Source of the DNA: a bacterium
Lineage (GTDB): Bacteria; Patescibacteriota; Minisyncoccia; UBA6257; WO2-44-18
Direction of reading: 5' to 3'
DNA: 64,000 nucleotides
NCBI GenBank assembly: GCA_023244815.1
Contig: JAHFLQ010000001.1
Coordinates: 31,037 to 95,036, forward strand
This document shows positions 1 to 64,000 of this stretch, in pieces (positions within the stretch are counted from its first letter, which is position 1; every line of letters begins with the position of its first letter). A program made the translations under genes and the position numbers. Below the pieces are notes generated by a model. It was not told where the DNA came from, made no database searches, and saw only the letters and a list, made by a program, of their open reading frames with translations.

Positions 1-45
1 TCCAAAACCAGAAAGTTTTCGGGTTTCTGGAGGCCCAAAAATAAA

Positions 46-651
46 ATGAGAAACGAAGCTCAGAACGAATATATGATCCCGACTGTCATTGAACGCGTTC
101 CCGGCGGGGAGCGGGCTTTTGATATTTATTCCCGCCTGCTGAAGGAGCGGATTATTTTCTTAGGCGGGCCGATTTCCGATGGGCTGGCCAACGTGATTAT
201 TGCCCAGCTTCTGCATTTAGAGCATGAGGATCCAAAAAAGGACATCAAGCTCTATATCAACAGCCCGGGCGGTTCGGTGACCGCCGGTATGGCAATCTAC
301 GACGCGATGCAATATGTGAAGCCGGATGTTTCCACGGTTTGTATTGGCATGGCCGCGTCTATGGCGGCGGTTTTGCTTGCGGCTGGCAAGAAAGGCAAAC
401 GCATCGTTCTGCCGAACGCCGAAATTTTGCTCCACCAGGTGATGGGTGGCGCGGAAGGGCAAGCGATTGAAATCGAAATTACCGCCAAGCAGATCATCAA
501 GATGAAAAATAAATTAAGCCAGATTCTCGCCAAACACACCGGCCAGTCGCTCGCTAAAATTGAGAAGGACACCGATCGTGACTTTTATATGTCCGCCGAA
601 GAGGCAAGGGCCTACGGAGTAGTGGACGAGATAATCAAGGGCAAGAAATAA
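46..651 (+). CDS. clpP: ATP-dependent Clp protease proteolytic subunit ClpP
   Basis: 201 aa. Canonical ClpP sequence (IIFLGG..., [16 protein letters not shown], active-site Ser/His context). Full-length ORF. Confidence 0.95.
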
Positions 652-757
652 CAGCTACTGGACTTTTTGTGTGTATTCTGCTAGTCTATTGTCTAGTCGT
701 TCTTTGATTTTTTGTGTTTCACTTTGACACCTAATGGTGTCAAGAAAGGAGAATGCT

Positions 758-1645
758 TTGGATCCGGAGGGGCTGGTAGCCAAAAGCAGAGCTCGAACCC
801 AGTTTCTGACGAGTCTTTCTTTTACAGAACTGCGGGGGTTGTTGGCTTACCTAAGTGAAAAACCGGAAACTCCGGGACCAATGCCCGATAACTACGTCCG
901 CAGCTTTAGCGCGATAGCCGCTTTCTCGGATTTCAATATGCGCGAAATGTTTCCGATTGGAAAAATTTTCGACTGTTTCGGTATTGTAACAGTCTACTGT
1001 GAGGTGAAGGATAGTTATCGTGAGGGTTTTAGGCAATCCGACATTTCCCAACTGATCGAAAAAATAAAATCCCTGCTTGTTTCTGGTAAGATCAAGGCGG
1101 TCCCAGAATCAAAGCAGGAACCAAAGCCGGTGCTTAATTTGCCGACATTGGATCAAAAAGTAATTCTTAATCCTTCCACACCAGCAGGACCAATAGGGAA
1201 AAAGCCAAAACTGGCACCATTGGTGACGAGCGTAAGTGGTAAGCCGATAGTATTCAAAAGGGGGATAGGAGAAGTTTTGGTTAGTCGGCATGCCTGGGAG
1301 CGGTGGCTGGAGAGGATTTACAACATTCCGCCGGCAGAAACCTGGGGGCGTCCCTATTCCGAGGACGAATTGGTTCGACTGCAGCAAAGTTTTTTCGATA
1401 CGGTGAGGCAAAATCTTCCAGAGAAAGCTGCCTTTCGGCGTTTATTGAACAACAGCTGTCAGCCCGTGATTTACTTTTATAGCAACAAGGATCACGTCCG
1501 TTTTGTTGTTACCAACAGCAAGCCCCACTGTCTGCTAACGATAGAGGTGCCGAAAACCAGCAGACGATTGCAGGGCCAGTCCCATCTTCCTGGCTGGGTA
1601 CGGCGCTACAGAGAAAACTTAAAGAAAATTAAGCAACAGCCCTAA
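758..1645 (+). CDS. hypothetical protein
   Basis: Long ORF 734..1645. An AAGGAG RBS at 746-751 favours the in-frame TTG at 758. No recognisable domain. Followed by a terminator. Confidence 0.5.
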   Translation: MDPEGLVAKSRARTQFLTSLSFTELRGLLAYLSEKPETPGPMPDNYVRSFSAIAAFSDFNMREMFPIGKIFDCFGIVTVYCEVKDSYREGFRQSDISQLIEKIKSLLVSGKIKAVPESKQEPKPVLNLPTLDQKVILNPSTPAGPIGKKPKLAPLVTSVSGKPIVFKRGIGEVLVSRHAWERWLERIYNIPPAETWGRPYSEDELVRLQQSFFDTVRQNLPEKAAFRRLLNNSCQPVIYFYSNKDHVRFVVTNSKPHCLLTIEVPKTSRRLQGQSHLPGWVRRYRENLKKIKQQP

Positions 1646-1659
1646 CGGGCTGTTTTTTT
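1637..1659 (+). terminator. rho-independent terminator
   Basis: Hairpin CAGCCCtaacGGGCTG followed by a T7 run. The loop contains CTAACGGG, which resembles the repeat-family motif. Confidence 0.6.
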
Positions 1660-1685
1660 ACTGATTTTTTAATTACAATTTAGCT

Positions 1686-2819
1686 ATGATCACAAGCGAG
1701 AAATTATTGAGCCATGGCGTGGAAGAGGTGATTGTCAAAGAACACTTGGAGGCCGCTTTGAAGTCCGACAAAAAATTGCGGATTAAATTTGGCGCCGACC
1801 CCACTGCGCCGGATTTGCATTTAGGTACGGCAGTAGTTTTGCGCAAGTTACGCGAGTTTCAGAATCTCGGGCATCAAGTAGTTTTTATAATCGGAGACTA
1901 TACCGCTAAAATCGGAGATCCCTCCGGCCGGTCCAAGGCGCGCCCGCCGCTGACGGACGCGGAAATCAAAGCCAACGCCAAGACCTATTTCCAGCAGGTC
2001 GGGAAAATTTTGGATGTTAAAAAAGCCGAAATTCACCACAACAGCGAGTGGTATAAAAAAGAAAAATTTGATTTCGCCATTGGGCTGATGGCGAAATTCA
2101 CGATCCAACGGATATTGGAGCGCGATGATTTTCAGAAAAGAATTAAAGATGGTGTGGAGGTATACGAACACGAAACTTTGTACCCAATGATGCAGGCCTA
2201 TGACTCGATGATGGTGAAGGCTGATGTGGAAATAGGCGGCAACGATCAAAAGTTTAATATGCTGACCGGACGGGATTTACAACGGCATATGGGTTTGCCG
2301 GAGCAGGATGTGATTACTGTGCCGCTACTGGTGGGCATCGATGGGCACAAGAAAATGTCCAAATCTGCTGGAAATTATATCGGCATTACCGAAGGCGCGA
2401 CCGTGATGTTCGGAAAAATTATGAGCGTTCCCGACACTTTGATTAACCAATATTACGAGCTTTGCACTAACACAGCCCGTTCTATTGAAGACCCGCGCGA
2501 AGCGAAGCTGGAACTCGCTAAAATTATTACCGGGACGTACCACAATGCAAAATTGGCCGAAAAAGCGAAAGAAGAATTTGTCCGGGTTTTTTCTAAACAT
2601 GGAAAGCCGAGTAAGCGACCGGTTGTAAAATCGGCCGGTGGACTGTCGCTCGTTGATGGGATGGTTAAGGCCGGAGCCGCCTCCAGTAAAGGCGAAGCTA
2701 GGAGGCTGGTGGAGCAGGGCGGTGTGGAGATAAATAACAAGAAGGCCACGAATCCGAGCGAAACGATTCCTGCCGGAGCTACCGTAAAGGTCGGCAAGCA
2801 TTATTATTTTGATACATAA
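1686..2819 (+). CDS. tyrS: tyrosyl-tRNA synthetase (class I, with C-terminal S4 domain)
   Basis: HIGH-like HLGT motif, KMSKS motif (KMSKSAGN) and a C-terminal S4-like RNA-binding domain. TrpRS not fully excluded. Confidence 0.75.
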   Translation: MITSEKLLSHGVEEVIVKEHLEAALKSDKKLRIKFGADPTAPDLHLGTAVVLRKLREFQNLGHQVVFIIGDYTAKIGDPSGRSKARPPLTDAEIKANAKTYFQQVGKILDVKKAEIHHNSEWYKKEKFDFAIGLMAKFTIQRILERDDFQKRIKDGVEVYEHETLYPMMQAYDSMMVKADVEIGGNDQKFNMLTGRDLQRHMGLPEQDVITVPLLVGIDGHKKMSKSAGNYIGITEGATVMFGKIMSVPDTLINQYYELCTNTARSIEDPREAKLELAKIITGTYHNAKLAEKAKEEFVRVFSKHGKPSKRPVVKSAGGLSLVDGMVKAGAASSKGEARRLVEQGGVEINNKKATNPSETIPAGATVKVGKHYYFDT

Positions 2820-2827
2820 TAAATTCA

Positions 2828-3121
2828 ATGAGCATAGAGAATCCAAAATTTGATCAAGGCCCGGAAGAAAATCCATCAGAAATGGTGGAAGAGGCGTTGC
2901 GTAAACTCAAAGAAGCTAAAAACTTGGCCTCTCCGGAGTTACGGAAAGAAATAGAGAAGATAGAGATTTTAGAAGGCGTTGGAGTGGAAAGCGTTCAGGA
3001 AGTTGAAGATATTTTAGGTGGCATTGAGGCTAGTCTTGAAGCGGACCCGGAAAACAAAGAGTTACTTGACCAGAAGACCTATTTTGCGGAAGTATTAAAG
3101 CAAATAAACGAATTAAAATGA
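2828..3121 (+). CDS. hypothetical small acidic coiled-coil protein
   Basis: 97 aa ORF 9 nt after the tyrS stop, Glu/Lys rich. Its N-terminus (ENPKFD) resembles that of the next ORF. Confidence 0.35.
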   Translation: MSIENPKFDQGPEENPSEMVEEALRKLKEAKNLASPELRKEIEKIEILEGVGVESVQEVEDILGGIEASLEADPENKELLDQKTYFAEVLKQINELK

Positions 3122-3336
3122 ATTTCGAAAATCCTGAATTAGAAAAGATAGAAGAACTTTGGAATAATCTATCCGAGGAAAAGAAAGAAAATTTAGAGAC
3201 GGGTCTTGGCATAGAAGAGGCAGAAACCCTTCATTTTTTGCTAAGCGGTGTGGAGATGACCAGCGATTCGCCCGACGCGGTTATTCTCTCTGACGAAGAG
3301 ATTGCAGAGAAGGTGCACGCTTTACTGGAAATGTAG
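3118..3336 (+). CDS. hypothetical small acidic protein, paralog of preceding ORF
   Basis: 72 aa, overlaps the previous stop by 4 nt. N-terminal MNFENPELE resembles MSIENPKFD of the previous ORF. Confidence 0.3.
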   Translation: MNFENPELEKIEELWNNLSEEKKENLETGLGIEEAETLHFLLSGVEMTSDSPDAVILSDEEIAEKVHALLEM

Positions 3337-3366
3337 CCGGTACCCCCTACTAGACCTTCTCACATT

Positions 3367-3396
3367 AAAAAAACAGCCCCGATGAGCATCGGGGCC
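3367..3396 (-). terminator. rho-independent terminator (minus strand)
   Basis: On the minus strand GGCCCCGATGctcATCGGGGC is followed by TGTTTTTTT, immediately after the stop at 3397. Confidence 0.65.
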
Positions 3397-3594
3397 TTAT
3401 ATTATCCTTTTTTGCTGTTCCAATATTTCATCGAGCTTTTTATTCACTGCAATAAGCGCTTCATCACTCATTTCGGAGGCATGTCCCAATATTTCTTTGA
3501 GCGCTTCCAGCTTCGCTTCAAAATCGTCGTGCAACTCTTGAGTCACCGGTTTGGATCCCTTTGATTCTATAGGAGGCTTCTCCAATTTAGGCAT
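3397..3594 (-). CDS. hypothetical 65-aa coiled-coil protein (within tmRNA-like transcript)
   Basis: The internal Met of ORF 3397..3738; its upstream part overlaps structured GC-rich RNA. The sequence MPKLEKPP...EQQKRII looks protein-like. No clear SD. Confidence 0.35.
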   Translation of the reverse strand: MPKLEKPPIESKGSKPVTQELHDDFEAKLEALKEILGHASEMSDEALIAVNKKLDEILEQQKRII

Positions 3595-3599
3595 GTCGT

Positions 3600-3760
3600 T
3601 ATTTAAGCAAAATTTTTGGTTTTTGGCAAGTGGATCGGGGTACGAGAACACGGGTTTCGCTCCGCTCAACCTCGAACCTCCCGCGGCACCCCGGCCCCCG
3701 TCTCGGACACCTTCTGGTTTCCGAGCGCCTTCCAACACGGGGTGCCGCTACGTTCGATTC
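3600..3760 (-). ncRNA. tmRNA-like 5' tRNA-like domain (possible ssrA, possibly permuted/two-piece)
   Basis: The minus strand reads GGGGUGCCGCGGGAGGUUCGAGGUUGAGCGGAGCGAAACCC. This matches the spacing of the E. coli tmRNA 5' end (GGGG, GGAUUCGACGGG, GCGAAACCC). Upstream lies the complementary acceptor-like strand GCGGCACCCC, forming an 11-bp perfect inverted repeat (3683-3693 / 3738-3748). No canonical tag ORF or 3' T-arm/CCA was found. Confidence 0.3.
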
Positions 3761-3813
3761 CCAAACCATCATTCGAATTTATAAAACCCCAGCAAGCGGG
3801 GTTTTATAAATTG

Positions 3814-3884
3814 AGCGGGGTACGAGAATCGAACTCGCATCTCTACCTTGGCAAGGTAGCGTATTGCCACTATACTAACCCCGC
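3814..3884 (-). tRNA. tRNA-Gly (anticodon GCC)
   Basis: Manual fold: acceptor GCGGGGT/ACCCCGC, D-arm GTAT..ATAC, anticodon stem CTACC/GGTAG with loop TTGCCAA, T-arm CGAGT TCGATTC TCGTA, discriminator U. Followed by a hairpin at 3786-3808. Confidence 0.9.
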
Positions 3885-3906
3885 ATTGCCAGCTTTATTC
3901 TACAAT

Positions 3907-4089
3907 TTACTTAACTGGCGGCAAGTCAGATGGGCCGGTGGTGGACGGAGCGTTGGTCGGACTGTTAACGCTAGCCTCGGTATTGGCTTGGTTAACCGTC
4001 TGCCGAGTCGTCGAACCCAAAAAACTATAGCTCGCTACTAAGCCCAAGATCACTATTGAGATAAAAACTATTTTTAACAGATTTTTCAT
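3907..4089 (-). CDS. hypothetical small secreted/membrane protein
   Basis: Internal Met of ORF 3907..4206 gives MKNLLKIVFISIVILGLVASYSF..., a signal/TM-like N-terminus. No SD. Confidence 0.3.
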   Translation of the reverse strand: MKNLLKIVFISIVILGLVASYSFLGSTTRQTVNQANTEASVNSPTNAPSTTGPSDLPPVK

Positions 4090-4180
4090 CGCTTGCTGAT
4101 TATGATAAGATAAATTATAATAAAACGCAACTAAAGGGCTTGGCCCAAGAGCGCGAAGCACGATTGGTTGCCAAACCTTT

Positions 4181-4287
4181 ACCCCGTTAGATAGCGGCCA
4201 ATCCATGAATAATCTACCACTTAAGAAACCAGAAAATAATCGTCGTATGGGTAAAAGCTATGTAGCCTTTTCCGCATCTAACGGGGT
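4181..4287. repeat. palindromic repeat element copy A (termini ACCCCGTTAGATAGCGGCCAATC ... CCGCATCTAACGGGGTG)
   Basis: Terminal inverted repeat CCCCGTTAGAT(A)GCGG. The 20-mer CCCGTTAGATAGCGGCCAATC is identical to copy B at 28099-28203. Lies 64 bp upstream of the ftsH start. Confidence 0.6.
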
Positions 4288-4350
4288 GCTCAATTTTGTA
4301 GCTAAATTTTCTTCGCTACAGTTGAGCTCGAAAATTTAGACAAAATTCGC

Positions 4351-6189
4351 ATGAAGAAATCGTTTTTTACAAACATTTTCTGGGCAGTAGTTGGCTTAAT
4401 GACGATTGCGCTTCTTTTTTCCGTTTTGTCCCAGTCGGGCGAGCCATCAGCGCATCTTACCGTCGATGGATTAGTTGCTAAAATTAATGCTGGGCAAGTA
4501 GAGAAAGTTACCGTTAACGGCAACAATCTTTCCATTGTACTGAAGGGGGGAGAGAAGGCGACCGCCAGAAAGGAAACCGAATCCGGCCTCACGGAAACTC
4601 TCAAAAATTATGGCGTAGATCCAAAAGCTCTGCAGGCGGTTTCTTTGGATTTTGAAGACGAGTCTGGGTTGAAATTCTGGCTGGGTATTCTTGTGCCGAC
4701 CATTCTGCCGCTCCTGATTATCGGCGTAATGTTTTGGCTGATTTTTCGGCGGTCGCAATCCGGGGCCTCGCAGGCGTTTACTTTCGGAAAGGCCAACCTG
4801 CGGCTTTTCGGGGCTTTTAAAGACAGGGCGAATTTTAAAGACGTCGCTGGGTTAAAGGAAGCCAAGCAGGAGCTGGAGGAGGTAGTGGATTTTCTTAAAA
4901 ACCCCAAAAAATACCTGGAAATCGGCGCCCGCATTCCCCGCGGTGTTTTGTTAATGGGCCAACCCGGTACTGGAAAAACCTTACTTGCCCGCGCCGTGGC
5001 CGGAGAAGCGAATGTTCCATTTTTCCACATTTCCGCGTCTGAATTCGTGGAAATGTTTGTGGGCGTCGGCGCCTCACGCACCCGAGACGCCTTTATGACC
5101 GCGAAAAAAGCCGCGCCGGCCATTTTATTCATTGATGAAATAGACGCTGTCGGAAGGGAGCGTGGGGCGGGTATCGGCGGCGGACACGATGAACGGGAAC
5201 AAACCCTCAACCAGATTCTAGTGGAAATGGACGGTTTCGAGCGGGATACTCGAGTGATTGTGATTGCCGCTACCAACCGGCCGGATATTTTGGACCGAGC
5301 GCTCCTGCGGCCGGGCCGGTTTGACCGACGGGTCGTTTTGGATCTGCCGGATATTAACGATAGGGAGGCGATTTTGAAAGTCCATGCTCGTGGCAAAGCG
5401 CTGGATAAGAACGTAGATTTGCGCCGCGTGGCGGTGCGGACGCCGGGATTTTCCGGTGCCGATCTGGCTAATCTAATGAACGAAGCGGCAATTCTTGCGG
5501 CTCGCAATAATCGTAAATTAGCCAGCCAGCAAGACCTGCTCGAATCCATCGAAAAGGTGATTCTTGGCCCGGAGCGCAAGGGACGGGCGATTTCGGAAAA
5601 AGAAAAGAAAATTACTGCCTACCACGAAGCTGGCCATGCATTGGTGGCGGTTAGCCTGAAAGACGCCGATCCGGTTCAGAAGGTGTCAATTATCAGCCGC
5701 GGTTCCGCCGGTGGTTATACGCTTAAATTACCCTTTGAAGAGAGTCGTTTACACACCAAATCCCAGTTTGTCGCCGATCTGGCCATGATGTTTGGCGGTT
5801 ATGCTTCGGAAAAAATGGTTTTCGGCGATATTACTACCGGCGCCTCCAACGATCTTAAGCAGGCGTCGGAGTTGGCGCGTCTGTTAGTGACTAAATATGG
5901 CATGAGCGAAAGGCTGGGGCCGCTGACTTTTGGCAAAACCGAGGAGTTGATATTTTTAGGCAAAGAAATTGGTTCCGAGCGGAATTATTCGGAAAAAGTA
6001 GCCGCAAAAATAGATGAAGAAGTTACGGGGATTGTTGAACGCGCTCATCAATTAGCCAAGAAGATTATTAATACTCGCAAGAAGGTCTTGGATGCGATTG
6101 CCCGCGCTTTGATAGAAAAAGAAACGTTGGAGCATGAAGATTTTTACGCGCTCCTGAAGCCTTTTAATTTAAAACCGCTCTCTATTTAG
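4351..6189 (+). CDS. ftsH: ATP-dependent zinc metalloprotease FtsH
   Basis: N-terminal TM, AAA+ Walker A GQPGTGKT, Walker B, second region of homology (SRH), and the zinc motif HEAGHALV. Confidence 0.95.
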
Positions 6190-6261
6190 TCGGCCCGGCA
6201 GGGATCGAACCTGCGACCCGCCGCTTATAAGACGGCTGCTCTGCCACTGAGCTACGGGCCG
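6190..6261 (-). tRNA. tRNA-Ile (anticodon UAU, unusual)
   Basis: Manual fold of the reverse complement: CGGCCCG ta GCTC agtggca GAGC a GCCGT CTTATAA GCGGC gggtc GCAGG TTCGATC CCTGC CGGGCCG A. Anticodon loop is CU-UAU-AA. Confidence 0.7.
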
Positions 6262-6379
6262 ATATTTAAGGCCAATTTAGCACAAATCTTGAAAGCCGAA
6301 AAGCGCCCAACATTTTCTATGGGCATAATTCGGGGAGTTCCATTTTTTGCCGTATGGTATAATATACACAGCTTTAAAG

Positions 6380-8539
6380 ATGATTAAGCTGGAAACCGAA
6401 CTTCGGAATATAAAAGGAATCAACGAAAAGTTTTTGACTAAGCTGGACAAGCTGGAGATCAAAACTGTTCGGGATTTACTTTGGCACTTCCCTTTCCGTT
6501 ACGATGACTTTTCCAGCGTAGTGAAAATCGCTGATTTAAAAATAAATCAAGCGGCTACCATTAGGGGAGTAGTGAAAAAAATTTCTTTGCGGCGCTCTTG
6601 GCGCCGCAAGTTTGTTATTATTGAAGTCTTGGTGACCGACGAAACCGGCGGCATCAAGGCGATTTGGTTTAATCAGCCCTATATCGCTAAAGTTCTGCGC
6701 GCCGGAATCCGGGTGAATTTTGCTGGTAAGGTGATTCTTTCCAATGAAGAATTAGTAATGCAAAGTCCGGCCTATGAGCCGGTTACGGCTACTACCCAGA
6801 CCAGGCATACCGCCGGTCTAATCCCGATTTATTCTGAGACCAAGGGACTGACTTCTAAGGGCTTCCGGTTTTTAATCTCAGCGATTCTCCGGGCGATGGA
6901 GTCGGTTAAAGATTTTATTCCCGAAGAAGTTTTGTCTAGTAACGAGATGCCCAATATTATGACCGCGCTCCGCAATATTCATTTTCCGCTGAATATGGGG
7001 CAGGCAGAAAGAGCGAGAGAAAGGTTCGCTTTTGCCGATCTATTTCTGCTTCAGCTGACTAACTTAAAAAATCGCATCGCGCTTTCGCGCGAGAAAGCGC
7101 CGCCATTGGTAATCGATGCAGTCTGGACGAACGAAGTTATTTCCAAATTGCCCTTTGTCCTAACCGAAGCCCAGCGGCGGAGTCTGGACGAGGTCTTGGC
7201 CGATCTTAGAAAATCCCAACCGATGAACCGTCTTTTACAGGGCGATGTCGGCTCTGGGAAGACAGTCGTGGCGGCGATTGCCGGTTTTGCCGCGGCCGAG
7301 AATGGAAAGCAGACGGCCTTTATGGCGCCCACTGAAGTGCTGGCGCGCCAGCACTACAAAACGTTTGCCAAAATTTTCAAAAATATGGCAATTGGCACCG
7401 GAATTTTGATGGGCGGTGAGACCCGCGCTTATTACGGCGATGATTTGGAGGCAAAGGTCAGCCGCAGCAAGCTTTTAGCAGAAGTGGAAAGCGGAAAGAT
7501 AAAAATTCTAATCGGCACTCACGCGCTGATTTCCGGCGGCAAAACTCGGAAGCCCGCCCAGTTCAAAGATTTAGCATTGGCCATTGTTGATGAACAGCAC
7601 CGGTTCGGCGTGGATCAGCGCGCCGCGCTGGTGAAGCAGGAAAAGACCCCCGGCGAAGAGACCACCGTCCATTTCTTATCCATGAGCGCGACGCCGATTC
7701 CGCGCACACTCGCGCTGACTGTTTTTGGCGATCTCGATTTGTCGATTATTGACGAATTGCCGGTTGGCCGGAAGCAAATCATTACCAAAATCGTGTCGCC
7801 GGCTAATCGCCAAAAAGCTTATGATTTTATCCGACAGCAGGTCAAAGCCGGACGGCAGGTGTTTGTAATCTGTCCGCGCATCGCGGCCGCGGAAGCTGAA
7901 GGGGAGGCGGTGGAAGACGAGCCACGCGATAAACGAAAAGATCTTTGGGCGGAAGTAAAGAACGTCACCGAAGAATATGAACGGCTGTCCAAATCGGTAT
8001 TTCCGGATCTGCGGATAGCGATGCTGCACGGGAAATTAAAAAGCACCGAGAAAGCTAAGCTAATGTCCGATTTTTCCGCCGGCCATACGGATATTCTGGT
8101 TTCTACCTCAGTGATAGAGGTTGGAGTGGACGTTCCGAATGCGACCATCATGATGATTGAAGGCGCGGATCGTTTTGGCCTCGCCCAGCTGTATCAGTTT
8201 CGCGGACGGGTCGGTCGGAGCGATCATCAGTCATATTGTCTGCTCTTCACCGATTCCACCGCGGAAACCACGCAGAGCCGTCTAAACGCTCTTCTCAAAG
8301 CCAAAAACGGATTTGAATTGGCGGAACAGGACCTGGCGCTTCGCGGCCCCGGAGAATTTATCGGTGATAAACAGACGGGCATTCCGGATCTCGCGATGAA
8401 GTCGCTCAATAACATGGAATTGGTCAAAGCCGCTCGCGATGCCGCCGCCAGCATTGTTAAAAAGGATGCCGAACTTTCCGGTTATCCTGCTCTTCGCGCC
8501 CAGCTGGCTAGTTTCCAACAACAAATTCACTTAGAGTAA
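6380..8539 (+). CDS. recG: ATP-dependent DNA helicase RecG
   Basis: N-terminal wedge region (WHFPFRYDD), Walker A GDVGSGKT, DEQH box (VDEQHRFGV), helicase C domain. Start taken at MIKLE; an upstream in-frame ATG at 6347 is possible. Confidence 0.9.
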   Translation: MIKLETELRNIKGINEKFLTKLDKLEIKTVRDLLWHFPFRYDDFSSVVKIADLKINQAATIRGVVKKISLRRSWRRKFVIIEVLVTDETGGIKAIWFNQPYIAKVLRAGIRVNFAGKVILSNEELVMQSPAYEPVTATTQTRHTAGLIPIYSETKGLTSKGFRFLISAILRAMESVKDFIPEEVLSSNEMPNIMTALRNIHFPLNMGQAERARERFAFADLFLLQLTNLKNRIALSREKAPPLVIDAVWTNEVISKLPFVLTEAQRRSLDEVLADLRKSQPMNRLLQGDVGSGKTVVAAIAGFAAAENGKQTAFMAPTEVLARQHYKTFAKIFKNMAIGTGILMGGETRAYYGDDLEAKVSRSKLLAEVESGKIKILIGTHALISGGKTRKPAQFKDLALAIVDEQHRFGVDQRAALVKQEKTPGEETTVHFLSMSATPIPRTLALTVFGDLDLSIIDELPVGRKQIITKIVSPANRQKAYDFIRQQVKAGRQVFVICPRIAAAEAEGEAVEDEPRDKRKDLWAEVKNVTEEYERLSKSVFPDLRIAMLHGKLKSTEKAKLMSDFSAGHTDILVSTSVIEVGVDVPNATIMMIEGADRFGLAQLYQFRGRVGRSDHQSYCLLFTDSTAETTQSRLNALLKAKNGFELAEQDLALRGPGEFIGDKQTGIPDLAMKSLNNMELVKAARDAAASIVKKDAELSGYPALRAQLASFQQQIHLE

Positions 8540-8607
8540 GTTGATATTTTGCCAAATTTCGACTTTTCTATTACAGTATCTATACTTAACTTAGCAATAG
8601 ATCGGAG

Positions 8608-8679
8608 CGCTCTCATCGTCTAATGGCTAGGACGTATCCCTTTCACGGATAAAATTCGGGTTCGATTCCCGATGAGAGC
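8608..8679 (+). tRNA. tRNA-Glu (anticodon UUC)
   Basis: Acceptor GCTCTCA/TGAGAGC, anticodon stem TATCC/GGATA with loop CTTTCAC, T-arm TCGGG TTCGATT CCCGA. Confidence 0.85.
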
Positions 8680-8685
8680 ACAACT

Positions 8686-9717
8686 ATGCGAATTTTAGCG
8701 ATCGAAACCAGCTGTGACGAAACCTCTGTGGCGTTAGTTGAGGCAAGCGGGGGATTAAGAAATCCGCGCTTTCGAGTTTTAAAAAACATTGTTTCGTCGC
8801 AGATTGAAGCGCATCGGCCATTCGGCGGCGTGGTGCCGATGCTGGCGAAACGCGAACATCTCCATAACCTACCCAAAATTTGGAAACAACTTTCCAAGAC
8901 AGAGCTAAGGCTTGATGAGATTGCTATCACCGTCGGCCCCGGGCTTTCGCCGGCGCTTTGGGCGGGTATAGAATTTTCAAAAACTTTAGCGAAAGAATTA
9001 AAAAAGCCGCTGATCGGCGCGAATCACATGGAAGGACACCTATACTCCAATTGGTTGTCACCAATGGGAAAATTTAAAAATTTAAATATTAAAGGTAAAA
9101 AAGTTAGGGTTAAATTTCCGGCGGTGGCGCTAGTGGTAAGCGGTGGGCACACCATTCTTCTAGCTATGAAATCACTGACCAGCTGGAAAAAGCTTGGCGA
9201 AACGCTTGATGACGCCGCCGGTGAGGCATTCGATAAAGTAGCGCGGATGTTAGATTTGCCATATCCGGGCGGGCCGGAAATAGAAAAACTGGCCAAGAAG
9301 GGGAATTCTAAGGCAGTCAACTTTCCTCGTCCGATGCTTCGTGATAAAAGCTATGACTTTAGTTTCTCCGGTCTGAAAACCTCCGTACTTTATTACATCC
9401 GCGACCATCCTAAAGCCAAGAAAACTGATTTAGCCGCCTCTTTCCAGCAGGCCGTTCTGGATGTGTTGGTCGGCAAGACAACACGAGCGGCACGTGAATA
9501 TGGAGCTAAATCGGTCCTGCTTTCCGGCGGTGTTTCGGCCAACCAAGCTTTGCAAATGGCTCTTCGTGAAGCTACCGAGAAAACTGGAGCGGAATTTTTT
9601 GTGCCGAATTCTCAGTTCAATACCGACAATGCCGCCATGATCGCCGCCGCCGCCTATATTCAGAAACTGCGCAAGAAAAGTCTGAAACTGGAAGCACAAC
9701 CAAATTTGAATCTATAA
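8686..9717 (+). CDS. tsaD: tRNA N6-adenosine threonylcarbamoyltransferase TsaD (Kae1/Gcp family)
   Basis: N-terminal MRILAIETSCDETSVAL, metal-binding His pair, ASKHA fold motifs. 343 aa. Confidence 0.9.
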   Translation: MRILAIETSCDETSVALVEASGGLRNPRFRVLKNIVSSQIEAHRPFGGVVPMLAKREHLHNLPKIWKQLSKTELRLDEIAITVGPGLSPALWAGIEFSKTLAKELKKPLIGANHMEGHLYSNWLSPMGKFKNLNIKGKKVRVKFPAVALVVSGGHTILLAMKSLTSWKKLGETLDDAAGEAFDKVARMLDLPYPGGPEIEKLAKKGNSKAVNFPRPMLRDKSYDFSFSGLKTSVLYYIRDHPKAKKTDLAASFQQAVLDVLVGKTTRAAREYGAKSVLLSGGVSANQALQMALREATEKTGAEFFVPNSQFNTDNAAMIAAAAYIQKLRKKSLKLEAQPNLNL

Positions 9718-9889
9718 CACTTACTAAACGATCGTCTAGTAAGTGTTATGCCTGTGGATAACTAGACATTGCGCTAGCCGAGTGTCGCCGTATAATGAAA
9801 TTAGTCCATTGAGATCTCAATAATACACATCCGCCCTCTAGGCGGACAAATGCGGACTATCAATGTCCGATCTTTTCTTCCAAATATAA

Positions 9890-9920
9890 AGCCCCACCAC
9901 CGGTGGGGCTTTTCTTTTCT
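9890..9920 (+). terminator. rho-independent terminator
   Basis: AGCCCCACCaccGGTGGGGCT followed by TTTCTTTTC, downstream of tsaD. Confidence 0.7.
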
Positions 9921-9990
9921 CATTAATAAGCCTGTTTCCAAAAAGCAAGTTTTAAGTTATAGTGTGGGCGGAACATTTAGAGGAGAATAT

Positions 9991-11319
9991 ATGTTTATGA
10001 CCGCGTGGGATAACGTCAAGGATCGTTATGTGAAAGCCGCTTCTATTTTGCGCTTGGAAGATGAGATTATCAGCGAACTGCTCGGTTTCAAACAGCGTCT
10101 CTCGTTCGACATGATGGCGCAGGTGAATGGGAAGATGGAATCTCTGAAGGTAGTGCGTGTTCGGCACCGCGCGCCGTTGAAAAAGATGGCATACAAGGGA
10201 GGGTTGCGCTTCCTGAAGGGAACGACCCTTTCTTCGATGGAGAGCCATGCCGCGGAGATGTCAGTGAAGTGCTGGATTCACGAATTGCCATATGGCGGCG
10301 CCAAGGGTGGCGTCGATCTTGATCCGAGGCAGTGTTCGCCGAAAGAGCTGGAAGCGATCTCAAAGAAGCTCGTCGACGAACTCGATGAACGCGTGGCAAT
10401 CGGACCAGCACTCGATGTGCCGGCGCCGGATGTCGGCACCAACGCGACCATCATGTTCTGGATGGCCGAACACTACTCTTTCAAACATCCGCGCGAATTT
10501 TTCACTCACGGCGTGGTAACCGGAAAGCCGGTGGTAAGCGGCAATGAATCCATCAACCGATACCTCGGAGGCATTCATGGACGCAAAGAGGCGACTGGCT
10601 TTGGGGTGATGCGCACCCTGTCGGCGTTCCGAAACAAACTTTTTTCTTTTGGCGAAACGCCGACCATGATCATTCAAGGATTTGGAAATGTCGGTTCCCA
10701 TACCGCCAAATTTGCCGAACAGGAAGGGTTCCGGATCATCGGCGTGAGCGACGAGTTCGGAGCGATCCATAATTCCATGGGCATCAGCGTGGCTGATTTG
10801 GAAGCCTATTGCTCGGCAAGTAAACCACGTTCAGTTGTTGGTTACCCACGGGCGGAGGCAGTCGACAAAGAAGAGCTGTTGGAAATGCCATGCGATGTTC
10901 TGGTGCCGGCGGCTCTCGAAGAAGTGATCACTAAGGATAACGCGGCTGCGATTCGCGCCAAGGTCATTCTCGAGGGAGCAAACGGTCCGACAACTCCAGA
11001 AGCGGATGAAATCCTTGAAGATCGCAGAATCGTTGTTGTCCCGGACATCTTGGCCAACAGCTGCGGCGTTACGGTTTCCTACTTTGAGTGGGGGCGGAAT
11101 ACCGACCAAAGCGATCCCCGCATTCCGATGGAAAACGATGCCGGTAAGGTGCTGATGGCCGCCGGTACCATGATGGACGAAGCGAGTGCGGCTGTGCTGA
11201 GACGCGTGGAGAAGTACAAAATTGCTCCACGTCTCGCGGCGTACGTGTTTGCTCTGGAAAAAGCAGAGCTTCTGCGGGTCAGGCGTATGCCCGAGTATGC
11301 GATGAAGCTTTTCGGTTAG
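9991..11319 (+). CDS. Glu/Leu/Phe/Val dehydrogenase family protein (likely glutamate dehydrogenase)
   Basis: GGAKGG motif (ELPYGGAKGGVDLDP), NAD(P)-binding Rossmann GFGNVG. AGAGGAG RBS before the ATG at 9991. The longer ORF from 9850 is unlikely. Confidence 0.85.
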   Translation: MFMTAWDNVKDRYVKAASILRLEDEIISELLGFKQRLSFDMMAQVNGKMESLKVVRVRHRAPLKKMAYKGGLRFLKGTTLSSMESHAAEMSVKCWIHELPYGGAKGGVDLDPRQCSPKELEAISKKLVDELDERVAIGPALDVPAPDVGTNATIMFWMAEHYSFKHPREFFTHGVVTGKPVVSGNESINRYLGGIHGRKEATGFGVMRTLSAFRNKLFSFGETPTMIIQGFGNVGSHTAKFAEQEGFRIIGVSDEFGAIHNSMGISVADLEAYCSASKPRSVVGYPRAEAVDKEELLEMPCDVLVPAALEEVITKDNAAAIRAKVILEGANGPTTPEADEILEDRRIVVVPDILANSCGVTVSYFEWGRNTDQSDPRIPMENDAGKVLMAAGTMMDEASAAVLRRVEKYKIAPRLAAYVFALEKAELLRVRRMPEYAMKLFG

Positions 11320-11328
11320 ACTTTCTTA

Positions 11329-11359
11329 ACCCGCCTTGGCTTGACCAGGCGGGTTTTTA
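11329..11359 (+). terminator. rho-independent terminator
   Basis: CCCGCCttggcttgaCCAGGCGGG followed by TTTTTATTT, after the GDH gene. Confidence 0.7.
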
Positions 11360-11393
11360 TTTGTAATATTGTGACAGAACGTTGGAGGGCCTC

Positions 11394-11627
11394 ATGCAAA
11401 AATTCTCGGTAGTTCTGGAATTAGAAACACCCATGCATAATGGCGGTATCTCGGTCAGTAAATCCGAGATAAGCGTTATTGCGCCAGACGAGAATCGCGC
11501 GTCAGAAATCCTCAAAATCAATTTTGGCGACAGAATCCATAACGATCAAGTTTATGCCCCAATCTGCAAAGGTAAAGCTCCTAACAGTACCATAGAAGCT
11601 ATTTTGATCAGGCCGCTTGGGAAATAA
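11394..11627 (+). CDS. hypothetical small protein (77 aa)
   Basis: GGAGGG RBS 5 nt upstream of the ATG. The ORF is bracketed by terminators on both sides. No recognisable domain. Confidence 0.4.
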   Translation: MQKFSVVLELETPMHNGGISVSKSEISVIAPDENRASEILKINFGDRIHNDQVYAPICKGKAPNSTIEAILIRPLGK

Positions 11628-11630
11628 TCT

Positions 11631-11663
11631 AAAGCGTCCGCCAGCTGGCGGACGCTTTTTTTA
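11631..11663 (+). terminator. rho-independent terminator
   Basis: AAAGCGTCCGCCagctGGCGGACGCTTTTTTT. Confidence 0.75.
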
Positions 11664-11691
11664 TCCAAAAATTCAAACTATAATAGTAGCA

Positions 11692-13851
11692 ATGAACGAA
11701 TTGTCTTCTGCCTACGACCCAAAACTCACTGAAGATAAAATCTACAAACTTTGGGAGGATTCGGGGGTTTTCAATCCGGATAATCTGAAAGGCGCGAAGA
11801 AACCCTATGCCATTCATCTCCCACCGCCGAATGTAACCGGCTCGCTTCATATGGGGCATGCCCTCAATGCCACCATTACCGATATTCTGATCCGCTATCA
11901 TCGGATGCGCGGCTATAAAGCGGTTTGGTTCCCCGGCACCGATCATGCCGGTATCGCTACCCAGAGCGTGGTTGAAAAGCAGTTAAAGAAAGAGGGGATT
12001 AGCCGCTGGGATTTGGGACGCGAGAAATTTGTGGAAAAAGTTTGGGAGTGGAGGAATAAATATGGCAGCATTATCCTTGATCAGTTGAAAAAACTTGGTG
12101 TTTCAGCCGATTGGTCGCGCCTGCGGTTTACTATGGACCCGGCCTATGCCGAGTGGGTGAAAAAGGTTTTCATTCATTACTACGAAAAGGGGTGGATTTA
12201 TCGCGGCAAAAGATTGGTCAACTGGTGTACCGCCTGCCAAACTGCGCTTTCCGATCTGGAAATTGAATACAAGGAAGAAAAAGGCAAACTCTGGCACATA
12301 AAATATCCGCTCGCCGACAAAAGCGGGTTCGTAGTTGTCGCTACCACCCGTCCGGAAACGATGCTGGGTGATGCCGCCGTAGCGGTCAATCCGAAAGATA
12401 GGCGTTATGAAAAACTGGTTGGCAAAAAAGTTTTACTGCCGATCATTAATCGTGAAATACCTATTATCGCTGACGATGCGATCGATATGTTTTTTGGTAC
12501 GGGAGCTGTGAAGGTGACGCCGGCGCACGACCAGCTTGACTCGGAAATCGGCCAGCGACACAAGCTGCCCGCGTACGAGCTCATCAACGAGCGGGGCAAG
12601 ATGACCGACGAAGCTGGAAAAGATTTTACTGGCCTAAAAATCATCCAAGCGCGCGAGAAAGTGGTTGCCGAGTTAGAAAAACTGGGACTATTGGAAAAGA
12701 CCGAAGATCTAACTCATAATGTCGCAGTTTGCTACCGGTCCGGTACTGTACTCGAGCCGCTCTTAAGCAATCAGTGGTTTTTAAAAATGGAGAAGCTTGC
12801 CAGGGGAGCGCTCAAGGCGGTGAAGTCCGGCAAGACGAAGATAGTGCCGGAAAATTTTGAGAAGCCCTATTTTACCTGGCTGGAAAATGTCCGCGACTGG
12901 TGTATTTCCCGCCAGATCTGGTGGGGCCACCAGTTGCCGGTCTGGTTTCACGAGCCGAAGTGTGTTCCAAAAGACGGCCATGGTGGCAAGGATTTTGATA
13001 AGTGCGAGGAGACGATTGTTTCGACTACCGAGCCAGAATGTGAGTACTGCGATGCGAAATTCCTACAATCTACAGACGTTTTGGACACCTGGTTCTCATC
13101 CGCACTCTGGCCATTCGCCGGTTTTGATCCGAAAGAAGAAAAAGGAATTTTAAAGCAGTTTTACCCCTCCAGCGTCTTGGTAACCGCCAGAGACATTATC
13201 AATCTCTGGGTAGCGAGAATGATTTTTTCCGGGTTGGAATTTATGAAGAAAGCCCCCTTTCCGGAAGTATTGATTCACGCGACCATTCTTACCAAAGAGG
13301 GAAAGCGGATGTCCAAAAGCTTGGGTACCGGCATTGATCCGGTTGAGTTGATCGAAAAGTACGGAGCCGACGCGACGCGCTTCGGTATTATTTGGCAGGC
13401 AATGGGTACGCAAGATATTCATTGGGATGAGACAGCGGTGATGGCTGGTAAAAAATTTGCCAACAAGCTTTGGAATATTGCCAGATTTTATCAGAGCAAA
13501 ATCGGAAGCCCACAGCCCACAGCTCACAGCCTGCGACTGGAAAACGCAGAGGACAAGGTCATTATGGAAAAATTAAAAAATTTGCAAAGCGCGATCGATC
13601 AGAATGTAAAATCCTATGAACTTGGTCCCGGATTGCATAAAATTTACGAGTTTATCTGGCACGAGGTTGCGGATAAATACATAGAATCTGCCAAAAACCG
13701 GGAAGACGAAAATGTTAAACTGATTTTAAACCACTTGTTGCTGTCCTGTCTCAAGCTCCTCCACCCGTTCATGCCATTTATCACCGAGGAGATTTACCAG
13801 CGATTATTCGCGCAAGACAGCAGATTCTTGATGGTGGAGCAATGTTCCTAA
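11692..13851 (+). CDS. valS: valyl-tRNA synthetase (short form lacking C-terminal coiled-coil)
   Basis: HIGH region PPPNVTGSLHMGHAL, KMSKS (KMSKSLGTG), CP1 editing domain and anticodon-binding region. 720 aa. Confidence 0.9.
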   Translation: MNELSSAYDPKLTEDKIYKLWEDSGVFNPDNLKGAKKPYAIHLPPPNVTGSLHMGHALNATITDILIRYHRMRGYKAVWFPGTDHAGIATQSVVEKQLKKEGISRWDLGREKFVEKVWEWRNKYGSIILDQLKKLGVSADWSRLRFTMDPAYAEWVKKVFIHYYEKGWIYRGKRLVNWCTACQTALSDLEIEYKEEKGKLWHIKYPLADKSGFVVVATTRPETMLGDAAVAVNPKDRRYEKLVGKKVLLPIINREIPIIADDAIDMFFGTGAVKVTPAHDQLDSEIGQRHKLPAYELINERGKMTDEAGKDFTGLKIIQAREKVVAELEKLGLLEKTEDLTHNVAVCYRSGTVLEPLLSNQWFLKMEKLARGALKAVKSGKTKIVPENFEKPYFTWLENVRDWCISRQIWWGHQLPVWFHEPKCVPKDGHGGKDFDKCEETIVSTTEPECEYCDAKFLQSTDVLDTWFSSALWPFAGFDPKEEKGILKQFYPSSVLVTARDIINLWVARMIFSGLEFMKKAPFPEVLIHATILTKEGKRMSKSLGTGIDPVELIEKYGADATRFGIIWQAMGTQDIHWDETAVMAGKKFANKLWNIARFYQSKIGSPQPTAHSLRLENAEDKVIMEKLKNLQSAIDQNVKSYELGPGLHKIYEFIWHEVADKYIESAKNREDENVKLILNHLLLSCLKLLHPFMPFITEEIYQRLFAQDSRFLMVEQCS

Positions 13852-14531
13852 CTATTTTATTAGTTTTGCTCGGCATGATTCCAAGTCTGGCTTGGCTGAT
13901 TTTTTATCTTCACGAGGACATGGAACATCCCGAGCCGAAAATTTTAATTTTTTACACTTTTATCGCCGGTGCGGTGGTCACTCTTCTGGTGTTGGGATTC
14001 CAGTTCGCGGCCCATAGTTGGTTGCGCGCCCAGGGCATCGCCACCTACAGCTTCACCTCATTTCTTTTCCTAGCCGGCATAGAAGAAATTTTCAAATTTC
14101 TGGCAGTGTATCTGACTGTCAGCAGGCGGAAAGAATTTGATGAGCCGGTAGACGCGATGGTGTATATGATTGTCGCCGCTCTCGGTTTTGCCACCGTGGA
14201 GAACATAGGGTCTATTTTCCAGGCAAACGCCGCCCCTTATCTGAGCCCTGGCCCGATTGAGACGACTGTTTTACGTTTTGTTGGCGCCACTTTGCTCCAT
14301 ACTTTGACTTCCGGAGTAGTCGGTTTTTACTGGGGGAAAGCTCTTGCCAAGCACGGCAGTTATGCCGGACTGATAGTGAAAGGTCTGCTGCTCGCGACTT
14401 TGTTGCACACCATTTTCAACTACCTTATAATTAAATCAGAGCCTCTAGCATTGCCATTAGTCTTTCTACTGTTCGTCGGAATGTTCGTTCTGAGTGATTT
14501 CGAAAAACTTAAACATTCAAAGCAAATATGA
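13842..14531 (+). CDS. PrsW-family intramembrane protease (putative)
   Basis: Polytopic membrane protein with PrsW signature motifs: EEIFK (EExxK), FATVEN (FxxxE), HTLTSG and HTIFN. Overlaps the valS stop by 10 nt. Confidence 0.6.
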   Translation: MFLTILLVLLGMIPSLAWLIFYLHEDMEHPEPKILIFYTFIAGAVVTLLVLGFQFAAHSWLRAQGIATYSFTSFLFLAGIEEIFKFLAVYLTVSRRKEFDEPVDAMVYMIVAALGFATVENIGSIFQANAAPYLSPGPIETTVLRFVGATLLHTLTSGVVGFYWGKALAKHGSYAGLIVKGLLLATLLHTIFNYLIIKSEPLALPLVFLLFVGMFVLSDFEKLKHSKQI

Positions 14532-15007
14532 ACGAAGAAGAAGTCCAAAATTTAGACGAAGAAATCCAGCCCGAAGGGGGTGCGGAAAATGAATCCGAGG
14601 TAGAACTTACCAAGGCGGGCGGTTCGGCGTTGAAAGAGCGGAAGATGAAAATGGATGAGGGACTTGATGATGAGGGTGACGGCCAGCTGACCATCGATCT
14701 TTATCAAACCCCCGATGAAATTATCTTAGAATCTCCGATTGCTGGCGTGAAGTCGGAGGATTTGGATATTTCCATTACCAACGAATCAGTTTCCATTTCC
14801 GGCAAGCGCGAGAAAGAGCGCAAGGTAAAAGACGAAGACTATTTTTATCAAGAAGCTTACTGGGGACGCTTTTCCCGATCCATAATTTTACCTCAAGAAG
14901 TAGATGCGGAAAAAGCCGAAGCGACTATCAAAAATGGAGTGCTGGTTATTAAACTGCCTAAACTAAACCGCCAACGCTCTAAGAAGTTGAAAGTTCAGTC
15001 AGAGTAG
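14528..15007 (+). CDS. Hsp20/alpha-crystallin family small heat shock protein
   Basis: Alpha-crystallin domain (DLYQTPDEIILESPIAGVK...GVLVIKLPK) with an acidic N-terminal extension. 4-nt overlap with the upstream gene. Confidence 0.8.
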   Translation: MNEEEVQNLDEEIQPEGGAENESEVELTKAGGSALKERKMKMDEGLDDEGDGQLTIDLYQTPDEIILESPIAGVKSEDLDISITNESVSISGKREKERKVKDEDYFYQEAYWGRFSRSIILPQEVDAEKAEATIKNGVLVIKLPKLNRQRSKKLKVQSE

Positions 15008-15128
15008 TCGGGCATTTACCAGGTAAGTAGAAACTCGAGTTTTCACTTTCTGGTTTACTTTTTTATTAAAAAATAGTAGTATCTAGGTGTAAGTTTTTGT
15101 ACATTGAAACTTCTTAAGGAATCATACT

Positions 15129-16067
15129 GTGTCGAAAGTCGCGCTAGTTTTGCCCGGAGGCGGATACCGAGGGGCGAAGCAAGTCGGCTTCGCCAAGGAA
15201 CTATTTGTACGCAAACAGCCGTCTATTATCCAGGGCGTTTCGGTTGGCGCTTTGAATGCCGCCGGGCTTGTGGAAATAGGCCCCGATGGCATAGAGGCGC
15301 GCTGGCGGGAGATTGAGCGAAAAGGCCCAAGCTCTATTTTCAACTGGATCAAAGCCCTTACCCGTTTTTTCTTCAGTAGCTATTTTTTTCCGGATAAGGG
15401 ATTGGCTGAGTTGGTGAATCAGATAGGCATAGAAAAAATCATCAATTCACCAATTGAGCTCCAGGTAGTGGTCCGCAATGAGAACACGAAAGAGAAGGTA
15501 GTTTTCAGCAGTCGCGACGATAGAATAATCAACAATCCGGAGATTTTGCGGAAAGCAATTAGGGCATCCGCCAGCCTGCCCGGGTTTTTCCCAGCCGTCG
15601 AAATTGAGGGCGAGTGGTATTCTGATGGCTACTATTTCGATCTGGAGGAGCTTGTTGATAACGACACTATTTGCGTTGTTTTCAATGACGACCCTGCTGC
15701 TATCAACAAGGACCTTCACGCGGCACACTGTTTTAAGCGCATGTTTGTTGGCTACGGCGAGGTTTTGGACGACATGATCGAGGAGAAGATCGATAATTTT
15801 CTCGAGCACCATTCAGAATTCAACGAATTTAAAGTTGATTCCAACCTGAATCCGATTTTGCGATCCGCTAAGAAGTTTATTGATCGGGGCAAGAAGCTGG
15901 TCGGTCTAGGGAAGCAGCTCATTGCCATAAGCCCTTCCTATAGTATCTCAACGCTGGAGTTAGACACCTTCAAGCCGCCAAACAAGAGCCAGGAAGGCGA
16001 CATTTCCAAGGCCATCCGTCTTAGCCAGGAGCAAGCCAAGCGACTGCTCGATCAGATTACTCTTTAA
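15129..16067 (+). CDS. patatin-like phospholipase
   Basis: Oxyanion GGGYRG, lipase GxSxG (GVSVGA), catalytic DG (SDGYY). GTG start after an AAGGA RBS. Confidence 0.8.
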   Translation: MSKVALVLPGGGYRGAKQVGFAKELFVRKQPSIIQGVSVGALNAAGLVEIGPDGIEARWREIERKGPSSIFNWIKALTRFFFSSYFFPDKGLAELVNQIGIEKIINSPIELQVVVRNENTKEKVVFSSRDDRIINNPEILRKAIRASASLPGFFPAVEIEGEWYSDGYYFDLEELVDNDTICVVFNDDPAAINKDLHAAHCFKRMFVGYGEVLDDMIEEKIDNFLEHHSEFNEFKVDSNLNPILRSAKKFIDRGKKLVGLGKQLIAISPSYSISTLELDTFKPPNKSQEGDISKAIRLSQEQAKRLLDQITL

Positions 16068-16103
16068 GAAAATCCCTTTCCGCACGGAAGGGGATTTTTA
16101 TTT
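16068..16103 (+). terminator. rho-independent terminator
   Basis: AAAATCCCTTTCCgcacGGAAGGGGATTTTTATTT. Confidence 0.7.
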
Positions 16104-16125
16104 GGAAAAATTGTAAGATTAAAAC

Positions 16126-16632
16126 GTGACCAACGAATACTTTACTGATGCGATTATATTAGACAAAGAACCAATTGGCGAATCGGATCTTCAAATTACT
16201 TTATACACAAAAGATCTGGGGCGCATTACCACCAGGGCGGTAAGCGCGAGGAAAATCACCTCTAAGCTGGCAAGCCATCTTGAACCGCTTAACCTGGTGC
16301 AAGCACGGCTGGTTCAAAAGAACCGGTTTCAAGTGGTGGACGCGCTCTGCAATGGAGCATTGCCGAAAAATTCCGATTCGATTGCCGTTCTGCAATTAGT
16401 CAAAGACCTTACTGCCGAGGGCCAGCCCGACTACGAATTATGGGAGCTTCTTAAAAGCGGGCAAGCAACTGGAGCCTCGGTTTTGCGGGCGCTGGGATTT
16501 GATGGCCAGTTTGCTGTTTGCGAGAACTGCGGCAATCAGAACCCAAGTTATTTTTTGGTTAAACAGCTAGAATATTTTTGCGCGCCCTGCTTTGTTAAAT
16601 CTGGAAAACCGGTCAGTTTCGCGCTAGAATAA
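16126..16632 (+). CDS. recO: DNA repair protein RecO (short form)
   Basis: N-terminal OB-fold pattern (AIIL..GESD..TL.T...G.I...AVSARK..SKL...LEPLN) and a C-terminal Cys4 zinc motif (CENCG...CAPC). 168 aa. Confidence 0.55.
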   Translation: MTNEYFTDAIILDKEPIGESDLQITLYTKDLGRITTRAVSARKITSKLASHLEPLNLVQARLVQKNRFQVVDALCNGALPKNSDSIAVLQLVKDLTAEGQPDYELWELLKSGQATGASVLRALGFDGQFAVCENCGNQNPSYFLVKQLEYFCAPCFVKSGKPVSFALE

Positions 16633-16641
16633 ATACTAACG

Positions 16642-18366
16642 ATGTCTGTCCGAGGTAAAGTCATTCTCATATTTTTAGTTGTCTTAATACTGGGCGGCGG
16701 AATGATCGCTTATTTTGCTTACCAGTCAAGCATTTCCAAGGGTTTGGAGATACAAATCACCGGTCCGGAAAAAGTTTTAATCGGAGTTCCTTTTGATCTT
16801 AAGGTGAACGTTGCCAATAGTTCCGAAAATTTGTTACAGCAAGCCCGACTCTCGGTGAATTTACCAGAAGGGATGGCGTTCGTTGGTTCGCCTCAGACGA
16901 AAAACGTGGATTTCCGCGACCTTGCCACGCTTGGCGCTGGAGGAGCGAGCCAGCAAATTTTCCGGCTGATCGCGCTCAATGGCGAGAACACTTTTAAAGA
17001 CATCAATGCCAGCGCCACCTACCTTTCTGGTTCTTTAAGTTCGCGCTTTCAAAAAAGCGTTGATTTCCAGTTAGCGATCGGCAATTACGGGATTACTTTG
17101 GATATAGCCACTCCCCAAAAAATTTTCAGCGGAGAATCTTTCGATTCCGAAATTACTTACAAAAACGTTTCCGGTGTTGATTTTGACAATCTTAAATTGA
17201 CAATGGATTATCCATTGACATTCAACTTAACTAAAGCTACCCTCAAGCCCGATATCGGCAATAATACCTGGCTGTTGGGCGGGCTTCGCAACGGATCAGA
17301 AGGGAAATTTAAAATTTCCGGCAATGTCATCGGGCCGGAAGGGGCCGCGTTCGACCTCAAGTCAATGATTGCCGCCAGTTTTCTCGGCCAGGAATATCCG
17401 ATCAGCGTTAACACGGCCACTCTTTCTATCGCTACTTCGCCACTTTCAATTCGGGTGGCGCTTAATGATAATCCTGAATATATCACTAACCCCGGCGACA
17501 CTTTGAATTACACGCTTACCTATGTGAATAATACCGATATTGGTTTGCGGGATGTGATTATAAAATCCCAACTTACCGGTACGCTGTTCGATTTCGGCCA
17601 GCTTTCCAGCAACGGCATCTTTCGTTCTACGGATAACACGCTGACCTGGAATGCTTCCAACGTTCCTGAACTGGGTACGCTGGCTCCGGGAGAATCCGGG
17701 TCGGTTACCTTTACAATCAAAGTTAAAAGCGCCTACCCGATCCGCCGTTTGAGCGACAAGAATTTCAGCCTTAAAATAAGGGCGACCATTGAATCGCCGA
17801 CGGTGCCCAGTTTCGTTCAGGCTGACCGCACTTTCAGTCTGGCCAGCTTAGAAACTAAAGTTGCCGGCAAATTAAAAATTGATTCCAAGGCCTATTTCCG
17901 TGACGCCGTTTCTGGAATAATCAATGAGGGGCCATTTCCTCCAAAAGTAAACCAGGTTACCGAATATACGGTTCATTGGCAGTTGACCAATTATGGTACA
18001 GACGCGAAAGATATTACCGTCAGCGCCTTTCTCGGAGGCAATGTAAAATTTACCGGAGTAGCTAAGGCCAGTGCCGGCGCTTCTGTGCCGACCTATAACG
18101 ATCGTACTCAGCAAATGACCTGGACGATTAGCCGTGTACCCGCGACGGTCGGCGTGATTTCTTCCCCATTGGAGGCTACTTTCCAGATAGCCGCGACGCC
18201 GTCTTCTTCCGACCTCAATACTTTTATGCCTCTTATTCAAGAAACTATTATTAGTGGAACAGATGAATTCACGAATGCTCAGCTTAATAGCGCGGATGGA
18301 CCAGTATCCACGCAATTGCCGGATGATCCGACAGTAGCGAATACGCCGGGCGTAGTTAAACAATAA
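16642..18366 (+). CDS. membrane-anchored surface protein with repeated beta-rich (DUF11/CARDB-like) domains
   Basis: N-terminal TM helix followed by about 5 repeated roughly 100-aa Ig-like segments rich in T/N/S with a recurrent TYxN/GxxF pattern. Confidence 0.5.
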   Translation: MSVRGKVILIFLVVLILGGGMIAYFAYQSSISKGLEIQITGPEKVLIGVPFDLKVNVANSSENLLQQARLSVNLPEGMAFVGSPQTKNVDFRDLATLGAGGASQQIFRLIALNGENTFKDINASATYLSGSLSSRFQKSVDFQLAIGNYGITLDIATPQKIFSGESFDSEITYKNVSGVDFDNLKLTMDYPLTFNLTKATLKPDIGNNTWLLGGLRNGSEGKFKISGNVIGPEGAAFDLKSMIAASFLGQEYPISVNTATLSIATSPLSIRVALNDNPEYITNPGDTLNYTLTYVNNTDIGLRDVIIKSQLTGTLFDFGQLSSNGIFRSTDNTLTWNASNVPELGTLAPGESGSVTFTIKVKSAYPIRRLSDKNFSLKIRATIESPTVPSFVQADRTFSLASLETKVAGKLKIDSKAYFRDAVSGIINEGPFPPKVNQVTEYTVHWQLTNYGTDAKDITVSAFLGGNVKFTGVAKASAGASVPTYNDRTQQMTWTISRVPATVGVISSPLEATFQIAATPSSSDLNTFMPLIQETIISGTDEFTNAQLNSADGPVSTQLPDDPTVANTPGVVKQ

Positions 18367-18370
18367 GATC

Positions 18371-19687
18371 ATGAACTTACTCGAAAAAATAGTTAATCTC
18401 TCTAAGCGTCGCGGATTCATATTTCCAGGATCCGAAATATACGGCGGTTTAGCTAATTCTTGGGATTATGGCCCGCTCGGCGCGGAGCTCAAAAAAAATA
18501 TTAAAGACGAGTGGTGGAAGCGGTTTGTCCATCAGCGCACCGACATGGTCGGCCTGGATGCCGCTTTGATGATGAATCCAAAGGTATGGGAGGCAAGCGG
18601 CCACGTCGCCGGTTTTTCCGACCCGCTAACGGAGTGCAAGAAATGCCACCATCGCTTTCGCGCCGATAAAGTGACCGGCAAAAAATGCCCTGACTGTGGT
18701 GGCGAGCTAACTGAGCCCAAGCAATTTAATTTAATGTTCCAGACTTTTATGGGGCCATCGCAGGAAAAATCCAGCGCGGTCTATCTGCGTCCGGAGACGG
18801 CACAGGCTATGTTCGTGGATTTCAAATCTATTTTGGAGACTACTCGCAAGCGTCTGCCGTTCGGTATCGCCCAAGTTGGCAAGGCCTTTCGCAACGAAAT
18901 AACCCCAGGCAATTTTATTTTCCGCACGCGCGAGTTCGAGCAAATGGAGATAGAGTATTTTGTCCGCCCGGATGAATGGGAAAAGTATTTTGAAAAATGG
19001 CTCAAAGAAATGAAGAAATGGCTCAAAGATTTGGGGGTTTCAGAAAAGAAACTGCACTATGCCGAAATTCCGGAAGGGGAGCGGGCGCACTACTCCAAGC
19101 GCACGGTGGATATTGAATATGATTATCCTTTTGGCAGAGAAGAACTCTATGGCCTAGCTTATCGCGGAGATTTTGATTTGCAAAATCATATGAAAGCAAG
19201 CGGACAGGATTTGAGTTATGCCGACCCGGAAAATCCCAAAGACAAATTTGTGCCGCACGTGATTGAACCGACCTGGGGCGTGGACCGCTCGGTGCTGGTG
19301 GCAATGCTGGAGGCTTACCATGAGGAAGAAGCACCGACGGCAGAAAAGGGCGAGAAGGAGCAGAGGACTGTGATGCGTTTCCCGAACTGGCTGGCGCCGA
19401 TTAAAGTCGCCGTTCTGCCGCTTTCCAAAAAGCCGGAGCTCGCGAAAATCGCCGAGCCCATCTACAAAGAGCTGACGCAAAAATTTGTCTGCGAATATGA
19501 CGAAACCCAGAGCATCGGCAAGCGCTACCGCCGCCAGGACGAGATCGGCACGCCGTATTGCGTGACGGTGGATTTTGACACCATTAAAGACAAAGCCGTT
19601 ACCGTGCGTGACCGCGACACGATGAAGCAGAAGCGGGTAAAGATTGCAAAGCTCGGAGGTTACCTAGGTGAGCAGTTGGCGAAATAA
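18371..19687 (+). CDS. glyQS: glycyl-tRNA synthetase (class II, dimeric GlyQS type)
   Basis: N-terminal RGFIFPGSEIYGGLANSWDYGPLG is the GlyRS hallmark. Class II motifs and a C-terminal anticodon-binding domain are present. Confidence 0.9.
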   Translation: MNLLEKIVNLSKRRGFIFPGSEIYGGLANSWDYGPLGAELKKNIKDEWWKRFVHQRTDMVGLDAALMMNPKVWEASGHVAGFSDPLTECKKCHHRFRADKVTGKKCPDCGGELTEPKQFNLMFQTFMGPSQEKSSAVYLRPETAQAMFVDFKSILETTRKRLPFGIAQVGKAFRNEITPGNFIFRTREFEQMEIEYFVRPDEWEKYFEKWLKEMKKWLKDLGVSEKKLHYAEIPEGERAHYSKRTVDIEYDYPFGREELYGLAYRGDFDLQNHMKASGQDLSYADPENPKDKFVPHVIEPTWGVDRSVLVAMLEAYHEEEAPTAEKGEKEQRTVMRFPNWLAPIKVAVLPLSKKPELAKIAEPIYKELTQKFVCEYDETQSIGKRYRRQDEIGTPYCVTVDFDTIKDKAVTVRDRDTMKQKRVKIAKLGGYLGEQLAK

Positions 19688-19715
19688 AAAATCCCCTTAT
19701 TCGTAGGGGGATTTT
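19686..19715. terminator. bidirectional rho-independent terminator
   Basis: AAAAAATCCCCttattcgtaGGGGGATTTT with A/T runs on both sides. Serves glyQS (+) and the convergent small membrane gene (-). Confidence 0.7.
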
Positions 19716-19720
19716 AGGTC

Positions 19721-20002
19721 TTACGAGTCGGCTGACGGCTTTTTCAGAGCCGTTCCTAATCGGCGAGCGCGGCCAAACCAACCCAAGGCCAGCAAGAAAA
19801 AAATCACCGAGAGGCATACAAAGTACCAGCTGATCCTTGGTCTTACCATGGCAGAAGAAAAAATGAGCAGGGAGATCACCACATTTGCCAATCCTATGGT
19901 CAAGAAGCTCATCGGTTCCTCAGGCCTCGCCTTAAGCATCAGGTACCAGCTTAAGACATAGCACGCCATGGCCGACCCAAACAGCGCATCCTCCAGTTCC
20001 AT
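19721..20002 (-). CDS. hypothetical small membrane protein (3 TM)
   Basis: GGGAG RBS 5 nt upstream of the ATG at 20002. Three hydrophobic helices. Convergent with glyQS. Confidence 0.45.
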   Translation of the reverse strand: MELEDALFGSAMACYVLSWYLMLKARPEEPMSFLTIGLANVVISLLIFSSAMVRPRISWYFVCLSVIFFLLALGWFGRARRLGTALKKPSADS

Positions 20003-20103
20003 CTGTCTCCCTACAATAAATGTACGTTACAGAGTTTATCACGGGGTTGTCAAAAGTCAAGTAGTACTGTCTTGGTAAGATAATTTTTGTTAAAATTACG
20101 CAT

Positions 20104-21375
20104 ATGGCCGAATTCCAAAAGAAAACCTTAAAAAATGGGCTTAGGGTAGTGATGATTCCCAGACCCGATAGTTTGTCGACTACGGTGTTGGTATTGGTGG
20201 AGGCCGGGTCCAAGTACGAAACTAAGAATATTAACGGCATCTCCCATTTTTTGGAGCACATGTGTTTTAAGGGGACGACCAAGCGGCCAAAAGCGATTGA
20301 TATTGCCGGCCAGCTTGACCGGATCGGTTCCGAATACAACGCCTTTACTTCGCAGGAATGGACCGGCTATTTTGCCAAAGCCGCGGCCAAGCATAACAGT
20401 ACGATTCTGGACGTGGTTTGCGATTTATATTTGAATCCGACACTCGATCCGGCAGAAATTGAAAAAGAAAAAGGCGTGGTGATCGAGGAACTGAATATGT
20501 ATGAAGATACGCCGCAAAGAAAGGTGCAGGATTTGTTTCTGGAGCTTGTCTACGGCGACCAGCCGGCCGGTTGGGACGTGGGCGGCAAGAAAGAAATTAT
20601 CCGCGCGCTCAATCGCGATAAAATTATTGATTATCGCAGCAAGCATTATGTTGGCAGGGCCACGGTAGTAGCGGTAGCGGGAAATTTTAACGAGAAAAAA
20701 ATGCTGGCGCAGATTGAAAAATGTTTTGCTAATGTCAGCGAAAAGAAAAAGTTCGGCAAAGTAAAAACAATTGAAAAGCAAACCAAGCCGGCAGTGCTGG
20801 TGCGCCACAAGGAGTCTGATCAAACCCATCTGGTAATTGGTTGCCGGGCGTTTGACCTTTTTGATCCCCGTAAGTACGCGCTGGAGGTTTTGGGCGACGT
20901 GTTGGGCGGGGGAATGAGCTCGCGGCTTTTCCAGCGCGTACGCGAACAGCTGGGGGCGGCTTATTATGTACGCGCCGGAGCGGACTTATCGACCGACCAC
21001 GGCCTTTTTGGCGTTTCTGCTGGCGTGGATCATAAAAAGCTCGAGGTGGTAATTAAGGCGATTCTGGATGAGCTGAATAGGTTGGCGAAGGGCGAGCTTG
21101 GCGACAGAGAGCTGGCCGATGCTAAAGACCATCTGACCGGAAAAATGATGTTGGGACTGGAAGGTTCGGACGAGCTGGCGATGTTCTATGGCGGCCAGGA
21201 GATTTTAGAGCGGGCAATGAAGACGCCAGCTGATGTAGTTACCGCTATAAACAAAGTTAAGGGAAAAGACGTTATATCAGTAGCGAGGGATATCTTTAAG
21301 GATGCCGGTCTAAATATGGCGTTAATTGGGCCATATAAGGACAAGGCCCCGTTCGCCAAGATTTTACATTTTTAA
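20104..21375 (+). CDS. M16 family (pitrilysin/insulinase-like) zinc peptidase
   Basis: Inverted zinc motif HxxEH (HFLEHMCFKGT) plus the downstream Glu. 423 aa. Confidence 0.8.
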   Translation: MAEFQKKTLKNGLRVVMIPRPDSLSTTVLVLVEAGSKYETKNINGISHFLEHMCFKGTTKRPKAIDIAGQLDRIGSEYNAFTSQEWTGYFAKAAAKHNSTILDVVCDLYLNPTLDPAEIEKEKGVVIEELNMYEDTPQRKVQDLFLELVYGDQPAGWDVGGKKEIIRALNRDKIIDYRSKHYVGRATVVAVAGNFNEKKMLAQIEKCFANVSEKKKFGKVKTIEKQTKPAVLVRHKESDQTHLVIGCRAFDLFDPRKYALEVLGDVLGGGMSSRLFQRVREQLGAAYYVRAGADLSTDHGLFGVSAGVDHKKLEVVIKAILDELNRLAKGELGDRELADAKDHLTGKMMLGLEGSDELAMFYGGQEILERAMKTPADVVTAINKVKGKDVISVARDIFKDAGLNMALIGPYKDKAPFAKILHF

Positions 21376-21397
21376 CAATTTATAGTTATATATAGGT

Positions 21398-21520
21398 AAT
21401 GCCTCCAGTTAGAGACAATCAAATGATGAATATGCGATTTATTAAAGCAATCACCACTTTTACTAATAACCGCTGTCGGGCGGTTGTGCTACGGTCGTCT
21501 AAGGACGACCGGTCTCTAAC
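21398..21520. repeat. diverged member of the GTTAGA-terminus palindromic repeat family
   Basis: cAGTTAGAGACa ... gGTCTCTAACg flank 105 bp that contains the internal hairpin CGGTCGTCtaagGACGACCG. The right end lies 3 nt before the ATG of the AI-2E gene. Confidence 0.4.
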
Positions 21521-21523
21521 GTA

Positions 21524-22543
21524 ATGGACCAGAAAGTTCCAAGTATTAGCTGGGGTAGCTTGTGGCGGGCCTTGTTTATGATCGTTTTAGCTGTCATTTT
21601 GTTTTTGGCGCGCGATATTCTATTATCGCTGTTTTTGGCTATTGTGATTTCTTCTGCCCTTGACCCGATTGTTACCTGGTTAGAGAAGAAAAAAATTCCG
21701 AGACTACTCAGCACCCTCGCCTTATACATAATCATCATCTTTTTAATTGCGCTCATCGCTTATGCTATTGTTCCGATCGCCCTTTCCGAATTTACCAATT
21801 TCTTGAGCAATATCGGGAAATATTCCGGCGCACTATTTAATGTTGTGAACACTTCTGGGCTGATCGAATCGGTGAATCAGGCGTTGGCTAAGGTTAGCAA
21901 CCTGCTCCTCTCCGGCAGCACCTCTCTTCTTGATGTGGGCAGTAAGTTTTTGGGCGGATTAGCCTCGGTTGTTTCTGTCTTTGTCCTTTCGTTTTATCTG
22001 ACTGTTGGCAAAGACGGCGTAGGGCGATTTTTAGTCACTATCTTGCCTTCGGCCTATGAATCAAAGGTAATCGGATTGTACGAAAGGATAAAAAAGAAAA
22101 TGGGCAATTGGCTGGCTGGCCAATTGGTCTTGAGTGGCGTTTTCGGACTGATGGTTTACATTGGCCTTACCATTTTGGGGGTTAAATACAGTCTGCTTTT
22201 AGGCGTTCTGGCCGGTATTCTTGAGCTGGTTCCTTTTGTTGGTCCGATTTTCAGTGGCAGCGTTGCCGTTTTAGTTGGGCTGACCGGCTCAGTTCAGCTC
22301 GCTTTTTACACGCTAATCTTTTTCATTATTCTTCAACAATTAGAGGGGCACTTATTAGTGCCGGCAGTTAGCAAATTTTCCACTGACCTTGATTCGGTGG
22401 TAGTACTGGTTTCGATTTTAATCGGAGCCAAAGTTTTTGGCATTATAGGTTTAGTCTTGGCAGTGCCGGCAGCGGTGCTTTTGCAGGAATTGGTGGAAGA
22501 CTGGTCTCAAGCTAAAGCCCGAAGGCGTGGACTTGGACTCTAA
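21524..22543 (+). CDS. AI-2E family transporter (UPF0118/PerM-like)
   Basis: 8 TM. Conserved region WLAGQLVLSGVFGLMVYIGLTILGV...ELVPFVGPIF. Confidence 0.8.
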   Translation: MDQKVPSISWGSLWRALFMIVLAVILFLARDILLSLFLAIVISSALDPIVTWLEKKKIPRLLSTLALYIIIIFLIALIAYAIVPIALSEFTNFLSNIGKYSGALFNVVNTSGLIESVNQALAKVSNLLLSGSTSLLDVGSKFLGGLASVVSVFVLSFYLTVGKDGVGRFLVTILPSAYESKVIGLYERIKKKMGNWLAGQLVLSGVFGLMVYIGLTILGVKYSLLLGVLAGILELVPFVGPIFSGSVAVLVGLTGSVQLAFYTLIFFIILQQLEGHLLVPAVSKFSTDLDSVVVLVSILIGAKVFGIIGLVLAVPAAVLLQELVEDWSQAKARRRGLGL

Positions 22544-22575
22544 AACCGCTATAATGACATAGCGGTTTTTAATTT

Positions 22576-24027
22576 ATGAACAAATTCTATATTACAACTT
22601 CAATTCCTTATGTGAATTCTGCTCCCCACCTGGGGAACGTTTTGGATTCTTTATACGCGGATGTACTGGCGCGTTACAAGCGCCAGCGCGGATTTGACGT
22701 CCGTTTTTTGACCGGATCGGATGAACACGGGGCTAAAATTATCCGGAGCGCGGCAGCGGCGGGATTAACTCCAAAAGAATTTGTTGATAAAAATTCAGCG
22801 GAATTTCGCAGTCTCAAGGAGACATTAAATTTATCTTGGGACGATTTTATTCGCACCAGCGATCGGGAGCGGCATTGGCCGGGGACGGAAAAATTTTGGA
22901 AAAAATTAGAAGAAGCAGGGGATTTGCATAAAAAAATATACAAAGGATTATACTGCGTTGGCCACGAGGCTTTTGTGACAGAGAAGGACTTAGAGAATGG
23001 TAATTGCAAAGACCATCAGAGGAAGCCGGAAATTATCGAAGAGGAGAACTGGTTTTTCAAGCTCTCCAAGTATTCCAAAGAAATCTACAAGCAGATTATT
23101 ACCGACAAGTTCAAAATCTTTCCGGAAACGCGCAAAAACGAAATCCTCTCACTGTTGGAGACCGGACTTGAAGACGTCAGTTTTTCCCGGCCCAGCAAAG
23201 ATTTAAACTGGGGCGTGCCGGTGCCGGGCGATTCGACGCAAACTATGTATGTCTGGGCGGAAGCCCTGGCCAGCTACATTTCCTCTCTGGGATACGGGAG
23301 CAAAAATGAATCGATGTTTGCAAAGTATTGGCCGGCAGATGTGCAGATAATCGGCAAAGATAATCTGCGGTTTCATGCCGCTATCTGGCCGGGAATGCTG
23401 CTCGCGGCTGGCTTACCTCTGCCTATATCTCTTTTTGTGCACGGATTTTTGACCGTGGACGGGCAGAAGATATCAAAAACTGTCGGCAACGTAATCGATC
23501 CGGTCGAGCTGGTTAAGAAATACGGCACCGATGCCGTACGTTATTATTTGCTGAAAGAGATTTCTCCATTTGAAGATGGCGATTTCAGCTATGAAAAATT
23601 CGAACAGCTTTATAACGGCGACTTGGCCAACGGCCTTGGTAATTTCGTCGCCCGCGTTTTGACTGTCGGGGAAAAGGCGGGCGAATTTGACCCAGCTCTG
23701 GAGAAGAAATTACCAAAAGAAATTTTAACCAAAATAGAATTAGTGAAAAAGGCAGTTGACGAAAAGCTGGACCAATTTAAATTAAACGAAGCACTCGTGG
23801 CGGTTTGGGAATTGGTTCATTATGGTGACAGTTATGTTAATACCCGGAAGCTTTGGGAAGGAGATAAAAAACAAGAAATCTTCAACACGCTAACTTTGCT
23901 GGACAACCTTGCGGCTATTCTTCGGCCATTTTTGCCGGAAACCGCAAAGAAAATTACCGATAGCATCTGCTGGACCAATAATCAATTAGAAATAAAAAAG
24001 TCCGCGGTTTTGTTTCCGAGGGTATGA
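22576..24027 (+). CDS. metG: methionyl-tRNA synthetase (short, no C-terminal tRNA-binding extension)
   Basis: HIGH region (PHLGNV), KMSKS variant KISKTVGN, anticodon-binding helical domain. No Cys4 zinc knuckle is obvious. Confidence 0.9.
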   Translation: MNKFYITTSIPYVNSAPHLGNVLDSLYADVLARYKRQRGFDVRFLTGSDEHGAKIIRSAAAAGLTPKEFVDKNSAEFRSLKETLNLSWDDFIRTSDRERHWPGTEKFWKKLEEAGDLHKKIYKGLYCVGHEAFVTEKDLENGNCKDHQRKPEIIEEENWFFKLSKYSKEIYKQIITDKFKIFPETRKNEILSLLETGLEDVSFSRPSKDLNWGVPVPGDSTQTMYVWAEALASYISSLGYGSKNESMFAKYWPADVQIIGKDNLRFHAAIWPGMLLAAGLPLPISLFVHGFLTVDGQKISKTVGNVIDPVELVKKYGTDAVRYYLLKEISPFEDGDFSYEKFEQLYNGDLANGLGNFVARVLTVGEKAGEFDPALEKKLPKEILTKIELVKKAVDEKLDQFKLNEALVAVWELVHYGDSYVNTRKLWEGDKKQEIFNTLTLLDNLAAILRPFLPETAKKITDSICWTNNQLEIKKSAVLFPRV

Positions 24028-24866
24028 TTTTTGACGTTCACACTCATATCCATTTCCCTGCCTACGACCAAGATAGAGCCGAAGTTTTAAAACGTGCCAA
24101 CGAATGCGGAGTTAAGATGATCTGTGTCGGGACGCAGGCCTCAACTTCGGAGTCTGCAATCAAACTGGCAGAAAAAAACCCAAACGATATATGGGCAACA
24201 GTCGGATTTCACCCGAACCACCTCGCCGAAGAATGGTACTACGACAAGAAAGAGCAATCTGCCGACTCGCCGGAGAAATTTGACATTGATCGCCTGCGGG
24301 AGCTTGCGGAGAATCCGAAAGTCGTTGCGATCGGAGAGTGCGGACTGGATTATTACCGGTTACCAGCTAATAACCAAGAACTAATAACTAATAACAAGAA
24401 ACGGCAAAGGGATGTTTTTAGCCAGCAAATCCAACTAGCGCTTTCGTCGACGAAGGCGCTGATGATTCACTCGCGACCATCAAAAGGAACGGACGACGCA
24501 TATGAGGACACTCTCAATCTCGTTGCTTCATTTAAAGCGCTACCGCCGGCGGTAGCGCACTTTTATGTTGGTTCGCTCGCTATTACAAAACGGCTTTTGG
24601 ATGCCGGATTTTATTTCACGTTTGGTGGTGTGATCACTTTTTCTCGCGATTATGACGAGATTTTAAAATATATTCCGCTCGATAGGATATTGCTTGAAAC
24701 CGACGCGCCGTATGTGGCGCCCGCACTATACCGCGGCCGTCGCAATGAACCGGCCTATATTGTCGAAACTGCCAAAGCGCTTGCGCAAATTAAGAACGTC
24801 AGTTTTGAAGAAGTCTCGCAACAGACAACCGTAAACGCTTTAAAAAATTTTCGTATTAGTATATAG
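24024..24866 (+). CDS. tatD: TatD family metal-dependent DNase/hydrolase
   Basis: N-terminal FDVHTHIHF, His/Asp/Glu metal ligands throughout. 4-nt overlap with metG. Confidence 0.85.
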   Translation: MIFDVHTHIHFPAYDQDRAEVLKRANECGVKMICVGTQASTSESAIKLAEKNPNDIWATVGFHPNHLAEEWYYDKKEQSADSPEKFDIDRLRELAENPKVVAIGECGLDYYRLPANNQELITNNKKRQRDVFSQQIQLALSSTKALMIHSRPSKGTDDAYEDTLNLVASFKALPPAVAHFYVGSLAITKRLLDAGFYFTFGGVITFSRDYDEILKYIPLDRILLETDAPYVAPALYRGRRNEPAYIVETAKALAQIKNVSFEEVSQQTTVNALKNFRISI

Positions 24867-24896
24867 TTTTACTAGTTATTTAAAAAGGAGGCGCAG

Positions 24897-25280
24897 GTGA
24901 TTAACTCGGCCAAGCTCCAGGAAGTGATTGCCAAATTGTCCGCCATGACCAAGAAGAAAGAAATCGAGTGGTCTGGTGGCGACCTGATCGCTTGGCAGTG
25001 CAATTTAAAGGGCTCTTGTATTTACGTCTGGTGGTATCAGGATGGCAAGCCCAATATTTCGATCAACGACGCAAATGCCGAAGGATACGACCTTGGTATC
25101 CACGAACTGTTAGTTGAAATCCGCAAGCAAAAAGAGCCGCCGAATTTCAAGGAATTGATCAAGCGAGGAGAAAACGATAAGACTCGAATTGCCGCAGAGA
25201 AAGCCATGGCGATGAATGCGGAAGTCGAGAAGTTTTTGGCTACTGCACCCAAACAAAAACCCAAACGCAAAAGCCGCTGA
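24897..25280 (+). CDS. hypothetical protein
   Basis: AAAAGGAGG RBS, GTG start, 127 aa with a Lys-rich C-terminus. Followed by a terminator. Confidence 0.5.
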   Translation: MINSAKLQEVIAKLSAMTKKKEIEWSGGDLIAWQCNLKGSCIYVWWYQDGKPNISINDANAEGYDLGIHELLVEIRKQKEPPNFKELIKRGENDKTRIAAEKAMAMNAEVEKFLATAPKQKPKRKSR

Positions 25281-25296
25281 AAAGCGGCTTTTTTTA
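25268..25296 (+). terminator. rho-independent terminator
   Basis: AAAAGCCGCTgaaaAGCGGCTTTTTTT. The stop codon lies inside the stem. Confidence 0.7.
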
Positions 25297-25313
25297 TTGA
25301 GCGAAGCGAAACC

Positions 25314-25345
25314 CCGTTAGATTGCAGCCTCGATCTAACAGGGTA
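25314..25345. repeat. minimal copy of palindromic repeat family (termini only)
   Basis: CCCCGTTAGAT tgcagcctcg ATCTAACAGGG: the two family termini separated by only 10 bp. Nested inside a second inverted repeat (GAGCGAAGCGAAA / GCTTTGTCGCTTTGCTTC). Lies 58 bp upstream of the leuS start. Confidence 0.5.
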
Positions 25346-25402
25346 GCTCTTAATTCTAGATAAGCTTTGTCGCTTTGCTTCAAATCTTATAGAATTAAGG
25401 CA

Positions 25403-27721
25403 ATGGCAAAGTACGATTTCAAAAAGATTGAAAAAAAGTGGCAGAAAATCTGGGCAAAAAATAACTATAAAATCTGGCACGCAGATGATTCCGGCAAGAA
25501 AAAAGCCTATGTGCTGGATATGTTTCCTTACCCGTCCGGCGACGGTTTGCATGTTGGACACGTGGAGGGGTATACCGCCTCCGACATTTACAGCCGATTT
25601 TTGCGGATGAACGGCCATAATGTACTCCATCCGATGGGCTGGGACGCTTTTGGTTTGCCGGCGGAAAATTATGCCATTAAAAAGAAAATCCACCCGAGCT
25701 TGGTAGTAAAAAACAATGTCAAGAATTTTACCCGCCAGTTAAATAGTCTGGGGTTTAGTTACGATTGGCAGAGAGAAATCAATACCACCGACCCACATTA
25801 TTACAGATGGACGCAGTGGATTTTTCTCCAGCTTTTCAAAAGGGGGCTAGCCTACGAAGCGGAGATACCGGTCAATTGGTGCCCGTCGGATAAAACCGTG
25901 CTGGCCAATGAAGAAGTAACGGAAGGATGCTGCGAGCGGTGCGGGTCCAGAGTTGAGCGGCGCCAGTTAAAGCAATGGATTTTGAAAATTACCGCCTATG
26001 CCGATCGATTGCTCACGGATTTGGAGGAGTTGAATTGGCCGGAGAAAGTTAAAGAAATGCAGAAAAACTGGATCGGCCGTTCCGAAGGAGCGTTGATCAA
26101 ATTTCATCTTGTTTGTGATCGAGTTTGTACCGAAGACGACGTCGAAGTTTTTACCACTCGCGCCGACACGCTGGCCGGCGCGACCTATCTAGTACTCGCT
26201 CCCGAGCACCCGTCAATCCAGAAGCTGGAATCTAGAATTCAGAATCTAGAATCAGTCAGGAAGTATATCGAACAAGCAAAAAACAAAAGCGAAAGAGAGC
26301 GGCAGGAAAATAAAGAAAAAACCGGGGTGGAGCTGAAAGGTATTCGGGCGGCCAATCCGATCAATGGAAAAGAAATTCCGGTTTGGATTTCCGACTATGT
26401 TCTGGTTCATTACGGTACCGGCGCGATCATGGCCGTGCCGCAGCACGACGAGCGCGATAAAGAATTTGCCACGAAATTTCATCTGCCGATTATTGATGAG
26501 CCGCTGATTCCAAAAGAGGAAGTGGTTGCCAAGGTTGGCGGTAAAAGAACAGTTAATTATAAATTGCGCGACTGGATCTTTTCCCGTCAGCGTTATTGGG
26601 GCGAGCCGATTCCGATTATCAAATGCGAACAATGCGGCAATCAGCCGGTGCCGGAAAAGGACTTGCCGGTTGAACTGCCTAAAGTTAAGAATTACGAACC
26701 GACTGGCAATGCCGAGTCGCCGTTAGCGGGGATTAAGAGTTGGGTTAATGTAAAATGCCCGAATTGCCAAGGACCAGCGAAGCGCGAGACTAATACTATG
26801 CCCCAATGGGCAGGATCCTGCTGGTATTATTTGCGCTATCTTGATCTCACAAATAAAAAAATACTCGTTGATCCAAAAAAAGAGAAGCACTGGATGCCGG
26901 TGGATCTTTACATCGGCGGCGTTGAACATGCGGTGCTTCATCTTTTATACGCTCGTTTTTGGCACAAAGTTTTATTTGATATCGGTGCGGCTTCCACGAA
27001 AGAACCTTTTACAAAGTTAGTGAATCAAGGATTGATTCTCGGGCCGGATGGCCAGAAGATGTCCAAATCGCGCGGCAATGTGGTTAATCCCGACGACATG
27101 GTTAAGGAATTCGGCGCCGATTCGCTCCGGCTGTACGAGATGTTTATGGGACCGTTAGAGGATGCCAAGCCGTGGGATCCCCGAGGGATTGTCGGCCTCT
27201 ACCGTTTTTTGGCCAGGGCATATAATCTTTTTTCCGTAGTAGCGAAAGGAGCGAAGTCCAGCGAAGCCGCGATTAAATTACTTAACAAAACGATCAAGAA
27301 GGTTAGCGAAGATATTCAGAGTTTCCATTTCAATACGGCAATTTCCGCCATGATGATTTTATTAAATGAAATGGAAAAATCAGGCGTTGGGCCAGTAGAG
27401 CTGGCCGTGCTGGCTAGAATGCTCTCACCATTCGCGCCTCACCTCGCGCAGGAGTGCTGGTCGCTACTCGGTAAAAAGTCCTTGCTAGACTATGAGCAAT
27501 GGCCGGCTTGGGACGAATCGTTAGTTGCCGAAGAAATTTTCGAACTGCTCATTCAAATCAACGGCAAGATGCGGCACAAAACGGTTGTGAAAAAGGGAAT
27601 TGGCCAGAGAGAAGCAGAAGCGCAGGCGCTCCAGCATCCGGAAATCAAAAAGTGGCTAAAGGGCAAACAACCGCAGAAGGTTATCTTCGTTAAAGACCGC
27701 TTGATTAATTTTATAGTTTAG
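25403..27721 (+). CDS. leuS: leucyl-tRNA synthetase
   Basis: HIGH (HVGHVEGY), KMSKS (KMSKSRGN), CP1 editing and zinc-binding inserts. Start taken at MAKYDFKKIEKKWQ. Confidence 0.9.
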   Translation: MAKYDFKKIEKKWQKIWAKNNYKIWHADDSGKKKAYVLDMFPYPSGDGLHVGHVEGYTASDIYSRFLRMNGHNVLHPMGWDAFGLPAENYAIKKKIHPSLVVKNNVKNFTRQLNSLGFSYDWQREINTTDPHYYRWTQWIFLQLFKRGLAYEAEIPVNWCPSDKTVLANEEVTEGCCERCGSRVERRQLKQWILKITAYADRLLTDLEELNWPEKVKEMQKNWIGRSEGALIKFHLVCDRVCTEDDVEVFTTRADTLAGATYLVLAPEHPSIQKLESRIQNLESVRKYIEQAKNKSERERQENKEKTGVELKGIRAANPINGKEIPVWISDYVLVHYGTGAIMAVPQHDERDKEFATKFHLPIIDEPLIPKEEVVAKVGGKRTVNYKLRDWIFSRQRYWGEPIPIIKCEQCGNQPVPEKDLPVELPKVKNYEPTGNAESPLAGIKSWVNVKCPNCQGPAKRETNTMPQWAGSCWYYLRYLDLTNKKILVDPKKEKHWMPVDLYIGGVEHAVLHLLYARFWHKVLFDIGAASTKEPFTKLVNQGLILGPDGQKMSKSRGNVVNPDDMVKEFGADSLRLYEMFMGPLEDAKPWDPRGIVGLYRFLARAYNLFSVVAKGAKSSEAAIKLLNKTIKKVSEDIQSFHFNTAISAMMILLNEMEKSGVGPVELAVLARMLSPFAPHLAQECWSLLGKKSLLDYEQWPAWDESLVAEEIFELLIQINGKMRHKTVVKKGIGQREAEAQALQHPEIKKWLKGKQPQKVIFVKDRLINFIV

Positions 27722-27759
27722 GGTATAGTATAGACAGATTTTTGAAATTGAGGTGCTTT

Positions 27760-28011
27760 GTGGGAGTTTGGTCGTTCAAGACATGTGGGTTTTGCCAAGG
27801 CACTGGGGTCAATGTGCCGAGGGCTAAATATGAACAGTGGCAGAGACTGTTTAAGAGCTTAATCACTAAGGCCGTGCAGAGAGGCGACTCCCGCCTGGTG
27901 TATGACCGGACCAGGAATCGCCTGGAAAAGATTTTGAAATCACGACCCCCATGCTCTTTTTGTAACGGTACAGGTGCATACAATAAAAAAGAAGCCGATG
28001 AAGAAATTTAG
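27760..28011 (+). CDS. small zinc-ribbon protein with two CxxCxGxG (DnaJ-type zinc finger-like) motifs
   Basis: CGFCQGTG and CSFCNGTG motifs. A GAGGTG RBS precedes the GTG at 27760; an upstream TTG at 27742 is the alternative. Confidence 0.4.
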   Translation: MGVWSFKTCGFCQGTGVNVPRAKYEQWQRLFKSLITKAVQRGDSRLVYDRTRNRLEKILKSRPPCSFCNGTGAYNKKEADEEI

Positions 28012-28098
28012 CCGCATTGCGCATAGTGCGGCTTTTTTAATTGCTGGCTCAAAATTTTCAATCCGTAGGAGTGGAAAATTTTGCAAGCAGCAATATAA

Positions 28099-28203
28099 TC
28101 CCGTTAGATGCGGGGAAGGTAATATAATTAATTTAATTCGTTATTTGTTAACCAATATACCAATTTAGCCAAAACTTTGATTGGCCGCTATCTAACGGGA
28201 TGC
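28099..28203. repeat. palindromic repeat element copy B (inverted relative to copy A)
   Basis: The reverse complement begins CCCGTTAGATAGCGGCCAATC (20/20 identical to copy A) and ends CCCCGCATCTAACGGGAT. Its AT-rich interior is unrelated to A. Lies 57 bp upstream of glmS. Confidence 0.6.
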
Positions 28204-28209
28204 TCGTAA

Positions 28210-28258
28210 TCTTATAAATTTCGCGCTTGCGTACGCAAGCTAAAATTTATAAGATTAC
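28210..28258 (+). promoter_or_regulatory. large perfect hairpin immediately upstream of glmS start
   Basis: 13-bp arms ATCTTATAAATTT / AAATTTATAAGAT enclose the 16-bp palindrome GCTTGCGTACGCAAGC. Ends 4 nt before the glmS ATG. Confidence 0.35.
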
Positions 28259-28261
28259 GGC

Positions 28262-30049
28262 ATGTGCGGCATCGCCGGATATATAGGAAAGAAAGAGGGT
28301 CTGCCGATTGTTTTCACTAATTTGCGGAAATTAGAATATCGGGGCTACGATTCAGCCGGCGTGGCCTTTTTCGATTTCCGCGGGAACGGCAAACTCATTA
28401 AAACTGTTGGCAAGCTGGACAACCTGGAAAAGCTTATAAAAAATAAAAAATCTTTACCACTGACGGCCGTTGTCGGCCACACTCGATGGGCTACCCACGG
28501 AGTGCCGAACAAAGCCAACGCGCATCCTCACGCGGACTGCGATGGCAAAATCTTTTTGGTTCATAACGGCATCATTGAAAATTATCAAGAACTAAAAGAA
28601 AGTTTAATTAAAAAAGGGCATAACTTTCGATCCCAAACTGATACAGAAGTCGCCGCTCATTTGGTAGAAGAATACGGCTTTGAACCGGCCCTGAAAAAGA
28701 TAGTTGGCGCTTACGCTCTCGCGGTAATTTATAAAAATGATCCGGGCAAAATTTATGTTGCGAGACTAGGCAGTCCCTTGGTAGTCGGTGTTGGGCAAGA
28801 TGAGTATTATGTAGCTTCCGACCCTACTGCCTTGGCTGGCTTAGTTAAAAAAGTAATTTATTTAAAAGATGGCCAACGAGGAGTTTTGTCGCTGAACAGC
28901 ATGCTCATTGGTCCGGCGCGGCCGAAAATAGAACCGCTGGATATTGATCCGGAACAAGCCCAAAAAGGCGACTTTCCGCACTTTATGCTCAAGGAGATTT
29001 TTGAGGGGCCGGAAGTTTTGCTTTCCGCTTTACGAGGGCGTTTGATGCCTGACAAAGGAATAGTGAAATTGGGCGGATTGGAGGGCGTAGCTGATCAACT
29101 GCGAAAAGTAGACAAAATGGAAATTCTTGCTTGCGGCACTTCTTACTATTCCGGCCTGGTGGGCGAGTTATTATTTGAAGAATTTGCCAGGATTCCTACC
29201 GAAGTTTTACTTGCTTCCGAGTACCGATATCGCAAACTTCCAGTGAAAAAGGGAACTGGAGCGCTGTTCATTTCTCAATCCGGAGAAACTGCTGACACTT
29301 TGGCGGCGCTCCGCAAGGCTAATAACCACAAACTTTTAACATTGGGGATTGTAAACGCGGTTGGTTCCAGCATTGCTCGCGAAACGAAAGCGGGAGTTTA
29401 TAATCATGCTGGTCCGGAAATTGGCGTTGCCTCCACCAAAGCCTTTCTCTCACAGCTTGGGGTCCTAACCCTGATGTCTCTTTACTTCAATCCCAGAAAA
29501 ACTAAGAATCACAAAGAATTTTTGGAAGAGTTGGCGGCCATACCGTTAAAAATAAGGAGCATTTTGAAAGAAAGCAATCAGATAAAAACACTGGCAAAAA
29601 AATATTTGAAATACAATAATTTTCTGTATTTGGGACGTGGCTACAATTATCCGACAGCTTTGGAAGGAGCATTAAAGCTTAAAGAAATTTCTTATGTGCA
29701 TGCCGAAGGTTACGCTGGCGGCGAGATGAAGCATGGACCGATAGCTCTTATAGATAAAAATTTCCCCACCATTGCCGTGGTAACTAAAAATCTGGTTTAT
29801 GAAAAGATGATCTCCAATTTAGAGGAGATCAAAGCGCGTTCCGGGCCAATTTTGGCCATTGCCACAGCCGGAGATAAAAAGATCGCTAAATTAGCTGACG
29901 ATGTTTTTTATGTTCCTAAGACGGCAGAACCCCTGGAGGCGATGCTGAATATCATACCTCTGCAGCTTTTCGCCTATTATTTTGGAACGCTCCGCGGGCA
30001 CGACGTGGACAAGCCGAGAAATCTTGCTAAAAGTGTAACGGTAGAGTAA
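28262..30049 (+). CDS. glmS: glutamine--fructose-6-phosphate aminotransferase (isomerising)
   Basis: N-terminal nucleophile MCGIAGYIG, glutaminase domain, two SIS domains. 595 aa. Confidence 0.9.
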   Translation: MCGIAGYIGKKEGLPIVFTNLRKLEYRGYDSAGVAFFDFRGNGKLIKTVGKLDNLEKLIKNKKSLPLTAVVGHTRWATHGVPNKANAHPHADCDGKIFLVHNGIIENYQELKESLIKKGHNFRSQTDTEVAAHLVEEYGFEPALKKIVGAYALAVIYKNDPGKIYVARLGSPLVVGVGQDEYYVASDPTALAGLVKKVIYLKDGQRGVLSLNSMLIGPARPKIEPLDIDPEQAQKGDFPHFMLKEIFEGPEVLLSALRGRLMPDKGIVKLGGLEGVADQLRKVDKMEILACGTSYYSGLVGELLFEEFARIPTEVLLASEYRYRKLPVKKGTGALFISQSGETADTLAALRKANNHKLLTLGIVNAVGSSIARETKAGVYNHAGPEIGVASTKAFLSQLGVLTLMSLYFNPRKTKNHKEFLEELAAIPLKIRSILKESNQIKTLAKKYLKYNNFLYLGRGYNYPTALEGALKLKEISYVHAEGYAGGEMKHGPIALIDKNFPTIAVVTKNLVYEKMISNLEEIKARSGPILAIATAGDKKIAKLADDVFYVPKTAEPLEAMLNIIPLQLFAYYFGTLRGHDVDKPRNLAKSVTVE

Positions 30050-30059
30050 GGTGGCGCTT

Positions 30060-30197
30060 ATGTCTTATTTCAGACTAATCCTGGCAATGGCTTTGATAGT
30101 GTTCGCGGTTTTTGCCTTACATAAATACACCCCGGATATGGTTCAGGGCGCACAGTTACTGTCGGCCGTGATATTTAACGTTATTTCCTCTCGGTAA
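30060..30197 (+). CDS. possible 45-aa membrane peptide
   Basis: AAGGTGG RBS 5 nt upstream of the ATG. Hydrophobic core (LILAMALIVFAVFAL). Its last 17 nt overlap the convergent htrA 3' end. Not in the ORF track (under 60 aa). Confidence 0.25.
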   Translation: MSYFRLILAMALIVFAVFALHKYTPDMVQGAQLLSAVIFNVISSR

Positions 30198-31266
30198 GCC
30201 TCACTTTCACGTTCAGCATTTTTTTGCCGCGCAATAATTTGAAGTTCAGAATATCGCCCACCTCTTTTTCTTCTAAAATATCCTGGATAGTGTGCCTGTC
30301 GGTAATGGGCGTGCTGTCACATTCTAAAATAATATCCTTTTCTTTTAGGCCGGCTTTATGCGCGGGACTTCCTGGTATGACGCCCGGTGTATGTGGCTGT
30401 TGGCCGAAAACCATCGCGCCGTGGTCTGTCGACAGCTTCATTCTGGCTTTCATATTTTCATCAATCGTCAGGTAGCGCACGCCTAACAAAGGGCGTTTAA
30501 TCCGGCCAAATTGTTTGAGATCGCCCAGATCCCTCTTGGCATAGTTAATCGGAATAGCAAAGCCTAGATTTTGCGCTCCGAAGACAATAGCCGCGTTAAT
30601 GCCGATGGCTTTTCCGTCCAGCGTTACCAACGGACCGCCAGAGTTACCCGGATTAATAGCGGCATCCGTTTGAATCAATCCGCGAAGTTCCTGTGGCGCA
30701 ACCATTGGCGCGGTGGCCGCTCGGATTGATCTGGAGAGTCCAGAAATAATACCCACGGACACGGTATTTTTGAAAATACCAAGCGCGTTGCCGATGGCCA
30801 GCACTTGCTCTCCTAGTTCCAAATGGCCGGACTCTCCAAGTTCCACAATCGGCAGATTTTTACCGCTGATTTTAAGGATAGCTACGTCGTCCACCGGATC
30901 GCGCGCTAATACCTCGGCCTTATATTTTTTGTCGTTATTAGCAATAACGGTGTATTCAGCGTTGGGATCAACTACCACGTGCTTATTGGTTAAGATAATG
31001 CCGTTGGGGTCAACGACGAATCCAGAGCCGCCGCCGATTTTTACCATTCCGTGCGCGTCTATTTCTTCTTCCGGAATATCCAGGTGCGGATGGCCGTACG
31101 GTAAAAATGGCAAAACCTCTGGTGGGATTTCTTTTTCAATCGCCTCTAGGCTTTTAGAAATAACGATTGATACTACGGCCGGCATCACTTTTTTAATAGT
31201 TTCTTTAATATTCATACTATCAATTATATCATAGACTGTTTTTTCAAATAAAAAGGCCTGATGCAC
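30181..31266 (-). CDS. htrA: HtrA/DegP family serine protease with PDZ domain
   Basis: Catalytic triad context (TNKHVV, DVAILKI, GNSGGPLV) and a C-terminal PDZ domain. Start may instead be the internal MNIKETIKK at 31215. Confidence 0.85.
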   Translation of the reverse strand: MHQAFLFEKTVYDIIDSMNIKETIKKVMPAVVSIVISKSLEAIEKEIPPEVLPFLPYGHPHLDIPEEEIDAHGMVKIGGGSGFVVDPNGIILTNKHVVVDPNAEYTVIANNDKKYKAEVLARDPVDDVAILKISGKNLPIVELGESGHLELGEQVLAIGNALGIFKNTVSVGIISGLSRSIRAATAPMVAPQELRGLIQTDAAINPGNSGGPLVTLDGKAIGINAAIVFGAQNLGFAIPINYAKRDLGDLKQFGRIKRPLLGVRYLTIDENMKARMKLSTDHGAMVFGQQPHTPGVIPGSPAHKAGLKEKDIILECDSTPITDRHTIQDILEEKEVGDILNFKLLRGKKMLNVKVRLTERK

Positions 31267-31406
31267 ATCTGGTCAAATCCGCCCGCTGCGGCAGACGGCT
31301 CGCAGCCCGCCCCTCGCTCATTTGCCTGCTGGCAAATTTCGCTGCGGTCTTCAAACCGCTCCTGGGCGTAATTTAATACGATCCCGCAAGCGGGATGAGA
31401 TTTTTG

Positions 31407-31488
31407 TGCCCAGGAGAGGATTTGAACCTCCATGCCTTTCGGCGCTACCACCTCAAGGTAGTGCGTCTGCCAGTTTCGCCACCTGGGC
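31407..31488 (-). tRNA. tRNA-Leu (anticodon GAG)
   Basis: Reverse complement: GCCCAGG tg GCGaaacTGGCag ... CTACC TTGAGGT GGTAG, a long variable arm, T-arm GGAGG TTCAAAT CCTCT. Confidence 0.85.
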
Positions 31489-31507
31489 TTACCAGCTAAT
31501 GTACCAA

Positions 31508-31539
31508 GAAAAAACCGCCTTGTTAAGCGGCGGTTTTTT
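31508..31539. terminator. bidirectional rho-independent terminator
   Basis: AAAAAACCGCCttgttaaGCGGCGGTTTTTT, immediately after the rplS stop (minus strand). Confidence 0.7.
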
Positions 31540-31885
31540 CTTCGCTGGCGGCTTGATTTGAGGCAACACCCAGCTTTTGCCGGGTTTCTTTTTTTGAAAG
31601 CTCGCGCACATAGTAAAGTTTAGCTCGGCGAACTTTTTTAGGAGAATTTAGGACATCCACCTTTTCAATTCGGGTAGAATGGACCGGATAAATCTTTTCC
31701 ACTCCGACACCGGCAACTATGGCGCGCACGGTGAAAGTGGCACCTTTTTCAGAGCCGTGTTTGCGGGCGAGCACAAGACCTTCAAAGCGGCTCAAGCGCT
31801 CCTTTTCTCCTTCTTTAATTTTTTCCCAGACCCGGACGTTGGCGCCCGGCTTAATCTTCTCCAAAACTTGAGCGGGAATCATGTG
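31523..31885 (-). CDS. rplS: 50S ribosomal protein L19
   Basis: Typical L19 sequence from MIPAQVLEKIKPGANVRV... with an extended basic C-terminus. Confidence 0.85.
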   Translation of the reverse strand, partial: HMIPAQVLEKIKPGANVRVWEKIKEGEKERLSRFEGLVLARKHGSEKGATFTVRAIVAGVGVEKIYPVHSTRIEKVDVLNSPKKVRRAKLYYVRELSKKETRQKLGVASNQAASEEKTAA

Positions 31886-31942
31886 AAATATATTAATCTT
31901 TTTCTCTGAAAAACGCAACTATCGGAGTATAATTACTTTATA

Positions 31943-33058
31943 ATGCGTATTTTAGCTGACATCCGTTTATTGAGCCGCGGAGGCGTTTCCGGAATAGAAG
32001 AATACACACGGAATTTGTTGACGTCTTTATTGGCGCTGGACAAGGAAAATCGGTACACGCTATTTTATAACGGACTTAGGAAGCTTCCGCTGGCCAGTCA
32101 ACTGCCGGCTGTTGGTTATCAGAATATCGCTGTTATAGACCGACGGATACCCAACAAAATTTTTGATTTCAGCGTAAAATTTTTGAATTTTCCCGCGGTC
32201 GACCGGTTTATGGAAGCTGACGTTGTTTTCAGCCCGCACTTCAATATTCTTAAGACCGCTAAGCCCCGCGTGATCACCTTTCACGACCTTTCCTTTTTGC
32301 ATCATCCTTATTTTTTCTCGCGCCGGCAAAAATTTTGGCATTGGATGCAGGATGTCCGGCGACAGGCGGCTGAGGCGGCGAAAATTATCGCCGTATCTGA
32401 GTTTACGAAAAGCGATCTGGTGAATTTATTGGGTGTGCCGTCGGAAAAAGTTGAGGTTATTTACTCGGGTATTTCTCCGGAATTTAAACATCTGACGCGT
32501 CCCATGCTCCACGATGCGCGTCCCTATATCTTGTATTTAGGAACATTAGAACCGCGGAAAAACGTTGCCGCCATCATCAGGGCTTTCAATGTTATAAAAA
32601 CTTATCCGGAGTTTAGCGATTGGCAATTAGTGCTGGCCGGGCGGCCGGGCTGGCTTTATGAGAACATTAACCGGGAAGTTAAGGCGTCGCCTTATGGCGC
32701 GGATATAGTATTCGCGGGATCGGTGAAAACCGAAGACCGGGTTTTGTTATATAATTTAGCTAAGGTTTTCGTTTACCCGTCTTTTTTTGAGGGTTTCGGA
32801 TTTCCGCCGCTGGAAGCGCAGGCTTGCGGATGTCCCGTGGTGGCTTCTGACCGCACTTCACTTCCGGAAACGCTGGGGGAGAGCGCGCTTTTGGTAAATC
32901 CTTGGAAAATAGAGGAGTTGGCCGAAGCCATTCGAGAAGCGGCGCTAAATCAAAAGACCAGAGCGCACCTGATCGAAGCCGGCGCCAAAAACGTGGCGCG
33001 ATTTAATTGGGCGAAGGCCGCCGGAGAAACCTTAAAAGTTTTACAAAAACTTGCCTAA
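31943..33058 (+). CDS. glycosyltransferase family 1 (GT4-like)
   Basis: C-terminal GT-B motif FVYPSFFEGFGFPPLEAQACGCPVVASD (EX7E). Confidence 0.8.
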   Translation: MRILADIRLLSRGGVSGIEEYTRNLLTSLLALDKENRYTLFYNGLRKLPLASQLPAVGYQNIAVIDRRIPNKIFDFSVKFLNFPAVDRFMEADVVFSPHFNILKTAKPRVITFHDLSFLHHPYFFSRRQKFWHWMQDVRRQAAEAAKIIAVSEFTKSDLVNLLGVPSEKVEVIYSGISPEFKHLTRPMLHDARPYILYLGTLEPRKNVAAIIRAFNVIKTYPEFSDWQLVLAGRPGWLYENINREVKASPYGADIVFAGSVKTEDRVLLYNLAKVFVYPSFFEGFGFPPLEAQACGCPVVASDRTSLPETLGESALLVNPWKIEELAEAIREAALNQKTRAHLIEAGAKNVARFNWAKAAGETLKVLQKLA

Positions 33059-34997
33059 AAAATTTTTAGACATAAAACATCCGCACTATAAAGCGCCGAC
33101 GCCGCGGATGGTTAGAATTCCGCTGAATTTGCCGTATATTCCCATCGGCCAAACCAACGCCAATTTCAGGAGAAGAATCCATGCCCTACTGCCGCTGGCG
33201 GTTTTTTTGATTGTGCTGGGGATATTTGGTTTCAGCGCCTTACGTTTTAAAGAACGCGCCGCCGATTCGGCGCCGAAAATTTACGCCGACTTCAAGGCCG
33301 GAGCGCAAGCGCTTTTCGGTTTTAATCTTAGTCAAGCGGAATCTTATTTCAATTCAGCCAATCGCCAGTTGGGAGAGTTGAGCGCGCAATCTCCCATCAA
33401 GACAGTGCCGGCGATTCTGAACACGCTTTTTCAGTTCAGCCAAAAAGCGTCCGAGTTGAGTTCGGAATTGGCTGATTTGCAAAGTAATGGTTTGGCAATG
33501 ATGCTTGGTAAAAAAGGCGCGTCTTTAATCCAAAAATTCCATAACGTCCAAAACCAGCTGACGGATATCGGGAATACAACCAAAGATTTGAAAGGGCAGG
33601 CGGGTAAATTTGGTTATAATTCAGGATCAGTATTTGGTGATTTAGACGTCAAATTGTCAGATGCGGACCAATTTTTAACCGCATTCTTAAATTGGCTGGA
33701 AACCCCTAAGAAACAGAGGTTACTGATACTCTTTCAGAATCCATCCGAAATGCGTCCGGGCGGAGGATTTATCGGCAGTTATGGTGTGGCCACCTTATTT
33801 CAAGGTAGCTTACTTGATGTTCAGACCCGAGATATTTACGACCCGGACGGGCAGTTGGGGATAAAGGTAATTCCACCTAAACCCCTCCAGGGCGTTACCG
33901 ACAGGTGGGGCGCTCGCGACGCCAACTGGTTTTTCGATTTTCCGACTTCCGCCAGAAAAGTTTTGGAATTTTTAGAGGCTTCCAAAATTTACAGCGAGCA
34001 AGGAATTAAATTCAGCGGCGCGGTAGCGGTGAATGTTGAGCTGATTAAGGATATTCTGGACGTTATCGGGCCGGTAGAGCTTACAAACTATAAATTAACA
34101 ATTACCAGCGCCAATTTTTTGTCGGAAGTTCAGCGAGAAGTTGAGGCTGGCGGCGATAAAACCAAAGGAGAGCCTAAGCGGATTTTGAAAGTGCTGACAC
34201 CGGTAATTTTTGACCGGCTGGCCGGATTAAACGCGGAAAAACGGCAGGATTTGTTCTCGAAATTTTCTCAGCGCTTCGCCAGCAAAGATATTATGGCCTA
34301 CTTTCAGGATAAAACCATCGAAGACTATCTGAAAAAACTTAATGCCGCTGGGGAAGTGGCGCGATTGCCGGAGAACTTTTTTGGAGATTATCTGGCGGTA
34401 GTGAATGCCAGTGTGGGCGGTGGAAAGAGCGATGCCTTCATCGATCAGAAAATCAATCTGATTAGCAGATTAGAAAGTGATGGCCGGATTCATAATCTAC
34501 TCTCGATTACTCGGGCGCACAATGGCGACAAAGAAAAAGACTGGTGGTACCGCTCTACCAATCATGATTATATTCAAGTTTACGCCCCACCGGGCGCCAA
34601 TTTATTGAAAATCAAGGGTGCGGACGCGAAAACTATCAAACCTTTAATTAGTTATGCCGGGAAAGGGTTCTCCATTGATCCGGATTTATCAGCTATTGAA
34701 AAATTCGCTTCCGCCTTTGGTAAAACCGTTTTTACAACTTGGCTGGACACCAAAGCCGGCGGGACGAAAGAGGTCTTTTTCGATTACTACAGCCCATACC
34801 AGTTTAATTTTCACCCGGGCCCCTACCAGTTTATTTTTGAAAAGCAGTCAGGAGCAAAGGGAGAGTTAAGTATTAATCTGGAAGCGCCCGCCGGTTTTAA
34901 ATGGAAAGAAAGCCAATCGCCTAGCTTCACTTATTCAATACGGGATTTGCCAGGGCGACTAATACTTGATTTAAATCTCGAGGCAATTCCGCGGTGA
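33051..34997 (+). CDS. hypothetical membrane-anchored protein (possibly DUF4012-like)
   Basis: 648 aa with a single N-terminal TM and a large extracytoplasmic domain. The conserved block PSEMRPGGGFIGSYG is the only basis for the DUF4012 guess. 8-nt overlap with the GT1 gene. Confidence 0.5.
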   Translation: MPKKFLDIKHPHYKAPTPRMVRIPLNLPYIPIGQTNANFRRRIHALLPLAVFLIVLGIFGFSALRFKERAADSAPKIYADFKAGAQALFGFNLSQAESYFNSANRQLGELSAQSPIKTVPAILNTLFQFSQKASELSSELADLQSNGLAMMLGKKGASLIQKFHNVQNQLTDIGNTTKDLKGQAGKFGYNSGSVFGDLDVKLSDADQFLTAFLNWLETPKKQRLLILFQNPSEMRPGGGFIGSYGVATLFQGSLLDVQTRDIYDPDGQLGIKVIPPKPLQGVTDRWGARDANWFFDFPTSARKVLEFLEASKIYSEQGIKFSGAVAVNVELIKDILDVIGPVELTNYKLTITSANFLSEVQREVEAGGDKTKGEPKRILKVLTPVIFDRLAGLNAEKRQDLFSKFSQRFASKDIMAYFQDKTIEDYLKKLNAAGEVARLPENFFGDYLAVVNASVGGGKSDAFIDQKINLISRLESDGRIHNLLSITRAHNGDKEKDWWYRSTNHDYIQVYAPPGANLLKIKGADAKTIKPLISYAGKGFSIDPDLSAIEKFASAFGKTVFTTWLDTKAGGTKEVFFDYYSPYQFNFHPGPYQFIFEKQSGAKGELSINLEAPAGFKWKESQSPSFTYSIRDLPGRLILDLNLEAIPR

Positions 34998-35640
34998 ATT
35001 TTTCATGTTTTCTGTTCGGCAGGTCGAGCTCCAGGGATTGGGCATGCAGAAATAATCTTTTGATGCCCGGAGGCAGTTCTCGTTGGCTGTATAGCCGGTC
35101 GCCGACGACCGGATGTTTAACCGATGCCAGATGAACGCGGATTTGGTGGGTACGGCCGGTGAGTGGTTCAACTTCAATCAAGCTGTATAGTCCCAGCTCT
35201 TTCTTTACCCGGTAAATAGTCTTAGCCTCTTTAACCATTTTTGTATTTTCGTCGATTTTTACCGTACGCTTCAGAGTGCCGCTCTTGATGCCTATCGGTT
35301 TTTCGATGATGCCGGAGCGCATTTCGAATTTTCCCCAGACCAGCGCGAGGTAATTTTTCTTGACGTGGCGATTTTGGAACTGTTTTTTTAGAAATTCAAA
35401 AGCCTTTTGAGTTTTGGCGACCACCATCGCGCCGGAAGTTTCTTTGTCGAGGCGATGGACAATGCCCGGGCGATTGGCCGGGTCATCGCCGACAGTTTTT
35501 ATTTTTGGATATTTTTTGGTCAGCCAAGCTACCAGCGTGTCTTTAGAGGGGTACGCCTTAATCGGATGAACTAAAAGCCCGGCCGGTTTATTGATAACCA
35601 GGATGTCCTTATCTTCGTAAATTATTTTCGGCTGGGTCAT
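34927..35640 (-). CDS. RluA family pseudouridine synthase (RluD-like)
   Basis: ILVINKPAGLLVHP and catalytic HRLDKETSG motifs. 237 aa; no obvious N-terminal S4 domain. Confidence 0.85.
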   Translation of the reverse strand: MTQPKIIYEDKDILVINKPAGLLVHPIKAYPSKDTLVAWLTKKYPKIKTVGDDPANRPGIVHRLDKETSGAMVVAKTQKAFEFLKKQFQNRHVKKNYLALVWGKFEMRSGIIEKPIGIKSGTLKRTVKIDENTKMVKEAKTIYRVKKELGLYSLIEVEPLTGRTHQIRVHLASVKHPVVGDRLYSQRELPPGIKRLFLHAQSLELDLPNRKHEKFTAELPRDLNQVLVALANPVLNK

Positions 35641-35692
35641 TTAAATATTAATAAGGAAATCCCACACATTGATTATGTGTGGGATGTTGAGT

Positions 35693-36235
35693 TTACACAA
35701 TCGCCGCGGCTTCGAGCAGGCTTTTCACCACGAAATCGGCATTCTGATTGGCCTCGGTGTTATCCCGGTTGTAGGGCCGGCGGATCAGAATCGTTTTACA
35801 GCCCGCCCGCTTACCAGCGAGCACATCATTTTCCGTGTCGCCGATCATAAAAGATTCAGCGAGATTGAGGTTGAGATTATCTTCAGCGTCTTTGAGCATT
35901 CCCGGCAAGGGTTTTTTGCGTGGACAGCCGTCTTTCTTGCCATGTCTGCAAATATATATCGCATCAGGTTTAACTTCTTTCATCGCGATGTCTTGGATTT
36001 CCTGCCAGCGTTCCTCGGTAATATTTCCATAAGTCACGTCGGGTTGGTTAGTAACTATAACAATCAGATAACCGAAATCGCGGAAAATTTTTAACGCTTC
36101 GCCCAAAGAAGGTTCAAAATTTATTTCATTTACATACCACGGCGACCAAGCCGTTGCATGATTTCTAATTTCTGGCCTAGATACGGCCCTAATCACGGTG
36201 CCGTCTCGATCCAGAAAAATTGCTCGGTTTGTCAT
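35693..36235 (-). CDS. HAD-IIIA phosphatase, GmhB-like (D,D-heptose 1,7-bisphosphate / histidinol phosphatase family)
   Basis: DRDGT motif, zinc-binding Cys cluster CRHGKKDGCPRKKPLPGM. Confidence 0.7.
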   Translation of the reverse strand: MTNRAIFLDRDGTVIRAVSRPEIRNHATAWSPWYVNEINFEPSLGEALKIFRDFGYLIVIVTNQPDVTYGNITEERWQEIQDIAMKEVKPDAIYICRHGKKDGCPRKKPLPGMLKDAEDNLNLNLAESFMIGDTENDVLAGKRAGCKTILIRRPYNRDNTEANQNADFVVKSLLEAAAIV

Positions 36236-36287
36236 AGAGCACCTCCGTCAAAGTTCTGTTGCTAGATTAACATAAAAGTTAAACATT

Positions 36288-36411
36288 TTGTAGTGCGCCC
36301 TGCGGGAAATCTCACTCGGCGCTTCGCGCCTCTTTAAAACCCAGCGGTTTTAATGTTTCCGCCACGGGAAAACTACCGTTTTCCCGACCCCTTTCCCGTT
36401 CGATCCCAGCA
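36288..36411. repeat. partial duplications of tRNA-Val 3' end
   Basis: TGCGCCCTGCggg (36289-36301) is a direct repeat of the tRNA-Val 3' end (36460-36471). CGTTCGATCCCAGCAGG (36395-36411) is a 17-bp inverted repeat of 36465-36481. The interval contains stable hairpins. Confidence 0.4.
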
Positions 36412-36427
36412 GGAAATACATAGAAAT

Positions 36428-36455
36428 ATAAAAGACCTTAACAAGGTCTTTTATA
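36428..36455. terminator. bidirectional terminator hairpin
   Basis: AAAAGACCTTaacAAGGTCTTTTAT, just 3' of tRNA-Val on the minus strand. Confidence 0.6.
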
Positions 36456-36459
36456 TTTG

Positions 36460-36531
36460 TGCGCCCTGCTGGGATCGAACCAGCGGCCTTTTCAATGTCA
36501 ATGAAACGCTCTACCACTGAGCTAAGGGCGC
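36460..36531 (-). tRNA. tRNA-Val (anticodon GAC)
   Basis: Reverse complement: GCGCCCT ta GCTC agtggta GAGC g TTTCA TTGACAT TGAAA aggcc GCTGG TTCGATC CCAGC AGGGCGC A. Confidence 0.85.
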
Positions 36532-36618
36532 AATAGGCAAATAAGAAAGAACTGATAAAATTATACATAATTTTATGTCTACGGCAAATAAAAACCGCCC
36601 CGATGTACGTCGGAACGG

Positions 36619-37182
36619 TTACTTTTTTCTTGGCCAGAAAATCAAGATTGCAATTGCGCAGTCGAAAGCGAACACGCAAATTGGGTAGACAGCGATGGCG
36701 AATAACCATCTTTCCACCGCGAAGAGATTAGCGCCGCAGGAAAATAAGAAGAGCATCCAGGCCAGCCGGCTTTCTCCCGACGGATCCAGATAAACTTTTC
36801 TTATGGTCGGGATTGTGCCTAGCGCCATAATCAAGATATTGACCAACAGAGCGGCAAGGGAGTTAAGGGCAAGCCACAGGGCGACACTGATTGCAGCGCC
36901 AACCAGGCAGCCGATATCCAAAGGAGCCCAGGACTTCTCGCCGTATTTCACCGATAGCATAGCCACAGTTGACGCCCCAACCATAAAGGCAATCGGCACC
37001 CAAAGCGTACTTCTTGCTCCCGCGCCAAAGTAACTGCCAACCACCAGGATATCAATCGTCGCCCAGATAAGCCAGGTTGCTTTGCTTGGCCTGGTCTGTT
37101 TGCGCAGGATTGCGACAATGTACGGTATGTATCCGGCTATTGCTAACGCGCCAGCAATCTTACCGGCAAAATCAGTGAGCAT
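36619..37182 (-). CDS. hypothetical polytopic membrane protein
   Basis: AAGGTGG RBS upstream of the ATG at 37182. 5-6 predicted TM helices. No family assignment. Confidence 0.55.
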   Translation of the reverse strand: MLTDFAGKIAGALAIAGYIPYIVAILRKQTRPSKATWLIWATIDILVVGSYFGAGARSTLWVPIAFMVGASTVAMLSVKYGEKSWAPLDIGCLVGAAISVALWLALNSLAALLVNILIMALGTIPTIRKVYLDPSGESRLAWMLFLFSCGANLFAVERWLFAIAVYPICVFAFDCAIAILIFWPRKK

Positions 37183-37295
37183 GGCACCACCTTCTTTAAA
37201 GATCGTTAATTCAAAGAACAGCTGAACTATACAAAAAAATTACAAAAAGTCAAAAAATAAAAACCGCCAATCAAATTAGCGATTTTTATTTTTTG

Positions 37296-37377
37296 TGCCG
37301 AGGGCGGGAGTCGAACCCGCATGCCGTAAGGCGCACGATTTTGAGTCGTGTGCGTCTGCCAGTTCCGCCACCTCGGC
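37296..37377 (-). tRNA. tRNA-Leu (anticodon CAA)
   Basis: Reverse complement: GCCGAGG tg GCGgaacTGGCag ... CACGA CTCAAAA TCGTG, a long variable arm, T-arm GCGGG TTCGACT CCCGC. A terminator-like hairpin plus T-run follows at 37260-37295. Confidence 0.85.
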
Positions 37378-37451
37378 TTTTTAAGATGAACTACTAATAA
37401 TTTAAGCGATTTTATAGTAAAATGGAAGAGTTATGCCCGGTGCTACAACTT

Positions 37452-37559
37452 CGACACTATTCTTTTTTGAAGTTCGCGCGAGGCATGCTATTTTAATCAA
37501 AATCATGAAAAGTCGCTTATTCCGGCGAGTTGGCGCCAACTCGCAGTCGAAGTTGTAGC
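37452..37559 (+). promoter_or_regulatory. nested palindromes upstream of parB (candidate centromere/operator)
   Basis: GCTACAACTTCGAC (37452-37465) and GTCGAAGTTGTAGC (37546-37559) form a 14-bp inverted repeat. It encloses the perfect 20-bp palindrome GCGAGTTGGCGCCAACTCGC (37525-37544). Ends 9 nt before the parB ATG. Confidence 0.35.
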
Positions 37560-37567
37560 AACCGGGT

Positions 37568-38440
37568 ATGCAGGAACACGATCTGCCTGTTCAAGGACCG
37601 GTATTCTTAATAGAAGTAGATAAGATATTGCCAAACCCGCAGCAACCGCGGCGGGATTTTGATGAAAATGCCTTGAAAGAGCTGGCGGCGTCCATCAGGG
37701 AATTCGGTATTCTCCAGCCGATTGTGGTTACCAAACTGGAAGAGATAAAAGAAGCCGGAACCGATGTTAAATATATTCTTGTTGCCGGTGAACGGCGGTG
37801 GCGGGCGGCTCAAATGGTAGGAATGGAACGCATTCCAGCGGTTATTAGAAGCGTGAATCTTGCCAAGGACCGTTTGGAGCTGGCGATTATTGAGAACGTT
37901 CAGCGGGAAAACTTAAACGCAATAGAAGCGGCGCGGGCCTACGCGAGACTTGCCGATGAATTTGGACTGACGCAGAGGGAAGTAGCCGCGCGTCTCGGTA
38001 AGAGTCGAGAAGTCATTGCTAACACCATCCGGCTTCTCAGTCTGCCAACAGCAATTCAGGATGCCATCGCGAAGAGCCAAATCAGTGAGAGCCAGGGGCG
38101 GCTTTTGTTGACCGTGCCTGATCTTGCTCAGCAACAGGCCTTATTTGAAGATCTTTTGCGCAGCACAATGAGCGTGCGTGAGTTACGAAGCCGTATCCAG
38201 TCCATCCAAAAACCGGCGCAGAGTCCATCTGCTATTCCTGTTATCAGCGTTGTTGATTCGGAAACGCTTTCTCTGCAGCGCGAGCTTGAAGGAGCGCTCG
38301 GCGCTCCCGTAAAAGTGGAGCATGCCGGTGAAACCGGAAAACTAATTATCACTTTTTATTCGCCGGAGGAGTTGAAGGGTATTGTCGACCGTCTGAAAGG
38401 CACTACACAAACCGATAGCTTGCCTCCCTTATCTCTTTAA
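37568..38440 (+). CDS. parB: chromosome partitioning protein ParB/Spo0J
   Basis: ParB box motifs (ILPNPQQPRRDFDE, GERRWRAA), HTH, C-terminal dimerisation region. No parA is adjacent. Confidence 0.85.
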   Translation: MQEHDLPVQGPVFLIEVDKILPNPQQPRRDFDENALKELAASIREFGILQPIVVTKLEEIKEAGTDVKYILVAGERRWRAAQMVGMERIPAVIRSVNLAKDRLELAIIENVQRENLNAIEAARAYARLADEFGLTQREVAARLGKSREVIANTIRLLSLPTAIQDAIAKSQISESQGRLLLTVPDLAQQQALFEDLLRSTMSVRELRSRIQSIQKPAQSPSAIPVISVVDSETLSLQRELEGALGAPVKVEHAGETGKLIITFYSPEELKGIVDRLKGTTQTDSLPPLSL

Positions 38441-40079
38441 TTTTTTTTAACTTGGCCAGCAATTTTTCCGCCTTCTCTTTTGGCAATGCTCCGCAAGTTA
38501 TTTTCACGGACGGCAACTTGGCATTAACGGTTTGAATATTCACGTGCGATCGGCTGATTACGCCAGTCAGCTCGCTCAATAGTCCGACACGGTCGCTGAT
38601 GGTAAATTTAAATTCCAGCGTTCGCAGTTCTTTTTTATTAAACATCGACGGGCCGGAATGGCGAAGTGCCGCGCGAATGTGGTTACGGGCGTTACCGGTG
38701 TGGACGAAGTTGAGCCAAGCCTCCGATGGGCCTTTGTTTTTTTGGGTCATAATTTCTACCATGTCGCCGGATTTCAGGGGGTGTTCCAGCGCGGCGATTT
38801 TGCCGTTTACTTTGGCACCGGAGCAGTGGTTGCCAATGTCAGTATGTATCTGGTAGGCGAAATCCACCGGTGTGGCGCCGACGGGCAAATCAATGACCTC
38901 GCCTTGAGGGGTGAGCGTTAAAATGCGATCTTTGAAAAAATCTATTTTTAAAGACTGGACGAACTCTTCCGAGTTAGTGAAATTTTTTTGCCAATTGCGA
39001 AGCTGTTGTATCCAGCCCAGCTCTTTTCTGTCGGCGAAAGCGACATTCCGCTCCAGGTAATTTTTGGTATTTTTTATTTGCTGATAGGCGAAGTGGGCAG
39101 CAATGCCGTTTTCCGCCTCGTCGTGCATTTGCTGGGTTTTGATTTGGATTTCGGTGATTTTATTTTCCGGCCCGAAAACAGTGGTATGGAGACTGCGGTA
39201 ACCGTTGGGTTTTGGCAGAGCGATGTAATCTTTGAAGCGATGGGGTACGGGCGGCCAGATTTTGTGAATCGTGCCCAGCGCGGCATAACAATCCTCCAGC
39301 GATTTCACGATGACACGCATGGCAACCAGATCGTAGATGCTTTCAATGTTCATATCATAGCGCAGCAGTTTTTTGTACAAACTGGTGTAGCGCTTGGCGC
39401 GCGAATCAATTTTGGTCATCTCCACCCCATCTTTGCGGAGCTCTTCTTCGAGAATCGGCTGGACGCGCCTGGAGTAACGTTCGCGCTCTTCAAAGCGTTC
39501 TTTCACGTTTTCGATCAGCCATTTATGTTCCTGCGGGTAGAGGTAGGGGAAGGCTAAATCTTCTAATTCACCGCTTAATTTTTGCATTCCAAGGCGATAG
39601 GCGAGCGGGGCGTAGATTTCCATTGTTTCTAGCGCTACGCGTTTCTGTTTCGATGGGTGGAGCGCGTAGAGCGTTTTCATATTGTTAAGGCGATCGGCAA
39701 GTTTCACCAAAATGACGCGGATATCCTGGCTCAAATACAAAATAAACTTGCGCAGATTTTCCACCTTGGCTTCTATGCCGCGATATTTAACTTTTCCAAT
39801 TTTGGTGACACCATCCACCAGAAACGACACTTCTTCGCCGAATTCGTTTCGTAAATCTTGAATCGTGAAGCTTGTATCCTCTACAGTGTCGTGCAGTAGA
39901 GCCGCGGCGATAGTCGGGTCGTCTAAACCCCATTCGACGATGGATTCGGCGGCCGCCAGAGGGTGATTGAAATACGGCTCGCCATTTTTCCTTTTCTGAC
40001 CGGCGTGCGCCTTTTTAGCAAAATCATAAGCCCGCCTGACCAAATCGCTCTTGCGGACTATTTCATTCAAAGTTGCCAT
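38403..40079 (-). CDS. rel: bifunctional (p)ppGpp synthetase/hydrolase Rel (short, 558 aa)
   Basis: HD hydrolase (HDTVEDT), RelA/SpoT synthetase domain, TGS and a C-terminal ACT-like domain. Confidence 0.9.
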   Translation of the reverse strand: MATLNEIVRKSDLVRRAYDFAKKAHAGQKRKNGEPYFNHPLAAAESIVEWGLDDPTIAAALLHDTVEDTSFTIQDLRNEFGEEVSFLVDGVTKIGKVKYRGIEAKVENLRKFILYLSQDIRVILVKLADRLNNMKTLYALHPSKQKRVALETMEIYAPLAYRLGMQKLSGELEDLAFPYLYPQEHKWLIENVKERFEERERYSRRVQPILEEELRKDGVEMTKIDSRAKRYTSLYKKLLRYDMNIESIYDLVAMRVIVKSLEDCYAALGTIHKIWPPVPHRFKDYIALPKPNGYRSLHTTVFGPENKITEIQIKTQQMHDEAENGIAAHFAYQQIKNTKNYLERNVAFADRKELGWIQQLRNWQKNFTNSEEFVQSLKIDFFKDRILTLTPQGEVIDLPVGATPVDFAYQIHTDIGNHCSGAKVNGKIAALEHPLKSGDMVEIMTQKNKGPSEAWLNFVHTGNARNHIRAALRHSGPSMFNKKELRTLEFKFTISDRVGLLSELTGVISRSHVNIQTVNAKLPSVKITCGALPKEKAEKLLAKLKKIKEIREASYRFV

Positions 40080-40129
40080 TTTCTTACTATTAACTTATTA
40101 TATGGTCAGCTTTTTCACAAGGAGAGGCG

Positions 40130-41179
40130 ATGAATTACTTTACCGACCGAATCCTCGATCGTTGGCGGGAAATGGTCCAGGACAATAGAAATGTCCACGT
40201 TTTCGTGGACGAACAGAAACTAGGCACAGTCGCCAGCGATTGGGCGAAGTTGAGCTTGGAGAAAGACGCACCACCGCCGAATTGGCGGACAAAGGGCGTC
40301 GAGCCGGAGAACAATATCGCTTTTGTCTCCCAACTGCTTTACAAATCCGCAATCGATTTCGCTTTCACGCTTTTTGATCCGCCCCACGACCAATACAAAG
40401 TGGAAGAATTTTCCGGTAGTTCGGCGATGGGCAGATGTTTTTACCGGTACTTTGGGGAAAATCCGGTGCCGGCCGAAACGTTTCTGCAAATGCGGAACGA
40501 CTGGTGCGAGGGTGACCATAGGGCGGCCACGGAATTTTTTCAAGGCGACAATCTTCCGTCGTTGCTTGGCGAGCGAGTTTTACACCTCGCTGAAGTTGCC
40601 GAGGTGATGGAGAGGGACTTCAGAGACGACATTATGCGGTTTGTCCGATTTCCCTTTTCCGACTTATGCGCCGTAAGTTCTTATGAGACATTGCAGATTG
40701 GATTGGTAGAAGTGCTGCTCAAAATTTTCCCAACTGCCTTTGGTCAGGATCACCACAACCACCAATTATATTTCGCGAAGCGCCCGCAGCTGTTTGTTTT
40801 GATGTATCACGGCCGCGCGCTAGATTCCGGCGGTGAGCTACCGCTTTTAAGGGACCCGGAGCATATCGGGCCCGTCGTGGATTACCAAGTGCCGAACTGT
40901 CTGCGTTCCCTCAATGTTCTGTGCTATTCGGAAACGCTGGGCAAAACAATCAATGATTGCAAGATGATTGCCAGGCAGTCTCCCGAAGAGCTGGAAATCC
41001 GCATCGCCACGACCTACGCGGTAGCCGAGCTTCTTGAGAGAATCAACAAAATCCGGCGCGCCGTGGTAGCTGATTGCCGCCCTTGGACGATGCTCGAGCT
41101 CGATTTCAAACTCTGGTCGGAAGGCCGCGAGGCCTCCAAGGAAATCCCGCACCACCTTTGCATAACCACCGACTACTAG
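40130..41179 (+). CDS. DUF2419/Qng1-like protein (queuosine salvage family, tentative)
   Basis: 349 aa. From memory, its C-terminal pattern (LDFKLW...IPHHLCITTDY) resembles the eukaryotic/bacterial DUF2419 C-terminus. Visibly GC-richer codon usage than its neighbours. GGAG RBS. Confidence 0.4.
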   Translation: MNYFTDRILDRWREMVQDNRNVHVFVDEQKLGTVASDWAKLSLEKDAPPPNWRTKGVEPENNIAFVSQLLYKSAIDFAFTLFDPPHDQYKVEEFSGSSAMGRCFYRYFGENPVPAETFLQMRNDWCEGDHRAATEFFQGDNLPSLLGERVLHLAEVAEVMERDFRDDIMRFVRFPFSDLCAVSSYETLQIGLVEVLLKIFPTAFGQDHHNHQLYFAKRPQLFVLMYHGRALDSGGELPLLRDPEHIGPVVDYQVPNCLRSLNVLCYSETLGKTINDCKMIARQSPEELEIRIATTYAVAELLERINKIRRAVVADCRPWTMLELDFKLWSEGREASKEIPHHLCITTDY

Positions 41180-41217
41180 CGGCTGTTCTTCAAGTGGAGC
41201 GGCAAAAAGTAAAAAAC

Positions 41218-41257
41218 CAAACCTCCGAATCCTAGGATTCGGAGGTTTTTATTTTTT
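41218..41257. terminator. bidirectional rho-independent terminator
   Basis: AAACCTCCGAATCctagGATTCGGAGGTTTTTATTTTTT. The topA stop codon TAG (minus strand) sits in the hairpin loop. Confidence 0.7.
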
Positions 41258-43250
41258 CGGTTGATTTTTCTTCCTTTGGCGGAGGGTTGAGTGGATTAGT
41301 CCAGGAAGCGTAGTCGCATTTCGGGTAGCGGGAACAGCCCCAGAACATTTTTCCTCGGGCGCGTCCCTTAGACACCTTTCTCTCAATTACCTCGCCTTCT
41401 AAGCACTTCGGGCATTTCATCCCGATCATTTTCGGCGGTTCTTTAGCCAGGGCTTTGGTAGTTTTGCAGTCGGGAAATCCGGAGCAGGCGAGGAATTTTC
41501 CGAAACGACCGTATTTAACCATCATCGGTTTGCCGCACTTCTCGCACTTCTCATCTGTCATCTCTTCCTTAACCAATTCGCTTTTGTTTACTTCCAGATA
41601 TTTTTCCTCCAGATTCTTCGCGAACGGAACGTAAAAATCGCCGATGACCTGTTGCCATTTTTCTTTGCCATGCGCGACGTTATCCAATTGTTCTTCCATT
41701 TTAGCGGTGAAATCAATGTCCACGATCTGCGGGAAATGCTCGGTGAGTACCTTATTGACCAATTCCCCGGTTTCGGTTGGTTTGAAATTGCCCTGTTCTT
41801 TTTGGACATAGTTGCGCGTCTGGATCACCGATAATGTTGGCGCGTAAGTGGACGGGCGACCGATCCCATGTTCTTCTAGCGCCTTGATCAGCGTGGCTTC
41901 CGAGTAGCGTGGCAGTGGTTCGGTGAAGTGTTGGAACGGAGTTATTTCTTTTGCGGATAACTTTTCTCCCTTTTCCAAATCCGGTAGGGTTTTTTCGGAA
42001 AATTTTTGTGGCCAGACTTTCAAATAGCCATCGAAAATAATCTGCTGGCCATTGGCGCGAAGTGTGTATTTGCCCTGGCCGGGCAGGCCGGCGGTGGCGT
42101 CGGCGGCGGTCAGAGAGATCTTTGCCTCCGGCATCTGTGAAGCGACGGCGCGTTGCCAGACCATTTTATAAAGTTTCTTTTCGCTGGCGTCGGTTAGGCC
42201 GATAGCGTCCGGAATTTCCGCGACATTGGTAGGGCGGATAGCTTCGTGCGCTTCTTGTACAAGCTTGGATTTGGATTTGAAAAAACGGGGAGCGGTAAGG
42301 GCGTATTCTTTACCAAGCTCTTTTTCCAGCCAGGTCTTCGCCACACCGACGAATTCGTTGGAAAGGTTTACCGAGTCAGTGCGCATGTAAGTGATGTGAC
42401 CGTTTTCATAAAGGTGTTGGGCGATGACCATTGTTTTTTTAGCAGAATAACCGAGCCGGCGGGCAGCTTCCTGCTGCATCGTGCTGGTGGTGAATGGCGC
42501 TGGGGGATTTTTAGTCGCTTCCTTGCTATGAAGGCCGGTAATTTCAAAATTTGATTTTCGGAGATCGGCGACAATTTCCTCGGCCCGCTCTTTAGTTTTA
42601 ATTTCAAATTTATCAATTGCCTTATCCTCAATCTTTGTTAGGTTAAACTCTATTGGAACGCCACTTTTTAGGAGCTGGGCGACAATCGTCCAGTATTCTT
42701 CCGGCTTGAAAGCGCGAATTTCGTTTTCCCGCTCGACGATAAGGCGGACGGCTACCGATTGCACGCGTCCCGCCGAAAGGCCACGCACTACTTTTTTCCA
42801 GAGAAATGGAGAAAGCTTGTAGCCGACCAGGCGATCTAAAATACGACGCGCTTGCTGGGCATCAATTAAATTGGAATCGAGCGCGCGCGGATGTTTGAGC
42901 GCGTTTTCAATCGCGCTTTTGGTGATTTCGTGGAAAACAATCCGGCGCGGTTTTTTGATGCCGAGCGTTTCTGCCAAGTGCCAGGCGATCGCCTCTCCTT
43001 CACGGTCTTCATCAGTAGCGAGAATAATTTCGCCGCTTTTTTTGGCGTCTTCTTTGAGCTGTTTAACAACTTTTTTGGCTTTGATCGGAACGATGTACTT
43101 GGGTTCGAAGTTTTTTTCCACATCGATGCCGAGCGTACTTTTCGGCAAATCTCGGATGTGCCCATAAGATGATTCCACCTTATAATCACTGCCGAGGAAT
43201 TTGCTAATAGTCTTGGCTTTAGTTGGCGACTCTACTATTACTAAATTCAT
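41232..43250 (-). CDS. topA: DNA topoisomerase I
   Basis: TOPRIM N-terminus (MNLVIVESPTKAKTI), catalytic Tyr region, C-terminal Cys4 zinc ribbons. 672 aa. Confidence 0.9.
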   Translation of the reverse strand: MNLVIVESPTKAKTISKFLGSDYKVESSYGHIRDLPKSTLGIDVEKNFEPKYIVPIKAKKVVKQLKEDAKKSGEIILATDEDREGEAIAWHLAETLGIKKPRRIVFHEITKSAIENALKHPRALDSNLIDAQQARRILDRLVGYKLSPFLWKKVVRGLSAGRVQSVAVRLIVERENEIRAFKPEEYWTIVAQLLKSGVPIEFNLTKIEDKAIDKFEIKTKERAEEIVADLRKSNFEITGLHSKEATKNPPAPFTTSTMQQEAARRLGYSAKKTMVIAQHLYENGHITYMRTDSVNLSNEFVGVAKTWLEKELGKEYALTAPRFFKSKSKLVQEAHEAIRPTNVAEIPDAIGLTDASEKKLYKMVWQRAVASQMPEAKISLTAADATAGLPGQGKYTLRANGQQIIFDGYLKVWPQKFSEKTLPDLEKGEKLSAKEITPFQHFTEPLPRYSEATLIKALEEHGIGRPSTYAPTLSVIQTRNYVQKEQGNFKPTETGELVNKVLTEHFPQIVDIDFTAKMEEQLDNVAHGKEKWQQVIGDFYVPFAKNLEEKYLEVNKSELVKEEMTDEKCEKCGKPMMVKYGRFGKFLACSGFPDCKTTKALAKEPPKMIGMKCPKCLEGEVIERKVSKGRARGKMFWGCSRYPKCDYASWTNPLNPPPKEEKSTEKIKTSES

Positions 43251-43369
43251 CCCGTTAGAAATTTATATTATAATTTATTGATTATTGTGTCCGCCGATTT
43301 TCCTTGAAAGAGTCTTGCCCGTAGAAATATTTTACTTTTAAAATTCCTAATGGGATTCATTTTTTATTT

Positions 43370-44251
43370 TTAACGCGCCAGAAAGTAGCGGCCGCTTTCT
43401 TCTTTAACGATACCCTGAATTAAAAGCAAAGTCAGGTTTCGATTGACGACAGAAATATCAATTTTCGTCAGATCGCGGATTTTGTCAACATCAACCGGTT
43501 CGCCCGAAGACCGCAAAACTGCGAGAACCGCCCGCTGGTCATCATTCAGCCCCGCCTCTTTCATATATAGCAAAGTCTGTTGGGTATGGGCGGGGGCGAG
43601 ATTTAAATCGTCCAGGATTTCCGCGGCGTTGGTAACGAGCCGGGCACCGGCACGAAGTAGAGCATGTGCGCCTTTGTAATTGTCATGATTTACCGGCCCA
43701 GGCACTACAAATACCTCTCTGTTTTGTTCGAGAGCGTGAGCGGCGGTAGAAAGCGCTCCGGATTTTTCCGGGGCTTCCACTACCACAACGCCAACAGACA
43801 GGCCGCTAACGATACGGTTGCGTTCCAGGAAATGATTTTTGAGGCTAGGTTTGCCGGGCTCGTATTCGCTGATAATGCCGCCGCCCATTTCTAAAATTTG
43901 TTTAGCGAGGTTTTCGTTTTGGGCAGGATAGATTCTGTTTATGCCAACTGGTAAGACAGCGATGGTTTTACCTTTGCCGGCAAGTGCGCCTTCATGAGCC
44001 GCGGCGTCAATTCCCAACGCCAAGCCGCTAACAATTGCCGCTCCTGCTTCGGCTAATTCCCTGGCTAATTTTTTGGCAATAGCTAAGCCAGTCGCGGTAG
44101 CTTTGCGTGTGCCGACAATCGCGATATGTGGCTGATCGGAATCCGGCAGCACGCCTTTATAGTAAATCGTCCCCGGAGGAACGGGGATTTCTGTTAAAAG
44201 AATCGGGTAATTTTTGTCACTGAGCCGCAAAATCTTAAAATCGGCAGGCAT
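43370..44251 (-). CDS. dprA: DNA processing protein DprA (Smf)
   Basis: Rossmann-like DprA core (IAIVGTRKAT...VVVEAPEKSGALSTA) with a C-terminal winged helix. Start taken at MPADFKIL; the longer ORF to 44407 is unlikely. Confidence 0.8.
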   Translation of the reverse strand: MPADFKILRLSDKNYPILLTEIPVPPGTIYYKGVLPDSDQPHIAIVGTRKATATGLAIAKKLARELAEAGAAIVSGLALGIDAAAHEGALAGKGKTIAVLPVGINRIYPAQNENLAKQILEMGGGIISEYEPGKPSLKNHFLERNRIVSGLSVGVVVVEAPEKSGALSTAAHALEQNREVFVVPGPVNHDNYKGAHALLRAGARLVTNAAEILDDLNLAPAHTQQTLLYMKEAGLNDDQRAVLAVLRSSGEPVDVDKIRDLTKIDISVVNRNLTLLLIQGIVKEESGRYFLAR

Positions 44252-44279
44252 GGGATTGTGATATAATAACAGTATAGTA

Positions 44280-44807
44280 ATGATAAACAGTTTTAAAAAG
44301 CAACTTTTAACACAACTGGGCATCGCTCTTGGAGCAGTGACATTGATGATATTTGCCGCCCAGTTTATTGCCGGTGATCTAGGCGCGCACGCTAGAAAAA
44401 TCCTCAATCAGAAAAGCGAACTTGCTTTTCGCACTCAGGCCACTGGTCAGCTGGCGACACTGAAAGCGGATTCCGACAAGGCCCAGCCGTTGTTTACAGC
44501 ATTAAATGGAGCTTTGCCGCTAAAAGATGATCTGATCAACTTCGGGCAATCTTTAATCTTAGTTGCCAAGAATGAAAAAATCGATCTTGGTTTCAATTTT
44601 GGCGGTGAGACCGCGCCGAAAGGGGATATACCGGGATTTATCCGTTTCTCTATTACCGGTAGTGGTTCTTACGAAAACTTTCAGAAATTTTTAAAGGATC
44701 TGGAAAAAAGTCGGTATTTTGTAAAGCTCAACTCCATTGACCTCACTCGCCAGCCAGGCAATACTGCTTACAGCATTCTCGCGGACGGGCAGGTATTTTA
44801 TCAATAA
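44280..44807 (+). CDS. hypothetical membrane-anchored protein (PilO-like topology?)
   Basis: N-terminal TM, coiled-coil, then a beta-rich C-terminal domain, adjacent to dprA. Assignment is weak. Confidence 0.3.
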   Translation: MINSFKKQLLTQLGIALGAVTLMIFAAQFIAGDLGAHARKILNQKSELAFRTQATGQLATLKADSDKAQPLFTALNGALPLKDDLINFGQSLILVAKNEKIDLGFNFGGETAPKGDIPGFIRFSITGSGSYENFQKFLKDLEKSRYFVKLNSIDLTRQPGNTAYSILADGQVFYQ

Positions 44808-44808
44808 T

Positions 44809-45000
44809 ATGGCCAACAAGAATCTTTTATTTTATGTAATTGGCGGCCTGCTATCGTTACTTTTGATAATTTATGTAGTTTATTTACTAAATTTTTTGGT
44901 TAGCCAGATATCCGTGGTTTCGGGCGCCGGTCCGTTGAATGTGCCTAAAATTGAGACTTACAACTTTGAAAAGTTTAGTCAGTTAAAGGGTTCGCAATAG
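44809..45000 (+). CDS. hypothetical small single-TM protein
   Basis: 63 aa from MANKNLLFYVIGGLLSLLLIIYVVYLL, starting 2 nt after the previous stop. Followed by a hairpin plus T-run near 45010-45050. Confidence 0.3.
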   Translation: MANKNLLFYVIGGLLSLLLIIYVVYLLNFLVSQISVVSGAGPLNVPKIETYNFEKFSQLKGSQ

Positions 45001-45052
45001 TTGATTTAGGTGACTAATTCGGTATACTAGCTATTATTGATTAGTCGGTTTT

Positions 45053-45149
45053 TGCGTGTGTAGTTCAGTGGGTCGAGGCCAGTAGGCCGAGACGGGTGGT
45101 CGATGTACCATATAATGGCCGCCCCGGGATGAACCTGTCCTGACCCAGC
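45053..45149 (+). pseudogene. tRNA-Ile 5'-half pseudo-copy with about 57-nt insertion in D-loop
   Basis: GCGTGTGTAGTTCAGTGGG...GAACCTGTCCTGACCCAGCAC parallels tRNA-Ile's GCGCATGTAGTTCAGTGGTAGAACGCTGTCCTGATAAGACAG. There is no complementary anticodon-stem 3' strand. Confidence 0.35.
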
Positions 45150-45221
45150 ACTAAAATATGCGCATGTAGTTCAGTGGTAGAACGCTGTCCTGATAAGACA
45201 GAGGTCGTAGGTTCGATTCCT
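45150..45221 (+). tRNA. tRNA-Ile (anticodon GAU)
   Basis: GCGCATG ta GTTC agtggta GAAC g CTGTC CTGATAA GACAG aggtc GTAGG TTCGATT CCTAC CATGCGC A(cc). Confidence 0.9.
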
Positions 45222-45324
45222 ACCATGCGCACCGCTATATTAGAATCGAACGCCGGAGCGATTTTTCCAGCAGGAAAAATCGTGAGGCGGTGCCCAGACC
45301 TCGGCGAGCGACGGCGAGCCGAGA

Positions 45325-45348
45325 GTCGCGGGTGATTCCTTCCACACG
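45325..45348 (+). other. tRNA-Ile 3'-end pseudo-copy
   Basis: GATTCCTTCCACACGCACCG parallels the tRNA-Ile 3' end GATTCCTACCATGCGCACCG. CACACGC is complementary to the GCGTGTG at 45053. Confidence 0.3.
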
Positions 45349-45386
45349 CACCGTGATTTAACTGAAAATGGCTTCTTTTAGCCCTA

Positions 45387-45421
45387 TTGACAAAATAGAA
45401 TTAGCGTGCTAAAGTAGGCTC
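45387..45421 (+). promoter_or_regulatory. sigma70-like promoter candidate
   Basis: TTGACA, a 17-nt spacer, then TAAAGT, upstream of the 3D-domain gene. Confidence 0.3.
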
Positions 45422-45483
45422 AAATAAAGGATCCCTTATGTGGGGGGTTTTTATTTCCTGCCACAGGCGGTAAACAAAAAAAC

Positions 45484-45945
45484 ATGAATATTTTTACTAC
45501 CAAATTCGTCCATGGAGCCATCGCCATAGCTCTGCTTGCGAATGCTTCTACCGGCTCAATCCCAGTAATTTACGCCGAAAGCGATCTCGGCCCAGTTTTT
45601 GAAAATGTCATTCAAGACACTTCAATTACCGCCAAGACCCCTTTGGAAGAGGGTGTTAAGCGTATTGCCGCGAAAGTGACCGCCTATTCTTCTACTCCGG
45701 ACCAGACCGACGATACGCCGTTTACTACAGCTTCCGGCGCTCATGTAGCGGACGGTATTGTAGCCGCTAACTTCTTGCCGCTTCATACCCACATCAAGAT
45801 TCCGGAATTATTTGGCGAAAAGGTTTTCGTAGTTGAGGACCGGATGGCCAAGCGCTTCCAAGACCGAGTGGATATTTGGATGCCGGATCGTTCCAGTGCT
45901 CGTAAGTTCGGTTTGCATAAAGCCGAAATCGTAGTGCTTCAGTAA
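45484..45945 (+). CDS. 3D (Asp-Asp-Asp) domain protein, MltA/RlpA-like double-psi beta-barrel, secreted
   Basis: Signal peptide, then TAYSSTPDQTDDTPFTTASG...V.DR...D.W, the 3D-domain signature. Confidence 0.55.
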   Translation: MNIFTTKFVHGAIAIALLANASTGSIPVIYAESDLGPVFENVIQDTSITAKTPLEEGVKRIAAKVTAYSSTPDQTDDTPFTTASGAHVADGIVAANFLPLHTHIKIPELFGEKVFVVEDRMAKRFQDRVDIWMPDRSSARKFGLHKAEIVVLQ

Positions 45946-45949
45946 CTAC

Positions 45950-45978
45950 AAACCCCCGATATACATCGGGGGTTTGTT
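45950..45978 (+). terminator. rho-independent terminator
   Basis: AAACCCCCGATatacATCGGGGGTTTGTT. Confidence 0.7.
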
Positions 45979-46012
45979 ATACTTAAAAGCAATGATGGGG
46001 CATATATTAAAG

Positions 46013-46351
46013 ATGCGGTTGGCAATTTTGCTTTTAAGCATTGGCCTTGCCGCCACATTTTTCTATGCCGCGATTTCTTCACTCCAGCGTCCAGACGACT
46101 GGGTCGGATTTCTCCCGGCATTTTTACGCAGCGATCCATTAGCTGGCACCTTGCTGACTATTTTTTCTATTTTTGAAATTGGCCTTGCGGTCTGGCTGGT
46201 TTCTGGAATTAAAACTACTTTTGCGGCGATGATTTCCGCGGCAGTGATGGTTGGAATAATTCTGGCGGACCCGGGCGCCTTAATTATTACTTTCCGCGAT
46301 ATCGGACTGGCTTTTGCCGCCGTCGCACTGGCTGTTTTAGCAAAGCATTAG
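46013..46351 (+). CDS. hypothetical small membrane protein (3-4 TM)
   Basis: Hydrophobic throughout. Start ambiguous (in-frame ATGs at 45974, 45992 and 46013). Confidence 0.4.
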   Translation: MRLAILLLSIGLAATFFYAAISSLQRPDDWVGFLPAFLRSDPLAGTLLTIFSIFEIGLAVWLVSGIKTTFAAMISAAVMVGIILADPGALIITFRDIGLAFAAVALAVLAKH

Positions 46352-46608
46352 CTGATAAACTGAAAATAGCTCAGCTGAAAGGAGACAGCCTGTGGACGAA
46401 CGCGACTTTTTGGTACGCAACGGTTTTTGGGTTCTTCTTGTTGTCGGCATCATCCTTTTTGTACTCAGATTGAAGTACCACCTTCGCGGCAAATGTTCTG
46501 GTTGTTCGCACTGTCCCTGCCGGTGCCAAGAATGTCTAAAGAAAAAAGAAAATCCCCAGAAATAGGGGATTTTACTTTTTGGTTTTTAATGGTAATAATG
46601 TTTACGAT

Positions 46609-46680
46609 GGCGCCGTAGCCAAGTGGTAAGGCAGGAGTCTGCAAAACTTCTATTCGGGAGTTCGATTCTCCCCGGCGCCT
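46609..46680 (+). tRNA. tRNA-Cys (anticodon GCA)
   Basis: GGCGCCG ta GCCA agtggtaa GGCA g GAGTC TGCAAAA CTTCT attc GGGAG TTCGATT CTCCC CGGCGCC U. Confidence 0.85.
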
Positions 46681-46693
46681 CAAAACCGAATAT

Positions 46694-46777
46694 GCCTGGG
46701 TGGCGAAATTGGTATACGCAGCAGACTTAAGATCTGCCGCTCGCAAGAGCGTGCCGGTTCGAGTCCGGCCCCAGGCA
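46694..46777 (+). tRNA. tRNA-Leu (anticodon UAA)
   Basis: GCCTGGG tg GCGaaattGGTAtaCGC a GCAGA CTTAAGA TCTGC, a long variable arm, T-arm GCCGG TTCGAGT CCGGC, acceptor CCCAGGC A. Confidence 0.85.
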
Positions 46778-46784
46778 CCGAATT

Positions 46785-46818
46785 AAAAACCAACTCCTTT
46801 GGGTTGGTTTTTAATTTT
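46785..46818. terminator. bidirectional rho-independent terminator
   Basis: AAAAACCAACtcctttGGGTTGGTTTTT, between the tRNA pair (+) and rbfA (-). Confidence 0.7.
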
Positions 46819-47158
46819 CTTCGCCCTCTTCGACTTCCAGCAATGCTTTTTCTACCTGCGCGGCTTTTTCCGGACCAAGATCCAGGCGGAAAGCGATTTG
46901 GGGCGTAGGTTTAATATTCATTTTGCGGACCAGCTGATATTGCAAACTCTTGCGGGCCTTCTCCAGAATTTTCAGAACCTCTCCGGCTTTTTCTGCCGGG
47001 AGCACGCTGATTTTCACCATCGCCTGCGTCACGTCTTTGCTGATCTGGACATCGGTAATAGTTAAAAGGGCGCCCGGGGTTTCAATTTCCCGCAGAATTA
47101 ATTGATTTAATTGATCGCGGAGCAGGGAGCTGACCCTGTCCGGCCTATGAAACTTCAT
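46811..47158 (-). CDS. rbfA: ribosome-binding factor A
   Basis: Typical RbfA KH-like sequence (RVSSLLRDQLNQLI...ITDVQISKDVTQAMV). Confidence 0.85.
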   Translation of the reverse strand: MKFHRPDRVSSLLRDQLNQLILREIETPGALLTITDVQISKDVTQAMVKISVLPAEKAGEVLKILEKARKSLQYQLVRKMNIKPTPQIAFRLDLGPEKAAQVEKALLEVEEGEEN

Positions 47159-48588
47159 TAGCGTTGAATTAGGATATCGCCAACTTTGATCTCGGTTTCC
47201 GTATCAAAAATCATCCCGCATTCACTGCCGACCGGCACGGACTTTATGTCTTTTTTGGATTGCTGAAGATTAACGATTTTTCCTTTGCCAACTACCGATG
47301 CTTTCCGTTCAATGTCCAGAGCGGCGTTGTTGGAAATAATTCCTTCCGTCACTTTGCCGCCGATAATCTGCTTGCCGGCTTTCTTGCCGAAAGTAGCGAG
47401 AATTTCCAGCTTGCCTCTGGCCATCGTTTTGCCGATGGAGAGCAGTGTCTCTTCCGCCACCTTTACAAGATCGTAGATAATTTCCGACTGCACAATTTTC
47501 ACATTTTGCGCGCGAGCTAATGTTTCCGCCGCTTTAGTGGCCGAGACGCGGAAGCCAATAATCAGCGATTTAGTGGAAAGCGCCAGTTTGACATCGCCGT
47601 CGGTGATGTCGCCGACCGACTCTTCAATGATTTCCAATGTCTGTCCCTGTTTTGTTGGTATCGCTTTGATTACTTGTGTAAGCGCCTCCAACGATCCGCT
47701 GACATCCGCTTTTAAAATTAAATTAACATTGCTTTCCTTAGCTTCTTTGCTCATCACTGCCCGCATCGCTTTTTTAGGAATAGGCTTTATTTCTTCTGCC
47801 CCGCCAATGTGGAATGGGTCACCGGCTTTTGGCAGAGTTTCAAATCCTATGACGACGGCGGGTGAGGATGGGCTAAGCGAATCAACTTTTTTGCCGAGGA
47901 AATTTTCCAATATCCTTACCTTGCCCTGAGCGGTGGCGGTCGCGATTGTGTCGCCGGTTTTGAGTGTGCCGTCGGTGATGATCAGGGTGGCAATAACGCC
48001 GCGGCGGCTGTCCATCGTAGATTCAAGCACGATGCCGCTCGCGTGATGGTTTGGATCAAAATCCAGACGCTCCACATCGGCAGCGAGTAGGATTAAATCC
48101 AAAAGATCGTTAATGCCCTCACCGGTTTTTGCCGACAGCGCTTGATAGCTGACACTGCCGCCATAGCCCTCCAGAAGCACGCCTGTCTGCATCAATTCAT
48201 TTTTGACTTTGGTAGTATCCGGAATGCGGTCAATCTTGTTGATGGCCACAATGAATGGCGTTTGTGATTCTTTGATAATTTTTAGAGCTTCTTTCGTCTG
48301 CGGCTGAACGCCATCGTCGGCGGCGACTACCAAAATGGCGATGTCGGCGATGTGGGCTCCCCGGGCTTTGATTTTAGAAAAGGCCTCATGGCCTGGTGTG
48401 TCAATAAAAGTAATATGTTGCGTTTGTCCTGAGCCAGTCGAAGAATGTTCTATTTCATAAGCGCCAACAGACTGGGTAATACCGCCGGCTTCTTTAGCGG
48501 CGACATTGGTTTTACGGATATAGTCGAGCAGGGTGGTTTTACCGTGATCGACGCTCCCCATTATTACTACGATCGGGGGTCTTTTCAT
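47158..48588 (-). CDS. infB: translation initiation factor IF-2 (N-terminally truncated short form, 476 aa)
   Basis: Begins directly at the G domain ([24 protein letters not shown]), followed by the beta-barrel and C2 domains. 1-nt overlap with rbfA. Confidence 0.9.
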
Positions 48589-48607
48589 GTGGTGTTATAA
48601 TAGTAGC

Positions 48608-49495
48608 ATGGCCAGTATTAAGCAACTTATCAAAGACTATCTTGATTATTTAGAGATCGAGAAAAACCGCTCGCCTAAGACACGTGAAAACTATGAACGC
48701 TACCTCCGTTCTTTTATAGACCACCAAAAGATAAAAGATAATAAAGATTTGACCTTGGATAAAATAAATAATTTTCGCATGGCCATTGCCCGTGAAAAGA
48801 ATTTAAAAAAAATAACCCAAGCCTACTACGTGATCGCTATCCGCAACTTTTTGAAATACTTGATCAAGAAAGATTATCATGCGGTGGCACCGGATAAGGT
48901 GGAATTGCCGAAGATTCCGCAGCGGCAGATTGAAATTATAGATGTTGCTGATCTGGAGCGGCTGTTAGCCGCTCCCTCGGGATCAGAATTGCGCGGTCTC
49001 CGAGACAAGGCAATTTTGGAACTACTTTTTTCTACCGGCCTTCGTTTGTCGGAGTTGTGCGGCTTGAATCGCTACTTAAATTTCGAACGGGGAGAATTAA
49101 CCGTGCGTGGGAAGGGCGAGAAATTGCGGTTGGTTTTCGTCTCCGATACCGCCAACAAAGCCCTAAAAGAATATTTAGATAAACGGCCTGACGCCCACGA
49201 ACATCTTTTTGTCAGCCTGACAAAGAATGGCAAAGTGATCGGCAAGATCACGCCTCGTTCGGTCCAGCGGTTAGTCAGCTACTACGCGAGGAAGGCCGGC
49301 ATCACCGAACGCATCACGCCGCATGGCCTCCGCCATCTTTTCGCCACCGACTTGCTCATGAACGGCGCGGACCTCCGCTCGGTGCAGGAATTACTCGGCC
49401 ACGCCAATGTTTCCACGACGCAGGTTTATACTCACCTTACCAACAAGCATCTCAAAGAAGTCCACGAGGCCTTTCACGGCAAGCAAAGAGATTAA
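48608..49495 (+). CDS. tyrosine site-specific recombinase XerC/XerD family
   Basis: N-terminal SAM-like domain. Catalytic R..HxxR..Y residues (LRHLFATDLL...GHANVSTTQVYTHL). Confidence 0.85.
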   Translation: MASIKQLIKDYLDYLEIEKNRSPKTRENYERYLRSFIDHQKIKDNKDLTLDKINNFRMAIAREKNLKKITQAYYVIAIRNFLKYLIKKDYHAVAPDKVELPKIPQRQIEIIDVADLERLLAAPSGSELRGLRDKAILELLFSTGLRLSELCGLNRYLNFERGELTVRGKGEKLRLVFVSDTANKALKEYLDKRPDAHEHLFVSLTKNGKVIGKITPRSVQRLVSYYARKAGITERITPHGLRHLFATDLLMNGADLRSVQELLGHANVSTTQVYTHLTNKHLKEVHEAFHGKQRD

Positions 49496-51024
49496 ACAAT
49501 ATCGATTCTGCCGATTGAATGAAGGAGGCTCTGGCCGGTCATTGTTTTTGGTTTGGGGATGCCCATAATTTCTAAAATAGTCGGAGCGACATCGGCGAGT
49601 AGGCCGTTGGCTTCGCCGGACACCACCGGCACCTGCTCAGCCTTATATTGGTTGCCGATGATCAGGAGCATCACCGGATTGGTGGAGTGTTCGGTATCGA
49701 TGCCGCCGGTTTGCTGATTAATCATTTCTTCGCAATTGCCGTGGTCGCCGGTGATTACCAGCACACCATCCTGTTCCAAAACTTTTTTCGCGATTTTAGC
49801 CAAACATTCGTCCATCACATCTATGGCTTTAGCCGTCGCTTCTAAATTTCCGGTGTGGCCAACCATATCGCCGTTGGCGAAATTTACGGCGAAGAAATCG
49901 TATTTGTTTTCATCTAATTTTTCCAGTACCGCATCGGTAATTTGTCGCGCGGACATCTCCGGTTTTTTGTCATAGCTGGAAATCTTAGGCGATGGAATGG
50001 TGGCGCGATCTTCACTGGGGAACGGCTCTTCGCGGCCGCCGTTTAAAAAGTAGGTAACGTGCGCGTATTTCTCACTTTCGGCAATGTGGAACTGCTTTTT
50101 GCCGGCGTCGGAAATCACTTTAGCAATGGGTTCGGTGATATATTGGGGCGGGAAAGCCACCTTGGCTTTTTGTCCTTCGGCATACTGCGTCATGGTTATC
50201 GTGAGCAGGCCGTCGATTTTGTCCAAAAGCTCGGTAAGCTGGCGGGCTCGATCCGGACGAATGTTCAAAAATATGGCGCAATCGGTTTTTTTCAACGCCG
50301 CCACCGGAGCGCCTTTAGTATCTGTAATGACTGTGGGCTCAATCATCTCGTCCTCAATTTCTTTCGCATAAGAATTTTTTAACACTTCTTCCGCGCTGGC
50401 CGCCATCGGTCCCTTGCCGTCCACCAACACGTCCAGAAACTTTTGGACGCGATCCCAGTTTTTGCTTCGGTCCATCGGCCAGTAGCGCCCGCTGACGCTC
50501 GCGATTTTACCGATGCGGTATTCTTTTATCGCGTCTTCGATTTGTTTGATAAACTGGGGCGCGGAACGATGAGGGGCATCTTCGCCATCGGTGAAGACGT
50601 GAATGAAAACACCGCCCTTATATTTTTTTAGCGAAAGCATCTTAAGCAGGCCGATCAGATGAGTGATGTGGGCGTGGATGCCGGAATTGGTAATCAGGCC
50701 CATCAGATGGACGTTCGGGCGCTGGATTGTCTCGTCCCACACGGGGATTTTAAAAAAGCTTCCATCTTGGATCGAAATACTGACGCGCGGATAATTTTGG
50801 TAAATCACTAGGCCGGCGCCGATATTAGTGTGGCCGACTTCGGAACTGCCAACCTCGCCCCAGGGCACTCCTACGTCGATGCCGGATGCTTTCAATTTCG
50901 TGCCGAGATAATTTTCGCTGAAAAATTTCAGATTGGGTTTTTTAGCAAGCGCGACGGCGTTGCCCTTCGGGTCATCCGAAAGTCCGGTTCCGTCCAGAAT
51001 TGCCAGCACAACAGGCTTCGGCAT
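49492..51024 (-). CDS. gpmI: 2,3-bisphosphoglycerate-independent phosphoglycerate mutase
   Basis: N-terminal VLAILDGTG..., phosphotransferase and phosphatase domains with the Mn-binding Ser/His/Asp pattern. Confidence 0.9.
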   Translation of the reverse strand: MPKPVVLAILDGTGLSDDPKGNAVALAKKPNLKFFSENYLGTKLKASGIDVGVPWGEVGSSEVGHTNIGAGLVIYQNYPRVSISIQDGSFFKIPVWDETIQRPNVHLMGLITNSGIHAHITHLIGLLKMLSLKKYKGGVFIHVFTDGEDAPHRSAPQFIKQIEDAIKEYRIGKIASVSGRYWPMDRSKNWDRVQKFLDVLVDGKGPMAASAEEVLKNSYAKEIEDEMIEPTVITDTKGAPVAALKKTDCAIFLNIRPDRARQLTELLDKIDGLLTITMTQYAEGQKAKVAFPPQYITEPIAKVISDAGKKQFHIAESEKYAHVTYFLNGGREEPFPSEDRATIPSPKISSYDKKPEMSARQITDAVLEKLDENKYDFFAVNFANGDMVGHTGNLEATAKAIDVMDECLAKIAKKVLEQDGVLVITGDHGNCEEMINQQTGGIDTEHSTNPVMLLIIGNQYKAEQVPVVSGEANGLLADVAPTILEIMGIPKPKTMTGQSLLHSIGRIDIV

Positions 51025-51065
51025 ATTGTTAATTATTATAAATCAGTAAAAGTTAATTAAAAAGA

Positions 51066-51100
51066 GAAACCCCTCTAGTGAGGGGTATTTTGATTGTTTT
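51066..51100. terminator. bidirectional terminator
   Basis: AAACCCCTCtagtGAGGGGTATTTTGATTGTTTTT. The stop codon of the minus-strand gene 51075.. lies in the loop. Confidence 0.6.
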
Positions 51101-51482
51101 TGGCTTCAACGTGCTTTGGCTTCCAAGCTCCGTTAAGCGGCATAGCTGAAAAAAGTAGAAAAATGAAAATAACACCAAACCAATAAACCTTAAACGGTTT
51201 ATTCTCAATTTTATGTAGCATAGCAGATCCTAGCATTGCGAATGTGGTTATAAATAGGCCAAAGGCCAAACTCTTAACAAGGGCAACAAAATACTTTCGG
51301 CCTCCAAGTGTATTCTTGAACTCAACGAGAAATCCGGCCAGAATCACGCTGGAATACATAAACCCCATCAGTCCGATCAGCAAGGTGTGCGTGCCGAGAG
51401 GAAGCTGTTTTGTTCCGACTTCAAAAAAATGAGTTGCCGTCGCAATCACTAATCCAATAAGCGCCGCAAGGACAACGATCAT
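51075..51482 (-). CDS. hypothetical membrane protein (4 TM)
   Basis: GGAGG RBS 6 nt upstream of the ATG at 51482; the longer ORF to 51512 is less likely. Confidence 0.5.
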   Translation of the reverse strand: MIVVLAALIGLVIATATHFFEVGTKQLPLGTHTLLIGLMGFMYSSVILAGFLVEFKNTLGGRKYFVALVKSLAFGLFITTFAMLGSAMLHKIENKPFKVYWFGVIFIFLLFSAMPLNGAWKPKHVEAKNNQNTPH

Positions 51483-51571
51483 ATGTCTGCCTCCAAAAAA
51501 TATATCAACCAACTACAGCTATGGTAGCCAACACAGACTAGTTTATCAAGGTGTTGTTAGCCGTATTAATG

Positions 51572-51655
51572 TGCTCTCGGGAGGATTTGAACCTCCAATC
51601 CCTTGCGGGAACATGGTCCTAAGCCATGCGCGTCTGCCAGTTCCGCCACGAGAGC
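51572..51655 (-). tRNA. tRNA-Leu (anticodon UAG)
   Basis: Reverse complement: GCTCTCG tg GCGgaacTGGCag ... CATGG CTTAGGA CCATG, a long variable arm, T-arm GGAGG TTCAAAT CCTCC. A 10-bp inverted repeat (CCCGGGTGCC/GGCACCGGGG) lies immediately upstream at 51656-51696. Confidence 0.85.
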
Positions 51656-51791
51656 AAGCTTGCCCGGGTGCCAACGCGAAGCTTTGGCACCGGGGTTATC
51701 CAAAGGTTATTAACAAGTAATCAACAAAACGAGCTTACCAGTCAATACTCTGATGATAATATTATTGTTAGTGCTTTGAAAGGCGAGAAAG

Positions 51792-52307
51792 ATGACTGGC
51801 AATGTTGTTGAGATCAGAGAAGGTCAGTTTGCGCGCGAGCAAAAAATTGCGGAAATTGTAAAAAGCCTTTGTCCCGGCCTATACCTGCATTCTCGTGCCG
51901 GCAGGGGAGTGATACGCGCCAGCGTGCCGCGGCTGCGCTTTGACAAGAGATCGGCGCTCAGATGGTTTTGGAGGATTTTCGGCAGCGCGGGTCACTTGGA
52001 CAACAATGTTGTTATGACGATCACTGCCAAAGGACGGCAGAGCCTTAATCTTGCCGGCGATTGGCCAGAAGTAGAAATCCATCTTTACGATTTGGATTTT
52101 TTGAAAAAGGCGCAGCGGCTAGCTTTAGAGTATAAGTGGCAGTTTTCGCGCTCAGCTGTTTTGATCGTTGACTTGATTGCAAAACAATCTCGCTGGCGGC
52201 CGTTCTTCCGTTTTGCCGCGTTCACGCTCGCACTTGCAACCGTTGTCGTTGGACTGCGACTCCTTTCGCTCCATTTTATAAAAAGTTTTTTAAGCCTGCT
52301 TTTTTAA
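51792..52307 (+). CDS. hypothetical protein with C-terminal TM helix (first gene of GC-richer island)
   Basis: 171 aa, Arg-rich, no recognisable domain. Visibly higher GC than the flanking genes. Confidence 0.45.
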   Translation: MTGNVVEIREGQFAREQKIAEIVKSLCPGLYLHSRAGRGVIRASVPRLRFDKRSALRWFWRIFGSAGHLDNNVVMTITAKGRQSLNLAGDWPEVEIHLYDLDFLKKAQRLALEYKWQFSRSAVLIVDLIAKQSRWRPFFRFAAFTLALATVVVGLRLLSLHFIKSFLSLLF

Positions 52308-52326
52308 GCAGGCCCTTTTGTTGTCT

Positions 52327-52400
52327 TATAGGCTAATTCGCACGAATTAGCCTATAAGACCAGGTTGTTTAAAAAAGATGTTTGACTTTTTAAACAACTC
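52327..52400 (+). promoter_or_regulatory. two adjacent long perfect palindromes in island intergenic region
   Basis: CTTATAGGCTAATTCGcaCGAATTAGCCTATAAG (16-bp arms) and GTTGTTTAAAAAgatgtttgacTTTTTAAACAAC (12-bp arms), upstream of the SPFH operon. Confidence 0.4.
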
Positions 52401-52457
52401 GTGATAAGGTCTAGCTAGTTTTTCGGATTGAAAATTTAATTTTTCAAGGAGGATCTT

Positions 52458-53459
52458 GTGCGAAGATTCATTCGCCGGTTGTGTATCGGATTTCTGCAGT
52501 TGCTCGCCGCCGGGTTTTTACTCGGAGCGAGCGGCGCCGCGATCTACGAGAGCTATCGCCACGGTGGCACGCTGGCAATCATTGGAGCGGCAGTGATGGT
52601 ATTTTTTCTGGTTTTTGTTCCGTCGGGACGGAAGATTCCGACTTTGAAAATCGGAATGGTGACGTTTCTTGGCATGAGAACGGGCCGGGTGCTCGAAGAA
52701 GGGTTCCACCTGATCATTCCCTGGTTCGAGGATGTGGCGCTGTTCGATAATAAGGTACGTACAGTTCAGGTGTCGGGGAAGTTTTTCTGCAAAGATAACC
52801 TCTCTGTGGTGCTCGGCGGCCTGGTAACCTGGAACAACGACAAAGAGCTTCTCCCGACTAGCTTTGTAATGAATCAGGAGAAGATTGACATCGAGCTGGC
52901 GAGCGTGGTTTTGAACCAACTCGCGATCATCGCCGGAGCAACCAATGCCGCCGACATCAAGGGTGCGCAGGAGGCTTTCGGCCATCTCGTCAATTGTTCA
53001 CTGCGCATGGGAATACCGCCGCATATAGAGCAGGGGATTCTGCCGGCGCAGCGCCTGGAGTTTTACGGAAATCCGGATCTGCATAACCGACTGGAAAGTG
53101 AGCATCGATTGGACGAAGAACGGTCGGAAATCGAAAACCGTTGTGGCGTTAACGTAATTTCTTTCACGCCCGATCCGGTGCAATACATCGGCGATACTGG
53201 CGAGGCGATGGAAGAAGAGGGCCGCGCCGCCCTCCGTTCGCGGGCGAAGAAAGTGCTTGCGGCCACCAAGCGTGAGATCTCCCGCGATCTTAGGGGAGAC
53301 GGCCTCACTCCGGATGGAGCCAATGCCTCCGCGGAACTGACGATGGGTCAGCAGGTGGAAAGGAAAGTTTACGACATTGGCGGTCTCGACAAATTTCGGC
53401 CGCTTTTGCCGCCCGAATCGTGCGACTACAGGAGGATAGAATGCCTGAATCGGAATTAG
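52458..53459 (+). CDS. SPFH/band-7 domain membrane protein (stomatin/flotillin-like) 1
   Basis: AAGGAGG RBS, GTG start. N-terminal TM hairpin, then an SPFH-like block (IPTLKIGMVTFLGMRTGRVLEEGFHLIIPWFEDV...KDNL). The C-terminal half is unassigned. Confidence 0.5.
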   Translation: MRRFIRRLCIGFLQLLAAGFLLGASGAAIYESYRHGGTLAIIGAAVMVFFLVFVPSGRKIPTLKIGMVTFLGMRTGRVLEEGFHLIIPWFEDVALFDNKVRTVQVSGKFFCKDNLSVVLGGLVTWNNDKELLPTSFVMNQEKIDIELASVVLNQLAIIAGATNAADIKGAQEAFGHLVNCSLRMGIPPHIEQGILPAQRLEFYGNPDLHNRLESEHRLDEERSEIENRCGVNVISFTPDPVQYIGDTGEAMEEEGRAALRSRAKKVLAATKREISRDLRGDGLTPDGANASAELTMGQQVERKVYDIGGLDKFRPLLPPESCDYRRIECLNRN

Positions 53460-53989
53460 CAAAGGCAAACCCGTTGGTTTCCAAGAAAAACATTCTGATT
53501 GGGTTAGCAATCGGTTCGCTGTTGATGACCGTCGGGTTTCTCTCGAAGTCCGGTGTGTTTTCCAAAGCGAAGACAGCGATTGTCGGTTGGTGGACTGCCA
53601 TGGGCAGAGAGACGTACCGAGCGGCAGATTTCGTCCCAGCGTCTACCACACCGGCGGTTAACGATAGTTTCGCGCGCCTCCGGCAATTTCCTTTGGATGA
53701 GCGTCCGCCGGCAGTCTTCAGGGGTCTCCAGAAAACTGTTACGGTAGAGCTCAAGGCCGACGAGTGGTCGCGGGAAATAACGGTTCCGGATCGCAAACTT
53801 TGGTGGCGGCTGGAAGTGGATCCGACTGACGGATACTATATGCTGTTCGCCGATAGCCAGATAGTGGAGCGTTTGCCAACGGATACCAGCGAGCGAGACT
53901 TGAGCAGTTACCGGTTGCCCTTCCGCCTTTTAGGGAAGAAGCCGAACCAGACGGCCAAAGTGGAGATTTTTACCAAGCCCCCTAAATAG
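53441..53989 (+). CDS. small membrane-anchored beta-rich protein (NfeD-like partner?), paralog of 55314..55847
   Basis: AGGAGG RBS. One TM, then the conserved block ...VELKADEWSREITVP...WRLEVDPTDGYYMLFADSQIVE, shared with 55314..55847. Confidence 0.45.
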   Translation: MPESELAKANPLVSKKNILIGLAIGSLLMTVGFLSKSGVFSKAKTAIVGWWTAMGRETYRAADFVPASTTPAVNDSFARLRQFPLDERPPAVFRGLQKTVTVELKADEWSREITVPDRKLWWRLEVDPTDGYYMLFADSQIVERLPTDTSERDLSSYRLPFRLLGKKPNQTAKVEIFTKPPK

Positions 53990-54092
53990 GGGGCTTTTCT
54001 TTAGCTTGACAAAATAAGAGAGAACGTGCTACCATTGTGGCAGTAGTTTGTCTGTACTTTTAGAATTGAAAAACAGAAAGAAGGAGGTTCGA

Positions 54093-55295
54093 ATGTTCAA
54101 GAAAGCGTTGTGGTCTCTGGTCATCGGCGCGGCAATTTTTGCTGGCGCCGTGTTCATCCCGTGGGGGACCATCGGTGACGTGATTGCAGGCTCTCTGCCC
54201 TGGGGGGCGGTCTTCGGTTGGACGTGGAAGACGTTCGCCGGATTGGTGGGTGCGCTGGCGTTGGTCATGGTCGCTACCAAAGTGATCCGGGAGCGGATAA
54301 ACGTTTCTCGTTTGCCGGTGCTTCTCTGGATCACCGGCATCGTCGGAGCGTTGCTCTACTACTGGCCGACGCTGGGACGGCTCCAGCTTCCGGCGCTTTG
54401 CGGCGCGGCCGTTTTGATCGCTTTGTGTTTCGGGATCGTTCAGCCCTTCAACGGCGGTATCGTAACTTTTCTCGGTCGCCCGGTGCGATCTGTTGGCGCC
54501 GGCGCGGTCTTGCTGTTCCGGCCGTTCGGGATTCCCTTTGAGGCAATCTCGGATCTGGTGGATCTCAAGAACACGGCTCTCAACGACGTAAAGTTGAGGG
54601 CCGAGACAGGCGGCGAAGCGGAGTCCGGCGTGGATAAGGGCTACGTGGACCTTGAAGTTGCTTTTCAATACGCGCCGGACCCGTCTAATCTGATCGCTTA
54701 CGTCAGTTTCCAGCAGGATAAGCTGGTGCAGACGCTCAAGGATCAGTTAGAGGCTCTGCTTAGCGCGGCAGTCGAGCGTCGTCCCAACGTGGACGCAGTC
54801 TACGAAGAGCTCGACGACATTTCCAGAGAAACCCTTCTGGCCTACGAGAAAGTCGCCAGCCGCTACGGAATCATTCCGAAAGTGGTGCTGATGGACGATC
54901 CGCAGTTGCCGGAAGAGACCATCAGGGCGAAAGTCGCGCGTGACAACCTGAAGGCCGATGCCCTCGCGAAAATCGAGGTGCAAAAGTCCGAAAACGCGCG
55001 GCGGCAGGCGGAGATGACGAAAGTGAGGCAGATGGCGGCGGGGTTAGTTAAAGAAGCCGCAGAGCGGGGCCATCAGATCACCTTCGAGCAGGCGCTCGAG
55101 CGGGTGCAGATCCAGCTTGGCGTCGTCAAGAAAACCATCAACGCGGTGGACATCGGTCCCGCGGCGGACAGCGCTCTTAAGCAAATTGTCCCGATGGTCG
55201 TCAACCGGTTCGGTTCCGAGCCGGTTACTGTGGAGAAGGGCTCGGCCTACACCAAGCCTCGTCCAGGTTTGGATGCGGGCAAGAACAAGAAGTAG
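54093..55295 (+). CDS. SPFH/band-7 domain membrane protein 2
   Basis: GAAGGAGG RBS. Four N-terminal TM helices, then an SPFH domain (GIVTFLGRPVRSVGAGAVLLFRPFGIPFEAI...DLEVAFQYAPDP) and a long C-terminal coiled-coil. Confidence 0.6.
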   Translation: MFKKALWSLVIGAAIFAGAVFIPWGTIGDVIAGSLPWGAVFGWTWKTFAGLVGALALVMVATKVIRERINVSRLPVLLWITGIVGALLYYWPTLGRLQLPALCGAAVLIALCFGIVQPFNGGIVTFLGRPVRSVGAGAVLLFRPFGIPFEAISDLVDLKNTALNDVKLRAETGGEAESGVDKGYVDLEVAFQYAPDPSNLIAYVSFQQDKLVQTLKDQLEALLSAAVERRPNVDAVYEELDDISRETLLAYEKVASRYGIIPKVVLMDDPQLPEETIRAKVARDNLKADALAKIEVQKSENARRQAEMTKVRQMAAGLVKEAAERGHQITFEQALERVQIQLGVVKKTINAVDIGPAADSALKQIVPMVVNRFGSEPVTVEKGSAYTKPRPGLDAGKNKK

Positions 55296-55313
55296 ATTCT
55301 GACAGAAAGGAGA

Positions 55314-55847
55314 ATGGTGATGCAGATCATCAATACGACGCATGACGGCAAGTTCAGGCAGTTTGGCGCGAAGTTCGCGTTGGCGATACTTCTCCTCATC
55401 GCGGTCGTTTCTCTCATCTGTTTCTACGGTGAGAAAATCAAGTCGGCGGTGAGCGGCTATGTGAATAGCCATGGCAGTCGCTCCAGCTCGGAGGTGGATG
55501 GAAGCACCCGTATCACAGCTGGTCCTCCGGATCGATTGTTTCCGGAGAGTAGCAAGCCAGTTGTAAGGTTCATCGGATCTAGTCGGGCGGTTGTTGATTT
55601 GTACACCAATGAGTGGTCGCAGCAAATTATAACACCAACGCATCCGACCAAGATCGTTGACTACCGCGTTGATGTTGAGCCACCCACAGGGTTCCTAATC
55701 AAGTTCCAGGATGGCTACATCGATGAGGTGCGTGTGGATCAAAGCAGAGTGAATGACTGGAGTATGCGCAGGGGGATTTTCCGAATACTCGGAACGTCTT
55801 CTGGGCAGAAAGCTACAGTCACCATCTCATACAGATTTGCTCGTTAG
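55314..55847 (+). CDS. small membrane-anchored beta-rich protein, paralog of 53441..53989
   Basis: One TM, then ...VVDLYTNEWSQQIITP...YRVDVEPPTGFLIKFQDGYIDEV, sharing the EWS...P...R.[ED]V[DE]P.TG[YF]...F.D block with its paralog. Confidence 0.45.
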   Translation: MVMQIINTTHDGKFRQFGAKFALAILLLIAVVSLICFYGEKIKSAVSGYVNSHGSRSSSEVDGSTRITAGPPDRLFPESSKPVVRFIGSSRAVVDLYTNEWSQQIITPTHPTKIVDYRVDVEPPTGFLIKFQDGYIDEVRVDQSRVNDWSMRRGIFRILGTSSGQKATVTISYRFAR

Positions 55848-55906
55848 TAACTCAAACTCCCCAAAGGGTAACCTTCTGGGGAGTTTTCTTTGATTAATCT
55901 CAAAAC

Positions 55907-56251
55907 CTATTTAACCAAAGCGGTTGCCAAGGAAACGAGTATCTGGGAAGCTAATCCCACTGCAACCGCCACCACGGCGTAGATAATCATATTTTTCGCT
56001 GTCTTAACTTTTTCTTCATCGCCAGCGGCTGTCAGATAGTTGTAGGCGGCGATGATCACAAAGATAACGGCGAGCGCGATCAAGCCGGTAAGCATCCAGT
56101 TGATCACGGTTTGGAGTATTCCCAGAATTCTTTGCACCGGGTCTCCCTGCACCGGCGCCGGCTGGACATAATTTGGCAGTTGCGCAGACGCAAACCACGG
56201 CAAAGCCATTGCCGTTACCGAACTGCCGATTGTTAAAGCTTTTCTGAACAT
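55907..56251 (-). CDS. pilin-like small membrane protein (VirB2/TrbC-like topology), paralog 1 of 3
   Basis: Signal peptide, variable region, TM1, the LTAAGDEEKVKTAKN loop, then TM2. It shares its C-terminal half with the next two genes. Confidence 0.5.
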   Translation of the reverse strand: MFRKALTIGSSVTAMALPWFASAQLPNYVQPAPVQGDPVQRILGILQTVINWMLTGLIALAVIFVIIAAYNYLTAAGDEEKVKTAKNMIIYAVVAVAVGLASQILVSLATALVK

Positions 56252-56307
56252 TTTTTATTTATTGGAATTAATCGACCTTGGTACATCTATTATTGTAGCA
56301 CAGCAGA

Positions 56308-56682
56308 TTAAACCCCGACTAATCTCTGGATAAGAGCGATAATTACCCGGAAGAGCAACATGATCGCGAGTCCGATGACGGTGTAGAAAATAGTTTTTTT
56401 ACCTCTTGCTACCTTCTCTTCATTTCCGGCGGAGGTGAGAATTTGAAAAGCCCCGAAGATTACCATAATGGTGGCTATTGCCACCGAAATGGTCAAAAGA
56501 AACCCGACTATATTATCAAGAAGTTCGGTTATGTTTGAAACACAGAGTGGATTTGGGAGACTTAACGGATCCGTACCTTGTTTGCCGCATCCTCCTGAGG
56601 GAGGGTTAGAGCCAATACCCGTTTGAGCTAGGGCTATGTTAGTAATAGCAAACGAGAAAATAGTCAACAATATTTTTTTCAT
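56308..56682 (-). CDS. pilin-like small membrane protein, paralog 2 of 3
   Basis: Signal peptide, a Cys-pair variable region (GGCGKQG...LCVSN), TM1, the LTSAGNEEKVARGKK loop, then TM2. Confidence 0.5.
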   Translation of the reverse strand: MKKILLTIFSFAITNIALAQTGIGSNPPSGGCGKQGTDPLSLPNPLCVSNITELLDNIVGFLLTISVAIATIMVIFGAFQILTSAGNEEKVARGKKTIFYTVIGLAIMLLFRVIIALIQRLVGV

Positions 56683-56684
56683 GT

Positions 56685-57086
<402 letters not shown>

Positions 57087-57124
57087 GGTTTTATTCTAGA
57101 TTCTATTTTCTAGCTTCTAAATTT

Positions 57125-58414
57125 TTATCTTGCCCGTCTTTGCATCAAATCCGTGACCTTGCTGGCAGCTTCGGAGAGGGCGCGGTTGGCAGGCAGGCGG
57201 TTGGCGATCACATTCGCGATCATACCGGAGAAAATACTGTCCACAGCGGCATTATCCACTTCCGGCCAGGAGCGAGCCGTCAAGGCTTGGTTGGCGAAGA
57301 TGCCAAGGTCCGGTTGGGTGGCGGCATATTGGGAGATTAGGCTACGCAAAGCTGGCGGCCGTCCGGAAAGTTCAAGATATTTTTTCGAAGCGTCGGCGTT
57401 GGTAGTCATATATAAGATGAAATCCTGGGCGAGCGCCTGATTTTGGGTTTTGTTGGAAACGGCGAGTCCCCAGTAGTTAGCAAAGTTTACGTCCTGTTGG
57501 CGGCTCTCCGGCTGGAGCATTGGCGCCACGCGGAATTTCAGAAAAGGACTTTTCTCTTTCAAAAATCCAATTTGATGCGAGTAGTTAAACATTATCGCTG
57601 TCTCGCCGGCGGCGAAACTATCCAACGAATACGGGAGTGACTCATTCCAGGTGTAGAGAGGATCGCGGGAGTTTGCAAACGAAGTGTAGAAATTCAGCGC
57701 CCGCTCGCCCTGACTGGAATCAAACGTAGCGGCGGAGAAATCGCTGGCCACCATTTCCGTGCCTGACTGGAGCATTAAGAGATTCAAAATGTCGGTGGCG
57801 CGATTGATGCTTTTATTGGATCCGCCAAGCGCCGCCGCGGCCTTCGTGATGCGGCCGAATTTATCTACCTCGCGGATTTTTGGCACGATTTTGGCGAACT
57901 CCTCCCAGGTTTTCGGCGGAAGCGCGATCCCTTTGTTGTCGAAAATATCCTGATTGTAAAACATTGCCAGCGTGTCTATATAAAGCGGCAGAGCGTAGAC
58001 TGCGTTATCCGGCGCGAAATCTTGCTGGGCGACGGTCGGGAAAAGGTTTTTGAAACTGGCGAGCGACATCGCGTCCGCGCTGATCGGGAAAATTTTGTTG
58101 ACGTGTTTGGGCAGCCAGGTGTTGTGGAACATAAACATGTCCGGCGGGTTGGTGCCGGCGAGCGAATCTACCAGTTTTTGCTCGTAGGTATCGCTATCCA
58201 CTTCTGTGTAAGTTATTTCTATTTTGGCTTTCGGATGAAGCGCTTTATAACTATCGATCAGCGGCTGCATCGTCGCCGAGTCGTCAAAGACGCCCCAAAA
58301 ACTCAAATTCCCGGAAAGCTGAGTCCCCGATTTCTGCGTTCCAAAAATAAACAACGCCACAACGCCGGCAATTACCACCGCTGCCAATATCAAAATAATC
58401 AATCTATTGCTCAC
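57125..58414 (-). CDS. extracellular solute-binding protein (ABC transporter SBP family 1), TM-anchored
   Basis: N-terminal TM anchor, then a family-1 sugar-type SBP fold (pattern of W/Y/F residues; TWLPKHV...). No permease or ATPase genes are adjacent. Confidence 0.6.
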   Translation of the reverse strand: MSNRLIILILAAVVIAGVVALFIFGTQKSGTQLSGNLSFWGVFDDSATMQPLIDSYKALHPKAKIEITYTEVDSDTYEQKLVDSLAGTNPPDMFMFHNTWLPKHVNKIFPISADAMSLASFKNLFPTVAQQDFAPDNAVYALPLYIDTLAMFYNQDIFDNKGIALPPKTWEEFAKIVPKIREVDKFGRITKAAAALGGSNKSINRATDILNLLMLQSGTEMVASDFSAATFDSSQGERALNFYTSFANSRDPLYTWNESLPYSLDSFAAGETAIMFNYSHQIGFLKEKSPFLKFRVAPMLQPESRQQDVNFANYWGLAVSNKTQNQALAQDFILYMTTNADASKKYLELSGRPPALRSLISQYAATQPDLGIFANQALTARSWPEVDNAAVDSIFSGMIANVIANRLPANRALSEAASKVTDLMQRRAR

Positions 58415-58445
58415 AGATTTATTTTAGCACATTCGAGAGGGCGAA

Positions 58446-60929
58446 TTAGAGGCAGATTATTCCGGCAACTTTGTCGCCGGGGTTTAAGGTCATAATGCGG
58501 ACGCCCTGGGTGGCGCGGCTGGCGATTCTAACAGTGGCAATTTTAGTTCGGATCACTTGTCCTTTGGCGGAAAGGGCAAGCAACTCTTCTTCGGCGTCCA
58601 CGATATGTGCGGCGACGAGCTGGCCGGTTTTGGCGGTAATTTTCGCGGTCTTTACGCCGGAGCCGCCGCGTCCCTGCGTTTTATATTGCGTGATTGGCGT
58701 CTGCTTGCCATAGCCGTTGGCCATCACCACCAACAGGCGGGCGTTCTTCAAACCTTTGGGTACGAGATCCATCGAGCTGACCTGGTCGCCCCCCTTCAGG
58801 CGGATGGCGTGCACGCCGGCGGCCACGCGCCCCATGGTGCGGACGGCTTTCTCGCGGAAACGGATGGACTGGCCTTTGGCGGTCGTGACGATCACATCGT
58901 CATCTCCGGAGGAGAGGCGCACCCAGTTCAGCTGGTCGCCCTTCTTCAGGCCGATGGCGATGATGCCGGTGCGGCGGACGTTGCCGAATTCTTTGAGCGA
59001 AGTTTTCTTCACGAGGCCGTTTTTGGTCACCATCGTCAGGTTGCCGTCGCTCGCTTTTTCGTAGGTGATCATCGCGCTGATCTTTTCTTCCGTCGGGACT
59101 TCGAGGAAGTTGTGGATCGGTTTGCCCTTGGAGGTGCGGGTGCCGGCGGGAATTTCGTAAACTTTGGTCTGGAAGACGCGGCCGCGATCGGTGAAGAAGA
59201 GAACATTGTCGTGCGTGTTGGCCGCCATAAAGTTGATCAGGAAATCTTCTTCGTTGACGTCCGAGCCGATCAAACCTTTACCGCCGCGTCCCTGCGTTTT
59301 GAAAGAAGTCGGCGGGACGCGTTTGATGTAGCCGCCCTGCGAGAGGGTGATGATCGTCTCTTCCTGCGGAATCAGGTCTTCTTCTTTGAACTCGGAGAGT
59401 CCGCTTGCGACCACTTTCGTGCGCCGATCGCCCTTATATTTTTCTTTCAACTCGGAAATTTCGTTTTTGATAACCTGCAGGATTTTAGCCGGGCTCTTTA
59501 ACAAAAGTGTCAGCTCGGCGATGATTTTTTGTTTTTCTTTCAGTTCATTTTCTATCTTTTCACGCTCCAAGTTGGCGAGTGTCTGAAGTTTCATTTCCAA
59601 AATAGCGTCGGTCTGGCGTTCGGAGAACTTGAAATTCTTCATCAAATTCACTTTGGCGTCGTCGCGATCCCTGGACTTCTTAATGGTAGAGATCACCTTA
59701 TCTATAATAGAAAGCGCTTTGGAGAGACCCGTCAGGATATGCGCGCGTTCTTCGGCTTTCTTCAGATCAAACTGGGCGCGGCGGCGGACGACTTCATTTC
59801 GGTGCGCGAGAAACGCCGCCAGCACATCCTTGATGGACATTACTTCCGGCTGGAGGCCGCCGGCGAGCGCAAGCATGTTTAAGTTAAAATTCTTCTGGAG
59901 ATCGGTGTATTGGTAGAGCTGGTTCAGTACTTTCTGCGGCGTGGCGTTGGATTTCATTTCAATGATAATACTGATACCTTCCTTGCCCGATTCGTCACGC
60001 ACGTCGCGGATGCCTTCAATTTTTTTCTCGGTGACCAGTTCGGCAATTTTGATAATCAACTCGGATTTATTCACCTGATAGGGGATGGAGGAAATTTCAA
60101 TGTAGTAATCGTGCTTGCTTTCGCCCTTCCCTTCCTTGATCTCGGCGGTGCCGCGAGTGGTAATCGTGCCGTGGCCGGAAACATAGGCTTCGGTAATCGC
60201 TTTTTTGTCATAAATAACGCCGCCAGTCGGGAAATCCGGACCTTTCACGAATTCCATCAGATCGTGCGTCGTGGCTTTCGGATTATCCGCCAAATGCAAA
60301 ATCGCGTCGGAGACTTCGCCAAGATTATGCGGCGGGATGCTGGTGGCCATGCCGACGGCGATGCCCACCGCTCCGTTCAATAATAAATTAGGGAGTTTTG
60401 CGGGCAGGACTTTCGGTTCCTGGCGAGTGCCGTCATAGTTGGGATTCCAGTCCACCGTTTCTTTATCGATATCTTCGAGCATTTCCTCGGCGATACGCGA
60501 GAGGCGGGCTTCGGTGTAGCGGTAAGCGGCGGCAGAGTCGCCGTCGATCGAGCCGAAGTTTCCTTGTCCCTCCACCAGCGGATAGCGGAGCGAGAATTCC
60601 TGCGCCATGCGGACGAGGGCGTCGTAGACCGCCATATCTCCGTGCGGGTGGTATTTACCAAGCACATCGCCGATGACGGTGGCAGACTTCCGGAATTTGG
60701 CGCCGTGGGTCAGGCCGGCTTCCCACATTGTCCAGAGAATGCGGCGGTGCACCGGCTTCATACCGTCGCGCACATCCGGCAGGGCGCGGCTGACGATGAC
60801 CGACATCGCATAATCCAAATAAGACTCCTGGAGCTCGGTGGAAATTTCTCGGTTCTCAACATTCACCCGTGGCGCGGCGGCCTTCGGCTCCTCTTCCTTT
60901 TTACCTTTTGGTTCTTTTTTCTTTGCCAT
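58446..60929 (-). CDS. gyrA: DNA gyrase subunit A
   Basis: [26 protein letters not shown] and the active-site Tyr region, plus a C-terminal beta-pinwheel with GyrA-box. 827 aa. Confidence 0.95.
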
Positions 60930-61184
60930 TTACCCCGTTAGATAGTTATTTAATCGACTCTTGATGTATCGTTTGCCCCAAGCGGTTTTTAGATATTTCT
61001 CGCGATGTGTTGCGTCCTGCTGATTCGCGCACGCTTCGAAATAAACGAGCTTAACGGGCAAACGATTCTTCGTGGACACAACCATACCATTGTTATGCAA
61101 ATTCAGAAGTTGTTTAAGATCGTGCGTGTAGCCGGTATAAAACTGGCGATCTTTCTTACTTTGTAGAATATATGTGTAATGCAT
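60930..61184 (-). CDS. GIY-YIG nuclease superfamily protein (YhbQ/UPF0213-like, 84 aa)
   Basis: MHYTYILQSKKDRQFYTGYTHDLKQLLNLHNNG...LVYFEA carries the GIY-YIG signature. The stop codon directly abuts the gyrA ATG. The CDS lies inside a repeat-family element. Confidence 0.7.
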   Translation of the reverse strand: MHYTYILQSKKDRQFYTGYTHDLKQLLNLHNNGMVVSTKNRLPVKLVYFEACANQQDATHREKYLKTAWGKRYIKSRLNNYLTG

Positions 61185-61200
61185 AGTATCTAACGGGGTG
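60933..61200. mobile_element. repeat-family element carrying the GIY-YIG gene (candidate autonomous or cargo-carrying copy)
   Basis: Left end TTACCCCGTTAGATAG (60933-60948) and right end ATCTAACGGGGTG (61188-61200) match the termini of elements A and B. The left terminus encodes the last codons of the GIY-YIG gene (Y-L-T-G-stop). Confidence 0.4.
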
Positions 61201-61203
61201 AAT

Positions 61204-61569
61204 CTAGTGAAGTTTCGTCGGTGAAATTGGTGCCAGTCCTTCCAGCACGAAATTCTGCTCTGAGTTTTCAATAACGATGTTATTTTGAGTGGAAATTTTC
61301 GCGTTAATTAACGCCGCCACCTTATCATAAATGATTTTCGCTCCAGCGCTGAAGATCGCGAAAAATCCTGTAGTATTATTTTCGGCATTTTCCACCGCCA
61401 CGACGTCTGAAGGGGGAGTAACCGTCGCTACAGTCAGCTTCATATATGTAAGCCAGAGCGCGACTACAACGACCATCGAGAGCCCGCTCAAAACTACCAG
61501 CCAGACTTTTTTGGCGGACTCGTCGGAGTTTTGGATTTTGAGGACGAAGTTTTTTACCATTTTTAACAT
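61204..61569 (-). CDS. hypothetical membrane-anchored protein
   Basis: One TM (WLVVLSGLSMVVVVALWL), 121 aa, no domain assignment. Confidence 0.45.
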   Translation of the reverse strand: MLKMVKNFVLKIQNSDESAKKVWLVVLSGLSMVVVVALWLTYMKLTVATVTPPSDVVAVENAENNTTGFFAIFSAGAKIIYDKVAALINAKISTQNNIVIENSEQNFVLEGLAPISPTKLH

Positions 61570-61599
61570 TTGGGCTCGGCAGACTTTATGAATTTTTGG

Positions 61600-62130
61600 T
61601 TAGGGCTTTAACACGACGACTTTCGTGCCCGGCACCAGCTCTTTTTTCTTGACCACCAATTTTTCTTCCGGCTCCGCCTTCTTCTCCACTTCTTCCAAAA
61701 ATGCTTTCAGCTCCGCCGGCTTCATGTATGAAGGGATGACGATTTTCGGCTGGATCTGCTTGATCACTTTCGCGCTCACGCCCGCCGGGACGAAAAGAAT
61801 ATCCACTTCGCCGAGTTTATCCAAAAGCCCCGGCTCCATTTCTTTCATCGGCTCGCCCATAAAAACCAGCCGCATCTCTTCCGTCTTTACCAGGTAGGTG
61901 GCGCTAGCATCTTTATTTCCCCAGCCGGCAATTTCCACTTCCAGCATTTCGTATTCGCCCGGTCCGTAAATATGCCCCGCTTCCGGCGGCCACATTTCTT
62001 TCGCGTCTTTGGAGCGCGCCTCGGTATGCAAAGTAACATCGCCCTTGAAACGCGGCAGGGGATCAGCGGCAATACTCACCTTACCGCTCTGAACCTTAAA
62101 ACACCGCTCCCCGCAGTAGTTGATTACCAT
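61600..62130 (-). CDS. UPF0173-like MBL-fold protein with degenerate metal-binding motif
   Basis: Collinear with UPF0173 metal-dependent hydrolases (MVINYCGERCFKV..., VDILFVPAGV, PKIVIPSY). The HxHxDH block is replaced by HTEARSKD. Confidence 0.5.
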   Translation of the reverse strand: MVINYCGERCFKVQSGKVSIAADPLPRFKGDVTLHTEARSKDAKEMWPPEAGHIYGPGEYEMLEVEIAGWGNKDASATYLVKTEEMRLVFMGEPMKEMEPGLLDKLGEVDILFVPAGVSAKVIKQIQPKIVIPSYMKPAELKAFLEEVEKKAEPEEKLVVKKKELVPGTKVVVLKP

Positions 62131-62197
62131 ACAGGTATTAGTGTAGCGCTATTTTGACTAATTTTCAACGTCTTGCTACTATTAATGCCAATATTCT

Positions 62198-63289
62198 ATG
62201 ACCAGTGGAACGAACAGGGTTAATTCACAGCTCGGGAATCTTTTGAAGACCGGGGCCAATCTGGTTACGATTTTAAAACAAGGGGATTTAGTGGAGGCCA
62301 AATTATTGAAAAGAGCGCCGCGCGCGGTTTATTTTGATCTTGGCAATTTTGGCACCGGCATTGTTTACGGCTATGAGTTGATGAACGGACAGGACGCCAT
62401 CAAGAATCTGGAAGTCGGTGGCGCGACTACCGCGAAAGTAGTGGATCCGGAAAACGCCGAAGGTTATGTGGAGCTCTCGCTTCGCGAAGTCGGCAAGCAA
62501 AAAGCCTGGCAGGAGGTCAAAGAATTGAAAGAAAAAGGCGAAGTGGTCAGCGTGAAAATCACCGGCGCGAACAGCGGCGGCCTGATGACCGACATCAACC
62601 AGCTGAAGGCTTTCCTGCCGGTGTCCCAGCTTTCCACTGATCACTTTCCGAAAGTGGAAGATGGCAACAAGGATAAAATTTCTGAAGAGTTGAAAAAGTT
62701 GATCGGCGCAGAGCTTAAAGTGAAAATCATTGACGTTAATCCCCGCAATTACAAATTAATTTTGTCCGAGCGGGAGAGTGTCAGCGAGAACGTCAAAGAG
62801 CTTTTGAATAAATATAAAGTTGGCGACCTGGTAGACGGCACGATTTCCGGCGTGGCCGATTTCGGCGCCTTCTTCCAGTTTGCCGACAACCCGGCGATCG
62901 AAGGCTTAATCCATATTTCCGAATTGAGCCATCGTCTGATTGAAAATCCGAAAGACGTGGTGAAAATTGGCGACGCGGTGAAGGCGAAAATCGTGGAAAT
63001 CAAAGACGGCCGCGTGTCGCTTTCTATTAAAGTCCTCCAGCCGAATCCGTGGGACAAGGTGGAAGAGCGCTACAAGGCGGGCGAGACTTACAAAGGCACG
63101 GTGATTCGCTTTAATCCGTTCGGCGCCTTCATCGGTTTGGATTCGGAAATTCAGGGCCTCATTCACGTTTCCGAATTCGGCGGCATTGATGAAATGAAAA
63201 AGAAAATCGAGCAGGGCAAGTCCTATGATTTCGTCATTGATTCAATTAAGCCGGCGGAAAAGCGCATCATTCTCAAACTGAAAAAATAA
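62198..63289 (+). CDS. rpsA: 30S ribosomal protein S1 (4 S1 domains)
   Basis: Repeated S1 OB-fold motifs (GDLVEAKLL..., GDLVDGTISGVADFGAFFQF, GDAVKAKIVEI, GETYKGTVIRFNPFGAFI). Confidence 0.85.
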   Translation: MTSGTNRVNSQLGNLLKTGANLVTILKQGDLVEAKLLKRAPRAVYFDLGNFGTGIVYGYELMNGQDAIKNLEVGGATTAKVVDPENAEGYVELSLREVGKQKAWQEVKELKEKGEVVSVKITGANSGGLMTDINQLKAFLPVSQLSTDHFPKVEDGNKDKISEELKKLIGAELKVKIIDVNPRNYKLILSERESVSENVKELLNKYKVGDLVDGTISGVADFGAFFQFADNPAIEGLIHISELSHRLIENPKDVVKIGDAVKAKIVEIKDGRVSLSIKVLQPNPWDKVEERYKAGETYKGTVIRFNPFGAFIGLDSEIQGLIHVSEFGGIDEMKKKIEQGKSYDFVIDSIKPAEKRIILKLKK

Positions 63290-63304
63290 TGTTAAAATAG
63301 AAAA

Positions 63305-63574
63305 ATGTTAACTTCTCGTAAAAAGAAATCAGTCATCAAAGAGCACGGCGAACACGAAACCGATACCGGTTCGGCCGCGGTGCAGATCGGTTTGCTTTCC
63401 AAGTCGATTGAGGAGCTGACCAGCCACCTCAAAAAACACCCGAAGGACAATCATTCCCGACGCGGACTGTTGCAGATGGTCGGCAAGCGCCGCCGCCTGC
63501 TGGTCTATTTGGAAAAGCACGACAACAAAGGCTATAACACGGTGGTGAAGAAGTTGGGACTCAAGAGCCGGTAA
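63305..63574 (+). CDS. rpsO: 30S ribosomal protein S15
   Basis: Typical S15 sequence (GSAAVQIGLLSKSIEELTSHLKKHPKDNHSRRGLLQMVGKRRRLLVYL). Confidence 0.9.
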   Translation: MLTSRKKKSVIKEHGEHETDTGSAAVQIGLLSKSIEELTSHLKKHPKDNHSRRGLLQMVGKRRRLLVYLEKHDNKGYNTVVKKLGLKSR

Positions 63575-63587
63575 TTATTTATTTTAA

Positions 63588-64000
63588 ATGAAAAATAAGG
63601 AACAGCGTGTAGGGATTTTCATAGACGTACAAAATCTCTATCATTCAGCGAAAAATTTATATAAAGCCCGGGTCAATTTTAAAGAACTGGTAAAGTCTTT
63701 GACGGGCGGGCGGAAGCTGATCCGCGCCATTGCTTATGTGGTGAAGGCCGAAGGCGTTGCTACCGAAGGGGAGCCCGCGAGCCACGGTCCCGCCACAGGC
63801 GAAGCGGCTTTTTTTGACGCGCTGAAAAATGCGGGTATTGAGCTCCGGATGAAAGACATTCAGATTTATCCCGGCGGGGCGAAAAAGGCGGATTGGGACG
63901 TCGGCATGGCGGTGGATGCCATTCGGATGTCGAGTTTTCTTGACGTAGTGGTATTGGTAACCGGCGACGGCGATTTTTTGCCGCTAGTGGATTATTTAAA
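63588..64000 (+). CDS. NYN/LabA-like PIN-fold domain protein (partial, runs off window end)
   Basis: GIFIDVQNLYHSAK...DVVVLVTGDGDFLPLV is the NYN domain signature. Truncated by the window edge. Confidence 0.6.
   Translation, partial: MKNKEQRVGIFIDVQNLYHSAKNLYKARVNFKELVKSLTGGRKLIRAIAYVVKAEGVATEGEPASHGPATGEAAFFDALKNAGIELRMKDIQIYPGGAKKADWDVGMAVDAIRMSSFLDVVVLVTGDGDFLPLVDYL

Follow-up and report, generated by a model that had tools for sequence, protein, structure and literature searches.

A repeat-bracketed GIY-YIG nuclease gene at the gyrA start codon as a copy of a putative family of very small mobile elements

Organization of the gyrA locus

In the window, by which we mean the whole stretch of 64,000 nucleotides that was analysed, an 84-codon GIY-YIG nuclease gene lies between gyrA and the ORF of a small membrane protein, and the latter is preceded by a gene of the MBL fold (Table 1). 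The nuclease ORF is bracketed by the repeats ACCCCGTTAGATA and TATCTAACGGGGT, the right arm being its last four codons. Together the arms make up an inverted repeat of 17 nt that contains a single mismatch, and in predicted folds the full element closes on them, the 5' arm pairing with positions 60932-60944. On the minus strand, ATTCACCCCGTTAGATA-CT-ATG leads into the ORF, which ends in ...AAC TAT CTA ACG GGG TAA-ATG, its stop codon (60930-60932) abutting the gyrA ATG (60927-60929). The boundaries of the element were set by a rule under which, at no fewer than 10 independent insertions inside genes elsewhere, the reading frame of the host is restored. Its flanks are then TT (61202-61201) and AA (60930-60929), and the final A of the nuclease stop codon belongs to the target DNA, outside the element. 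The strings TTACCCCGTTAGATAG (60930-60945) and ATCTAACGGGGTG (61186-61198) also terminate the 107-nt ORF-less copy at 4181-4287. The original prediction described a nuclease ORF flanked by the termini of the repeat copies, one terminus encoding its last four codons, with the stop codon 0 nt from the gyrA ATG, and all of this is found at the locus. The other terminus, said to precede the nuclease ATG directly, does precede it, with a gap of 2 nt. The composition of the element is foreign, with a GC content of 0.42 versus 0.54 for gyrA and a GC3 of 0.47 versus 0.69.

Table 1. Positions of the genes, the element and the ORF-less copies in the window
Feature	Position	Strand	Remarks
ORF-less copy, 107 nt	4181..4287		between tRNA-Gly and ftsH; as single-stranded DNA, predicted to fold on its arms (z = -3.5)
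Minimal hairpin copy, 34 nt	25311..25344		upstream of leuS
ORF-less copy, 104 nt	28098..28201		upstream of glmS; same subfamily as 4181-4287, opposite orientation
gyrA	58446..60929	-	start codon abuts the stop codon of the element
GIY-YIG nuclease ORF, 84 aa + TAA	60930..61184	-	Pfam PF01541, E = 5e-13
Whole element, 270 bp	60931..61200	-	terminal nt, 13-nt arm, ORF, 13-nt arm, terminal nt
3' arm, TATCTAACGGGGT on minus strand	60932..60944	-	codes for Y-L-T-G and supplies the stop codon's first base
5' arm, ACCCCGTTAGATA on minus strand	61187..61199	-	2 nt ahead of the nuclease ATG
Upstream membrane-protein ORF, 121 aa	61204..61569	-	TAG 1 nt ahead of the target TT; true start probably the ATG at 61560
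MBL-fold gene, first of the operon	61600..62130	-	Pfam Lactamase_B_3

The order of the MBL-fold gene, the small ORF and gyrA is common to many relatives. In the closest relatives, gyrA starts -8 to +15 nt from the stop codon of the upstream ORF, showing that gyrA is operonic. When the minus strand was scanned for promoters, a single candidate site emerged, at 62168-62140 in front of the MBL-fold gene, and none within the element. The idea that the element must supply the promoter and 5' UTR of gyrA thus finds no support. The predicted empty site, CACTAG-ATT^A-ATGGC, corresponds to a 4-nt spacer between the small membrane-protein gene and gyrA. After insertion, the nuclease ATG follows 21 nt on from the upstream TAG and TT, and the nuclease TAA abuts the gyrA ATG. 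From this arrangement, the insertion would preserve a chain of closely spaced ORFs, the element providing stop-start coupling (TAA/ATG) and no promoter. It perhaps also supplies GGGG as a weak surrogate of a ribosome-binding site.

Comparison with relatives revealed that the locus is polymorphic. In the close relative L006, whose GyrA is 89% identical, the gene order is the same as in the window and the homologue of the 121-aa membrane-protein ORF is 49% identical. The junction between this small ORF and gyrA is empty in L006 (TAA-CC-ATG) while the junction between the MBL-fold gene and the small ORF is filled, which is the reverse of the window. The two nucleases are only 80% identical, and the insertions are thus separate. 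Neither the nuclease nor paired arms were found upstream of gyrA in any of 80 further gyrA relatives from metagenomes (65-83% identical). A pattern search in metagenomes found no empty allele of the window locus itself, and the three independent assemblies with an identical neighbouring ORF are all filled, their element being base-for-base identical.

The nuclease and its association with paired repeats

The nuclease matches PF01541 with 49.5 bits, against a cut-off of 22.6, and has no match among NCBIfam models. When a profile of the family was compared with solved structures, the UPF0213 proteins BH0048 (E = 6e-8) and EF2693 came out best, followed by SLX1; by structure identifier, 1zg2 was matched at E = 6e-8 and 1ywl at E = 6e-6. 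The AlphaFold model of the window nuclease has a pLDDT of 87. A Foldseek search with this model ranked 1zg2 (BH0048) at the top, ahead of seven SLX1 chains, while I-TevI reached only E = 0.25, and the model superposes on 7cq3 with an rmsd of 1.7 Å over 71 columns. By sequence and predicted fold, the nuclease is UPF0213/SLX1-like, in agreement with its earlier label of YhbQ type. It carries no DNA-binding domain past the 84-aa core.

The catalytic Tyr, His and Glu are kept in the window nuclease. The Arg of the R-x-x-x-H motif is replaced by Leu (R26L, CGT to CTT), whereas Arg is conserved in 117 of the 120 nearest homologues; aligned by motif, this residue corresponds to R27 of I-TevI and to the Arg of R-L-R-Q-H in SLX1. 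The family has the complete catalytic set but the window copy does not. Since the catalytic arginine is lost, the window copy is probably catalytically dead, immobile and now fixed.

Relatives of the nuclease number at least 3,340 at the 90% cluster level. Most of them are 84 aa long and about 75-85% identical, and at their C-terminus Y-L is invariant and T-G nearly so. In contigs sampled at one genome per species, 434 loci encode a relative, of which 80 were fetched for analysis of the bracket. These cover about ten phyla (Patescibacteria, Bacteroidota, Verrucomicrobiota, Planctomycetota, Ignavibacteriota, Cloacimonadota, Elusimicrobiota, Omnitrophota, Atribacterota and others) and include four cultured isolates. 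At 72 or more of the 80 loci, the ORF is surrounded by the bracket ACCCCGTTAGATA...TATCTAACGGGGT or a variant of it, forming a repeat of 13-17 bp; the element length is about 265-290 bp across the family. Proteins from loci in many phyla are 65-85% identical, which is above the identity of housekeeping proteins across phyla. The ORF and its repeats are a family-wide unit, conserved in unrelated genomic contexts. In phage and plasmid collections, tblastn retrieved only distant UPF0213 genes and no element, and the element was not found in a scan of the viral contigs of IMG/VR.

The two arms vary together. Among the variants are GTGAGATA with TATCTCAC, CTGTGTAATA with TATTACACAG, CTGTTAAATAA with TTATTTAACAG, and AGCCCG with CGGGCT. 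In an alignment of 65 distinct arm pairs, both sides change at 15 of the 21 pairs tested, and the observed covariation score was reached by none of 500 shuffles. As a control, sliding the partner arm by 1-3 columns halved the pairing. Many of the arm changes are synonymous changes in the Y-L-T-G codons that the non-coding arm mirrors, which shows that arm complementarity itself is maintained. G-U pairs make up only 6 of the 845 stem cells, and a constraint at the DNA level therefore fits better than an RNA helix. The module shared across phyla, the covariation of its arms and the filled and empty junctions support the proposal, already part of the original prediction, that the repeat family has its protein-coding member in the nuclease ORF; they also support the mobility of the unit. 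No conservation of the gene at one locus free of repeats was seen in relatives, and repeat copies elsewhere do accompany the nuclease ORF.

The association extends beyond this clade. Two complete hairpins, with the same arms as the element, flank a more distant GIY-YIG gene, and in other GIY-YIG subfamilies the flanking palindromes are different ones, ATTCCGGG/CCCGGAAT and CCTGCC/GGCAGG. A general link between nuclease and palindrome is thereby supported.

Insertion sites and ORF-less copies

When elements are anchored on ACCCC...GGGGT, their flanks read TT-Y-[...]-R-AA. In 67 anchored loci, T occupies both left positions in 65-67 cases and A both right positions in 62-65. The pattern persists in 39 distinct contexts after merging of similar flanks, with a purine preceding TT, so that the target reads R-T-T^A-A. 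Intragenic insertions occur at no fewer than 10 independent sites, where exact removal of Y...R restores both the frame and a conserved motif of the host protein: FDL^KVV and GQI^NMYL in YhcG-like nucleases, REAVI^NAVAHRDY and IQI^KIFD in AlbA_2-type proteins, and NWI^NQRL, EIL^TAEIS, FTAL^AELS and NML^AEA in DinD/BRO-like proteins. This shows that TT and AA are host DNA and that the target is not duplicated. A target-site duplication, or TT/AA as part of the element, was excluded as the host codons use TT and AA; a target TTC^AAA with insertion in either orientation was excluded as well, as keeping Y and R breaks the host frames. Three insertion events require the removal of one extra T. The stop codon of the nuclease consists of T-R of the element and the first A of the target, which requires R to be a purine.

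The terminal nucleotides are mostly non-complementary: (C,A) in 20 cases, (T,G) in 8, (C,G) in 4 and (T,A) in 1 (Fisher p = 3e-4). Inversion of the interior between the arms, considered as the origin of the (C,A) and (T,G) classes, was unsupported by the loop polarity of the mini-hairpins. Translational bypass across the stem was also considered, and inspection of the junction sequences revealed no take-off codon with a matching landing codon.

The nuclease ORF is co-oriented with the host gene in the 29 loci that are clearly intragenic. The intragenic hosts that could be identified are YhcG-, AlbA_2- and DinD-like genes and integrase genes, with no core housekeeping gene among them. In intergenic elements, the ATG of the next gene usually lies 0-12 nt downstream. 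One identical nuclease protein occurs on at least 24 contigs, always between AbiEi and AbiEii genes. Among the 67 elements, we found no convincing near-identical copies at clearly different sites, and recent transposition was not directly seen.

ORF-less hairpins of 31-107 nt are common. The 12-mer CCCCGTTAGATA, with at most one mismatch, occurs 6 times in the window versus 0.17 expected, a count that none of 100 shuffles reached; together with the bracket found in at least 72 of the 80 other loci, this shows that the arm repeats of the window are not due to chance. Each of the three ORF-less copies of the window folds on its arms as a predicted single strand, and all are upstream of housekeeping genes. 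The copies at 4181-4287 and 28098-28201 share with the element only the termini and about 20 nt beside each arm. Compared with the nuclease ORF, they contain no convincing ORF remnant, and the idea that they are simple internal deletions of this ORF was dropped, as similarity past the termini is weak. In other loci, 25 short ORF-less elements (31-62 nt) share the arms and the TTY/RAA flanks of ORF-bearing copies, and many of them adjoin such a copy. The mid-sized ones retain AAY-TAT-CTA-ACG-GGG past the repeat, that is the C-terminal codons N-Y-L-T-G of the nuclease, which identifies the short elements of other genomes as deletion derivatives. Derivation of ORF-less copies from the nuclease element is supported by these short elements, with the qualification that the 104-107-nt copies of the window have no convincing ORF remnant.

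Possible modes of movement and related systems

The architecture, the seamless insertion at TT^AA, the co-orientation with host genes, the arm complementarity, the turnover between relatives and the decay into hairpins are established traits of the family; presence/absence polymorphism is seen between the window and L006, and none of the 80 gyrA relatives is filled. On balance, we favour the reading that positions 60931-61200 represent a single member of a family of selfish DNA elements of very small size that are cut by their own nuclease and joined by the host. In the scheme that we infer from the sequences, the promoter-less gene would be expressed by read-through transcription and termination-reinitiation. 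The nuclease would recognise the foot of the stem formed by the two arms in single-stranded DNA and cut there, by analogy with SLX1, which cleaves branched DNA. It would cut TT^NA targets likewise, and host ligation or repair would seal the joints. At the window locus, the operon promoter would still drive gyrA transcription, and gyrA translation would be coupled to the stop codon of the nuclease ORF. Several points count against this reading. GIY-YIG nucleases are hydrolytic and cannot join DNA alone, recent transposition was not directly seen, and neither the three assemblies nor the metagenomes yielded an empty allele of the window locus. Three insertion events need an extra T removed, related host genes contain divergent elements at one site, the terminal nucleotides are mostly non-complementary, and the canonical TTY/RAA flanks are missing from the three ORF-less copies of the window.

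The elements could instead spread by homing rather than by transposition. The nuclease would cut either an ORF-less palindrome or a conserved host site of the ATT^AAT type, the ORF-bearing copy entering by repair of the break and the hairpins spreading by another route. GIY-YIG enzymes are classical homing nucleases, and divergent elements do occupy the same host site: in L027 and L050, the hosts are 93% identical and the nuclease DNA only 71%, and L030 and L077 present a similar case. Such divergent elements at one site of related host genes also fit homing or gene conversion. All DinD-like 'LRDNI' loci show the same imprecise junction, and at this DinD-like site, which full elements fill in homologous genes, L055 carries a 48-nt ORF-less element. 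However, the common sequence of the 39 distinct flank contexts is only R-T-T^A-A, and arms of 13 bp are too short for RecA-type repair. Besides, the ORF-less elements retain ORF codons, pointing to loss of the ORF and not to its gain, and the nuclease has no DNA-binding domain outside its core. We take homing to be plausible, although less probable than the favoured reading.

The nuclease might also be a passenger, the repeats being the ends of miniature elements that an unlinked transposase moves in trans. Miniature elements normally need a transposase encoded elsewhere, ORF-less copies are common, and the nuclease has no joining chemistry. The element encodes no DDE, HUH, serine or tyrosine transposase and its sole ORF is the GIY-YIG domain. 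Against this, the ORF and the arms are interlocked, with codons lying in an arm and a stop codon that the target completes, and their linkage persists over about ten phyla; each of the distant GIY-YIG subfamilies has a palindrome of its own; and at the window locus no transposase-like gene adjoins the copy, which has host genes on both sides. We regard this explanation as improbable.

A further proposal is an intron-like behaviour in which the terminal stem joins the junctions in RNA and the element is removed, leaving the interrupted genes functional. It would account for an orientation that is always that of the host gene, for the frames restored by exact removal and for the halves of interrupted genes, which both stay open even between divergent hosts, and the stem is present in the predicted RNA fold. 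Yet there is no match to an Rfam intron or other family: a scan of the window at gathering thresholds and permissive scans of 60850-61300 and 4100-4400 returned nothing relevant. The arms are of Watson-Crick type, as noted above for the rarity of G-U pairs, no core housekeeping gene is among the identified intragenic hosts, and the three events with an extra T are out of frame after exact removal. No bacterial machinery is known to cut and rejoin across a plain helix, and we consider this proposal very improbable. An ordinary host gene, that is a YhbQ/YazA-type repair nuclease of the gyrA operon with the repeats as regulatory or RNA-stability hairpins, would suit the wide distribution of UPF0213, proposed to be vertically inherited repair enzymes (PMC1564403), and the position of the ORF-less window copies upstream of housekeeping genes, but such a housekeeping role is contradicted by the absence of the gene from this locus in 80 of 80 relatives, the different junction used in the closest one (L006), the foreign composition, the loss of the catalytic Arg and the true yazA, which resides at a fixed locus without the bracket, and is hardly tenable.

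Under the favoured reading of a selfish element moved by its own nuclease, the family can be compared with known systems. A parallel in organization is the REPIN/RAYT system (PMC3116915, PMC3337134), in which REP palindromes bracket a REP-associated tyrosine transposase. As in that system, a nuclease-type gene is bracketed by cognate palindromes, short hairpin-forming non-autonomous copies are dispersed, and different protein subfamilies pair with different palindromes. In contrast, RAYT is an HUH/Y1 enzyme that cuts and joins, and it is single-copy and vertically inherited; here an 84-aa GIY-YIG protein is encoded, its ORF is usually inside the hairpin loop, and the module occurs in many phyla and also within coding genes.

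Elements of the IS200/IS605 type are very small, have hairpin-forming ends and short target motifs, do not duplicate their target and excise seamlessly. The present element resembles them in all these respects. It differs in having one terminal inverted repeat and no HUH protein, whereas IS200/IS605 elements have subterminal hairpins and an HUH TnpA of about 130-150 aa, and measure about 700 bp or more. Correia elements and Rickettsia palindromic elements recall the ORF-less copies, which are 30-110 nt long, bounded by inverted repeats, located by gene starts and sometimes inside coding genes. Unlike the present family, which has a coding partner and no duplication, the known examples duplicate their target or have no known coding partner. 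The piggyBac transposons resemble the element in a TTAA-centred target, exact excision and 13-bp terminal repeats starting with CCC..., but they duplicate TTAA and depend on a DDE transposase about 600 aa long, and the resemblance is probably coincidental.

Among nucleases, the homing endonucleases I-TevI and the Seg proteins are likewise products of selfish genes of the GIY-YIG superfamily, with the catalytic motifs Y...Y...R-x-x-x-H...E. They are 200-250 aa long, with separate DNA-binding modules, and belong to a UvrC-like lineage (PMC1564403); they lack terminal repeats and each homes to a single long site, while the element encodes a bare SLX1-like core. Closest in sequence and fold are UPF0213 (YazA of B. 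subtilis, YhbQ of E. coli) and SLX1. The housekeeping yazA gene, however, lies at a fixed locus between trmNF and rsmI with no bracketing repeats, eukaryotic SLX1 has a RING domain and the partner SLX4, and the clade of the element is far more conserved (65-85% across phyla) and mobile. In the phylogenomic study of the superfamily published in 2006 (PMC1564403), the bacterial SLX1-like proteins (UPF0213) are regarded as vertically inherited and the selfish GIY-YIG genes are assigned to another branch; it also noted one 'recently inserted GIY-YIG domain' in an HsdR protein, which may be the same phenomenon.

A search of the accessible literature, mainly outside subscription journals, in which the arm sequences themselves were also used, found no published description of the element. 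It is apparently undescribed, and is perhaps one of the smallest mobile elements that are self-contained. What is seen here is a tightly conserved clade of SLX1-like proteins that behaves as a mobile element of about 270 bp in many phyla, including the minimal genomes of Patescibacteria. Bounded by inverted repeats and accompanied by non-autonomous derivatives, this selfish element has a real chance, although less than an even one, of representing a novel class of transposable elements in prokaryotes, smaller than any other autonomous one known, in which an SLX1-like GIY-YIG nuclease acts on the hairpin of its own ends and inserts seamlessly at TT^AA. Such a class would borrow a base of its stop codon from the target, and the GIY-YIG subfamilies with other palindromes would make it a general system parallel to REP/RAYT. 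If the nuclease does drive its own movement, this would set a new lower size limit for autonomous mobile DNA, bring a new class of enzyme into transposition, offer an origin for some orphan palindromic repeats and provide a compact structure-guided nuclease for study. The reading is directly testable, as cultured carriers exist in Niabella (N. drilacis DSM 25811), Marinilabilia (M. salmonicolor MSL42), Saccharicrinis (sp. 156) and Halalkalibaculum. The elements also matter for genome annotation: they split genes, mimic 'GIY-YIG domain fusions' and sit between translationally coupled genes.

Elements within host reading frames

We examined the nuclease-bearing elements of loci from other genomes and metagenomes in relation to the coding sequences that surround them. 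At four Verrucomicrobiota loci, the length of the element (285 or 336 nt) is a multiple of three and the host reading frame runs without a stop codon across the entire element, overlapping the nuclease frame. The probability of such an open frame, estimated from synonymous shuffles, is P=0.03-0.08 per locus. At L027, a locus occupied at the same site, the host frame through the element is not open. At the 'LRDNI' site of DinD/BRO-like genes, the C-terminal host fragment starts right after the nuclease TGA, in frame with the nuclease ORF, and one surplus T remains after exact removal of the element. Both host halves are still open at these loci, although they have diverged by 33-75%.

Nuclease genes in other settings

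A single identical 88-aa nuclease was found on at least 24 metagenome contigs, invariably between the genes of the AbiEi antitoxin and the AbiEii toxin; its gene lies 2 nt past one Abi gene and overlaps the other. L163 also carries a more distant, 97-aa GIY-YIG gene between two complete mini hairpins with the arm sequence of the element, one of which falls within the 3' end of the gene. This layout, which is identical in L169 and L170, resembles the REP/RAYT arrangement. Palindromes of other sequence, namely ATTCCGGG...CCCGGAAT, CCTGCC/GGCAGG and TGCCCTGTGTAATAA, enclose four further distant GIY-YIG genes, at 34-51% identity. The GIY-YIG ORFs of L061 and L003 each extend at their 3' end into a putative tRNA gene, identified by eye from the sequence.

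Hairpins, leaders and start codons

Each of the three ORF-less copies in the window is directly followed by GCTC and then a 55-60-nt hairpin, which ends in (G)GC 0-1 nt ahead of the ATG of ftsH, leuS or glmS. The boundaries of these hairpins are identical and their sequences differ; RNA fold z-scores of the ftsH, leuS and glmS regions were -2.3, -2.9 and -7.3. The hairpins may belong to a second family of palindromic elements or be a structure of the 5' leader.

In several gyrA relatives (L105, L119, L130, L140, L152, L160), TGCTATAAT stands about 10-12 nt upstream of the gyrA start codon, which suggests that their gyrA transcripts are leaderless or near-leaderless. Alignment with the homologue in the close relative L006 suggests that the 121-aa ORF, the small membrane-protein gene upstream of the element, truly starts at its second ATG (61560) rather than at 61569. 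Elsewhere in the window, tandem GTAGAAA units (GCTAGAAAGTAGAAAGTAGAAAGTAGAAAGTAGAATG) in an intergenic region are followed 58 nt downstream by the partly complementary TTCTAGATTCTATTTTCTAGC.

Positions of the features described, by locus
Feature	Locus	Position	Context
Element, length multiple of 3	L050, L057, L059	about 2565-2850 / 2975-3260	Verrucomicrobiota
Element, length multiple of 3	L067		Verrucomicrobiota
'LRDNI' site	L007, L014, L015, L020, L022, L030, L040, L045, L046, L077	around 2950-3260	
88-aa nuclease gene	L163-L172	about 2501-2767 in L163	
97-aa GIY-YIG gene	L163	3440-3830	
Distant GIY-YIG gene	L111	3987-4422	other palindromes
Distant GIY-YIG gene	L061	610-998	other palindromes
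Distant GIY-YIG gene	L003	1033-1300	other palindromes
Distant GIY-YIG gene	L028	4003-4354	other palindromes
GCTC + hairpin	window	4288-4353	before ftsH ATG
GCTC + hairpin	window	25345-25405	before leuS ATG
GCTC + hairpin	window	28202-28264	before glmS ATG
Start of 121-aa ORF	window	61558-61569	
GTAGAAA tandem	window	57015-57050	intergenic
Partly complementary run	window	57094-57114	intergenic
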